64,000 nt of DNA from Chiloscyllium plagiosum (lineage: Eukaryota): assembly GCF_004010195.1 (NCBI RefSeq), contig NC_057718.1, forward strand, positions 80,176,116 through 80,240,115, given 5' to 3'. How positions within the stretch are numbered: position 1 is the stretch's first letter; every line of letters begins with the position of its first letter. Below the pieces are notes generated by a model that saw nothing but the letters and a program-made list of their open reading frames with translations, did not search any database and had not been told where the DNA came from. Of this stretch, positions 1-64,000 are shown one piece after another. Position numbers and translations under genes: made by a program.

Positions 1-187
1 TCTTGTCCAGAAAGATCTCGTTCTCTCGGATGAGCCTGAGGTCCTCGAGTTCTTTCATCAGTGCTGCAATATGCTCTGTCAGTAGCTGAACGTGCACACA
101 CTTTCCACACTTATACGAGCCAGACATACCAGAGTCGTTGACCTCCCACATCAAGCACGTAGCACATTGAACCAGCTTGGCAGTCAT
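1..187 (-). mobile_element. CR1 LINE ORF1 N-terminus (zinc finger / leucine-zipper region), runs off the window edge
   Basis: Manual translation MTAKLVQCATCLMWEVNDSGMSGSYKCGKCVHVQLLTEHIAALMKELEDLRLIRENE; CxxC...CxxC followed by a heptad segment, like the ORF1 starts at 30519 and 53154. Confidence 0.8.
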
Positions 188-393
188 GTCTTCACCCTCT
201 TCAGCTGTGGCGTAATCATTTCACTCAACCTCCTTGTCAAAGACTCCTGAGCTAAAGCCTTACTCTTCAATCCACAGGAACTTCCTTGGACCCTTTTTTG
301 GGGCAAATCTGTGGACTTTTAATTTAGGTTAGAGGAGGAGGGTGGGAGGGAGGCCCTACTTTGTAGGAGCTGGGGTCTAGAACACACCAATTC

Positions 394-584
394 AAATAAC
401 AATCACTTACCTTCCCGAACGGCTTTGTGCTCCGACTTTACTTCCGCCCAGTTCCCGCCGCTCTCTACTGCGAAAAGACCGTTGGCGTCGAGGTAAGTTC
501 TTAAATAACAATCACTTACCTTCCCAAACGGCTTTGTGCTCCGACTTTACTCCCGCCAAGCTCACGCCACTCTCTGCTGCGAAA
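394..584. repeat. Two ~83-bp direct copies (period ~110 bp) in the CR1 5' UTR
   Basis: caatcacttaccttccc(g/a)aacggctttgtgctccgactttac...ctgcgaaaa occurs at ~394-476 and ~504-584. Confidence 0.85.
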
Positions 585-1268
585 ATTTACTACCTAAATG
601 GAATCAGTTTAGGTAAAGGGGCAGTACAGAGAGACCTGGGTGTTCATGTACTCCAGTCAATGAAGGTAATCATGCAGGTACAGCAGGTAGTGAAGAAGGT
701 TAAATAGCACGCTGGCTTCATAACAAGAGGGATTGAGTATAGAAGCAAAGAGGTTCTTCTGCAGTTGTACAGGGCCCTGGTGAGACCACACCTGGAGTAT
801 TGTGTGCAGTTCTGGTCTCCAAATTTGAGGAAAGACATTCTGGTTATTGAGGGAGTGTGGCATAGGTTCACGAGGTCAATTCCTGGAATGGCGGGATTAC
901 CTTACACTGAAAGACTGGAGCGACTGGGCTTGTATACCCTTGAGTTTAGAAGACTGAGGGGGGAATCTGATTGAGACATATAAGATTATGAAAGGATTCG
1001 ACACTCTGGTAGCAGGAAACATGTTTCCGCTGATGGGTGAGTGCCGAACCAGAGGACACAGCTTAAAAATACGGGGTAGACCATTTAGGACAGAGATGAG
1101 GAGAAACTTCTTCACCCAGAGAGAGGTGGCTATGTGGAATGCTCTGCCCCAGAGGGCAGTGGAGGCCTAGTCTCTGGATTCATTTAAGAAAGAGTTGGAT
1201 AGAGCTCTCAAGGATAGTGGAATCAAGGGTTATGGAGATAAGGCAGGAAGAAGATACTGATTAGGAAT

Positions 1269-1658
1269 TCAAAGTTTGTGCGAAGATTTGTAGCTCGAGT
1301 GCTCGTTGCTGTGGTTCTGTTCGCCGAGCTGGAAGTTTTTGTTGCAAACGTTTCGTCCCCTGGCTAGGCGACATCATCAGTGCTTGGGAGCCTCCTGCGA
1401 AGCACTTCTTTGATGTTTCCTCCGGTGTTTATAGTGGTCTGTCCCTGCCGCTTCCGGTTGTCAGTTTCAACTGTCCGCTGTAGTGGTTGGTATATTGGGT
1501 CCAGGTCGATGTGTTTGTTGATGGAGTTTGTGGATGAATGCCATGCCTCTAGGAATTCCCTGGCTGTTCTCTGTCTGGCTTGCCCTATGATAGTAGTGTT
1601 GTCCCAGTCGAATTCATGTTGCTTGTTGTCTGCGTGTGTGGCTACTAAGGATAGCTGG
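1269..1658 (-). mobile_element. Penelope-like element, GIY-YIG C-terminus plus pLTR, with 8-bp TSD
   Basis: Minus strand HEFDWDNTTIIGQARQRTAREFLEAWHS..SINKHIDLDPIY; TTAGGAAT duplicated at 1261-1268 and 1659-1666. Confidence 0.9.
1344..1383 (-). ncRNA. Minimal hammerhead ribozyme motif in a Penelope pLTR
   Basis: Minus strand GCA-CUGAUGA-UGUC(GCCUAGCCAGGG)GAC-GAAA-CGUU-UGC: both core boxes, stem II, and GCA/UGC stem I. Confidence 0.7.
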
Positions 1659-1899
1659 TTAGGAATGATCAGCCATGATCATATTGAATGGCGGTGCAGG
1701 CTCGAAGGGCTGAATGGCCTACTGCTGCACCTATTGTCTATTGTCTATTAATACACATGTGTAAAGTTAAACAAAAACTATTATCTTTGCAAAAAGGTTA
1801 ACTATTTCCAATATATTTTCTAAATGTTGGACTTTCCATCATTCTGTACTGTATCATATATGTTTATTCACAGACTGCTTCCTATGCCACTGCCTAAGT

Positions 1900-2400
1900 G
1901 TCTCGACATTCTTCTCTGGCTTCCAGGTCAGCAGTTGAATGCCTGGAATGTTTCCACCATGTGATGGTTTCATCAAAATATCTCTCATCATAATATTTTC
2001 CTCATAGCCTCTACAGCTACACCATCTGTCTTAGAGATAACCTTGTTCCCAAATATCCACCCATGCACCTGGAGAGTCATATTAAACATTTGTCAGCCAG
2101 ATCCCCTTTAGGTAAAATTAATTGTGGTAACTCCAGGGTAGCAGGTGCACATACAGAAAATCTTTTGCAGTGCTCACAGAGTAGTGGTATGTGTAAAGAG
2201 TAATATCCCTTTTGGTTAATGTAGCATTCCAAATTCTGCATGGGCGCCCTTTTCATCAGCTGCACGAAGTCAACCCTATCCTGCACCTGCGTAAGCTTAC
2301 AAATGAGGCAAGGCCTGCACTCTCTTGTCTGAAAACATTATCTGTCCTGAATGAGATTAACTGCCCAACTCTGGCGAGAAAGGAGATTAGTAATTCAATG
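1900..2400 (-). mobile_element. Decayed PIF/Harbinger (HARBI1-like DDE) transposase
   Basis: ORF 2077-2286 RVDFVQLMKRAP..YINQKGYYSLHIPLLCEH resembles IDCTHVxIxAP..YINRKGYHSLNVQLVCDH; downstream GWIFGxKGY-like motif. Confidence 0.7.
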
Positions 2401-4049
2401 AATTAATCTGTGTGCTGTCAACTATCAAATTCTACATTGGCTGCTGCAGAATCGTAAAATGACCTACTAACAAGAAAATTGAGGATTATAATCATCTTCA
2501 AGACCATTGGGTGTCATAGAGTCAAAGCCAACAGATCCCTTTTAAATGTTTTCACTCTCACCTTAAACCTATTTCTTTAGTTTTGAACTCCCTTACACTG
2601 GGGAAAAGACCTTGGCTCTTCACCTTGTCTACGCCCCTCATGATTTTATAAACTTTTATAACGTCCATACCTCTGGATTCCCATTGGCCTGCAGGCCCTA
2701 TTGCAGGGTGACAAAAAATTCAACAACCGCCCCTCTGGAGAAATGCAGACTCTTCTGACAGTTCCTCTCAGTCATGTTCTAGTAATTCACCCAATTCCTG
2801 CATTTTTTTAGTGACATATGGGATGGTCAGCTGAGTTCCTTTAAAATTTTCTGAAATATAAAATGCATTATTACTCAAAATTTGGAAAAGGAGAATAGGA
2901 AACATTTAGTGTTCACTCAGTATATCATTCAGAGATGAATGGGTTGCAAGTTAACTGATTTTGTTTGCAAGTTGCTTGCAAGTTTGAGCCTGTGCAGCAT
3001 GACCAACGCTCTGATTGGTACTGCCTGAATTGCTGTGCTCTTCCAGCACCACTGATCTAGAATCTGGTTTCCAGCATCTGCAGTCATTGTTTTTACCCCT
3101 ATGAGATATCCCTGTCATTCACAATGTTGAAACTTAGATTTCGGAAGGTGTGAAATGCTGCTTTGTAACAGCAAGAATTAAGTGCCCTGCACCAAAGTAG
3201 CTTTGGATGAAATCAGAAATATGCTTGAAGTTGGTTCCAATATAGTTTGAACAGTAAACTTTTAAACTTACAGAGTATTCTTGAGAAAACATAGGAGAAC
3301 AAAATTGCTAAATATAGCAAGGGTACAGGATTGGATAAAGTGCATGTGAATTGAAAGTGCTTTTTGAATTTTCCATTATTTTTCACAAATCAAAAATATT
3401 CATGAAAAGGAAGTTAGCTTGGTATAGCAGACCTGTTTTCAGTGAAATTTTACGTCAGCAGCAATTGACACTTCATAAATCTTTTCTGTCCTGGTCTAGA
3501 TTAGATTAGATTACTTACAGTGTGGAAACACATGGTCTGTTTCTGAAATGCATGATATATAAAAATGTGAAACTTAACACATTCATTGTCAATGAATGAG
3601 GCATCGATTTTATTAAAGCATGACTGCTCAACTTTGTTTCTGTCTGGATAGTAGGAAAAGTTGAAGGAGTAGGATATTTTTGAAATGAAAGTGTCGCAAT
3701 ACTAAAGATGAAATTGAGAGGAAACTCTGGAAATACTCAGCAAGTGAGGCAACACCAATGGAGCAGGAAACAAAGTTAATGTTTCAGGTCGATTCTTTGA
3801 GATAAACGTTCAAGAAAGATGATTGATCTGCGGTATTAAATTTGTGTATCTCTCCAAAGATGATGTCTGCTTTGTTTTCAGATTGCTAGTATTCATAATA
3901 CTTTGCCCCTATATTTTGGAAATAAAAATGAATTTTGGCACAACTGACACTGTTGAATCAAGTACGTAAGAAGTAAATAAATAGAGATTTGTGAGATAAT
4001 GTTTTAGTGTTATGCTTTACAGTTACAAATTATATTTTAGCGACGCTTT

Positions 4050-4547
4050 AATACTGAATGGATGGAGGTCCAAACTTTACCACCCTTGTGTGTAGAAGTG
4101 TTACTAATAGTTCTCCTGAACAATCCAGCTCTAATGTTTAGACAATGCCTCCTAATTACACCTTGCCTTTATCTTGAAGATTTCAATCTGATCACCCTGG
4201 AACATTCTAAATTCTGGAGAGAACAGGCATAATTTATATAAACTCTCCTCATTCCTTAACCTGAGTCATAGAATCACAGAGACATACAGTATGGAAACAG
4301 ACCCTTTAGCCCAATCTGTCCATGCCAGCCAGATCCTTAACGGAACTAGTCCCATTTACCTGTGTTTAGTTCATATCACTGCAAGCCTTTCCTATCCATT
4401 AACTCATCTAGATGCCTTTTAAATGTTGCAATTGTACTTGCCTCAACCAGTTCCTCTGGAAGATCATCCCATATATGCACCACTTTCTGTTCCCACTTGA
4501 GTCCCTTTTCAATCTTTCCACTCTCACCTTAAATCTATGCCCTCTAG
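4050..4547 (-). mobile_element. CR1 LINE 3'-end fragments
   Basis: gagtcatagaatcacagag...ggaaacagacccttt is the reverse complement of the CR1 tail seen throughout the window. Confidence 0.75.
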
Positions 4548-5040
4548 TTTTGGACAAATAGACAGAAAACTAGCCACCAGGATACAGGAACACCAACTAG
4601 CCACAAAAAGATATGACCCTCTCTCACTAGTATCCTCACATACGGATGAGGAAGGACACCACTTTGACTGGGACAACACATCCATCCTAGAACAAGCCAA
4701 ACAAAGACATGCACAAGAATTCCTAGAAGCATGGCATTCCAACCAGAACTCTATCAACAAACACATCGAGTTAGGCCCTATCTACCACCCCCTGAGAAAA
4801 GGAACAGGAAGTGACTTCACCACAGGAAATAACATCACCACAAGAAAAGACATCGCCAACCCAAAGAAACCCAAACATATAAATAGAAAGCAGGGATTTG
4901 CAGCAGTGCTTCACCGGAAGCCCACTGAAGATTTTACCTAGAGGGTAATGAAACATCTGGAAACGAACCTTCAATCTCAGCGAGCAAACCTACATCCAAA
5001 ACCTCAACCTGAGCTACAAATCTTCTCAAAACTCGCTAAG
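4548..5040 (+). mobile_element. Penelope-like element, GIY-YIG C-terminus plus pLTR
   Basis: ORF 4537-4941 GQIDRKLATRIQEH...HHFDWDNTSILEQAKQRHAQEFLEAWHS; degenerate hammerhead motif at ~4923-4960. Confidence 0.88.
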
Positions 5041-7900
5041 ATGGCTTTGAGTTTTGCTCAGGGATTTGTGGGAATATAAAACAGAACAGTGCATTTTTTT
5101 GAAATTGTTAATGAAGACTAAGTTGAAGGTTAGCAGATAAAATTGAAAATAGAAATTAAAGCAGGCTCTAAGAGATGCTTGAAATGATTATCCAACATTT
5201 AGAATTTGAAGGGAAACCTGAAATTGAGATGTCACAGCTAGAATTAGCTAAGATATCGCTGGAAATGAAAAAAAATGGTAGAGGAAAAAAGAAACACAAA
5301 TGACAAGACTTGAGAAAAGAGAAATAGAAAGAGAAGAGAAGGAAAAGAGAAGAACATGTGAAAGAGAACGCAAAGAAAGTAAAAAGAGAATAGGAAATAA
5401 ATTTGAATTGAAATAAGACAATTAAGATGAACAGTGTTCTTGATAGGAAGGAGAGGAAAAAAATGTAATGGAAAGGAAGATGCAATTTAAAAAGCTGAAC
5501 TCCAAAGAGGGAGGGAAATTAGGTAACACAATTTGACCAGTGAAAAGCTCAGAATAAAGAAGGAAAGAAGATGGAGTGGAGCAGAGACTGATGTCGATTC
5601 CAATGAGGAATTTTATGAAAGTAAAATTCCATGTTTTGTGCCTAAATTTAGTGATGATGAAGTCAAAGGATATTTCATCTCATTTGAAAAGATAAACGAG
5701 TATGCAAAATGGCCAAAACCTGATTGTACACAGATGTTACAAAGTGTTTTGACAGATACAGCTAGGAACATGTACGCCAGTTGTTAGAAGAACAATCAAT
5801 ACTTATGAGCTTGTCTCTGAGCTTATCAATCAAAATTTAAAACTACAAGAAAGAAATCTAATCAGGCATAGGTCGAATTTGCAAGAGAAAAATAAATGTC
5901 TTAGGATTAATTATTTCAATCACTAAACTTTGAAAACAAATTTAAGAACATAAAGGAAATTATGATTCTGGAAGAATTCAGAAATAGCACTGCTGTAAAT
6001 CTAAAAACTTATTTAATTCAGCATCAAGCATCGAAGATCAGAAAAGCAGCAATCCTGGCTGCTTTGATATCTCTCACAGACAGCTATAGGTGGGGAGATG
6101 GTGATTTGCAAATCTATGAGCAAACTGGAGGAATATAAAAGAATCTGCAATGGAAGAGGTGCTAGTAGTAGAGAACAAACTGAAGGATGTCAGACAAATA
6201 AAGGACATAGGCTGGAAGCAGAAGATGTTATTAAGAAAATAACATGATTCCAGTGTAAAATGACTGGACATACCAAACCAATTACTGTAGGTTAAATGGG
6301 AGATCAGATGCAGTTGTAGGAATCTCTAAGGGTAGGGTTGGCATGGGCAGCATTAGGGATGGAATGAGGTATTAAAATTATTGTCATAAAACAAAGACAA
6401 TATTTTATTCCTTAGAATGCAATAAGAAGAGAGGGTTGCTTCAGGACAGTCGTTGAAATTATTCTTCAAGTATCGAAAAAAAGGATCAGATCATTGGAGG
6501 TTCTGAATATTTTATTTCCACAGGAAAGGGTTTCATTACATCTTAAATCATGGAGGTAAATCGATAAATATATTGACAGACTTTGGAGCAAGCCAGTCAC
6601 CGATGCTGGCTGATTATACTATTTGCATTCCAGAGAGGTTAATTAAGGAGAAAACATTAATATAGGAATACATGGAGGTTACAAACCTGTCCTAGTATAC
6701 TAGAATTGGAAAAACAGTGATTTTAGTAAATGGACAAAATGACATTGGTGTGGTAAAACAAGTCCCTAAGAAGGAATTGATTTTAACTTGACAAATTACC
6801 TGGCTAGTTAAAAAACAAATCGCTCACCAACGATAGTGGAACACCAGCTGTGATAATGGAAACTGAAATGTTATAGGAGGAACTTCCTGAATTGTTTCCC
6901 AACTGTGTCATGGCTCATTAGTTCGACAGGAAGAGGGAGAGTCTTTGAAAAATGGTAATGACATAGAAATTCATGGAACCCACTGGAAATTCACTGGATC
7001 CAAAGTCTGAAAATTTCAATAAAAGGGATGAAGTTAAAGAGAATGAGGCTGACATGCTGAGCCCACCTTTTTGGACAAAAATGTAACAAACAGATCCTGC
7101 ATTGAGAAGGTTACATCAAATAGACTATTCAGAAATTGAATAAGAAATAATACCTGTGTGTTATAACTTGAATGAGAAAATGGAGACCACCTCAAATACC
7201 AACAAATTAGGAGAGACCAGTGGTCCATCAGATAGTAGTTCCATCTGTGTTTCTTCACAAAATGGTAGGAGTGGCTCATAAAATTCCATGATAGGTGACT
7301 TAAGAATGAGGAAAACACAGGCTAAAATACTAAAAGAAAACTCTTTTTCAGGTTTACAGGATCACATAAAGATGTGGTCAAATTTTGCCAAACATGCGAT
7401 ATATGTCAGGTAGTGGGGAAATCTCAACTATTAAATAAACTTATTCTTTTAATCCTGATACCAGCTTTCAATGGACCATTTAGCACGGTCTTAATAGATT
7501 TCTGAGGAAGAGTCATTGGACCCAAAATATGATCTCTGATTTGTGTCCACAGAAGCTGCCAGACCTGCTGAGTTTTTCCAGTTTTTGGTTCTTATTAGAT
7601 TGTCTATTGACTAAAACTAGGAATAGAAATCAATATCTTTTAACAATTGTAGATTGTAAGATTTTCTGAAGCAGTGCCTTCAGGAAAAATTACTCCAAAA
7701 ATTGTAGTGGAAGAAATATGTAAATGAAAATATCACAACAATTGGAAATTAAATCAGAAATTCAAAATTCGGAAGATTATCCTCCAGAATTCAAATTAAA
7801 CAAAATGGAAGTACTTTAAAGGTTAGATAGCACCATGGTTCATCACCATCAGTGGCTTACAAAGGCTATTCCAGACTCATTAATCAATTTCTGCGAATAT
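5041..7900 (+). mobile_element. Decayed Gmr1-like Ty3/Gypsy retrotransposon: gag (coiled-coil + SCAN-like), protease, integrase
   Basis: VPKFSDDEVKGYFISFEKINEYAKWPK..MLQSVL (gag); IKEIMILEEFRNS..LKTYL..AAILA (SCAN-like, ~5950-6060); ILTDFGASQS (protease, ~6570-6600); DVVKFCQTCDICQVVGK, IPAFNGPFSTVLID and NQYLLTIVD (integrase, ~7370-7700). Confidence 0.82.
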
Positions 7901-7957
7901 GCCAGGAAAAGCATCTTTTGTTATCTATGATGGTGATATATGGTTTGTATTACTTAT

Positions 7958-8710
7958 TGTTACAACACAGTGGTAAACCCTTCTGTTAATTAAACCAAAT
8001 ACCCAAAAATGCTCACCTCGCCTTGTAATCTGTTAAAATATGAACGACAGATAATTCCCAAATTCCACTATTTAAAGAAAAAAATATCAATTTATTCGTT
8101 AACTCTAAAAGTGAACATTATAACAACAACTATTTACAACTGTAAGCCTCCTTTCTCTTAAATTTTGTTGTCTGCCTCTAACTCTATAACAATAGACTGT
8201 TCCAATAAAAGCCCCTATTAAAATTACATCAACTTAATTTCAAAACCACGCAGTGGTTGTCGACTCTGGTGTCCTCCTTCTTTTGGCTGAAGATCTCTCT
8301 GCGTCGTCTTCTGTTTTTTACTGCAAAGATGTTTCATATGAAATAGGTACCTTTGATAGAGAGTCTGTCGATGGCAGTTGGTCTCTGTCTAACTTTCAAA
8401 CTGCCTGCCTCTTTTATGCCTCCAACATCAGATCATCTCATTGGTTTGATGTTTGCAAAATAATAAACTCAAAATCGATTGGGTTTTAGTGTCCTGGAGC
8501 GTAATTTAAACTGATTGGTTAAATTTGAATTATCGTCAAAATAGCAACCAACTCAACAATCTTTTTCACAGCCAAATGTTACATATTTTCAATTTTCCAG
8601 TACACTCTGAGACTGCTTGTTAGTCATATGAGAGGTGCTTGTAAGCTCTCAGTGCAAAACAGTATTCATTCTCTCTTAAAGGTCCAGCACACGCCTGCAA
8701 TTTTGTAACA
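7958..8710. mobile_element. Solo LTR with 4-bp TSD
   Basis: Starts TGTTACA and ends TGTAACA (inverted termini); TTAT flanks both sides (7954-7957, 8711-8714). Confidence 0.85.
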
Positions 8711-8869
8711 TTATAAAACAACATCCTTGCAAATTCAATCCAAAGAAATGGAGAAAGAACAATGACATTACTGAGCCAAGTCATAGTAGCTGGGGATCAC
8801 CTACTGTTATGATGCAAAACCAAATGTGCTGTAAAGATTCTGTACTGATTATTACAAAGTCAACAAAGA

Positions 8870-11005
8870 TTTGATCAAGGAGCTTAAGGTGAAGGAACCC
8901 TTCGGAGGCAGTGATCATAATATGATTGAATTTACTCTGCAATTCGAGAGGGAGAAGATAGAATCAGAGATAATAATATTCCAGTTGAATAAAGGCAACT
9001 AGAGAGGCATAAGGAAGAAGCTGGGTAGAACTGCCTGGGAGAGGAGCCTAGCAGCAAAGACAGTGGAACAGCATTGACAGGGTTTTCTGAGAGTAATTCA
9101 GGAGACACGGCAGAGATCTATCCCAAGAAAAAAGCAGCATGGTACAGGGAGATTGAGGCAACCGTGGCTGACTAAGGAAATCAGGGTAGCATAAAAGCAA
9201 AAGAGAGAGCATATAATGCAGCAAAGGGCAGTGGGAAACCAGAGGATTGGGAAGCATACAAAGACCAACAGAAGGCAACAGAAATAAAAATAAGGAGGGA
9301 GAAGATTAAGTATGAGGGTAATCGAGCAAATAATATAAAGGAAGACTGCAGGTTTTCTTCAGATATATAAAGGCAAAAGAGAGGATGTTGAGCCGCTGGA
9401 AAATGGCACTGGGGAGATAGTAGTGGGGAACAAGGAAATGGCTGAGGAACTGAATAATTACTTCCCATCAGTCTTCACGTGGAAGACACACGTAATATCC
9501 CAAAGTTTCAAGAGAGTGAGGGTGCAGAGCTAAGTATGGTGGCCATTACCAAGGAGAGGGTGCTAGAAAAACTGAATGGCCTGAAGGTGGATAAATTCCC
9601 TGGACCAGATGGACTACTCCCCAGAGTTCTAAGAGAGATAGCTGAAGAGATAGTGGAGGTGTTAGTGGTGATCTTTCAGGAATTGCTAGAATCAGGAAGG
9701 TTCCCAGAGCATTGGAAATTGCGAACATGACATCTCTGTTCAAAAAGGGAAGACGACAAAAGATGGAAACTTGGAAGTGTATTGTAAAATATGGCAGTCA
9801 GCATGGTTTCATCATGGGGATGCCATGCCTGACAAAGCTGCTAGAAATCTTTGAAGAAGTAACAAACAGGTTAGACCAAGGAGAGCCAATGTTATTGACC
9901 TGAATTTCAAGGAGGCCTTTGACAAGGTGCTGCACAGGAGACTACTGAGTAAGATAAGGGCCAATGGTATTACAGGCAAGGTTCTAGCATGGATAGAAGC
10001 TTGGTTCTCTGGCAGAAAGCAGAGAGTGGGGATAAAAGGATCCTTCTCAGGATGGCAGCTGGTGATAAGTGGTGTTCCACAAGGCTCAGTGTTGGGACCA
10101 CTACTTCTCACATTATATATTAACAATCTAGATGAAGGAACTGAGGGTATTCTGACTAAGTTTCCAGATGATACAAAGATAGGTAGATGGACTGGTAGCA
10201 TTGAGGAGGCAGGGAGGCTGCAGAAGGATCTGGACACATTCGTAGAGTGGGCAAAGAGGTGGCAGATGGAGTACACCATGTGAAAGTGTGAGGTCATATA
10301 CTTTGGTAGGAAGAATACCTATTTTCTAAATGGGGAGAAAATTCATAAGTCTGAAGTGCAAAGAGACTTGGGAGTTCTGATCCAGAATTCTCTCAAGATA
10401 AGTCAATAGGTTAAGTCAATAGTTAGGAAGGGAAATGTAATGATGGCATTTATTTTGAGAGGACTTGAATATAAAAGCAGGGGTGCACTTCAGAAGGTCT
10501 ACAAGGCTCTGGTCAGACTACATTTGGAGTATTGTGCCCAGTTTTGGGCCCCATATCTCAGGAAGAATATACTGGCCCTGGAGCATTTTCAGAGGAGGTT
10601 GACGACAATGGTCCCAGGAATGAAAAGCTTAAAATATGAGGTACGTATGAGGGGTTTAGTAGGATGAGGGTGGATCTAATTGAAATATACAGAATACTGA
10701 ATGTTCTGGACAGAGTAGATGTTAGGAAGATGTTTCCATTGGTAGGAGAGACTAGGACTCGAGGCACAGCCTTAGAGTAGAGGGAAGACCTTTTAGAGAT
10801 AAGGAGAGACTTTTCAGCCAGAGAATGTATGGAATTCATTGCCACAAAAGGCTGTAGAGGCCAGGTCATTGAGTATATTTAAGACTAAGATAGATACATT
10901 CTTGTGTATTAAGGGGATCAAGGGTTCTCGGGAGAAAGCAGGAGAATGGGGTTGAGAAACGTATCAGCCATGATTGAATGGTGGTGCTTTTATGTCTTAT
11001 GGTCT
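8870..11005 (+). mobile_element. 5'-truncated CR1 LINE ORF2 (end of APE endonuclease, RT, 3' tail)
   Basis: [60 protein letters not shown]. Confidence 0.93.
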
Positions 11006-11217
11006 AACATAGTAACAAAAGCAGACTCATTACCTATTCTAAGAAGGCTGTATTGAAAGTATTAGTTAAAAATCACACAACACCAGGTTATAGACCAACA
11101 GGTTTATTTGGAAGCATTTGTGTGATTTTTAACTCTGTCCACCGCAGTTCAACAGTAGCACAGCTAAATCTTGAAAGAATTAGACATGCATGATTTGCTA
11201 TCAAATTGTATTTTTTT

Positions 11218-11548
11218 AAAGATTAGATTCCCTACAGTATGGAAACATGCCCTTTGGCCCAACAAGTCCGCACCAACCCTCTGAAGAGTAACCCACCCAG
11301 ACCCATTCCCCTACCCTACATTTGCCCTTCACTAATGCATTCAATACTATGGGCAACTTAGTGTGGCCAATTCACCTGACCTGCACATATTTGGATTGTG
11401 GGAGGGAGCCGGAGCACCTGGAGGAAACCCACACAGACACGGGGAGAATGTGCAAACTCGAAACAGACAGTCGCCCAAGACGGGAATCAAATCCGGGTCC
11501 CTGGTGCTATGAGACAGCAGTGTTAACTACTGAGCCACCATGACACCC
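11218..11548 (-). mobile_element. HE1-type V-SINE
   Basis: tRNA-like head ggtggctcagtagttaacactgctgtctca, V-domain gtgtgggtttcctccaggtgctccgg, and CR1-derived tail. Confidence 0.88.
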
Positions 11549-11629
11549 CCAGTGAAGGGTATTTGCTAGAAGTTATTGGCAAGTTCCATTTACTGATTGC
11601 CTGATAAAGCCATAAAAATATCAGCATTT

Positions 11630-13126
11630 GCCGGGCCCATAGCAAAGATATTTGTATGATCGACAGCCAAGGTGGCAGAAGACTGCAGGGTGGCTAATGT
11701 TGTGACATTACTTAAGAAAGGCTGCTTGGAAAAGCCAGGGAACTACAGGCCAATGATCTAATGTCAGCTAGGGGTAAGTTGCTGGGGGGGTGGGCGCGGT
11801 TTCTGAGATGCAGGATCTACATGCATTTGGAAAGGTAAGGACTGATTAGAGAAAGTGAGCATGGCTTACATGCACGGCTATGACTCTATGACTCTAAATC
11901 ATGTCTCACAAATTTGACTGAGTTTTTCAAGAGGTGACAAGAAGATAGATGAAGGCAAAGCAGGAGACGTTGACAACATGGGCTTTAGCATGACCTAAGT
12001 AAAACCATAATTATTGTTTTAGTGGACAGTGAAGATTATCTAAGAATAGTACAGGGTCCTGATCAACTGGAGCAGTGGTCTGATAAATTCAGATAAATAT
12101 GAGGTGTTGCATTTTGGTAATACAAACCAGGGCAGTACTTACACAGGTAATGGTAGGGCTGCGAGGAGGGTTGTCCAACAGACAGACAGACAGGATGCAG
12201 GTACATAGTTGCTTGAAAGTGCTGACACAGGTTGATAGGCTAGTTAAGAAGGCATTTGGCATGCTGGCCTTCATTGGTCAGAGCATTAAGTACACGAGTT
12301 GAGGTGTCATGTTACAGTTGTATAAGATATTAGTAAGGCCACATTTGCACACAATTCTGGTCACCCTGATATAGGAAGGATGTTATTATTAAACTGGAAA
12401 GATTAAGCCACATTAGGGAGAGTCTTAGCCACATGAGGGAGATTTAAACAATCCTTGGATGAGCACATGGATGATGATGGGATACTGTAGGGGGACAAGC
12501 TGAGAATAGTTCACGAGTCGGTGCAACATTGAGGGCCGAAGGGCCTATTCTGCGCTGTATTGTTCTATGTTCTATTGCAAAAAAGATTTACAAAACTGTT
12601 ACCGAGATCAAAAGGCTTGAGTTAGAAGGAGAGGCTGGACATGCTGGATCTTATTTCCATGGAGTTTGGGAGGCTGATGGATCACCTTGCAGAGATATAT
12701 AAAATCATGAGGGGCAGAGATAAGGTGAATAGCCAAGGTCTTTTCCCCAGGATAGGGGAATCTAAAATTACAGGGCATAGGTTTAAAGGGACCTGAGGAG
12801 CAATGTTTCACACAGAGGTGGTGCATATGTGGAACAGACTTAGAGACAAAAAACTGCAGATGTTGGGATCCAAGGCAGACAAGCAGATGGCTGGAAGAAC
12901 ACAGCAAGTCAGGCAATATCAGGATGTGGAGAAGTCAACATTTCGAGTGTAATCCTTCTTCAAAGGAAGTGGTTGTACAAGTACAACATTTAAAAGACAT
13001 TCGGACAGGTACATGGATAGAAAAGGTTTTGAGGAATATGGGCCAAATGTAGGCAATGGAACTAATTTGGTAGGAAACCTGGTTGGCATGGACGAGTTGG
13101 GCCAAAGGGCCTGTTTCCGTGCTCTA
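11630..13126 (+). mobile_element. Degraded CR1 LINE ORF2 and 3' fragments, with a small pLTR insert
   Basis: EDCRVANVV..KPGNYRP; VKKAFGMLAFIGQSI; two CR1 3' tails (~12570 and ~13120). Confidence 0.8.
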
Positions 13127-13128
13127 TA

Positions 13129-13334
13129 CAGGTGACCCCCTCCCCCCGACCCCGTATCCGCGGATGCCTGAAACTGCAGATAGTAGCAAACCCTATCAGT
13201 TAAATGGGAAATTCACCTCCCCGGTAGCCCCTGGAATTATTTCTGGAATGTTCCATGTAATATTTTTGGGCCGCGGTAAACTGCAGATAACTGAAACCGC
13301 GGAAACTGAATCTATGGATACGGGGGTTCTATTG
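13129..13334. mobile_element. Tigger/MER2-like (Tc1/mariner) MITE with TA target duplication
   Basis: TA|CAGGTGACCCC..ccccgtatccgcgga ... tggatacgggggttctattg|TA; imperfect TIRs; interrupts a CR1 tail. Confidence 0.75.
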
Positions 13335-13679
13335 TATCTCTATGAGACTGGACAGAATATATTAATATAAAGTTATGCTGTTTGGAATAAAAAATGGATA
13401 AGTAAATTCCAATAATTTTCCAGTAAATTAATTGAGAAACTATCAAACGGCATGATTTAAATCAATGAATTGATGTTCAGCTAAACATGGAAAGAACATT
13501 GACACCACTTGACTAAACTGTTTCATCAGTTACAAATTCACTATAAATCTGGTTAAAAGTGAATTTGCCATAGAAAAAGTGAGTTATTTGGGCTACACCG
13601 TGGGACAAGTCCAAATGACACCGAAAACATTGAAAATAAGCGATATTTTGAATTTTCCCTTGCCTCAGCAAAGAGACAA

Positions 13680-14035
13680 AGGGATGGTGGTGGCAAAGAG
13701 GCAAGTTTACAGGACTAGTAATCCAGAACTCCACACTAATGTCTGGGGAAATGGGTTTGAATCCCAACATGGTAGATGGTAAATTCAATAATATAAATAA
13801 AGAAGTTTGAGCTTAAAAAGAAATAGCCTCATGGTGACCATGTAACCATTGCTGATTGTTATAAAAATGCATTTGATTCGGGAAGGAAATCTGTCTTCCT
13901 GACCTAGTCTGGCCGACATGTGACTATCGACATGCAGCAATGTGGCTGATTCTTAACTGTCCTCAAGCAATGAGGGATGGGCAATACATATTGGCCCAGC
14001 TGATGAACTCACATCCCTATAAATGAAGACAAAAA
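13680..14035 (+). mobile_element. tRNA-derived Deu-type SINE (SacSINE1-like)
   Basis: ggactagtaatccaga..gggtttgaatccca head, ggtgaccatg..ggaaggaaatctg core, CR1-like tail gatgggcaata. Confidence 0.65.
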
Positions 14036-14039
14036 ATGG

Positions 14040-15585
14040 ATAAAATGGGGGGAGCGGAAATGAGGAAACTGGTGAAATCCACATTAATCCTGTGTGATTG
14101 CAAGGTCCATGGAACATGAGGCATTCTTCCTCCAGTGTGGTAAGGGTTTGGCGATGGAGGAGGCCCAGGACCTACATGTCCTTGGTAGAGTGGGAGGGGG
14201 AGTTGAAGTGTTCAGCCACAGTGTGGCGGGGTTGTTTGGTGCGGGTGTCCCAGAGATGTTCTCTGAAACAATCCACACGTTGGCATTCTGTCTCCCTGAT
14301 GTAGAGGAGACTACATCCGGTGCAACAGATACAGTAGATGACATTGGTGGAGGTACAGGTAAATCTCTGTCAGAATGGAAGAATCCTTAGGGTCCTTGGA
14401 CGGAGGTGGGGGGGGGAGGTGTGGGCACAGGTTTTGCACTCTGTGGTGGCAGGGAAAGGTGCCTGGAATGGGGTGTGGACTGTTGGGGGGCATGAATCGT
14501 ACAATGGAGTTGGGGAGGGAATGGTCTCTCCAGAACACTGATAGAGATGGGGAGTGAAATATGCTCCTGGTAGCAGGGTCTGTTTGTAGGTGGCGGAAGT
14601 GGCAGAGGATGATGCAATGTATATGGAGGTTGGTGGGTGGAAGGTGAGGATCAGAGGTGTTCTGTCCTTGTTGCATTGGGAGGAGTGGGCACGCCAACCT
14701 CCGTATACATCGCATCATCCTCCGCCACTTCTGCCACTTACAAACAGACCCCACCACCAGGGACATATTTCCCTCCCCATCCCTATCAGCATTCCAGAGA
14801 GACCATTCCCTCCGTGACTCCCTCATTAGATCAATTCCCACTCCCACCCCCCACCACCGCCAGCTCACATCCCACTCCCGGCACCTCCTCCTGTCATCGC
14901 AGGAAGTGCAAAACCTGTGCCCACACCTCCCCCCTCACCTCTGTCCAAGGACCCAAAGGATCCTTCCACATCCAACAGTAATTTACCTGTACCTCCACCA
15001 ATGTCATCTGCTGTACTTGTTGCACCCGATGTAGTCTCCTCTACACTGGGGAGACTGGATGCCAACTTGCAGATCATTTCAGAGAACATCTCTGGGACAC
15101 CTGCAGCAACCAACCCCACTGCCTGTGGCTGAACACTATGCCAAGGTCATACAAGTCCTGGGCCTTCTTCATTGCCAAACCCTTACCACCCGACATCTGG
15201 AGGAAGAATGCCTCATCTTCCACCTTGGGATCCTGCAACCACATGGGAGTAATGCGGATTTCACCAGTTTCTTCATTTCCCTTTCCCCACATTATCCCAG
15301 TCCCAAGCCTCCAACTCTGCTCCGCCCTCTAGACCTGTCCATCACTTTTCCCATCTTCCTGCTCTGCCTTCCTCTCCGATGTATCACCTTCACCCCACCT
15401 TCATCTACCTATTCCATTCTCAGCTACCATGCCCCCAACCGCACCCCCTTCTCATTTATCTCTCAACCCCTCCTGGGTCCCCAGCCCACAAGCCTCATTC
15501 CTGATGAAGGGCTTATGCCCAAAACATCAATTCTCCTACTCCTCAGATGCTGGCTGACTTAGCTTTCCAGCACCACACTCTCGAC
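14040..15585. mobile_element. Two Penelope-like GIY-YIG 3' fragments head-to-head (minus 14040-14690, plus 14692-15585)
   Basis: IILRHFCHLQTDPTTRDIFPSP..FQRDHSL and RKCKTCAH on both strands; pLTR with hammerhead-like motif at ~15498-15532. Confidence 0.85.
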
Positions 15586-16119
15586 CTTGTGACATCAGTT
15601 CACTGCTTATTCCAAAAGACCTCTATGCTGGACACTGGCCATCAACATCCCTGGGCCCACTCCATGAACACCAGTTTCATACATCCCATGTCCATAGACA
15701 CTGGCATCTTACATTTGCTACCCTGTAAGAATTCCCATGGCACATCTCCGGTCGACTTATGCTTCTGTAAACCAATGTTATACCACAGACTGCAATGGCA
15801 ATTATCATTCTGTACACTGTGTGCTCATGGTTAGGAACCTAATTCATGGACTGGATCAGGCTGCATCTACTGGCCTGTTTGGTTGTTCTCATAGCACTCA
15901 CTCACTCTGATCCTTCATGGATGTTTACAGCATCCCTGTTTTGCACTGCATTGCCATGCCTTCTGCGCTTTGCTCCTGATCCAGAGATACCATGCTCACA
16001 ATACTGTTGCTATTTAGCACTGACTCAAAGCCATTATGCTTTTTTATGGTTGCTGGTAATTTTTAAAAATCTATTGATCCTTCTCCAGTAATACCATCAG
16101 CTGGCATTATAACAGGCGG

Positions 16120-16636
16120 AGACAATGGAGACTGCAGATACTGGAGAAATCAGAGTTGAAGAGAAATCAAAGCATGGTAAAGGAAAAGGCACAGCAGGTC
16201 AGGCAGCATCCGAGGAGTAAGAGAGTCAACGTTTTTGACAGGACCCTTCCTCAGGACTGGGGTGGGGGAAGGGGGTGAAGAGATAAATGGGGGTGTGGGG
16301 GGGAGGTGGGTGAGAAGGGGGCATGGGGCTAGAGGAATGTAGCTTTAAATGTAGCTTCTGTCATGATCCTGGCTCATGGTACTACAATTTCTTTAAAAAT
16401 AAATATTGATCCCATTTAATTTCAATGGCCTTCAGTCCTGATCAAGAGGCTCCACCTGTTATAAGAGTTGATAAAGCACAGTGCTGGAAAATGCACAGCA
16501 TCTGAGGAGCAAGACAGTCAATGTTTCAGGCAGGACCCTTCTTCAGGCAAGGGGGAGGGGATGGAGGTTAAGAGATCAATGGGGTAAGGGGGCAGGGCTA
16601 GGGGAAAGGGAGGTGATAGGTGGGCAAAGGTGATAT
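16120..16636 (-). mobile_element. Two Penelope pLTR fragments
   Basis: cacagcaggtcaggcagcatcc...ggacccttcctcagg and a second copy at ~16475-16636. Confidence 0.7.
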
Positions 16637-16779
16637 TCTGTGGTGTAACATTGGTGTACAGAAGCATAAGTTGACCGGAGATGTGCCATGGGAGTTCTTA
16701 CAGGGTAGCAAATGTAAGATGCCAGTGTCTATGGACATGGAATGTATGAAATGGGAAGGGTGGAGTGGATAGGTGGGAA

Positions 16780-17100
16780 CAGTGGCTCGGTAGTTAGCAC
16801 TGCTGTCTCGCAGCACCCGGGACCTGGGTTCAAATCCAGCCTTAGGTGGTGACTGTCTGTGAGGAGTTTGCACATTCTGTGTGGGTTTCTTCCGGGTGCT
16901 CTGATTTCCTCCCACAATCCAAAGATGTGCAGATTAGGTGAACTGGCTGTGCTAAATTGCCTGTAGTGTTCAGGGATGTACAGGTTAGGTGCATAGTCAG
17001 GGGTAAATGTAGGGGAATGGGTTTGGGTGGGATACTCTTTGAAGGGTTGGTGTGGACTTGTTGGGCCAAAGGGCCTGTTTCCATACAGTAGGGATTCTAA
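16780..17100 (+). mobile_element. HE1-type V-SINE
   Basis: gtggctcggtagttagcactgctgtctcgc..ggttcaaatcc (A/B boxes), V-domain, tail gggcctgtttccatacagtagggattcta. Confidence 0.9.
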
Positions 17101-17774
17101 TTCTAAAAATTCTTTCCATCTGGCATTCTTGATAACTGAGGAAAAATTATATATCTCAAATACTGTGAACTACCACAATGTCTGAGTACTTATACTGCAA
17201 ATAAAGTATAACAGTGATGGGTATACCCCCTGCATTACATTTCTATTTCTTACTATGTGTTTTTACTTTGATTTAGGGGGTGTTATGATGTTTTTACTTT
17301 TTTTTTGAGGGATATTATGTCTCGAAGCTTGGCTTGGTCAGGGTTCATTGTGGTGATGCCCTTGATTATCCAGAATTTTTGATCAACACACAGACTGCTG
17401 ATCCTATCAGCGCTGGCTAATAAAAAGGTTGCTGTATTACTAGAGAAAACTAATTTCATCAACATGCAACTGGTTGAGTGATCAAAACAATGTCATCTGT
17501 GCCACGTTTCCACGCAACTGTCATGATTCAATCGATCCAACCTAATTAACCATCACCCACCATTCTACTGATGAAGAGTTATCTGTGGATGGGTGCTAAA
17601 GGAAGAGGCTAGACCCCCTCCTTTGTGGTGCATGAAACCCTGTTGTAACCCTAGCTGTCCTGCACAAGTGAGGTTTGACAAGGTTGGTGCAATCAGTCTC
17701 TGCAAGCAGCAGTTTAGGTGCTCTTCTGTTACTGCCAGGACTCTCTGTGTAGCCAGTTTTAAGAAACAGGCTTA

Positions 17775-18042
17775 CAGAATTGCTAGAGTGTGGAAAATGA
17801 CCATCTGGCCCATCGAGTCTACATTGACCCTCTGAAGAGTATCCCACTGGGACCCACCCCAACCCATTTAGCATGGCTAAACCAGCTAATCTGCACATCC
17901 TTAGACTGTGGGAGGAAACTGGAACACCTGGTGGAAACCCACACAGACGCGGGGAGAACATGCAAACTCTATATAGTCACCCAAGGATGGAATAAACCCG
18001 GGTCCCTGGCACTATAGCAGCACTGCTAACCACTGTGCCAAT
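17775..18042 (-). mobile_element. HE1-type V-SINE
   Basis: Reverse complement of V-domain ctgcacatcc..gactgtgggaggaaactggaacacctggtggaaacccacacagac. Confidence 0.85.
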
Positions 18043-18469
18043 GACCATTTGTTTGAGCATTTGGTGACAAAGCAAAAGTGCCAACGTCCTGTGAAAAAGA
18101 AACATATGCCATTCATCACTGCCAACTCCATGGGCTGCAGCCCATCACTCTCATTGATATGCAGGAAAGCAGTCTTGAAGAAATCACTAAATCCCTTAAC
18201 ACTTCTATGATACTCATCTTTCCAAAGTGTAACCTGATATTAGAGTACAGAGACAGTAAAGCAAAAGTTCGTACCTCCAACAAGCTTGCAAAAACTGGTA
18301 ACACAGACTCCTGGTGTGAGGTCTTGGCTGCAGTATCCATGGAGGTACTTACAACCAACTAGGTTCACTTCAGAATGCTAAGGCACTGGAACAGAATATT
18401 ATAAAATCTCATTGCAACTTCTCAAAACATTCAGACATAATACAGCAAATTCTCAGCCGGCCTAACAGT

Positions 18470-18720
18470 TGTGTTTATGATATTGATCCAATAATCAATT
18501 GCTCTTCAAGATTGATTATCTTTGTTTGTTAGTTTGTCTAAAACAATAAAATATATTATAAGTTTGGAAGTAAATGTCACAGCAAACCAGTTGATTTCTG
18601 TGTTTGCAGCTTGCAAATCCATACTATATAAACAAGTAAGCAAAGTCGCAATATTGTATATACATAACTCACCAAGTCCTTAAAGGGGAATTCTCTTAAA
18701 GACAAGATACATATTCAACA
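18470..18720 (-). repeat. 3' LTR of the Gypsy element at 18470-21572
   Basis: Aligns with ~21249-21572 (e.g. 18541-18617 vs 21314-21390, about 55/77 identical by manual count); preceded on the minus strand by purine tract GGAAAGCAGAGGCA then TGTTGAAT. Confidence 0.8.
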
Positions 18721-18889
18721 TGCCTCTGCTTTCCAAAAGTAAGATGCTCTGTTGAAAATAACAAGTGAGTCTAGAAAAGTCCCTATTGCACATAGGTAAT
18801 TTGCTGATATATCAAATCTTGTGACTTTGGTGGTGGTGTTGATTTTCATAGTCATCAGTGACACAGTGAGTTGTCTCTGTTTGTGTTGT

Positions 18890-19775
18890 CATTTCTTTTT
18901 CTTTCATTGAATACAGTTGCTGCTTCAGATTTTGCTTTTCCTGATGAGTTACAGCCAAGTTCTATTCCACTGGCTGATCTTTTCCTTAAGCCATTTTAAG
19001 TGGCTTGAATCTTAGCATTTACTGTTTTATTCCTTCAGACTAATTCTATCAAAATTTTAGCCTTCTGTTGGTCCAGTATAGTTTGTTCATTCACCGTCTG
19101 CTCCAATAACTGGACAACTTCTTCAAGTTTTTATTTTTTTTTGTTTTTGTTGAAGTCAGAACTTCAACTTTCACTGCTGTCTCATTTTTTATTTAGTTCC
19201 TTTTATGCCTTGTTTGAGTTATTTCACCAGAGCACCATTGTTGGCATTTATTTCTGAAAGGACTGTCTTATGACTGACTTGTGCCTCCTAGTTATGGGTG
19301 CTATGTATCTCCAGCTATTTTTGTAGGTTTGTCATTTTCTCTAGCATTGCTTTGAGCTCAAGCTCTTATTATGGATCTGCTTCTCCTGATCTGTTTTCCA
19401 TACAAGTTGTTCCAGATGTTCCTCCAAGTTGGAAAGCTTTTCATTCAGTTGATAATACAGGAACTTTGGTTAATTGGCTTTCTTTCTTTTTTTAGTTCTT
19501 CGTTCATCATTATAAGCTGAGCAGAGCTATCTCCTAAAGTTTTCATCATCTCAGAGGTAGTGTGCTAAAGTCTGCATGGGTCTTGTGCTCTTTGTTAAGC
19601 ATTTTTCTCTTCAACTTCTGTTTCGCAGTTCACATCAGAGAGCTGAGATTTTAGCTTCAATAATTCAAAAGAAATTACAGTACTCCGTTCTTCTATCAGA
19701 TTCAATTCTCCACTCGTTTCTTGAATAGCTAGCTGCAGCTTCTGTTGTGTCCCTGATGTCTGTCTGATTTCATGG
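18890..19775 (-). pseudogene. CLIP1: Intronless, decayed fragment of a CLIP1 (CLIP-170)-like coiled-coil, inside an LTR element
   Basis: AIQETSGELNLIEERSTVISFELLKLKSQLSDV, TSEMMKTLGDSSAQLIMMNEELKKER, EEVVQLLEQTVNE, VNAKIQ and QEKQNLKQQLYSMKEKE are colinear with recalled CLIP1 [79 protein letters not shown] and EERSVLNNQLLEMKKRE; several stops and frameshifts. Confidence 0.75.
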
Positions 19776-20920
19776 GTTGTGGCTGGTGCAAGGTCATGCC
19801 ATGCTGTTATGCCCACAAACACTGGTCGAGAAGTTTCTTTGATGTAGAACATCTATGATGTTAGATTGATTGTACTTGCATCCAGCATTATTGATCCTGC
19901 ATATGTAATTGGTGAAACATTGTACATTGAAATGTTCACATTTGTAGATTTTGCCTTTTCTTCCATGTACATTTTAAAATAATACATAGAGATAGTACAT
20001 TGGCAATTTCCCTGTGTCAATCTGAGTAAAAACCGAATAGTCATCAGTTTTCCAAGAACAGATAATTTCAATTTTTGTGAACATTTTAGACAGTATGATG
20101 ATATTGATGCTTTTTTATAAAGATTGATAGTGTGAAATGTGGTATTCACCGCTCTTGGTCTTACTGTGTAGATCAGCAGATTCTGCTTTGTTGATCATTT
20201 CATGTGTATTGCCTCTGGCGAGATACCATTTATTGCAATTGGAAGGTACTCCTTGTGTGTAGTGGGTTTTAGTCAGTGCATAGCTCTTAGCCGCATCAGT
20301 CTTTGCTCCAGTGCACTGCCTGTGCCAATGGTCTTTTCTTCTACTTGCCTTGAAAAATTGATTGAAAGCAGGACATCTCATTGATGTATCCAGAAAATCA
20401 CACCTTCCAAACGTCTTGCTATATTTGGGTGTTTTAATGATTGAGTCAACTGTTGACTTTGTAATTCAAACCTGTAAGCTTTTTCGACCTTTAAGGATTG
20501 CTTTATGATTACATCAATAGTTTTTAAACAATATAAATCTTTGGTTAGTCTGACAAATCTTTTTGGAAAGTTTCTTTAGATAAGAATGTGACTGCTAGCA
20601 AAGCAATTCCTTTTTCTTGGCTCTCAATCCAGAAAAATGTCACAAAATTAGCCCCATATTCTGCAGCTGCACACAAAGTGGTGAATAGTTTCTGTCTAAA
20701 GAGCATAAATTCTAGTCATGAATACAGAAGCTTAATCTCACACTGAATTGCTCTTCTAAAGTAGTCTATATCTTGTGGAGATCTTTTAGCTCTTCAGCTG
20801 TTAGTCCTGAAGTATTAAATCTGACCTTCATTTCCAATCGTTAAGCAAATCTTAAATGGCTTGCTTTCCTGCATCATATAAATCCAGAGCCTGAAATCAT
20901 GGTTCTGATCAGTGCAAAAG
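19776..20920 (-). mobile_element. Decayed Ty3/Gypsy gag and aspartic protease
   Basis: KICLTIGNEG..FNTSGLTAEELKDLHKI*TTLEEQF..LEFMLFRQK (gag); GRCD..RCPAFNQFFKASRRKDHWHRQC (degenerate zinc knuckles); QIDTG/IANVLSL and FYIKETSRPVFVGITAWHDL (protease). Confidence 0.8.
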
Positions 20921-21248
20921 CATATAGTTGGGGCGTCTGCTGTATCCCAATTTACACCAGGAAGTTTTATCAACATTCTGACAATATCTCTTGTTTACCA
21001 TCAATTTGGCACATACCATTGCAATTTGCCTTTATCAAGTTAGTTAAACTAGCCTCCTGATTAAGATTTGTCTGTTTACTAGCAATCTGTATTTTCAATG
21101 CATTCTGATGCTGTTATGAACAAAGAATTTGAGGGTGTCTCATGATTTAAGATGGTTTGACCATATGTTGCACTTGTACATTAACTTGCTAGCTGACTTT
21201 TCAAGCATGATAGACTTTGTCAGCATAATGTTTTCACTGGTATCAGCA

Positions 21249-21572
21249 TATATTTCTGTTAAATAATCAATTGTGCATCAGGAATTGGTTAACTTTGTGC
21301 ATTAGCTTATTTCAAACAATAAAATATATCACAAGTTATAAAGCAGACATTACAACAAACCAACCGCTTTATGTATGTGTAACTTGTAAGCCTTTTGTAG
21401 ATAAAAAAAGTCATAATCCACAGGACACCAGGTTATAGTCCAACAGGTTATTTGAAATCATGAGCTTTCGAAGTGCAGCCCCTTTGTCAGGTGCCGATTG
21501 TTCAGATTGTTGAAAGAAAGGACATAGACTCCTGAAGAATAAATTCTCTTAAAGGCATGATACACATAGACT
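21249..21572 (-). repeat. 5' LTR of the Gypsy element, containing a short pLTR-type insertion (~21405-21495)
   Basis: aataatcaattg..aaacaataaaatatat..ttctcttaaag-catgatac matches 18490-18712. Confidence 0.75.
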
Positions 21573-21984
21573 ATAAGCACACATTAGACAATACACTGAA
21601 AGATGATTTGGTTTGATGGTTGAGACCCTGATATCTTTATCCTCCTTATCATAATTTGAAGCCAAGCTTATGGCCTATTAAGCAATCTCCTCAGATGTTC
21701 TTTTCACTAGTTCCTTGTCTGGCTCACCATGTGCAGAACCCACTAACTCGCAACACAACGAACTTGGAGTTTACATTTCTGTACTGGTACTTGGGTGGAG
21801 TGATCAGTGCTTCTTATGAAGGACTATAAACTGCTCTGAATCTTCTTTCACAAATTCCATGTGTAGGGAATGATTTAAAGAAATAAAAATGAGACACTTA
21901 CAAGCTCTACGATTCAATATGAATTGTCAGGTTGATTGGAAGCACAATTGCTTGTTACTGGAAAAATACAAGTAATAAAGAGTT

Positions 21985-22090
21985 CTCATGGTGCAGTTGT
22001 AATGTCCATACTCTGAGCCAGGAGGTCCAGGTTCAAGTCTCACCTACTCCAATGGAATGTCACAAAACCTCTGAGCAGGTTGATTAGAAA
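21985..22090 (+). mobile_element. Short tRNA-derived SINE; related copy on the minus strand at ~28320-28408
   Basis: tggtgcagttgta (A box) ... ggttcaagtctcac (B box). Confidence 0.55.
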
Positions 22091-23190
22091 ATATTTACAA
22101 GTAATAAGGTCAGTGTTGCCTTGCCTCTGTACCTCTGATGCTGTTTGCATGGTTTTATAATCTGTAAAGTTGATTGCTTAATTTCTCCAAGCTACTAGAT
22201 GTTAGTTCTCCTCCCTAGTCTTGTTTCTCTCCTTTTGGCTTTAAGATCATTTTCCTGCAGAAAAGGTGGGCATTGGGTCTGAGTGGCTACTGCTAAGGGC
22301 ATGTGCAGATGTAAAAAGCGACTTCAGAAAGTGCACATGCAGAAACAGAGAAGTGAATACAACTGGATAAGCCAGTGTTCATTGGACAGAATGTGGCTGG
22401 ACTGCAAATTTATAAAGAAGTCATCAGAGAATTGCATTGTTTTGTGGCTGTTACAGGGGGAAGGTATATGCTGTTTACACTTGGTAAAGGCATCAAGAAA
22501 CAGATGCTGAGAATGAAAATGATCGATGGGTGTGGTGTTCTGTTGTGCTTAATGAAGGTAATTGTGATACAGGGAAGGCCTTGCATATGTGGGTGCACAT
22601 TACTCCTGCTCTATTCATGTCACTGAGCTTTTTGTTGCTTGCATCTAAGTATTACACCCAGTATTGAATACCTCTGCCACTTCTGTCCATGCCTGTTGAA
22701 TATTTTGTTTCTCCTATGAAGCACTTCTGTGGTGTTTCCTCCGGCATTTATAGTGGCCTGTCCCTGCCGCTCCCGGTTGTCAGTTTCAGCTGTCCGCTGT
22801 ACTGGCCGGTATATTGGGTCCAGGTCGATGTGTTTGTTGATGGAGTTTGTGGATGAGTGCCATGCTTCTAGGAATTCCCTGGCTGTTCTTTGTTTGGCTT
22901 GCCCTATAATGGTACTGTTGTCCCAGGATAGCTGGTCATGGCTATATAGGACAAACAGGAAGACAGATAACGATCCGCATCCATGAACATCAACTAGCCA
23001 CAAAACGCCACGACCAGCTATCCTTAGTAGCCACACACGCAGACAACAAGCAACATGAATTCGACTGGGACAACACTACCATTATAGGGCAAGCCAAACA
23101 AAGAACAGCCAGAGAATTCCTAGAAGCATGGCACTCATCCACAAACACCATCAACAAACACATCGACCTGGACCCAATATACAGGCCACT

Positions 23191-23770
23191 NNNNNNNNNN
23201 NNNNNNNNNNNNNNNNNNNNNNNNNNNNNNNNNNNNNNNNNNNNNNNNNNNNNNNNNNNNNNNNNNNNNNNNNNNNNNNNNNNNNNNNNNNNNNNNNNNN
23301 NNNNNNNNNNNNNNNNNNNNNNNNNNNNNNNNNNNNNNNNNNNNNNNNNNNNNNNNNNNNNNNNNNNNNNNNNNNNNNNNNNNNNNNNNNNNNNNNNNNN
23401 NNNNNNNNNNNNNNNNNNNNNNNNNNNNNNNNNNNNNNNNNNNNNNNNNNNNNNNNNNNNNNNNNNNNNNNNNNNNNNNNNNNNNNNNNNNNNNNNNNNN
23501 NNNNNNNNNNNNNNNNNNNNNNNNNNNNNNNNNNNNNNNNNNNNNNNNNNNNNNNNNNNNNNNNNNNNNNNNNNNNNNNNNNNNNNNNNNNNNNNNNNNN
23601 NNNNNNNNNNNNNNNNNNNNNNNNNNNNNNNNNNNNNNNNNNNNNNNNNNNNNNNNNNNNNNNNNNNNNNNNNNNNNNNNNNNNNNNNNNNNNNNNNNNN
23701 NNNNNNNNNNNNNNNNNNNNNNNNNNNNNNNNNNNNNNNNNNNNNNNNNNNNNNNNNNNNNNNNNNNNNN
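23191..23770. other. Assembly gap (N run)
   Basis: Continuous N. Confidence 1.
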
Positions 23771-25068
23771 TGTGTATTTCTGATGATGTCCAAGAATTCC
23801 TGTGTTGATTGTATAGAGTGTCTGGATCTGCTGATCAGGTGTTTCAGTTTCTGCTGTAGTTCTTTAGCCAGTTTGTGTGATGGTGTCCCTGGTAGTGATA
23901 CTATGGGTCTGAGTGGGATGTCTGGTTTGTGCACTTTAAGCAGTCCATAGAATCTGGGGGTGTTGCTGCTTTCAGGTTTCATTCTTTGTAGGTCAGACCT
24001 GGTTATCCGTCCGTTTTTTTTGTAGGTTCCTCAGTGTGTTGTTTATCCTATTGGTGAGCTGTGGGGTGGGGTCAAACTCCCTCTTTTGGTAGGTGTTGGT
24101 ATCTGCAAGTAGTTGTTGTGCTTTTTGGATGTACTCTGCTTTGTCCAGGATGACCGTCATTCTGCCTTTGTCTGCTGGTAGTATGATTATGTTCTTATCG
24201 TTTCTTAGTGATTTTAGTGCTTCCCTCTCCTTGGTGTAGAGGTTATGTGTTTGTCTTTTCCTTGTTATCAGGGGTACGAAACTTTGTCTCACTGTTTGCT
24301 GTGTCTCTTCTGTCAGTCCATTGTTCCTGAGTGTGCATTCTAGTGCTGCTAGGAAGTCTGCTGTCTTGGCGTCCCTGTGGTTGTATTGGTCAGTATTGTT
24401 CTTTCCGTGTCTGTGGGAGAGGTTTTTAACCCAGGTGTGAGTTGTGGTGTCCTCTTTGTTGTGTGTTAGTATGGCCATTTTTTCTTTTAGTGCCGTTTTT
24501 TTGCGGTGTGTAGTCCTGTTCTGTCCTATGGTGACAGCCTGTTCGATGGTCCGGGTCCATTCCTGATTGGTGGTTTTTGAAATTAACGACTTTTGGCGCG
24601 CAATTTCTTGTCTGTATCTGTGAAGTCGGTTGTGCGCGTCTGTAATCATTACCTGGATCATCCTGAGTCTGTTCTGTCTGGCTGTGTCTCTGGCTTGTGG
24701 GTTGTTGACTGGCGGTCTGTATCTGACACTTGGTGGAAGGGTTTGATTCTTTCGGCATTCATGCAGGAACCGGAGTTGTTCGTATGTGGTGCTTAGGCGG
24801 TTAGCGCAGGATTCCCATTTCCTGGCTTATCTTAGCGTCTCTCGCCCGTAGGTGTTCAAAGTTTGTGAGAAGATTTGTAGCTTGGGTGCTCGTTGCTGTG
24901 GTTCTGTTCACCGAGCTGGACGTTTTTGTTGCAAACGTTTCGTCCCCTGTCTAGGGTCCCCTGTAAATCTTCTCACAAACTTTGAACACCTACGGGCGAG
25001 AGACGCTAAGACAAGCCAGGAAATGGGAATCCTGCGCTAACCGCCTAAGCGCCACATACGAACAACTC

Positions 25069-25107
25069 NNNNNNNNNNNNNNNNNNNNNNNNNNNNNNNN
25101 NNNNNNN
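25069..25107. other. Assembly gap (N run)
   Basis: Continuous N. Confidence 1.
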
Positions 25108-25384
25108 CTGTTCGCCGAGCTGGAAAGTTTTGTTGCAAACGTATCGTCCCTTGTCTCGGTGACATTCTCAGTGCTTGGGAGCCTCCTGTGATGCGCTTCT
25201 GTGGTGTTTCCTCCGGCATTTATAGAGTGCCATCCACAATCTCCATCAACAAACACATCGACCTGGGCCCAATATACCGGCCACTACAGCGGACAGCTGA
25301 AACTGACAACCGGAAGCGGCAGGGACAGGCCACTATAAATGCCGGAGGAAACATCACAGAAGCGCTTCACAGGAGGCTCCCAAG

Positions 25385-25424
25385 CACTGAAGATGTCACC
25401 TAGACAGGGGACGAAACGTTTGCA
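25385..25424 (+). ncRNA. Minimal hammerhead ribozyme motif in a Penelope pLTR
   Basis: GCA-CUGAAGA-UGUC(ACCUAGACAGGG)GAC-GAAA-CGUU-UGC. Confidence 0.7.
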
Positions 25425-25484
25425 ACAAAAACTTCCAGCTCGGCGAACAGAACCACAGCTAACTTGAATGTTAGGTGTCACTTA

Positions 25485-27890
25485 GGAACGTAGGAACAGG
25501 AACAGGTCAGTCAGCTGTCAAGGGCTGATGAAGGACTTTTGCCCAAAATGTCGATTTTCCTGCTCCTCGGATGCTTCCTGACCTGCTGTGCTTTTCCAGC
25601 ACCACTCTAATCTAGACTCCAGTCAGCTGTCAAGCCCACCCCACCATTCAACATAATCATAGTTGACTGAACACTTTAATGTCTTTGACCTACCTCATCC
25701 CCATAACCTTGTACTGCCATTAATAATCAGGAATCCATTAATCTGTACTTTAAACATACTGAAAGACTGAGCTTCCATAGCCCTTTGGTTAGACCATTCC
25801 AAAGGTTCAAAACACAGAATTTTTTTAAAAATCACCTCATTTTAGACCTAAGAGATATGACCTTTTTTAAATTGTGTTCATGGTTTTAGACTCTCCAACC
25901 AGGTGAAATACCTTATCTGCAAAAGTAATTTGTAAGTTTCAGTGAGATTACCTCTCATTCATCGAAACTCTGGAGAATACAGGCCCTGGTTGTCCAATCT
26001 CTCTTATTAGGACAGTGTTGAATCCAGAGAACATGTCTAGTGAACCTTCAGTGCACTTCATCTATGGCAATGATAAGTTTCCTTAGATAAAGACATTAAA
26101 ACTGCACACTGTACTCCAGCTATGGTCCAGCTAAGCTTCAATACAACTGAAGCAAGATTTCACTACTCCTGTGCTCAAAGTCCTCTTGCAAAAGAGATGA
26201 ACATTCCATTAGCTTTCCTCATAGCTTCCTGCACCTGGACGATAGCCTTCAGTAACTTATTGACAAGAGTACCTGGGTCCTTTTGTACATCTACGTTTTC
26301 CTACCTCTTAATGTTTAAGAAATAGTTTGCAGCTCTTTTCCTCCTACCAAAGTAGATAACCTTAAATTTTTCTATATTACATTCCATCTGCTATGTTCTT
26401 GCCCATACACTGAGCCTGTCTAAATCCCCCGAAGCCAGTTTACATCTTCCTCACAATGTATGCTTCCACTCAGCTGTGCATCATTCTTTGTATCAGTTGA
26501 CAACACAAGCCTGGATATTGATCAGATCTTGCTGCATGCGGTCATAGACTGCTTCAATATCTGAGGAGTCAAAAATAGTCCTGAACATTTTTGTGCAATC
26601 ATCAGCAAACATTCTAATTTCTGAACAAAAGAACTGTGGATGCTGGAAGTCAGAAACAAAAACAAAAATTGCTGGAAAAAATCAGCAGGTCTGGCAGCAT
26701 CTTTTTGTTTTTTATCCCTGTTTCTGATCTGATAGAGTCATAGACACATATAGCATGGAAACAGACCCTTCGGTCCAACTCATCAATGCTGACCAGATAT
26801 CCTAAATTAATCTAGTTCAATTTGCCAGCACTTGGCCTATATCCCTCTAAATCCTTCCTATTCATATACCCATCCAGATGTCTTTTAAATGCTTTAATTG
26901 TACCAGCCTCCATCACCTCCTCTGGCAGCTCATTCTACACACGCTCCACCTTCTGTGTGAAAACATTACCCCTTAGGGCCCTTTCATATCTTTTCCCTCT
27001 CACCCTAAACCTATACCCTCTAGTTATGGACTCCCCCACCCCAGGGAAAAGACCTTGTCTATTTAACTTATTCATGCTTCTCGTGATTTTTTAAACCTCT
27101 ATAATGTCACCCCTCAGCCTCCGACGGTCCAGGGAAAACAACCCCAACTTATTCAGCCTCTCCCAATAGCTCAAATCCTCCAAACCCAGCAACATCCTTG
27201 TAAATCTTTTCTGTACCCTTCATGTTTCACAACATCCTTCCAAAAGGATGGAGACCAGAATTGCATGCAATATTCCAAAAGTGGCCTAATCAATACCCTG
27301 TACACCCTAAACACAACTTGACCTCCTAACTTCTATATTCAATGCTCTGACCAATAAAGGAAAGCATACCAAACGCTTTCTTCGCTATCCTATCTACCTG
27401 CAACTCCACTTTCAAGGAACTATGAACCTGCACTCCAAGGTCTCTTTGTTCAGCAACACCTCCTAGGACCTTACTATTAAGTGCAAACTTACTAACTATA
27501 CCTCTTATGTTCACATTCAAATCATTTATATAAATGACGAAAAGCAATGGACCCTGCACCAATCCTTGAGGCACACCTCTGGTCACAGGCCTCCAGTCTG
27601 AAGAGCAACCCTCCACCACCTACCTCTGTCTTCGACCTTATGATGGAAGGAAAGTCATTGTTGAAGCAACTGAAGACATTTGGGCTGATCATACTGCCCT
27701 GAGTAACTCCAGCAGTAGAGTCCTGGAGTTCAGATAACAAACCTCCAATAATCATAACCATCTTCCTTGGTATAACTCCAACAAATGGAAAAAAATTCTC
27801 CCGATTCTCATTGATTCTAATTTTAATAGGGTTCCTTGATGCCACATTCAATGAAATGTTGTTTTGATGTCAAGGGCAGTCACTCTCAGT
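25485..27890 (-). mobile_element. Several CR1 LINE 3' fragments with small pLTR inserts
   Basis: ORF 27326-27619 [23 protein letters not shown] 27522-27851 GVTQGSMISP..FNNDF; CR1 tails at ~25490 and ~26735. Confidence 0.82.
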
Positions 27891-30890
27891 TCACTGCCCG
27901 TTACATGACATCAAATCATGGCAAATGATGTTCCTTTGATAGCTGCTTGCCTCATAATACACAATGTTCTGCCATTCCTCATTGTTATAATGGACTTAAG
28001 TGTTATGAAGTTTTTGCTGACACCACTAATCCACAGATAATTGCTGACTGCATATGCTCAGTCCTGACACTTACTTTTACATTTTTATACTTTCATTAAA
28101 TTCTTTTAATTTTTAAGTGTTTATTGGCATTTTGTCACTCTTTTGTTAAAATATGCTTAGGTGTCAGCGAATGTAACCTACTTTTTAGCCCCTAATTGGG
28201 ACAGTTGCTGGAATTGCAAACAGCATGCTGCTCCCCAACTCGATTTTGCTCCTCGGCCATTTCCCTGTCGGTGAGATGGGTGGACCTCAAGTTGAACAAA
28301 AGTATTCTTTATCAACTTGTTTGGATGTGTTATGACACACCTCCAGACCAGATAGACTTGAATCTGGACCTTTGCCCAGATTTAGGGACACTACTACTGC
28401 ACTATAAGAAGCTAAACAATTATGTGAAGTAGGTGCTTATTAGGCCTATTGCCAGAGACCAACTGGAACTTTGCATGGCAAAATATTTCAGTCATCCTCC
28501 AGGAATTTTCCAATTGGCCACCAGGTTTCCACAGGCATAAGAGGACACTACAGCAGCCTAGCCAGACTAAGGGCCCAGTGCTCCAGGCAGACTTAGAAAC
28601 CCTGCCCACCCGCACGGTTTTAGCATCAACTGTAGACCACTCTGTGATGGACTCCCTCTTCACAATAGTAGCCCCGTTTAAAAACATTTCATTTTATTTA
28701 ATTTTAAAATGTTAGAAAGAGGTACCTCCATTTTGGAATTCTCTTCCTCTCTTATTTACCTGTGAGGGCATATTACTGTTCAGTACCAAAGAGGTGTAGG
28801 AACCAAATGTCTCTTATGTCAAGGGAATTTCTCTTCATATGTTTGTTTGTCAATATGATTCTTTGTCCTTTTGTCATTTCAAGGACAGTCTATGGAAGAG
28901 TGTCTTCTGTTTTTAGGGAGTTTGTGCATTGCATCAATGGCCATCAGGTGAGTTATGATCATCTCTTCAAACTTTCCTCCCTGTTTATATGGTCACCAGC
29001 AACTAATCCACATCCACACTGTTGTTATGTAACAAGCAACCCCCAATCCCATGGCTAATGGTATTATTTTAATTAACAAGAGTTGTAACCCTGGAGGGTT
29101 TCCTATTTTGTCTCTAGCTGGCTTGTCACCATTAATTGGAAAGCTAGATCACCTTCTGGCCACTAATTGGCCAGTTTGAGGAAAATGACAAATGAGTGAT
29201 AGTTCTCCACATAATGCAGACCTCGGACTTTCATTTAAGTCAGATGGCAGAGCCTTGAAGTGCACAGAAAATCCTACCAGCATCGCAGCTACAATCTTTT
29301 TTGGATGTTTTCCAGTGCCTCAATATTCTTTTTGGAATACTGAGACCAGGTTAGGCATAGTACCCTGTGGGTGGGCTAACCATCGTCTGACAAATGAAAT
29401 AGAACAAAAAAAAATCATGGATTCTGGAAATTTGAGAACATCAAAAACAAAAATTGCTGGAGAAACACAGCAGGTGTGGCAGCACCTACGGAGAGAAAAC
29501 AGAATCAATGTTTCAAGTTCAGTGACTCCACAGACCTCTGAAGATGCGTCACTGGAATTGAAACATTAACTTTGTTTTCTCTCCACATATGCTGCCAGGC
29601 CTGATGTGTTTCTCCAGAAATTTCTGTTTTTGTCTGTTTCATCAACAGAAAAAGATACTCCTATTCACTGGGCTAATTCTTATGAGAAATTGGCAAAGTG
29701 TCATTTTTTTGCCATGTTACATGAAAATCTTCTTTCTACAAGTTTTCTCACCTTACCTTCCCAAACACACCACAGTGATCACGTACTCTATCCCTTTGGC
29801 ACTCTGCTCATCATAATCTTCCACACATCTTGGGTCACAACTGGGAGTTAAATATTCAAGGGTATCAGACTATTCAGTAGGACAGACAGGAAGATAAGGG
29901 AGGTGTAGCTCTGATATTCAAGGATGACATCAGGGAGGTGCTGGGAGATGATATCGGCTCTATGGAGAATAAGGTTGAATCCATTTGGGTAGAAATTAGA
30001 ATTTCTAAGAAGAAAATGTCATTGATAGGCGTAGACAGTAGGCCACCAAATAATAACATTGGGGCGGGCAATAAACAAAGAAATAATTAATGCCTGTAAA
30101 TATGGTATGGCAATTATCATGGGGGATTTTAATCTACACATCGATTGGTCAAACCAGCTCGGTCAGGGTAGCCTTGAGGAGGAGTTCCAGTAGCTCCATT
30201 TTTCCAGAAGAGTAGCAGTAGGAGGAGCGATAGCGAGGACCAGGGGCCTGCCAGGAAGGTTAATTTAAAATTATATAAACTTACCTTATGAATGGACAGA
30301 GTGCACGCTGAGCAAGAGCGGAGATAGGACTTCTGAGTAAGTGATGTAATATATTTGGTTGGTTGCGTTATATGAAACACTACTTAGGTACTGTCTCCCA
30401 CCCATCCTCTTCCTCTAACCAGAAAAAAAAAGGTTTTGTGTGCCAGATTAGTAAGGTAACTAGTTTTTTTTTATTCTTTGTTTTTCTACAGTCTCTTTGG
30501 GAATTTAGGACACTGGGAATGATGGTTAGGGCAGTTGAATGTTTCTCCTGCAAAGATGGGAGGTAATGGTCACCACTAGTGTCCCTGCTGACTTCATTTG
30601 CGGGAAGTGCATCCAACTCTAGCTCCTTGAAAACCACGTTATGGAAGTGGAGCTGGATGAACTGCGGATCATTTGGGAGGCAGAGAGGGTTATTGAGAGG
30701 GGTTACAAGGAGGTAGTCACACCTCACATGCAAGAAAGGGGCAGATGGGTTACAGTGAGGAGACAGAAAGGGAACCAGCAGGCAATGCTAAGCAATGGCA
30801 ATACCCCTGCAGCCATCCCTGCAGTTTCCTTCCCCATCCTATGCATCCTAAAGTATACCGTTTTGGATACTGTTGGGGGGCTATGACTTA

Positions 30891-31583
30891 ATTGAAACTT
30901 TATTGCTGGAACAGCACAGCAGGTCAGGCAGCATCCAGGGAACAGGAGATTCGACGTTTCGGGCACAGGCCCTTCTTCAGGAATGAGCAGAGAGTGTTCA
31001 GCAGGAGAAGATAAAAGGTAGGGAGGAGGGACTTGGAGGAGGGGAGTTGGAAATGTGATAGGTGGAAAGAGGTCAAGGTGAGGGTGATAGGTCGAAGTAG
31101 GGTGGAGGCGGAGAGGTCAAGAAGAAGACTGCAGGCCAGGAAGGCGGTGCCGGGCGGGAGGGACTCGGCTGAGACAAGGTGGGGGGAGGGGGGATGAAGA
31201 AACTGGTGAAGTCCAAGTTCATCCCCTGCGGTTGGAGGGCTCCCAGTCGGAAGATAAGACGCTCCTCCTCCAACCGTCGCGTTGTTGTGGTTTGGCGGTG
31301 GATGAGTCCAATGACCTGCATATCCTCGGTGGAGTGGGAGGGGGAGTTGAAATGCTGTGCCACAGGTTGGTTGGGTTGGTTCGTCCGGGTGGCCCAGAGG
31401 TGCTCTCTGAATCGCTCCGCAAGTAGGCGGCCTGTCTCCCCAATATAGAGGAGGCCACACCGACTGCAGCGGATGCAGTAGATGATGTGGGTGGAGGTGC
31501 AGGTGAATCTGTGGCGGATATGGAAGTTTCCTTTGGGGCCTTGGAGAGAAGTGAGGGGGGAGGTGTGGGCGCAAGTGTTGCAC
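30891..31583 (-). mobile_element. Young Penelope-like insertion with an open GIY-YIG frame and 10-bp TSD
   Basis: ORF 31073-31678 FTCTSTHIIYCIRCSRCGLLYIGETGRLLAERFREH..VAQHFN..RRLEEERLIFRLG..PQGMN; CTATGACTTA at 30881-30890 and 31584-31593. Confidence 0.93.
30947..30984 (-). ncRNA. Minimal hammerhead ribozyme motif
   Basis: Minus strand AUUC-CUGAAGA-AGGGC(CUGU)GCCC-GAAA-CGUC-GAAU with GUC cleavage triplet. Confidence 0.78.
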
Positions 31584-32330
31584 CTATGACTTACCAGAGG
31601 TAAACCAAGGAGTCCAGGTCTCTGGCACAGTGTCCGTCCCTGTTGCTCAGAAGGCAAGTGGAGAGATGAGCAGAGCATTAGTCATTGGGGACTCCATAAT
31701 TAGGGAGATTGATAGGAGGTTCCGTGGGAACAAGAGAGTGTTGCTTCCCAGGTGCCAGGGTTTATGTTGTCTGGGATCATGTTTTTGGGATCCTTGAGGG
31801 GGAGGGTGAGTAGTGCCAAGTGGTCTTCAAAAGTACTAATGAAATAGGTAGAAAAAAGGATGGGGATTTAAGACAGAAATTCAGGGAGCTCGGGTGGAAG
31901 CTTAGTGCTAGAACAAACAGAGTTGTTATCTCTGGTCTACTGAGGTAATATAGGCTGAGGTTAGAAACAGGAATGGAGAGGTCACCCTGTTGGGAGTTTT
32001 CTATAGACCTCCGAATAGTTCCAGACATGTCAAGGAAAGGATAGTAAAGATAATTCTGGATAACAGCAAGAGTAACAGGGTATTTGTTATGGGGAGTTTA
32101 ATTTTCCAAATTTTGACTGGAAAAACTATAGTTTTTGAGTACTTTAGACGGGTCGGTTTTTGTCCAATGTGTACAGAATAATTTCCTGACACAGTGTGTA
32201 GACAAACCAACAAGGAACGAGGCCACATTGGATTTGGTACTGGGTAATGAACCTGGCCAGGAGTTAGATTTGAAGGTAGGTGAGCACTTTGGTGATAGTG
32301 ACCACAATTTAGTTATGTTTATGTTAGTGA

Positions 32331-32453
32331 AGAAGGGCCTGTGCCCGAAACGTCGAATCTCCTGTTCCCTGGATGCTGCCTGACCTGCTGTGCTGTTCCA
32401 GCAATAAAGTTTCAACTTTGATCTCCAGCATCTGCAGACCTCACTTTCTCCCC
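32331..32453 (+). mobile_element. 123-bp Penelope pLTR mini-insertion with 12-bp TSD
   Basis: TTATGTTAGTGA at 32319-32330 and 32454-32465; first ~85 bp match the reverse complement of ~30892-30976. Confidence 0.88.
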
Positions 32454-35400
32454 TTATGTTAGTGATGGAAAGGGATCGTTATATACTGCAAGGCAAGAGT
32501 TATAGCTGGCGGAAAGGCTATTATGACGGGTTTAGGCAAGATTTAGGATGCATAGGATGGGGAAGGAAACTGCAGGGATGGGCACAATTGAAATGTGGAG
32601 CTTATTCAAGGAACAGCTACTGCGTGTCCTTGATTAATATGTTCCTGTCAGGCAGGGAGGAAGTGGTTGAGCAAGGGAACGGTGAAACCAAAGAGAGAGC
32701 TAAGAAGAGCTAGGACGGACATGAGAAGTCGTTGGCAGGTAGGATCAAGGAACACCCTAAAGCTTTCTATAGGTATATCAGGAATAAAAGAATGACTAGA
32801 GTAAGATTAAGGCCAATCAAGGAGAGTAGTGGGAAGTTGTGTGTGGACTCTGAGGATATGGGGATGCGCTAAATTAATATTGTTCATCAGTATTCGCATT
32901 GGAAAAAGACAATGTTGTTTAGGAGAATACTGAGATACAGGCTACTAGACTAGATGTGATTGAGGTGCACAAGGAGGAGGTGTTAACAATTCTGGAGAGT
33001 GTGAAAATAGATTTAAGTAATCCTGGGCCGAATGGGATTTATTTTAGGATTCACTGGGAAGGCAGGGAGGAGATTGCAGAGCCTTTGCCTTTGATCCTTA
33101 TGTCATCATTGTCTACAGGAATAATGCCAAAAGACTGGAGGATAACAAATGTTGTCCCCTTGTTCAAGAAGGGGAGTAGAGACAATCCTGGTAATTATAG
33201 ACCAGTGAGCCTTACTTCGGTTGTGGGTAAAGTATTGAAAAAGGTTATAAGAGATAGGATATATAATCATCTAGAAAGGAATAAGTTGATTAGGGATAGT
33301 CAACACGGTTTTGTGAAAGGTAGGTTGTGCCTCACAAACCTTATTGAGTTCTTTGAGATGGTGACCAAACAGGTGGATGAAGGTAAAGCAGTTGATGTCA
33401 TGTATATGGATTTCAGTAAGGCTTTTGATAAGGTTCCCTACGGGCTATTACATAAAATACTGAGGCATGGGATTGAGGGTGATTTAGCGGTTTGGATAAG
33501 AAATTGGCTGGCTGAAAGAAGACAGAGGGTGGTGGCTGATGGGAAATGTTCATCCTGGAGTTTAGTTACTAATGGTGTACCGCAAGGATCTGTTTTGGGG
33601 CAACTGCTGTTTGTCATTTTTATAAATGACCTAGATGAGGGCGTAGAAGAATGTGTTAGTAAATTTGCAGATGACACTAAGGTTGGTGGGGTTGTGGATA
33701 GTGCTGAAGGATGCTGCAGAGTTGGGCTGAGAGGTGGAAAATGGAGTTTAATCTGGAAGAGTGTGAGGTGATTCACTTTGGAAGGAGCAACAAAAATAAA
33801 GAGGACTGAGCTAATGGTAAGATTCTTGGTAGTGTCGATCGTGGTGTCCATGTACAAAGATCCCTGAAAGTTGCCACCCAGGTTGATAGGGTTGTTAAGA
33901 AGGCATATGGTGGTTAGCTTTTATTGGTAGGGGGATTGACTTTCAGAGTCACGAGGTCATGGTGCAGCTGTACAAAACTCTGGTACGGCTGCACTTGGAG
34001 TATTTCGTGCAGTTCTGGTCACTGCATTATAGGAAGGATGTGGAAGCTTTGGATAGGATGCAGAGGAGATTTACTAGGATGTTGCCTGGTATGAAAGGAA
34101 GGTCTTATGAGGAAAGGCTCAGGGACTTGAGGCCATTTTCATTAGAGAGAAGGAGGTTGAGAGGTGACTTAATTGAGACATATAAGATAATCAGAGGGTT
34201 AGAATGGGTGGACAGTGAGAGCTTTTTTCCTTGGATGATGATGACTAGCCCGAGGGGACATAGCTTTAAATTGAGGGGTGATAGATATTGGACACATATC
34301 AGCGGTAGTTTCTGTACTCAGAGAGCAGTAGGGGCGTGGAAAACATTGCCTGCAACAGTAGTAGACTCACCAATTTTAAGGGCATTTAAGTGGTCATTGG
34401 ATAAACACATGGATGAAAATGGAATGGCATAGGACAGGTGGGCTTCAGATTGGTTCCACAGGTCAACACAACAACGAGGACCAAAGGGCCTGTACTGTGC
34501 TATAATGTTCTATGTTCTGTATTCGTTTAGTGTATCCTCGATAGATTTCTTGAACAGTATATAATGGAACCAATGAGGGAGCAAGCTATCCTAGATGTGT
34601 AATGAGACAGGAATAATTAATGACCTCATAGTTAGGGATCCTGTTGGAAGGAATGATCACAGTCTGGTTGAATTTAGAATACAGATGGAGAGTGTGAAGA
34701 TAAAATCCAATACCAGGATCCTGTGCTTAAACAAGGAAGACTACTATAGGATGAGGGAGGACTTGGCTAAAGTAGACTGGAAACAAGATTTTATGGTGGA
34801 ACAGTTGACGAGCAGTGGAGGACTTTCAAAGCAATTTTTCAGAGTTCTCAGCAACAATATGTTCCAGTGAAAAGGAAGGACTGTAAGTAAAGGGGTAATC
34901 TGCCATGGGTATCTAAGGAAATAAGGGAGGCTATCACATTAAAAGAGAAGGCATACAAAGTAGCTAAGATCAGTGGGAAACTAGAAGAATAGGAAGACTT
35001 TAAAGGTCAACAGAAAGCCGCAAAAACAGCTATAAAGAAATGCAAGATAGAACATGAGAAAAAACTAGTACAGAATATAAAGACAGATCGCAAAATTTTC
35101 TATAAATATATAAAATGAAAAAGAGTGGCTAGAGTAAACATTGGTCCTTTAGAGAATGAGAAGGGGCATTTAGTTATGGGATATGATGAAATGGCTGAAG
35201 CATTGAATAGATATTTTGTGTCAGTTTTCACACTGGAGGACACTAATAACATGCCAGTAATTGACAAAGAGACATGGTAGGTGAGGACCTTGAAACAATC
35301 ATTATTACAGAAGAGGTCGTATTGGGCAAGCTGATGGAGCTTGAGGGAAAGAGATTATTAGATGTTTAACAAAGCATCCACTGACACAACACACTTGTCT

Positions 35401-36324
35401 ACAACAGTTCAAAATAAGACCATAAGACATAGGCCATTCAGCCCATCAAGTTTTCTCCACTATTCAATGGCATCATAGCTGATCTGATAACCCTCAATCC
35501 CTGCCTTTTACCTATAACCCTTGATTCTCTTACTTATTAAGATTCTGTCTGTCTCAGCCATAAATGTATGTGATGGACCAGCCTCATCAGCCCTCTGCAG
35601 AAAATAATTCCACAGATTCACGGTCTCTGAGAAAATAAATTCTTCTTCATTTCCATCTTAAATGCACAACATCTTAAGACAATAAGAGTAGAAATTAGGT
35701 TATTTGGCCCATCAGGTCTGCTTTGCCATTCGATCATGGCTGATAAGCTTTTCAACTCAATTTTCCCGCTTTTTCCCAGTAACCTTTGGCAATCAAGAAC
35801 TTATCTATCTTTATCTAAAATATACTCAATTTTAAGGTTATGTTGGAATTTTGTTTTAATGAGAAATTACATTTATATAAAACGTCTTGTTTTGCATGAC
35901 TTATCAATGCAACTTTCTCCATCAAAGTAAGTTTTTTTAATTCATTTGCAGAATGTGGGTATCGCTGACTGGCCATCATTTATTACCTGTCCCTAGTTGC
36001 CCTTGTGAATATGGTGGTGAGCTGCCTTCTTGAACTGCTGCAGTCCACCTGCTATGAGTTGACACAGCAACAGTGAAGGAACAGTGATAAAATATTTCCA
36101 AGTCAGGATAATGAATGACTTGGAGGGAACTTGTTGGAATGTAGCCTTGACGTCAAGGGCTGTCACTCTCACCTCACCTCGAACATTCAGCTCTTTTGTC
36201 CATGTTTGAAACAAGCCTGTAATGACGTCAGGGGCTGAAATCAGTAGCCCTTGCAACAATTTACATAACATGGCAAGGTATAGCTATTCTTGTAACTTAA
36301 TCTATGTTTCTTGCATAAGGTCAA

Positions 36325-39255
36325 GAATACCAGGCAGTAGTCCAACGGGTTTATTCAAAAACACTAGCTTTTGGAGCACTGCTCCTTGATCAGGTGCTAG
36401 CGAAAGAGGAAGACCTTAGTTACAGAATTTATAAGGAAAAGATCAAAAGGTCATACAACTCATGTTGAACACACTTAAGATGGCTCTTAAATCTTTATTC
36501 AGTTGGAATGGACGTGCAGATTTCATTTGATTAATATACAAATCCCAGAATTTCTTGCAAACCACTGCCCTGAGATAATTTAACATGTTATCAATATAAA
36601 GGAGGTGATCCCTTCGGTCAGACAATGTATTTTAGGCGTGACGTCTTGTTTGGAGTTTGTCTGTGTTTTCACCCAGAGTCAGGCTATTTTATTTCCAAAG
36701 TAGGAGTTTATAAAATGCCACATTGTTCCAAAAGCACACAAATAGAATGTATTTGCAAATACAAATCTGTAAATGCAAAATCACTCCACAGATTTATACT
36801 TACTTGTGTGTGTGCGCGCATGTGCGAGAGGGGGAGAGTATGTGTGTTTGATGTGTGTGTGTGTGTGTGAGAGAGTATATGCGTCTGAGAGACTGTGCCT
36901 GTGAGTGTGTGTCAGAGTGAGAGTGCGTGTGTGTATGAGAGAGGGTCCGTGTGAGTGTGTTTGTGTGCAAGTTAAAGTGCAGTGGGGGCACCTGCAATGC
37001 GACATGAACCCAATATCTCCGTTGAGGCTGTCTTCATGGGTACCAAACTTGGCTATCAGCCTCTGCTCGGTGACTCTACGTTGTTGTGTATCCCGAGGTC
37101 TGCCTTGGAGAACGTTTACCCAGAGATCTGAGGCCAAATGTCCTTGACTGTTGAAGTGTTTACCCACTGGGAGGGAACATTCCTGTCTGGTGATTGTTGT
37201 GTGGTGTCTATTCATCCGTTGTCATGTCATCTGCATAGTTTCACCGACATACCATGCCTCGGGGCATCCTTGTCTGCAGCATATGAGATTTACAACGTTG
37301 GCCGAGTCACATGAGTAACTGCCCCGGCCAATGTTGTATACCTCATATGCTGCAGGCAAGGATGCCCTGAGGTATGGTATGTTGGTGAAACCAAACAGAT
37401 GCTACGATAATGGATGAATGGACACCACACAACAATCACCAGACAGGAATGTTCCCTCCCAGTGGGCAAACACTTCAACGGTCAAGGACATTCGGCCTCA
37501 GATATTTGGGTAAACATTCTCCAAGGCAGACTTCGGGATACACAACAATGTAGAGTCGCCGAGCAGAGGCTGATAACCAAGTTCAGTACCCATGAGGACA
37601 GCCTCAACCGGGATCTTGGGTTTATGTCACACTACAGCTGACTCCACCACACTACATACTCTCTCACACATATGCACACTCACACAGACCCTCATACACA
37701 CACACACACACACTCTCTCTCTCAAGCGCACACACACACACACACAAACATATACAGACACAAACTCACACTGTCTCAGATGCATAGACTCCCTCGCACT
37801 CTCTTTCTCAAACACACACACACACACAGACACATACACACTTCTCTCTCCCCTTCACACACACATACCTCCTTCTCTCCCCCCACACACAGACACACTC
37901 CCCCTCTCTTGGACAGACACACACACACCCACACCCACACATAAATCTGTGAGGTGAATTTGTATTTGCAGATACATTCTATTTTATTTAGAAAGCACAC
38001 AATTTGTAGACAGAGTAGGGAATAGAGTAGAGTAGAATTTATTTATCATTTCTACTTTATACAACTGATACAGTAAGAAAAAATGGCGTTCCTCCAGGAC
38101 CAAGGTGCTACATGGACAGCACTAAGTACTCGATCATACAAAGGGTGGCATAAAGTGCATAAGAAGTGCAAAACACATAAATTACAATGTAATAAAAGAA
38201 TGATAATTAATAGACATTGTTCTAGCAGCAATTCGAAGTTGTGTGAAGAACTTGATGGGATAGAATCCGATCATACAGTGTTAAGGAGCCTGATGGCTTG
38301 GGGGAAGAAACTGTTGCACAGTCTGACTGTGAGAGACCATATGCTCTGGTATCTTCTGCCAGATGGCAGGAGTGAGAAGAGTTTGAGTGAGGGGTGTGTG
38401 GGGTCTTCCACAATGCTCTTAGACTTTCGGATGCAGCATGTGGTATAAAGGTATAATTGTCTGTAATGGAGGGAAGAGAGACCCCTCTGATCTTCTCAGC
38501 TGTCCTTACTATCTGCTGGAGGGTCTTACGATCTAAGACAATAAAATTTCCAAACCAGGCAGTGATGCAGCAGCCCAGGATACTCTCAATGAACCCTCTG
38601 TAGAATGTGGTAAGGGTGGGGTGGGTGGATGTAGGCTTTCCTTAGTTGACACAAAGTATACACTTTGCTGGGCTTTCTTAGCTATGGAGCTGGTGTTGAA
38701 GGACCAGGTGGGATTCTCTGCAATCAGCAGTCATAAAATTTGATGCTCTTCACGATTTCCACAGGGGAGCCGTTGATGCTATTCCCAATCTGGACTGACT
38801 GAGGTCAAAGTGACATTTTATAAATTCCTTCTTCGGAAAAAAAAACAGCCCTGACTCCAGGTTAAGACACAGATAGACTCTAAACAAGGTCTCACGCCTA
38901 AAATACATTGTCTGACCGGAGGTGTCACCTCCTTCATATTGATAACGCCTCAAGTTATTTCAAGGCAGTGACTTGAAAGAAATTCTGGAATTCATATTAA
39001 TCAATTGAAACCTGCACCTCCATTCTAACTGATTAAAGATTTAAGAGCCATTTTAGGTGTGTTCAATGCATTCGCATGAGTTGTATGACCCTTTGATCTT
39101 TTCTGTGTCTAAAGTCTTCCTCTCTCACTAGCACCTGATGAAGGAGCAGTGGTCCAAAACCTAGTTGTTTTCAAATAAACCCACTGGACTATAACCTGGT
39201 GTCGTGTGATTTTTGACTTTGCCCAATCCAATCCAAAACTGGCAGCTCCACATCA
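36325..39255. mobile_element. Head-to-head pair of a second Penelope-like family (GIY-YIG plus CA-rich spacer)
   Basis: NVVYLICCRQGCPEVWYVGETKQ..MNGH..PVGKHFN..RVAEQRLI.KF on plus from 37325 and mirrored on minus up to ~37320; CA/TG microsatellites in both arms. Confidence 0.87.
38015..38780 (-). mobile_element. Rex1/Babar-type LINE 3' fragment
   Basis: Minus-strand IVEDPTHPSLKLFSLLPSGRRYQSI..RLCNSFFPQAIRLLN. Confidence 0.8.
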
Positions 39256-40694
39256 CTTCTTGAGTAGTGCCAAGAGAAATCTGGTCATATTAACTAACAC
39301 ATTACTGAAAGAGAATTAGAAATTGCAAAAATCACAAAGTAGGTTTTAAATGTAATTATTAAATAAAATCAGAATAATCTCATGTACTGTACTACCAGCT
39401 GTGACTGCAATGTGTTAGATGTATATATTCATGAACATACAACACTATTATATTATTATGTTGATTTAATTACTTTCAGGACTTTGTGCTCCAAACTGAA
39501 ATTATAATTTTTAATCCTTTTCCATGTTATCCCTTTGAAACGATTAAGAACAAAAGATTCTTTCAGTATGAGCAACATAAGGCCACATTTACTCATCAGC
39601 TTGAACCATGTAGACATCTGTGCTGCCTTATGTCACCTAATCCGTGAGGATTTGATGCACAACTAATCCATTGAATTGCTTGTTAGCACAACAAATCTTC
39701 ATGTTGGCAGTCTTCATTTTAACCATTGTGACATTACGAACTGACCTTTAAAAGAAACATGTACAAACAGGAGCAAGGAGACATTTTGCTAGCAACCATG
39801 GGGAGAATCAAGGATGCTCTTGAACGTAGAGAAATCCCGTCTCACTTGACCACCTTTCCATCCATGCTTTATGGCATTCCACCTTGCAGATATTGTTGCC
39901 ATCCTTCACATCTGTCATTCCGCTTTCCATCGTTCCTTATAGCCTGCAGTTCTGAAGAATGATTTTCCAAGTCCCGTTCCAGCAGCAGCAGCTGCCCTTG
40001 TCTCCAACCACAAAGTCTTTTCCCCTTAGTTTAACTGGACCATGACCCATCCCCTCCAGAGACCCAACCAGACAGCCTTGGACGAGAAGTAACCAGACCT
40101 CTGACTATCAGTTGTACAGTTACCTTCTCATGTAAGCCCCACCCCATCATTCTGGCTGGTGGAGAACCAAAGGACTGATCAGAAGACAGGCATGGATCAC
40201 CTGTCTAAGATGCCTGACCATGGCCCATCCCCTTGACGGGTATGGAAGGCATGCAGGGAGGGGTCACAGAAGCAGGTGAGCAATGTGAAGAAAGCCGGCG
40301 AGCATCCCTGAGATGTAACTTAGCCTGATCCATGAATTGGGTGCCTGTGGCTGTGAGCAAAATATGTCAGCTTCAGCTTTTCTATGCTGTTGGTATGCCC
40401 TGAAGTGCCTCACACTGCAAGCATATCTGAGAAGTGTCATGAGGGGTTGTTGAATGCTGGACACCAATGTCCATCAACAAGGTGTGGCCAGTGCCCAGGG
40501 ATCCTATCCTGCTTTCGTTGTATGCAACATGGAAGTCCTTTGGAGCAAGCGCTGAGTTAAATCCTTCAGGTACCCATTCTGGCTTCCGTTTTCCCAACCT
40601 TGTTAGTTTGTCACATTCATAATGCCCTTAATTGTTTCTCCTTTTCAAGTGGTATTTTAACTTATTATTCACACTATTAGTTAGATTTTCATGC

Positions 40695-43600
40695 ACTACA
40701 AAGAACAAAGAAAATTTACAGCCCAGGAACAGACCCTTCAACCCTCCAAGTCTGAGCCGATCCAAATCCACTGTCTAAACCTGTCACCAAGTGTCTAAGC
40801 ATCTGTATCCCTCTGCTCCCCAACTACTCATCCATCTGACCAGATGCATCTTAAATGAATCTACTGTGCCTGCCTCTACTACCTCTGCTGGCAATGCGTT
40901 CCGGGCACCTACCACTGTGTAAAATACTTGCCGAGTGTATCCCCCTTAAACTTTTCACCTCTCAGCTTGAAAGCGTGGCCTCTCGTTATTGAATCCCACA
41001 CCCTGGGAAAAATACTTCTCTATCGACGCTGTCTATACCCTTCATGATATTGTAGACCTCATCAGGACCCCCTTAACCTACTTTTTTCAAATGAAAACAA
41101 TCCTAATCTATTCAACCTCTCTTTATAGCTAGTACCTTCCATACCAGGCAACATCCTCGCAAACCTTCTCTGCACCCTCTCCAAAGCGTCCACAGCCTTT
41201 TGGTAATGTGGTGACCAGAACTGTACACAGTGTTCTAAATGTGGCCGAACCAATGTCTTGTACAATTTTAACATGACCTGCCAGCTCTTATACTCAATAC
41301 CCCGTCCGATGCAAGCAAACATATCATATGCCTTCTTGACCACTCTATCCACCTGTGCAGCAACCTTCAGGATACAATGGACCTGAACTCCCAGAAAGAG
41401 TCATAGAGATGTACAGCACGGAAACAGACCCTTCGGTCCAACTCGTCCATGCCGACCCGATATCCCAACCCAATCTAGTTCCACCTGCCAGCACCTGGCC
41501 CATATCCCTCCAAACACTTCCTATTCATATACCCATCTAAAAGCATCTTAAATGTTGCAATTGTACCAGCCTCCACCACTTCCTCTTGTAGCTCATTCCA
41601 TACACGTACCACCTTCTGCATGTAAATGTTGCCCCGTAGGTCTCTTTTATATCTTTCCCTTCTCACCCTAAACATATGCCCTCTAGTTCTGGACTCCCCA
41701 ACCCCAGGGAGGTCGATATATCTTATCCATGCCCCTCTTAATTTTGTAAACCTCTACAAGGTCACCCCTCAGCCTCTGACACTCCAGGGAAAACAGCCCC
41801 AGCCTGTAGAGCCTCTCCCTATAGCTCAACTCCTCCAACCCTGGCAACATCCTTGTAAATCTTTTCTGAACTCTTTCAAGTTTCACAACATCTTTCCTAT
41901 AGGAAGGAGACCAGAATTTCATGCAATATTCCAACAGTGGCCTAATCAATGTCCTCTACAGCCGCAAAATTACCTCTCAACTCATGTACTCAATATTCTG
42001 ACCAATAAAAGAAAGCATACCAAACGCCTTCTTCACTATCCACTTTCAAGAAGCTATGAACCTTGAAACAAAGAGAACTCCAAGGTCTCTTTGTTCAGCA
42101 ACACTCCGTAGGACCTTGCCATTAAGTGTATAAGTCCTGCTAAGATTTGCTTTCCCAAAATGCAGCACCTCACATTTATCGAATTAAACTCCTTCTACCA
42201 TTTCTCAGCCCATTTGCCCATCTGGTCAAGATCCTGTTGTAATCTGAGGTAATCTTCTTTGCTGTCCACTACACCTCCAATTTTGGTGTCATCTGCATTT
42301 TATATCTATCCCCTCTCACCCTAAACCCATGCCCTCTAGTTCTGGACTCCTCCACCCTAAATCTATGCCCTTTAGTTCTGAACTTTGTCTATTTATCCTC
42401 TCCATCCTCCTCATGATTTTATAAACCTCTCAGCCTCCGGTGCTCCAGGGAAACAGCCATAGCCTATTCAACCTCTCTCTATATCTCAAATCCTCCAACC
42501 CTGACAACATCCTTGTAAATCTTTTCTGAACCCTTTCAGGTTTCACAACATCTTTCCGATAGGAAGGAGACCAGAACTGCATGCAATATTCCAACAGTGG
42601 CCTAACCAATGTCCTGTACAGCCGCAACATGACCTCCCCATTCCTGTACTCAGTCCTCTGACCAATAAAGGAAAGGGTACCAAACGCCTTCGTCACTATC
42701 CTATCTACCAGTGACTCCACTTTCAAGGAGCTATGAACCTGCACTCCAAGGTCTCCTTGTTCCACAACACTCCTTAGGACCTTACTAATATATGTGTACT
42801 AATATATATGTATAAGTCCTGTTAAGATTTGCTTTCCCAAAATGCAGCACCTCACATTTATTTAAATTAAACTCCATCTGCCACTTCTTAGCCCATTGAC
42901 CCATCTGATCAAGATCCCGTTGTAATTTGAGGTAACCTTCTTTGCTGTGCACTACACCTGCAATTTTGGTGTCATCAGCAAACTTACTAACTATACCTCT
43001 TATGCTCCCATCCAATGCATTTCTACAAATGATGAAAAGTCGTGGACCCAGCACCAATCCTTGTGACACTCCACTGGCCACAGGCCGCCAGTCTGAAAAA
43101 CAACCCTCCACCACCACCACCCTCTGTCTTCTATCTTTGAGCCAGTTCTGTATCCAAATGGAGAGTTCTCCCTGTATTCCATGAGATCTCTCATCAACTT
43201 TTCCCATGGGGCTCTTCCATTTACTGTATAATTCGCTCTAGAATTAGACTTCACTGTTTGCTTATTATTGAAGCCAATGTGGCATGCAGCCTAAATATAC
43301 TGCTCCAGGAAATTATCCTGAGTGCACTCAAGAAATTCACTACCTTTCTGATTTGTGTTAGTTGGTTTATTCGTATCTGAATGAAAGATCTTGATTATTC
43401 ACTTTATCTATGCTCTTATGATTTTAGAAACCTCTATAAGGCCATCCCTCAGCCTCTGATGCTCCATGGAAAGAAGTCCAAGACTATTCAGCCTCTCCCC
43501 ACAAGTGAAAGCCTCCAGTCCTACCAACATCCTTGCAAATATTTTCTGCACCCTTTAAAGTTTAACAACATCCTTTCTATGTAAGGGTAACCAGAATTGT

Positions 43601-43755
43601 ATGCTGTATTCTAAAAATGATCTGACCAATATCCTGTACAGCCGCAACATGATGTCCCAACTCTTATACTCAATGTTCTGACCAATGAAGACAAACGTGC
43701 CAAACACCTTCTTCACCATTCTGTCTACCTGCATCTCCACTTTCAAGGAACTATA
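40695..43755 (-). mobile_element. Four stacked CR1 LINE 3' fragments
   Basis: LVRPHLEHCVQFWSP, IRPLLEYCMKFWSP, LVRPLLEYCMQFWSP, SGVSQGLVLGP..KFADDTK. Confidence 0.92.
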
Positions 43756-44229
43756 ACATAAACTAAGGCAAATATCAGGAGCAAAATAGCAGTCCCTTCT
43801 TCCCTCTCTGCACTGAATTCCCGACTTTTCATCAACTTCAGCAGACGATCTATGCCGGATTCATCTCATAATCACTTGACAGTTTAAAAAAATATCCAAT
43901 ATTAAGATGTCAAAAAGGAACTCTGCACTTTAAAGGTTAATTTACTGTGTCAAAGAAGTTGTTTGCTAGTAATTAAAACTTGCTAAGCCATTAAAATTCA
44001 CTCACACTTGAATATTTAGGAGATATCTAGTGGATAAGTACCCCAACATTATGCCCATCATGTGATTAAGTCTTCAGTCTCTCTGAGATATTAATATAGT
44101 ACAGTTTCTGGAGGTGCATGGCAACTCAGACAACTATTTCCTGATTTCTATGTTCAACTGCCCATGATGCCAGAGGCTGATGTCTGATTTACTCCTTCAT
44201 CACAGTCACACAAATCCTCTCTACGAAGT

Positions 44230-45103
44230 GCCATAAAGCGGAGGTCGATCCCCTTCAGACAACTAAAACCAAAACACCAGAGAGGCTCACCTTATCTCAA
44301 TCTGTTAAAAGTAGTGTGAAAAATGATATAACCTACTTCTCACTCCCTAATCTGTTATAAAAGAGTGGTTAAATAAAATGAAATCCTTTTACTTACTATA
44401 ATCAACAGTGAACAAATTAACAGAAGCACTAACACACCAAACAATTCCCCTCTTATTACTATTTCCTAATAAAACAAAATCCTAATGGCATGCTGTTTCA
44501 ATAAATACAAGTCCACCTTATATAACAGAACAATAGAATTTAGTCTTTCCAAAATTACAGCTAGGATATGATGTCTTCCGGAATACTCCTCGCCCTCTCC
44601 ACTGATCTTCTTTCATGAAAGCCTCCTGCTTTGAATTCTTGAGTCAGTTCTTCTGTCAGGAATGTTTTCTCTGTGAATTCTGCTGTCTGGAATATTAGCT
44701 AGGAGTGCAGCAATACTTTTACTAATCAGACGGTGCTTTCTCTGAGAGCTGAAAGTTGTTACCGCTTCAGATGGCAGTTTGCTCACAGCGATGTTCCAAA
44801 TTCCCTCGATGACCTATTAATTTCTTTACAAACTGATTAGTTCTAGGTAGTCAAAACCATCAGATTTAAATTTAATTGGTTTTTAATATCTAAGGGCTTG
44901 ATTTAAATTGATTAGCTAAATTTAAAAAGACTTGATGTCTTGGTAAAAATGCTGTTTGGCTGTTCGATTCAAAATGTTTCAATTTGGGTGCTCTCTGTGC
45001 ACCTGCACTTTAAACTGTTGTTCAGACGTCCATTTTAACTCTAAGAACTGAAAAACACCACCTTTTAAAGGGATCACACAATGATTTCCACACCCCATTT
45101 TAC
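44230..45103. mobile_element. LTR related to the solo LTR at 7958-8710
   Basis: Shared blocks aaaccaaa..gctcacct..aatctgttaaaa, gatggcagtt, aaa(c/t)tgatt(g/a)g(t/c)taaattt and caaa(a)tgtt; TG...CA ends. Confidence 0.65.
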
Positions 45104-45149
45104 AATTTTACACACACCAGCTTTGCAACGAAAGTGAACTGCAGTCAGG

Positions 45150-45900
45150 AGCATAACTAAATATTTCAGTTTTCCTCTCTACCTGTTCCTTCAGATGTAG
45201 ACATTGTTGAAAATTTCAACAATTTGACAACATCTTCAGTCTTGCATACTGTTCCCTACTTACTCCACAAAGTTCATTGGAACACTTTGCAAGACCACTC
45301 TGAGTAGTCCAAGTACCTGAATTAATAGCACCATTAAATTCTGCAAAGTCTTATTTCTCGTTTGTTTTATTTTATCTGTTGACCAACAGTTGCCAGAGAT
45401 AGGGACAGGAGTTCTTGTAGGTGTTTTAACAGAAGTATCATTAACCATGGCTGCATCCAATTCCCTCTTTATGTCAAGGAACAAGCTTTTCTGTCATTAT
45501 TAATCACATTTGATAGCCTCTGACTGAAAGCATAATGGTTAATCTCATGGAAGCATTACCATATGTGCATTGTTTTATGGCAAGGAATCCTATACTATTT
45601 GCATTTTGATTGGGATACAATGCTAAAAATTATGATGCACCATAGGATTCTTACAGGTATTAAAATGGTAAATATACTTATTTTTAATGATATTCTGTAT
45701 CTTGAAAAAATCATTAATGTTGAAAATCAGTTTTGCTAGTGTTACCACTTCTATTAATTTCTGCTGATCGAAGCCTATTCTTCCAAAGATCCAGTAATCT
45801 GAGAAGATCAAACAGTCTTCAATACTTAATGCTGAATATAGTATCTTTAATATTTCATATTGGTTCCTCAAGTTGAAGGATCTGGGCGAATTTAACTCCA
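45150..45900 (-). mobile_element. Possible heavily decayed Gypsy integrase
   Basis: LSIEDCLIF and FAEFNGA..TQSGLAK loosely resemble integrase-region motifs; next to an LTR. Confidence 0.3.
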
Positions 45901-46789
45901 TTGATGGCGTCAGTCAATGATTGCCCGAGCAGGTTCTTCAGCACATCTCAAGTGTCATTGTTGAATCTGAAATTTACTGCATCCTTAATCATACCCATCT
46001 GCATTACATCCACCTTCAAGTAGTTTATTCTTCAAATTCAACATTCTGGTGCCTGCTATGCTTGCCCTCAGAACACAATCGGCATCAGCTTCCATGGCTT
46101 AATGATGTAACTGCTCCATTCATCCTTGGATATTAATTCTGTCAATTCTCTACTCTTACATCCAGACCTTGTTTTCTTCTATGTTTTTCTTCTTCTAAAG
46201 AGGAGTCTGCACCATTAGTTGCATTGTTTCTTAAGAGAGGCACTTATCATACTAATCTTGAGAGGTTGGCTTGATTACTTTCTTATAGATATGAGTGTCA
46301 GGATAATCTATTGAAATTAGATTTAAAACTGTGTTAGCATCACAGGAATGTGAAAGTGGATTGAAGACAGACAAAGCACCGTGATAAGAAGACAGAGAGA
46401 ATTTCATAATGTTAGATACAATAATCATTCAATTATTGGAGTAAGTATGTTTGTCCTGCACAACTGTGTTCTTGAGCTGTTACAAGGTGAGGATACACTT
46501 TGCATTTTACGTGGAAAGAGACTCATGTGTTCTCACCGATTTTCCAAAACTATGTTCTTGGCTATTTTAAAGATATTCAATCCAATCGGGGAAGAATTAG
46601 AGGAATAAAAGGCAGGAAAGCGTGTACTCTCTAAAACCAACCACCTGCCATCAACTCAGACTTTCCTGAAACCCATTTTCCCATAACAACCACCTCACTA
46701 GAAGAATGGAAAAAATCTACTTGTTACTGGACCTTTGGAAGAATAGGCCTCATGCAGCAGACTTTAGCACCCAGAAACTGCCATCTATT

Positions 46790-49700
46790 AGAGTAATAGA
46801 GCCATAGAGATGTACGAATCGGATAAAGACCCTTCAGTCCAACTTGTCCATGACAACCAGATATCCTAAATGAATCTAGTCCCATTTGCCAGCATCTGGC
46901 CCACATCTCTCTAAACCCATCCTATTCATATACTCATCCAGATAAGTTTTAAATATTGCAATTGCCCCAGCCTCCACCACTTCCGCTGGCAGCTCATTCC
47001 ATACATGCACCACCCTCTGTGTGAAAAAGTTGGTGCTTAGATTCCTTTTAAATCTTTCCCCTCTCACCTAAACTATGCTCTCTAGTTTTGGACTCCCCCA
47101 CCTCGGGAAAATACCTTGTCTATTCACCCATCCGTGCCCCTCATGATTTTATAAGTCTCTACAAAAATTAACCCCGCAGCCTCCAACCCTCCAGGAAAAC
47201 AGCCCCAACTTGTTCAGCCTCTCCCTATAGATCAAACCCTCCAACCCTGGCAACATCATTGTAAATCTTTTCTGAACCCTTTCATGTTACACAACATCCT
47301 TCCCACAGCAGGGAGACCAGAATTCCAAAACTGGCTTAACGAATGTCCGCAACATGACCTTCTAACTCCAATACTAAATACACTGACCAATAAAGGAAAG
47401 CATACCAAATGCCTTCTTCAATATCTTATCTACCTGGGACTCTACTTTCAAGGAACTATGAACCTGCACTCCAAGGTTTCCTTGCTTAGCAACACTCCCC
47501 AGAACCTTATATTAAGGGTATAAATCCTGCCTTGATTTGTCTTTCCAAGATGCAACACCTAATATTTATCTAAATTAAACTCCAGTTGCCACTCTGCGGC
47601 CCATTGGCCCAACTCATCAAGTTCCCACTGTACTCTGAGGTAACCTTCTTCACTGTCCACTACATCTTCCATTTTGGTGTCGTCTGCAAACTTACTAAAC
47701 AAACCTATGTTCACATCCAAATCATTATATAAATAACAAAAAGCAGTGGACCTAGCACAGATCCTTGTTGAACACTACTGGTCACAGGCCTCCAGTCTGA
47801 AAAGCAACCCTCCTCTGTCTTCTACCTTCGAGCCAGTTCTGTACCCAAATGGATAGTTCTCCCTGTATTCCATGAGATCTAACCTAGCTAATCAGTCGAC
47901 CATGAGGAACCTTGTTGAACGACTTACTGAAGTCCATAGGGATCTGTTCATGCCCTTCCCTCATCAATCCTCTTCATTACTTCTTCAAAAACTCAATCAA
48001 GTTTGTGAGACATGATTTCCCATGCACAAAGCCATGTTGACTATCCCTAATCAGTCCTTGCCTTTCCAAATACATGTAAAGCCTGTGCCTCAGGATTCCC
48101 TCCAACAACTTGCCCACCACTGACGTCAGGGTTGCTGGTCTAGAATTCCCTGGCTTTTCCTGACTACCTTTCTTAAATAGTGGCACCACATTAGCCAACC
48201 TCCACTCTTCCGGCTCCTCACCTGTGATGATCGATGATACAAATATCTCAGCGAGGGGCACAGCGATCACTTCCCTAGCTTCCCAAAGAGTTCTCGGGTA
48301 AACCTGATCGGGTCCCAAGGATTTATCCATCTTTATGCACCTCCTCCTCTGTAATATGGACATTGAGATGTCGCGATTTATTTTCATGTACTAAATCTTC
48401 CAAATACTTCTCCACAGTAAACACTGATGCAAAATATTTGTTTATTACTTCTCTATCTTCTGCATCCTTGCTGATCTTTAAGGAACCCTATTCTCTCCTG
48501 AATTATCCTTTTGTCCTTAATTATTTGTAGAATCCCTTTGGTTTCTCCTTAACTTTATCTGCCAAACCTATCGCATGTCCTCTTTCTGCTGTTCTGATTT
48601 CCCTCTTAAGTATACCCCTTCTGCCTTTGTACTGTTCTGGGGAATCACTTGATCCCTGCTGCCTATACCTGATAAATACTTCCTTCTTTTTCTTGACCAA
48701 AACCACAATTTCTCTAGTCATCCATTATTCCCTACATCTACCAGCCTTTCCTTTCACCCTAACAGGAACATACTGTCTCTGGACTCTCATCATCTCATTT
48801 TTGAAAGCTTCCAATTTTCCAGCTATCACTTTATCTGTAAACATGGGCCCCCAATCAACTTTTGAAAGATCTTGCCTAATACCATCAAAATTGTCCTTTC
48901 TCCAATTTAGAACTTCAACTTTTAGATCCGGTCTATCCTTTTCCATCACTGTTTTAAAACTAATAGAATTATGGTCATTGGCCCCAAAGTGCTCCGCAAA
49001 TTTGTTTCTCAATTTCTGACTATTGCAGGGTTTATAGTGCAATCCCAATAAGATGATGATCAATCCTTTCTTATTTCTCAGTTCCACCCAAATAACTTTT
49101 CTGGACATATTCCAAGAATATCCTAAGAACAGCTGTAATGTTATTTCTAATCAAAAACACCACTTCCCCTCCTCTCTTTACTGCCTTTCTATCCTTCCTA
49201 TACTCTGGAAGATTAAGCTGCCAGTCCTTTCCACCCCTGAGTCATGCCTCTGCAATTGCTATGATAACCCAGTCCAATATTCCCAGCCATGCCCTGATTT
49301 CATCTGCCTGACCTGTTAGGCCTCTTGTATTGAATTAGAATTAGAATTTCTACAGTGTGGAAACAGGTCCTTCAGCCAGCAAGTCCACACCGCCTCTCTG
49401 AAGATTATCCCACCCCAACCCATTACCCTACATTTCCCCTGAATAATGCACCTACCTAAACGTCCCTGAACACAATGGGCAATTTAGCATGGCCAATTCA
49501 TCTGACCTGCACATCTTTGGACCGTGGGTGGAAACCGGAGCACCCGGAGTAAACCCACGCAGACACAGGGAGAATATGCAAACTCCATACAGTCGCCTGA
49601 GGCTGAAATTGAACCCGGGCCCCTGGCACTGTGAGGCAAACCTCTGCTAACCACTGAGCTACCATGTCGCCCTTGAAACGGATGCAATTTAATTTATCAT

Positions 49701-52700
49701 CCTACCTCCCTTTCTCAACACAGACTGATCTCTTTCCTCACAAACTCACGAGGTCCCACCCCTTAACAGTTCAAATCCTCCCAAGCAGCTGTAGAAAATC
49801 TCCCCACCAGTATATTAATCACTTTCCAATTCAGGTGCAATCCATCCTTCTTATACAGGTCACTTCTACAACAGAAGAGATTCCAATAATCCAAAAATGT
49901 GAAGCCTTTGCCTCTGCACAAGCTCCTCAGCTATGCATTCATCTGTTCTATCTTAGAGTCATAGAGATGTACAACACAGAAACAGACCCTTCAGTCCAAC
50001 TCATCTATGTCAACCAGATAACTTAACCTAATCTAGTTCTATTTGCCAGCACTTGACCCATATCCGTCTAAACTCTTCCTATTCATATACCCATCCAGAT
50101 GCCTATTAAATGCTGTAATTGTACTAGCCTCCACCACTACCTCTGGCAGCTCATTCCATACACACACCACCTCTGTGAAAGATTTGCCCCTTAGGTCCCT
50201 TTTATATCTTTCCCCTCTCATCTTAAACCTATGCCCTCTGTTGTGGACTCTCTCACCCAGGGAAAAGACCTTGTCTATTCATCCTATCCATGTCCCTCAT
50301 AATTTTGTAAACCTATATAAGGTCACCCCTCAGCCTCCAAAGCTCCAGGCAAAACAGCCCCAGCCTATTTAGCTCACCCTACAGCTCAAATCCTCCAATC
50401 CTGGCAACATCCTTGTAAATCTTTTCTGAGCCTTTTCAAGTTTCACAACATCCTTCCTATTGGACGGAGACCAGAATTGCATGCAATATTCCAAACCAAT
50501 GTCCTGTGCAGCTGCAATATGACCATCTCTAATCAGTCCTTGCCTTTCCAAATACATGTAAATCCTGTCCCTCAGGATCCCCTCCAATAACTTGCCCACC
50601 ACCGATGTTAGGCTCACCGGTCTATAGTGCCCTGGATTTTTCTTACTACTTTTCTTAAACAATGGCACCACGTTAGCTAACCACCAGTCTTCCGGTACCT
50701 CACCTGTGACTATCGATTATACAAATATGTCAATAAGGGACACAGCAATCACTTCCCGACCTTCCCACAGAGTTCAAGGGTACACCTGATCAGGGCCTGG
50801 GGATTTATCCACTTTTATACTTTTCAAGGCACCCAGCATCTGCTCTTCTGAAATATGGACATTTTTCAAGATGTCACCATCTATTTCTCCACATTCTATA
50901 TCTTCCAAGTCCTCCTCCACAGTAACCATTGATGCAAAATACTAATTTAGTATCTCCCCGCCTATCTCCTGTGATTCCACACATGGGCTGCCTTGCTGAT
51001 CTTTGAGGGGCCCTATTTTCTCCCTAGTTACCCATTTGTCCTTAATATGTTTATAAAAACCCTTTTGATTCTCCTTAACCCTATTTGCAAAAGCTATCTC
51101 ATGTCCAATTTTTGCTCTCCTGATTTCCCTTTTAAGTATACTCCTACTGCCTTTCTACTTTTCTAAGGATTTGTTCGACAAACCCTGTCTATACCTGACA
51201 CATGCTTATTTTTTTTTCTTAACCAAACCCTCAATTTTTCTAGTCATCCAGCTTTCCCCACACCCACCAAATTTTCCATTCACCCTAACAGGAATATACT
51301 GACTGCGGATGCTCATTATCTCATTTCTGAAGGCTTTCCATTTTCCAGCTGTCCCTTTACCTGTGAACATCTGCCCCCAATCAGCTTTTGAAAGATCTTG
51401 CCTAATACCATCAAAATTGGCCTTTCTCCAATTTAGCACCTTCAACTTTTAGATCTGGTCTATCCTTTTCAATCACAGTTTTAAAACTAATAGAATTATG
51501 GTCACTGGCCCCAAAATGCTCCGTCATCTGCCCTGCCTTATTTCCCAAGATTAGGTCAAGTTTTGCACCTTCTCTAGTAGGGTACATCCACATCCTGAAT
51601 CAGAAAATTTTCTGGTACACACTTAACAAATTCCTCTCCATCCAAGCCTTTAACACTATGGCAGTTCCAGTCTATATTTGCAAAGTTAAAATCCCCTACT
51701 ATAACCACCCTATTATTCTTGCAGATAGCTGAGATCTCCTTACAAGTTTGTTCCTCAATTTCCCTCTGACTATTAGGGGGTCTATAATACAATCCCACTA
51801 AGGTGATTATTCCTTTCTTATTTCTCAGTTCCCCCCAAATAACGTCCTTGGATGTATTCCCAGGAACATCCTCCCTAATACAGCAGCAATGCTATCACTT
51901 ATCAAAAATGCCACTCACCCCTCCTCTCTATCCTTCCTATTGCATTAGTATACTGCAGCATGAAGCTGCCAGTCCTGTCCATCCCTGAGCCATATTTCTA
52001 TAATTGTTATGAAATCCCAATCCCAAGTTCCTAACCATGTCCTGAGGTCATCTGCCTTCCCTGTTAGGTCTCTTGTGGTGAAGTAAATGCAGTTTAATTT
52101 ATCAGTCCTATCTTGTTTTATGCTTTGCCTGTCCTGACTGTTTGACTCAATCCTTTTCTCAACTGTACTAGTCTTGGATTGATCTCTTTCCTCCATATTT
52201 CCCTGGGACTCACCCCACCTCCTTACTAGTTTAAATCCTCCCAAGCAGCCCTACCAAATCTCCCTGCGAGTATATTAGTCCCCTTCCAATTCAGGTGCAA
52301 TCCATCCTTCTTATAAAGGTCACTTCTACCCCAGAAGAGATTCCAATTGTCCAAAAATGTGAACCCTTCTCTCCTGCACCACTTCTCAGCCACGGATTCA
52401 TCTGCTTTATCCTCATATTCCTACCCTCACTAGCTCATAGCACTGGGAGTAATCCAGATATTACTACATTCGAGGATCTCCTTTTTAAAATCCTGTCTAA
52501 CTTTCTGCATTCTCCCTTCAGAATCTCATCCTTTTTCCCCTTCCTATGTCATTAGTTCCAATGTGTACAATGACCTCCTGCTGGTCCCTCTCCCCTTTGA
52601 GAACATTCTGCACCCTCTCTGAGATATCCTTGATCCTGGCACCAGAGAAGCAACACACCATTCTGATTTTTTGCTGATGGCTGCAGAAACAGCTGTCTGT

Positions 52701-54790
52701 GCCTCTGACTAGAGAGTCCCATATCAATCGATCGCTTGGAACCCGACATACCCCGCATTATATTACAGCCAGTCTCGATACCAGAAACTTGGCTGTTCAT
52801 GCTACCTTCCCCCGAAAATCCATCACCCCCTCCATTTTCCGAGACTTCTTTGCAATGGGGATAGCCAAAGAAGACTCCTGTACTACCTGCCTACTACTCT
52901 TACCTTTCCTGGAGTTAACTCATCTACCTGACTCTTAGCTGTGGCCTTTCTGCCTTCCTATAACTGCCATCCATCACACCCCCTACCTCTTGTAAAATTG
53001 TTATTGCCTCTAACTACAACTCCAACCGATCTATGTGCTATGATTGGTTTCCCAACCAAAGACACTTCCTGCAGACATAATCATCAGTAACATGGAAATG
53101 CTCCCTAAACTCCAATGTCCAACAGGAAGAGCATATCACTCTACAAAATGCCATCTTTGCTCCTTCACAATCTACAGACCCAGAAAATAGCACTGCCTTT
53201 TTGCTCTAAAAATCTGTGTTCCAGGCTAACTTAGTACTTATTGTGTATATTCTTAAAATTTAATCAAGAAACAGATCTCAATAAAACATATAATCAAGAA
53301 AGAACCCACTCTACTCACTACTGTAGACTTACAGCAAGGTTACACTTAAAACTATGCACTTATGTGTTCCTGCGCTGTGAGCTCTCCCACACAGGTTCCT
53401 CCAAGGTCTGCTGTGAATTTCACTGTTTGTTAATTTTTCCTGGACATACTCTGATGTCCAGAGATACATGAACTCAAACAGCAAAGGCAGTAATTGTTGA
53501 GTTTCACTGTTGTGACAGTAGGCAGTGTAGGTTTTTTTCTCTTTCTCTCTCACTGAACATGGAGTCACTGCCTTTTATCTGTCTTCCTCCTTTTAAAAGT
53601 GCCGTTGGTTTGATCTTTTCCCCCCAAAGTTTCAAAACAATGCAACAGCACATAAAACAGTAATTGCTGCTCCTGGGAATTCAAAGAAGTCACCTCCAAC
53701 ATCTAAAATACCTCAAAAAAAAGGAGCAGCTCTTTACAGCCACAAATTTTTCCAATCCTCCATCTTGGATTACCCAAAATCCTTCCTATTCTGACTCTCA
53801 CTAGCTCGTGGAACCTAGAGTAATCCAGATATTGCTACGCTCGAGGACCTCCTGTTTAAATTCCCACCTGACTCCCTATACTCTCTCCTCAGAATCACAT
53901 CCTTTTCCCTTCTTATGTCATTTGTTCCAATGTGCACATCGACCTACTGCTGGTCCCACTCCCCTTTGAGAATATTCTGCACACTCTCCAAGATATTCTT
54001 GATCCTGGCACCAGGGAGGCAACACCCCATTCTGATTTCTCTGTCTGCTGCAGAAATGCCTGCCTTTGACTCTGAATATTGATCCCCCGATCATAATCGA
54101 TCACTTGAAACTTGACATAATGCTTGTTACATTACAGCCAGTTTTGGTACCAAAAACTTGGCTGTCAGTGCTACATTCCCCTGAGAGTCCATCACGCCCT
54201 ACATTTTCCAAAACAGCATACTTCTTTGAGGTGGGCATGACCTGCCTCCCTCTCCGGAGGTAACCCATCTACCTGACTGTATCTGTGGTTTTTCTCCCTT
54301 CCTATAATTGCCATCTATCACACCCCTTAACTCCTATAAATTCCTCATTGCCTCTAATTGCTGCTCCAACCAATCCATGCAATCCAATAGGATTTGCAAT
54401 GAAACACACTTCCTGCAGACATAATCATCAGTCACATGTAAACTCTCCCTAATCTCCCACATCCAACAGGAAAGAGCACATCTTCTACTAAAGGCCACTG
54501 TAACAATCTACAGATGCAGAAAATAGCAGTCTTACTACTCTAACAAACACTGGCCCAGGCTAATTTAGTCCCCATATTTTACACTTTAAAGTTTAATCAA
54601 GAGACAGATCTCAATAAAATATACAAAAACAAAAAGGAACCCAATCTACTCACTATAGTCGATTTACAAAAAAACAGTAAGGTTACACTTTAAAAGGCTT
54701 CTCCCTTGCTGTGAGCTCTTCCACAGGTTTTTCCAAGGTCAGCTGTGAATTTCACTGTTTGTTAAATTTCTCTTAAATGACTCTGATATC
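46790..54790 (-). mobile_element. Two nested near full-length CR1 LINEs (outer 46790-49952 plus 53775-54790; inner ~49953-53770)
   Basis: RT motifs SQHGF and LTSVVGKLLE; endonuclease GLYYRPPN, VGDFN, HFGASDHN; esterase WDSLVR..VHIGTND; both 5' UTRs present. Confidence 0.9.
49335..49670 (-). mobile_element. HE1-type V-SINE
   Basis: V-domain ggaaaccggagcacccggagtaaacccacgcagacac and tRNA-like head. Confidence 0.88.
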
Positions 54791-55247
54791 TCAGCCTCTA
54801 GCCTGAACTAGGGCATGTTACTTGCACTCACCAGCCTTCCAGTTCTGAAAGGGTACACTGGAAGCAGAATTTGATAAAGTTTGATATTGAGGTGGCATGA
54901 AAACTGAATGAGGGTTTAAGATGGCGTGAGAAGTGAGAGCTTGAGGGTATAAAAATCTTTCATACAGTTGGTATGACGTCCCAGAGAACCAAAGTGGATC
55001 TTGTAACTATCTTGCTTCAGCAATTGAATGTCGCTGGGGTTTGCAGGCATATACTCTGTCATACCTCACCCTCACCACCCTCCACACCCCCCTCCCCCAA
55101 CCCACACACACACACACACACACAGAGTCTCCCTCTCTGCCCCACACACAAACATACACAGTTCAGGTAAAAGTCTTTCTCTAAAGAGTGGTGAAAATGT
55201 CAAACTTCCTATCACACGGAGCTATTGAAGTGATAAGTGTTGACACA

Positions 55248-55557
55248 TAGAATCCCTACAGTGTGGAAACAGGCCCTTCAGCCCAACAAGTCCACACCAA
55301 CCCTCCAAGGGGTAACCCACCCAGACCCATTCCCCTTTATTTACCCCTGACTAATGCACTTAACCTGCACATCCCTGAACACTATAGGCAATTGAGCATA
55401 GCCAATTCACCTAACCTGCGCATCTTTGGACTGAGAGAGAAAACTAGAGCACCCGGAGGAAACCCATGCAAGCTCCGCATAGATAGTTGCTCGCGGCTGG
55501 AATCAAACCCTGGTATCTGGTGCTGTGAGACAGCTGTGCTACCCACTGAGCCGTCAT
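55248..55557 (-). mobile_element. HE1-type V-SINE
   Basis: tagaatccctacagtgtggaaacaggccc tail, V-domain, head ending ccactgagcc. Confidence 0.87.
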
Positions 55558-56196
55558 GTTATGGAAAGCTAGGCAAGCATACAATGAAGAAACTATAGTG
55601 GCTTACAATAATAGGTTTAGATGTGTAAAGGTAGGATTAGAATTGAGTGGAGACTAAATATCAACACAGACTAATTGAGCTAAATAGCTTGATTCTGTTC
55701 CCTCCATCCTATGTAATCAATGCAATCCTCTGTTAGAAGAGAAAATAAAATAGAAAAATGCTCCAAGAAGCATGAAAATGCTGTAGCATTTTAAAATTCA
55801 AACTCTGTTTTTAAATAACACTGGCTAGGCTAGCATTTATTGTCCATCCCCAATTGCCCTTGGGAAGTGGTAGTGAGCTGCCTTTTTGAACCGTCCTTGA
55901 GAAATGGCAGATATTAATCAAAATTTAGCATTTTTAAAAAATACAGCTTTATTGTGATCAGGTATTCCACAATTTTCAAGAGGTGTTTTAATGAAGGTTT
56001 CTAAGATTATGAAGAGCTTTGATAGGTGAAGAGAGAAGGACTAATTAGAAAGTCAGTGATAAATTATCATTAGGTTTGACTTTTCAGCAGCAGAGTACAG
56101 AGAGTTTAGGAGGAATTTGACCAAGCAAAGTGTTGTTGAAGATGGTTAAAAATCAAACAACACGAGGTTATAGTCCAACAGGTTTAATTGGAAGCA

Positions 56197-56231
56197 TACT
56201 AGCTTTCGGAGTGACGCTCCTTCATCAGGTG
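56197..56231 (-). ncRNA. Minimal hammerhead ribozyme motif in a Penelope pLTR fragment (~56145-56365)
   Basis: Minus strand AC-CUGAUGA-AGGAG(CGUCA)CUCC-GAAA-GCUA-GU. Confidence 0.65.
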
Positions 56232-56749
56232 ATAATGGAGGGCTCAATGCTAACAGAATTTATCGCAGGAATTTACAGTGCGATGTAACTGAAATTATAC
56301 ATTGAAAAATTGATTGCCTATTAAACCTTTCATCTGTTCGAATACAGTTATAGTTTCACTTCTTTGTTGAAGATGAGAATGGTTCTGTCACAGGAAATAG
56401 TTCAAAGAGCCAGACAGCATCAGGAGATGGAGATGTCAACATTTCTGGTGTGGGGGTGGGTGTAAGGGGAGCTGAAGCTTGCTGTGTTCGTCCAGCATCC
56501 TGCTTATCTACCTGGATTCCAGCATCTGTCTCTAACTGGAAATAGTTCAGGCAAAGGCTACGACACCTCCTTGATACTGAATAAGATGCAAGGCTTTGTG
56601 AGTAAACGGTACAATATGATTAATTTTGAATTGATTGAGTAAAAAGACACACAGATAATGACACATGTGTGTTGCTTCCTTTGCTGAAAACTTCATAGAT
56701 TCTTCAAATCATTATTTGTGTCACGTGTCAAACTAGTCAAGCAACTATT

Positions 56750-59150
56750 TGCAGAGTCATACCTTACAGACAATCTCTCATCCCTGGGTATGTCCTGTCT
56801 CACCAGCAGGTCAGACCCACAAGAGATGGTAGCACAGTTATATACTATTGGGAGAATATTGTCCTGGAAGTACTCAATATTGACTCCAGACCCTTGAGGG
56901 GTCAAATATGGGTAAAGAAATCTCATGCTAAATACCACTTATGATACCTCCACACTCACTACCACACCTCACCCTGACTGACCAATCAGTATTTCTCCAT
57001 ATTGAACAATAATTGGAAGAAGCCCTGAGGATTGGAAGGGCACATAATGTATTATAGAGTCATAGAGATGCACAGCATAGAAACAGGCCCTTCGTTCCAA
57101 CTCATCCATTTCCTAATTTAGTCTAGTCCCATTTGCCAACACCTCGCCCATATCGCTCAAACCCTTCCATTCATATACCCATCCAAATGCCTTTCAAATA
57201 ATGCCATTGTACCAGCCTCCACCACTTCCTCTGGCAGCTCACTCCATACATGCATCACCCTCTGCGTGAAAACATTGCCCCTTAGGTCCCTTTTATATCT
57301 TTCCCTTCTCATCCTAAACCTATGCCGTCTAGTCTGGATTCCCCCACCCCATGGAAAAGACTTTGTCTATTTACCCTATCCATGCCCCTCATGATTTTAT
57401 AAACCTCTATGAGGTCTCTCAGTGGGGAAATGCAACGGACAGAGCCATTAGGTTAGTTTGTAACAGGTGGCGAGGGAATCAACATGGAGAAACCCAAATC
57501 ACCTCATTCTCACAAATCTGTCTTTTAAAGATGCATCTAGCCGTGAGATTACTGTTAAGAATGACCACTGCACAATCCTTTTGGAGTCAAAGGCTTGTCT
57601 TAGTAGGGCTCTTGCCCAAAACGTCGATTCCCTCCTGCTCCTCAGATGCTGCCTGACCTGCTGTGCTTTTCCAGAACCCCACTCTCGACTCTGATCTCCA
57701 GCACCTGCAGTCCTCATTTTCTCCCTGCTTTATCATTGATGATATCCTATTGCGTTATATGACACTATTACCATTCTGAATAAAACAGTTTTCAAACAAT
57801 CCTAGCATCCCAAAAATGGGTATCCATGGAACACTGCAGGTCATCAGCAGGAGGAGAACTGTATTCAGTCATAATCTGAAACCTCATAGCTCGACATATG
57901 TCTGACCATACCTTTACAATTAAGCTACAGAACCAATCTTGATTCAAGAAAAAGTGCAGGACCACATGCCTGGAGCAGCACCATTGCAGATTGAAAAAGA
58001 GATGTGAATCTGGTGAAGCTACGAGAGAGGACTACTTATATTCCAAAGAAGAGAAGATGCCTGCAATACACAAAGCTAAGCAATCCCATGACCAATGGAT
58101 CAGATCTATGCTTTGCAGACCTGCCACATTCAGTTGTGAATGATTATGGACAATTAAACAATTAACAAGGGAAGGCTCCACAAATATTCCAAACTTCAAT
58201 AATGGTAAAGTCCTTCACATCAAAGCAGAAAATGAGGATAAAGCATTTGCATCCAGTCTTCAAACCAAGTTGTTGACTCGACATAACGTCAAGAAATCAG
58301 TATCAAACTTTGGATACTGAAAAGGTTCTTAGCCTTTCAATATTTCAATAATAACTCTGAAGACTTAGCTCGAGAACCAGCCATGCCTTATTCAACAATT
58401 CCAACACTGGTGCCTACTCAGGTATGTCCAGTCTGCAAACATCAGGACAATTTCGACCCATCAATCAAGCAGCATCTGCACAGCCATAACCTGCTCACTG
58501 ACACTTCATTTTGGATTCACCAAGGGCACTCCAATCCTGAATGTTGAGATATAGAAAATTACATTTGAGAAAGAGGCCCTACGGCCCAACATGTCTGCAC
58601 CAGTCATCAAGTATCTTCATTAAGGCCCTGCTGAACCTCCTGTTCTTTACCTTAAATCTATATTCTTTCGCTATCAATCAATCTATTAAGAGGAAAGGTT
58701 TTATCCTCCCTTCCCTATCCTATGACCCTCATAACTTGGCACACTTTAGTTATCTTGGCCAATCATCTCAATCCAAGGAACTCACTACAGGAGTTCTTCA
58801 GAATAGTGTGCCAGGCCCAAAAATCTTCAGCTGCTTCACCAATGACTTTCCTTCTAACATAACGTCAGAACTGGGGATGTTTGCTGATGATTGCGCAATG
58901 TTCAGCACCATTTCCTACACAGCAGATATTACAGCATTGTGTATCCATGTACATTCAGGTCAACATCTAGGTTTCGGCTGTTAAGTGGAGTAGAACGATC
59001 ATTTCATGTGAGTGTTAGGCAATGAGATAAGAGGTAATTAAACTATCGCCCCTCCAGTTGAATAGCATTATTGAATCCCACACTAACAACATTCTGGGAG
59101 AGTTAGCATTAATCAGAAACTTAAATGGACTTGCAATTTAAATACCATGG
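56750..59150 (+). mobile_element. Old, diverged CR1-clade LINE ORF2, interrupted by a CR1 tail (57056-57415, minus) and a pLTR
   Basis: ESYLTD..IPGYVLSHQQ (endonuclease); GVLQNSVPGPKIFSCFTNDF..MFADD. Confidence 0.7.
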
Positions 59151-59739
59151 TGATGATTGCAAGTCAGGGGTTTGGAATTCATAGAACATAAAGTCAAAAG
59201 AGATCCTATGGCCCATCGAGTGTGCACTGCTCTCAATCTTCACTTTCTAGTATGTGTCCATAGCATTGAATGTTATGACATTTTAACCGCATACATTTTA
59301 ATGGCTGAGGTTTCCCACCTCAACTGTCCTTGCAGACACTGCATTCCAGATACCCATCACCCTTTGAGTGAAAAGCTTTTTTTCCCTCAAATCCCCTCTA
59401 AGCCTCCTATCTTTCACCTTAAATTTATGACCCTTTGTTAATACCCTTTATCAAAGAGCAATTTCTTTTCCATCACTGTCCAGGCCCCTCACAATCTTAT
59501 ACATTTTAATCAAGTCACGTCTCAGTCTTCCCGGCTCTAAAAAAGAACAACCCAAGACTATCCAGTCTCTCTTCATACCCAAAATGCTTCAGCCCAGGCA
59601 ACATCCTAGTGAATCTCCTCTGCATCCCTCCACTAGGGCAATCGCATGAATTCTATAATGTGGTGACCACAGCCGTGACCTAAGCAAAAGTTCTATACAG
59701 CTCCAACATAACTTCCCTGCTTTAATTTTCTGTGCTATG

Positions 59740-62700
59740 ATGATAAAGAGTGAAAAAGGATAGCACAGCAGGTCAGGGAGCAGCTGAGGAACAGGAGAGC
59801 CGATGCTTCGGGCAAAAGCCCTTCATCAGAACCGTGGAGAGCAAAGGAGGCTAAGAGATAAATAGGGTGAGTGAGGGGAGATTTAGAAACTGGTGATGTC
59901 AATGTTGATGCTGGGTGCTTGTAGGGTCCCGAGCTGGAAGATGAGGTGTTCTTCATTCAGTTGGTGGGTGACTTTGATGGAGCAGTTTGGGTATGAAGAG
60001 AGGCTGGATAAGCTTGGGTTGTTCTTTTTTAGAGCAGAGAAGACACTTACGTGACTTAATTAAAATGTATAAGATTATGAGGGGCCTGGACAGTGATGGA
60101 AAAGAAGTTGCTCTTTGATTTGGCAGTGGAGGCGGCCCAGGATTTGCATGTCCTTAGGGAGTATGAGGAGGAGTTGAAGCGGTTGGCCACAGGGCAGTGG
60201 GGTTGTTGGGTGCATGTGGACTAGAAATGTTCCCTGAACTGCTCTGTGAGTTGGCATTCTGTCTCCACAATGTAGAGGAGATCACATCGAGAGCAACGGA
60301 TGCAGTAAATAAGGTGGGTGGATGTGCAGGAAAATCTCTCCTGGATTTGAAATTAACCTTGAGGGCCTTGGATGGAGGTGGTGGGGGGGCAGGTGTGGGT
60401 GCAGGTTTTGCATCTCGTGCAGCGGGAAGTATAGAATAGGTTGATGGGGCATGGACCTAACAAGGGAGCTGTGGAGGGCATGGTCTCTGCGAAACACAGA
60501 TAGTGGTGGGGAGAGAAACATATCTCTGGTCGTGGGGTCTGAGGGCAAAAATGGTGGAGGATAATGCACTGTATGCAGAGAGTAGTGGGGTGGAGGATGA
60601 GTACCAAGGGGATTCTAGGCAGACATGGATACTGCAGATGCTGAAGATTAGAGTCAAGATTAGAGTGGTGCTGGAAAAGCACAGCAGGTCAGGCAGCATC
60701 CGAGGATAAGAAAAATCGACATTTCGGGAAAAAGCCCTTCATCAGGAATGCGGCTAGGAGCCTCAGGGTGGAGACATAAATGGGAGGGGGTGGGGCTGGA
60801 AAGAAGGTAGCTGAGAATGCAATAGGTGGATGGAGGTGGAGGTAAAGGTGATAGGTCGGATAGGAGGGTCAAGCAGCTAGGTGGGAAGGAAGATTGACAG
60901 GTAGAACTGTGCTGAGCTGGAAGGTTGGAACTGGGGTAAGGCGGGGGGAGGAGAAATGAGGAAACTGGTGAAGTCCACATTGATGCCATGGAGTTGAAGG
61001 ATCCCGAGGTGGAAGGTAAGGTGTTCTTCTTCCAGGTGTCAGGTAGTGAGGGAATGGCGACGGAGGAGACCCAAGACCTGCATGTCCTCGGCAGAGTGGG
61101 AGGGGGAGTTGAAATGTTCGTCCATGGGGCGGTGGGGTTGATTGGTGCGGATTTCTCAGAGATATTCTCTGAGGCGCTCTGCGAGAAGGCTTCTGGTCTC
61201 TCCAAAGTAGAGGAGACTGCATTGGGAGCAATGGATACAATAAATGACATGTGTGAAAGTGCAGGTGAAACTTTGATAGAAGTGGAAGGTTCCTTTAGGG
61301 CCTTGGACAGAGGTGAGGGGGGAGGTGTGGGTACAGGTTTTGCAATTCCTGCGGTGGCAGGGGAAGGTACCAGGAAGGGAAGGTGGGTTGTTGGCGGGTG
61401 TGGGCCTGACCAGGTAGTCACGGAGGGAATGGTCTTTGCAGAAAGTAGATAGGGGTGGGGTCTGTTTGTAGGAGGCAGATAGGAGGGGTAACTGTGGTCT
61501 TTAAAGGAGACCATCTGGTGTGTTCTGTGGTGGAACTGGTCCTCTTGCAAGCAGATACGGCAGAGGCGGAGGAGGAGGAATTGGGAATACAGGATAGCAT
61601 TGTTGCAGGTGGTAGGGTGGGAAGAGGTGTAATCCCAGTAACTATGAGAGTCGGTGGGTTTGTAGAAATTGTCAGCGTTGAGTTAGTCATTGTTGATGGA
61701 AATGGAGGGGTCCAGGAAGGGGAGGAAGGTATCAGAGCTGGTCCAAGTGAATTTCAGGTTGGGGTGGAATGTATTGGTGAAGTTGATGAACTGTTCAACC
61801 TCCTTGTGGGAGCACAAGGTGGTGCCAATGCAGTCATCAATGTAGTGAAGGAAAAGGTGGGGAGTGTTGCCAGTGTAACTCCAAAGATGGACTGTTCTAT
61901 GTAGCCAACAGAGACACGCAAAGCTGGGGCCCATGCGGGTGTCCATGGCTACCCTTTTCGTCTAGAGGAAGTGGGAGGATTCAAAGGAGAAATTGTTGAG
62001 GGTGAGGACCAGTTCAGCCAAACAAATAAGAGTGTCAGTGGAAGGATACTAGTGGAGGCGTCACGAGAGGAAGAAATGGAGAGCTCGGAGGCCCTAGTCA
62101 TGGCGGATGGAGGTATAGAGGGACTGGATGTCCATGTTTAAGATGAGGCATTGGGGGCCAGGCAAATGGAAGTCTTCGAGGAAGTGGAGGGCATGGATGG
62201 CATCCCGAATGTATGCGGGGAGTTCCTGGACCGGAGGGGAGAGAAGGGGTTCTATCCTTGTTGCGGCTGGAGCGGTGGGGTTCAAGGGCGGACGTGTGGG
62301 TAGTGGCGGAGATGCACTGGAGGACATTTTTGATCATGTGGGAGGGGAAATTGCAGTTCTTGAAATAGTAGGACATTTGGGATGTCCTAGAGTGGATTTG
62401 GTCCTCCTGGAAGCAGATACGACAAAGACAGGAGAATTAGGAGTAAAGAATTTCCTTTTTCCAGGAAGGAAAGCAGGAGGAAGTATAGTCAAGGTAGCTG
62501 TTCCACGTGGAACAGTCCCTCTTCCAGAGTTACACGGGCATCATTTCTTCCTTTTCCTCTGCTGCATTGATGACTGTGTCGGCGCCTACAAGGAGGTTGA
62601 AGTGTTCATCAACTTCACCAACACCTTCTTCTCTGACCTCAAGTTCTTCAGCACATCCATCCCCTTCCTCGACCTCTCAGTCTCTTTCTCCAGCGACTGA

Positions 62701-64000
62701 CTCGACACAAACATTTACTTCAAACCCACTGGCTTTCACAACTGCCTTGACAGCACCTCCTCCCACCCCTAAGCTCCCCAAATCATGGTAAAAGTGTAAT
62801 CCTTACATCTAAATCCTTCATCTCATCTGTATCTGCTCCCAGGAGCAGCAATTCCACTCGAGTACATTCCTTCTATTTCATGGACAGCAATCCCCCCTCC
62901 CACGTGGTCAACAATGCCCACTAGTGCATCTCTCCATTTCCAGCTCCTCCGCCTTTGAACCCCACTCCTCTAACCACAACAGGGATGAAGAACCACCCCC
63001 CCAATCTTCACTTTCCACCTATGAATCTCCAGATATAGTGCATCATCCTCCGCCATTTTCACCACCTACAGTCAGACTGCACAACCAAACACACATTTCC
63101 CACCTCTATCTGCGTGCCACAGAGACCATTCCCTCTGCGACTCCCTTGCTAGGTTCACGGACACAGTAGGTGGTATGTGTGGAAGTGCAGATAAATCTCT
63201 GTCGGATGTGGAAGGATCCTTTGGGGCCTTGGATGGAGGTAAGGAGGAAGGTCTGAGCACAGGTTTTGCACTTGTTGCAGAGGCAGGGGAATGTGCCAAG
63301 AGTGCAGAGTGGGTTGGAAGGGTCATGGACCTAACAAGGGAGTTGTGGAGGGAATGGTCTCTCCGAAATGCAGATGGGGTTGGAGAGGGAATTATATCCC
63401 TGGTGGTGGGGTCTGTTTGTAGGTGGCGGAAATGGCGGAGGATGATGTGATGTATCAGGAGTGGGATGGAAGGTGAGGACTGGGACGTTCTGTTCTTATC
63501 GCAATTGGACAGGTGGGGTTCAAGGGCGGAGGTGCAGGAAGTGGAGAAGATGCACTGGAGGGCATCATCGACCATGTGGGAGGGGAAAGTGCAGTTTTTG
63601 AAGGAGGCCATCTGGGATATTCTATGGTGGAATTTGTCCTCCTGGGACCAGATGCGGCAGAGGTGGATGAATTGGGAATACGGGATAGCAATTTTACAGG
63701 AGGCAGGATGGGCGGAGGTGTAGTCTAGGTAGCTGAGGGAGTCAGTGTGTTTGTAGTAGATGTCCATGTTGAGTCGGTCGCCAGAAGTGGAGATGGAGGT
63801 GTCCAGGAAGTGGAGGGAGGTGTCCGAGATGACCCAGGTGAACTTGAGGTCGGGGTGGAAGGTGTTTGTGAAGTTGATGAACTGTTCCACCTCCTCTTGG
63901 GAGCACAAGGTGGCACTGATGCAGTCATCAATGTAGTGGAACAAGAGGTGGGAAATGGTGCCAGTGTAGCTGCGGAAGATGGACTGTTCGACATACCCAA
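59740..64000. mobile_element. Cluster of Penelope-like RT/GIY-YIG fragments (minus 59740-62490, plus 62500-63160, minus 63160-end)
   Basis: MGPSFACL, FLHYIDDCIG, FINFTNTFHPDLKFT, LPFLD, IYYKHTD, IPYSQF; hammerhead-like motifs at ~59800-59830 and ~60715-60750. Confidence 0.9.

Follow-up and report, generated by a model that had tools for sequence, protein, structure and literature searches.

We found that a window of Chiloscyllium plagiosum DNA (the whole stretch analysed: 64,000 nt of the forward strand, assembly GCF_004010195.1, NC_057718.1:80,176,116-80,240,115) harbours, on the minus strand from ~21573 to 18430, a decayed element with two LTRs that carries a rearranged piece of the host gene CLIP1. 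The element is very probably a single decayed member of an old family of non-autonomous LTR retroelements with Ty3/gypsy-like relatives, the founder of which would have captured the CLIP1 sequence by way of template switching; we put the probability of this reading, taken as a whole, at roughly 85%. Along the minus strand the order is: 5' LTR, leader/gag, protease, ~0.9 kb of CLIP1 cargo, a 110-nt tail and, after a purine tract, the 3' LTR (Table 1). Reverse transcriptase (RT), RNase H and integrase are absent from the element; the preliminary description of the window had listed RT, RNase H and the integrase core as missing. A Pfam scan of 28 ORF pieces (8 from the window; 12 from loci L030-L032; 8 from L007, L008 and L032) yielded no gag, protease, RT or integrase model and only weak chance matches, all under the cut-offs, and no pol remnants were seen beside the cargo among the 10 copies examined.

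Table 1. Features of the CLIP1-carrying element, in window coordinates and in element order
Feature	Position	Strand	Remarks
5' LTR, decayed	21221..21573	minus	start taken from the conserved LTR head; end between 21262 and 21221
Very high-copy repeat piece (SINE-like) inside 5' LTR	21404..21520		foreign to the element
Leader + gag, decayed	20195..21235	minus	nucleocapsid with two CCHC knuckle remnants, ~20307-20411
Retropepsin-type protease	19765..20194	minus	DTG at 20007-20015; split by frameshifts; stops a few residues ahead of the cargo
Cargo piece 1	18994..19764	minus	host exons A to G, spliced (CLIP1 residues ~847-1135); same reading frame as the protease
Cargo piece 2	18848..18996	minus	host exon X from its 16th base + exon A, spliced; CLIP1 residues ~809-862
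Tail	18736..18847	minus	common to L005 and L006; visible in L005 and L030
Polypurine tract	18721..18734	minus	purine run adjoins the LTR start in the window copy and 3 other copies
3' LTR	18430..18720	minus	begins TGTTG; end approximate

The host CLIP1 gene is located on contig C25 and encodes the CAP-Gly domain, the coiled coil and the CLIP1 zinc knuckle (CAP_GLY, CLIP1_ZNF); the locus aligns with a named shark CLIP1 in 24 colinear blocks of 77-100% identity, and for one of its exons all database matches (9/9) were CLIP1. Cargo piece 1 matched this gene by blastn in seven separate colinear blocks (26433726 down to 26411574, 70-90% identity), the corresponding seven exons being spread over ~22 kb of the host genome. 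In the host gene, 0.4 to 6.8 kb separate blocks that are contiguous in the element; there the block ends are bordered by AG and GT, and in the element they are joined base for base. Because the exon ends abut exactly, the cargo is demonstrated to derive from spliced CLIP1 mRNA. When the host exons were spliced computationally, piece 1 gave a single alignment of 780 nt (66.8% identity, E 2e-96), and other copies gave single stretches of up to 914 nt, with E down to 3.5e-122. At the protein level, tblastn with the named shark CLIP1 (P0002) recovered 56/95 residues in one frame at 19759-19478 (linked E 1.5e-33) and additional blocks at 19514-19377, 19365-19192, 19127-19041 and 18970-18896; elsewhere in the 64-kb window P0002 found nothing under E 0.3. 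Only the host locus shows CAP_GLY and CLIP1_ZNF, and the cargo classifies as a CLIP1 fragment rather than as a CLIP1 gene. Both the CLIP1 origin and the lack of introns had been proposed in the preliminary description, with a mapping onto the host gene suggested as a check. The origin holds at the DNA level (the block SEMMK..GD.SAQL..MNEELK is present in a host exon) and the mapped cargo crosses the exon junctions exactly. Of the colinear match in five blocks that had been described, the match to CLIP1 stands and the number and order of the blocks do not, the cargo comprising eight host exons in rearranged order.

This rearrangement is evident from the permuted order of the two pieces, the upstream CLIP1 residues coming last. 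They are joined at a shared heptamer, AAACAGC, which lies within a stretch that is similar at 16/22 positions. Microhomology was assessed at this internal cargo-cargo junction alone (7 nt exact), an assessment of the element/cargo junctions needing the sequence of the parent element. Overall the cargo is an internal coiled-coil fragment (~809-1135 of 1437 residues), without 3' UTR and without poly(A) at its end, and the window copy is missing ~50 nt of exon F/G. ORFs of 85, 118, 134 (copy L031) and 145 residues span the protease/cargo junction in four copies; in those of 85, 118 and 145 residues CLIP1 follows the protease in its native frame. A start of the cargo with the end of exon X was considered and dropped, as the residues concerned belong to the end of the protease. 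In two copies, that of the window and L007, piece 2 reaches its 3' end at spliced-exon position 173-174, with the exon A donor at 175; such a distance of ~2 nt is as compatible with a splice-mediated junction as with a jump. Alignments of piece 2 end earlier in L005 (150) and L030 (129). The tail behind piece 2 presumably represents the 3' terminus of the parent element, and the integrase C-terminal-like character given to it in the preliminary description was not confirmed; it showed no significant match to the 200-kb CLIP1 region, to the initial 500 nt of the intron that follows exon A or to the spliced exons. One score, for the tail of copy L030, is unexplained in that comparison.

The two LTRs that had been noted previously do align, in a comparison that had been set beforehand as a check: for 21408-21231 versus 18635-18450, 126 of 188 positions matched, with a score of 60 against 14.8 ± 2.3 in 200 shuffles (z ~20), and a stricter alignment of the pair gave 93/128. 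The heads of the 5' and 3' LTR of the window copy match each other as well. Within the family, the LTR pair of copy L005 aligned at 141/210 positions, the 3' LTRs align between different copies (174/261 positions for the window 3' LTR, 18719-18464, and that of L005), and the sequence of the 5' LTR down to 21221 recurs in the 3' LTR of L007. Comparison with L007 and with the 5' LTR shifted the end of the 3' LTR from 18470, as given in the preliminary description, to ~18430. The purine tract, likewise described before, lies directly 5' of TGTTG, and such a tract plus TGTTG head was present at all four 3' LTR starts inspected, the 3' end of the LTR being placed approximately. Inspection of the window copy by eye revealed neither a primer binding site nor a target-site duplication; a 5-bp duplication would as a rule be erased at ~15% decay per site. 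The first third of the 5' LTR is broken up by the high-copy repeat listed in Table 1: bins 21284-21565 have a word depth of 1.8e4 to 6.2e4, versus ~15 in unique DNA, loose ends occur at 21407, and 21493-21404 is matched at 78-84% by unrelated places in loci L002 and L031. The region surrounding the element is rich in other repeats.

The gag with zinc knuckles and the protease, both reported earlier for this stretch, recur in other copies. The knuckle pair is a decayed CX2CX4HX4C, the pattern of which can be recognised in the translations of 7 copies, and family homology in L030 and L031 extends over 21235-21030 and 20810-19245. The active-site motif of the protease in other copies reads DTG or DSG (L007, L032). 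By blastx the window copy matched the database gag-PR proteins P0011 (2e-5) and P0020 (4e-5), and the C-terminal half of the L003 protease matched residues 389-441 of P0013 (E 4.8e-5). A gag profile recovered 16 proteins at E <= 1e-3 among 1.84 billion; the matches have a double knuckle followed by a DTG protease (best pairwise E 2.7e-18), and one of the 16 is a BRCA2 protein. Another, P0019, contains RVT_1, RT_RNaseH and RT_RNaseH_2 and is related to the gag-PR matches P0013 (6e-20) and P0024 (2.5e-26). Since the RT_RNaseH domains of P0019 are typical of Ty3/gypsy, these sequence relationships point, only indirectly, to a putative membership of the family in that group, to which the preliminary description had assigned the element; an integrase-bearing relative was not obtained. 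A PDB sequence search with the gag profile and the protease ORF gave 0 matches, and the ESM Atlas returned no usable match for the protease ORF and, for the gag ORF, only zf-CCHC clusters at 0.87, which is under the 0.9 level.

That we are dealing with a family rather than with a one-off insertion follows from the protease/CLIP1 junction, which is the same in other copies, as emerged when the junction was searched genome-wide along the lines suggested earlier. A search with a junction-spanning ORF turned up 314 candidates, of which 150 were scored and 130 matched. One match is the host exon, and the others demonstrate the cargo at no fewer than 129 dispersed non-host loci; about 54 of the matches begin upstream of the junction. 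The cargo starts at spliced-exon position 136-139 in 7/10 copies, and the junction between pieces 1 and 2 is identical in all five copies that reach it (the window copy, L004, L005, L007 and L030). Such sharing of junctions between copies is the mark of secondary retroposition of an LTR-mediated retrocopy. The cargo-bearing loci are all ~65-72% identical and rich in stops; copies compared with one another show 64-73% likeness, and the LTR pairs are 67% alike. Compared with the CLIP1 of five sharks the cargo reached sum bits of 1625-1861 (host: 1787), versus 182-468 for teleosts. Because it is equally close to the CLIP1 of distant sharks and to that of its host, the capture is, by these sequence comparisons, ancient and lies deep in cartilaginous-fish history. 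In a second species, too, the insertion and its flanks occupy this locus, as contigs from independent runs show. An autonomous partner was not found in the genome, where all 108 gag and 94 protease matches have open frames of at most 270 residues; locus L032 has gag and protease with nothing recognisable behind them. Word-indexed protein searches with the gag profile ('longer' lengths) and with the protease-plus-cargo ORF ('near' lengths) had 0/4228 and 0/11 candidates scored, respectively.

We propose the following course of events for the origin of the family. In the founder, part of a spliced host CLIP1 mRNA would have taken the place of RT, RNase H and integrase, after CLIP1 mRNA and element RNA had been packaged together in a virus-like particle. 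During minus-strand synthesis the 3' end of the element would have been copied, upon which RT could have switched to a CLIP1 mRNA close to where exon A ends and have read back as far as the beginning of exon X. A second switch, at the short homology, would have led into exon G of a CLIP1 mRNA, which RT would have followed back to exon A before making a last jump to the element RNA just behind the protease. The product would have been a single-frame Gag-protease-coiled-coil fusion that retained the LTRs, the leader and the polypurine tract, and because these were retained, the chimera could have been transcribed, packaged and copied by a partner. Such an autonomous partner, acting in trans, would have brought it to well over a hundred loci, after which the lineage decayed. 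Capture of a host mRNA by template switching into a non-autonomous LTR element had been put forward in the preliminary description, and is supported by the exon junctions and by the LTR pair.

Among the other explanations, a splice-assisted capture along the lines of the classical model for retroviral oncogenes is improbable, even if it is the best of them: an element would have resided in sense orientation in the CLIP1 intron behind exon A, the exon A donor would have been spliced to an acceptor in the 3' part of the element, and template switches would have supplied the remainder. It would account for piece 2 ending so near the exon A donor in two copies (window and L007), as we estimate that a random breakpoint falls so close in ~4% of cases; against it, the alignments of L005 and L030 stop earlier, and the other two cargo junctions are inside exons (19 nt into exon A; from the middle of exon G to 15 nt into exon X), so that template switches are needed in any case. 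We regard as distinctly less probable still a capture at the DNA level, in which a CLIP1 processed pseudogene made by a LINE inserted into a full-length LTR element, pol was deleted and what remained was mobilised. Such genomes commonly show nested insertions and deletions, and the surroundings are indeed repeat-rich, but the cargo is internal to CLIP1 and has neither 3' UTR nor terminal poly(A), is in sense orientation and in frame with the protease, is rearranged at a 7-nt microhomology, and takes the place of pol exactly between protease and tail, with no pol remnants beside it in 10 copies. The idea that nothing was captured (a coiled coil of the element's own that merely resembles CLIP1, exons taken by CLIP1 from the element, or an assembly error) could appeal to the spurious protein matches that coiled coils yield and to the BRCA2 protein among the 16 profile matches, and is refuted by the exon-by-exon match at the DNA level (E down to 1e-122), by abutting exons that are conserved in shark and teleost CLIP1 and are separated by introns in the host and by none in the element, and by junctions that recur at many loci and in the second-species contigs from independent runs.

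Template switching onto a spliced CLIP1 mRNA, the reading that we prefer, leads to the question of what the cargo may have contributed. Leucine zippers are able to replace Gag assembly domains in retroviruses. It is conceivable, though in our opinion improbable, that a dimerising CLIP1 coiled coil behind Gag-protease aided the entry into, or the seeding of, partner particles, or joined protease halves; if so, the coiled coil would have given this parasite of a parasite the advantage by which it reached hundreds of copies.

The family provides exon-level proof for the capture of a host mRNA by an LTR element deep in the history of cartilaginous fish, and it illustrates that a chimera of LTR element and host mRNA can grow into a successful repeat family, beyond a single retrocopy. 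To our knowledge, the gene-carrying LTR chimeras that have been described occur in one to few copies each. The fusion of a cytoskeletal coiled coil to Gag-protease is in addition a natural example of exon shuffling, and its two fixed junctions constitute a datable marker for which any elasmobranch genome can be screened. For annotation it is relevant that more than 100 decayed CLIP1-like coiled-coil fragments, spread over the chromosomes, may seed false 'CLIP1-like' gene models.

Several known systems resemble the CLIP1 family in part. The acutely transforming retroviruses with a v-onc gene carry spliced host coding sequence in place of replication genes, often fused in frame to Gag, and are defective and dependent on a helper. 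The CLIP1 family is similar in that spliced host coding sequence replaces replication genes and is fused in frame to Gag-protease. It differs in that env is lacking and neither an infectious virus nor an effect of the cargo on the host cell is indicated, in its spread through the germ line as a transposon family, and in its cargo, which is a structural coiled coil and not a signalling gene. Mouse MaLR and ETn and plant LARD and TRIM elements consist of LTRs and cis signals, have no polymerase of their own and reach high copy number by amplification in trans. Like these, the CLIP1 elements are non-autonomous LTR elements; unlike theirs, which are non-coding or of unknown origin, the interior of the CLIP1 family can be assigned, exon for exon, to a named host gene.

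For animals, retroposition mediated by LTR elements through template switching has been described (Tan et al. 2016, Genome Res, PMC5131818), in a paper that also names MaLR. The retrocopies treated in its relevant passages, from fly, mosquito, zebrafish, chicken and mammals, are young and occur in single or few copies (PMC5131818). As in the CLIP1 family, they are described there as partial, intron-free copies of a host mRNA between discontinuous LTR-retrotransposon sequence, with junctions at short similarities, a parental frame that is often kept, room for multiple switches and recopying as a non-autonomous element (PMC5131818). The CLIP1 family deviates from the retrocopies in these passages (PMC5131818) by being very old, by its occurrence in a shark, by a cargo that is permuted and joined to itself, and by its presence at at least 129 loci. 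Maize Bs1, as characterised in the same source, is alike in being an LTR element with an interior of host-gene exon pieces; Bs1 is given there as having one to five copies and three parental genes (PMC5131818), whereas the CLIP1 family has more than 100 copies and a single parental gene that was used twice, and retains gag and protease, unlike Bs1. The earlier statement that such a family had not been described thus holds for the CLIP1 family, of which we found no description in the literature, and does not hold for the kind of event, which, going by these passages, is in print for animals (PMC5131818). The capture and multiplication of host coding sequence by a mobile element is well documented here and has precedents; the mechanism is already described, and what is unusual about the CLIP1 family is its copy number.

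The 3.56 Gb of genome that was searched contains one match to the Pfam model CLIP1_ZNF, on contig C25, with a same-strand CAP_GLY match 118 kb upstream of it. One exon of this locus retrieved nine database proteins, 9/9 named CLIP1 (the best two, from carpet sharks, at 96% identity), and one of them, the shark CLIP1 protein P0002 (1437 residues), matched the locus colinearly in 24 blocks of 77-100% identity; on these grounds the locus is the host CLIP1 gene. It spans ~122 kb of the minus strand (C25:26363767-26485983, loci L010-L023), and the 200 kb around the two Pfam matches, 8734 letters of which are masked, were taken for comparison. Alignment of the coiled-coil part of the element to this region (blastn) yielded seven colinear blocks of 70-90% identity, running from 26433726 down to 26411574, i.e. 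over ~22 kb of host DNA. The host blocks end at AG or GT and the same blocks abut base for base in the element. The cargo is CLIP1 and stems from a spliced mRNA, which bears out both the CLIP1 origin and the lack of introns read in the preliminary description; the check proposed there, whether host exon junctions are crossed, shows them crossed at exactly these AG/GT block ends. When the eight matching host exons (X and A-G) were computationally joined and aligned to the family copies, the window copy matched over 780 nt without a break (E 2e-96) and other copies over stretches of up to 914 nt (E 3.5e-122). Residues 849-943 of P0002, encoded by three host exons, matched 19759-19478 in one frame (56/95 identical, linked E 1.5e-33), and elsewhere in the 64-kb window P0002 had no match below E 0.3. 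The doubts raised beforehand, that the coiled coil might be a generic one without the GD(N/S)S(S/A)QL block or that the LTRs might not align, fall away, since the cargo matches CLIP1 exon by exon and the block named beforehand (SEMMK..GD.SAQL..MNEELK) is present in a host CLIP1 exon, and the LTRs do align.

Features of the CLIP1-bearing element in the window
Feature	Window position	Strand
5' repeat unit (5' LTR)	~21573-21221	minus
Broken reading frames, ~1 kb, between 5' repeat unit and protease		minus
Pair of decayed CCHC knuckles, closing the broken frames	~20307-20411	minus
Protease DTG	20007-20015	minus
Heptad-rich coding sequence (cargo), ~0.9 kb	19764-18848	minus
Tail, 110 nt, after cargo		minus
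Purine run, 14 nt	18734-18721	minus
Second repeat unit (3' LTR), head TGTTG	from 18720 to ~18430	minus

The order LTR, gag knuckles, protease, coiled coil, purine tract and LTR was recovered as first noted; the span assigned to it (18470..21572) fell ~40 nt short at the end of the 3' LTR. The two LTRs of the window copy are identical at 126 of 188 aligned positions (score 60 against 14.8 ± 2.3 for 200 shuffles), or at 93/128 under stricter penalties. Their first thirds do not align because the 5' unit is interrupted by a piece of a very high-copy repeat (~21404-21520), for which matches occur at unrelated positions in other loci and the contig word depth exceeds that of the adjoining sequence by a factor of thousands. 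A TGTTG head and a polypurine tract were found at 4/4 of the 3' LTR starts examined. The window copy is badly decayed (five CLIP1 blocks, four frame changes and at least five stops), and no primer binding site, target duplication or exact LTR end was found in it. The 110-nt tail, part of which had been read beforehand as integrase C-terminal-like, had no match in the 200 kb around CLIP1, and none of the relatives recovered bears an integrase. In the copy L030, comparison of the tail behind the second cargo piece with the initial 500 nt of the intron that follows exon A in the host gave a score of 26 (shuffles 13.0 ± 2.1), and the tails of four other copies scored 11-16 against the same 500 nt. 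Very high-copy pieces that look tRNA-like and SINE-like by eye lie at 17900-18040, 21284-21565 and 21989-22100, with a summed contig word depth of 5.8e3 to 2.7e5 in runs of a related species, versus ~15 in neighbouring unique DNA; some contigs link the piece at 17900-18040 to that at ~21425, which places the two in one repeat family. The window also holds N runs (23191-23770 and 25069-25107; masked or assembly gaps) and a direct repeat of 118 nt at 75% identity, 292 nt apart (16204-16321 and 16496-16613).

The retroelement class had to be approached indirectly. Pfam gag, protease or RT models matched 0/28 ORF pieces, PDB and a word-indexed protein search gave no matches, and a protein atlas gave a zf-CCHC lead below threshold. 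The profile A1, made from unaltered gag ORF fragments of seven copies, retrieved 16 of 1.84 billion proteins at E <= 1e-3 (best 1.5e-7). On a Pfam scan 12 of the 16 were without any Pfam family, two had zinc-knuckle hits just below the cut-offs and one, P0019, bore RVT_1, RT_RNaseH and RT_RNaseH_2; another is a BRCA2 protein, which we take as a chance match. In the retrieved sequences a double knuckle of the same kind precedes a DTG protease, and relatedness among these proteins extends from gag across the protease and into RT (P0013-P0019 6e-20, P0019-P0024 2.5e-26). Pairwise, the family copies matched them down to 2.7e-18 (the window copy down to 2e-5), and the C-terminal protease half of one copy (L003) matched P0013 at 4.8e-5. 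Together, the gag/protease kin, the LTR pair, the polypurine tract and the TGTTG head support an LTR retroelement, the nearest recognisable kin of which carry gypsy-type RT and RNase H. The initial Gypsy assignment stands as to LTR retroelement; its gypsy part has indirect support, through the kin (the RT and RNase H of P0019).

All genomic match counts for the family are lower bounds. We recovered at least 43 matches for the coiled-coil DNA (40 scored of 254 candidates), at least 43 for the gag-protease DNA (40 of 185), at least 108 for the gag ORF (150 of 413) and at least 94 for the protease ORF (150 of 212). The 118-residue ORF across the junction had at least 130 (150 of 314), one being a host CLIP1 exon, and about 54 of those listed start upstream of the junction; the genome-wide count suggested as a check comes to at least 129 non-host loci. 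Over long stretches the copies share 64-73% identity with the window copy. In the four that could be traced to the 3' LTR (the window copy, L005, L007 and L030) cargo and tail take up all of the sequence between protease and polypurine tract, so that an RT, RNase H or integrase would not fit in, in agreement with the lack of RT, RNase H and integrase core first noted. Among the gag and protease ORF matches listed no open frame exceeded 270 residues, and no autonomous relative was found among the family matches listed. In L005 (~415-880, element orientation) the cargo lies almost directly behind the 5' LTR, gag and protease being deleted.

The cargo is moreover rearranged. With the spliced exons X and A-G numbered 1 to 1059, the copies contain positions ~136-1012 followed by 16 to ~175 (roughly residues 847-1135, then 809-862, of P0002). 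The second piece crosses the X/A exon junction without intron in 5/5 copies reaching that point, and in the same five the joint between the pieces is identical: it falls within exons G and X, where both share the heptamer AAACAGC in a stretch similar at 16/22 positions; the rearrangement is ancestral to the family. The frame is kept across this joint by position arithmetic, and directly so in L005 and L007. The cargo starts at position 136-139 in 7/10 copies, 19 nt inside exon A and shortly (a few residues) past the last protease strand, and protease and CLIP1 share one frame in ORFs of 85 (window), 118 (L007) and 145 (L008) residues; in L031 a 134-residue ORF likewise spans the junction, its CLIP1 frame being putative.

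In animals, LTR-mediated retroposition yields a part-length, intronless copy of an mRNA, set between discontinuous LTR-element sequences and arising by template switches, possibly multiple, at short similarities inside the particle (as described in Tan et al. 2016, PMC5131818). The CLIP1 element would need three such switches, one internal and two outer; the expected microhomology is seen at the internal one. The proposed capture of host mRNA by template switching agrees with the intron-free cargo and the internal joint. In two copies the second piece ends ~2 nt or less from the donor of exon A, which would be explained equally well if that donor had been spliced to an element within the intron. 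Insertion of a LINE-made CLIP1 pseudogene into an element is unlikely, because the cargo, an internal fragment, lacks a poly(A) tail, lies in frame and takes the exact place of pol.

In two copies the paired LTRs are identical at 67% of positions, a divergence that at shark substitution rates would correspond, loosely, to some hundreds of millions of years; the copies diverge from one another just as far. Summed tblastn scores of ten copies against CLIP1 were 1787 for the host, 1778 and 1820 for two carpet sharks, 1625 for zebra shark, 1861 for catshark and 1845 for sawshark, and far lower (182-468) for teleosts. The cargo thus shows no particular affinity to the lineage of the host, and the scores fit a capture within cartilaginous fishes, before the split of these shark lineages. 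Contigs from two runs of two studies, under a second species label, tile the window insertion with both flanks (17964-22040) at ~2.5% difference (27 other letters and 20 gap letters in one contig of 1089), and a third label gave near-identical pieces at 19288-19486 and 20946-21247; the window copy is therefore older than the divergence of these species, and an assembly artefact is ruled out by the independent runs. Low-depth contigs of a same-species run, the RNA label of which is a guess and not readable as transcription, differ by 0-1 letters each from 18746-18965, 19174-19704, 20290-20576 and 20651-20857.

Open-access full text yielded no account of an element carrying CLIP1, or of a shark family of this kind, in line with the preliminary description. 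The kind of event is already known: the element shares the structure of LTR-mediated retroposition described by Tan et al. 2016 (PMC5131818), where such retrocopies frequently preserve the frame of the parent gene and can, as a non-autonomous element, be recopied. That the coiled coil aided the spread of the family seems quite improbable. The case is distinguished by its age, by the use of one mRNA twice in permuted order, by the in-frame fusion to Gag-protease and by its scale, at least 129 loci versus the one to five copies of maize Bs1 (as cited in Tan et al. 2016, PMC5131818).
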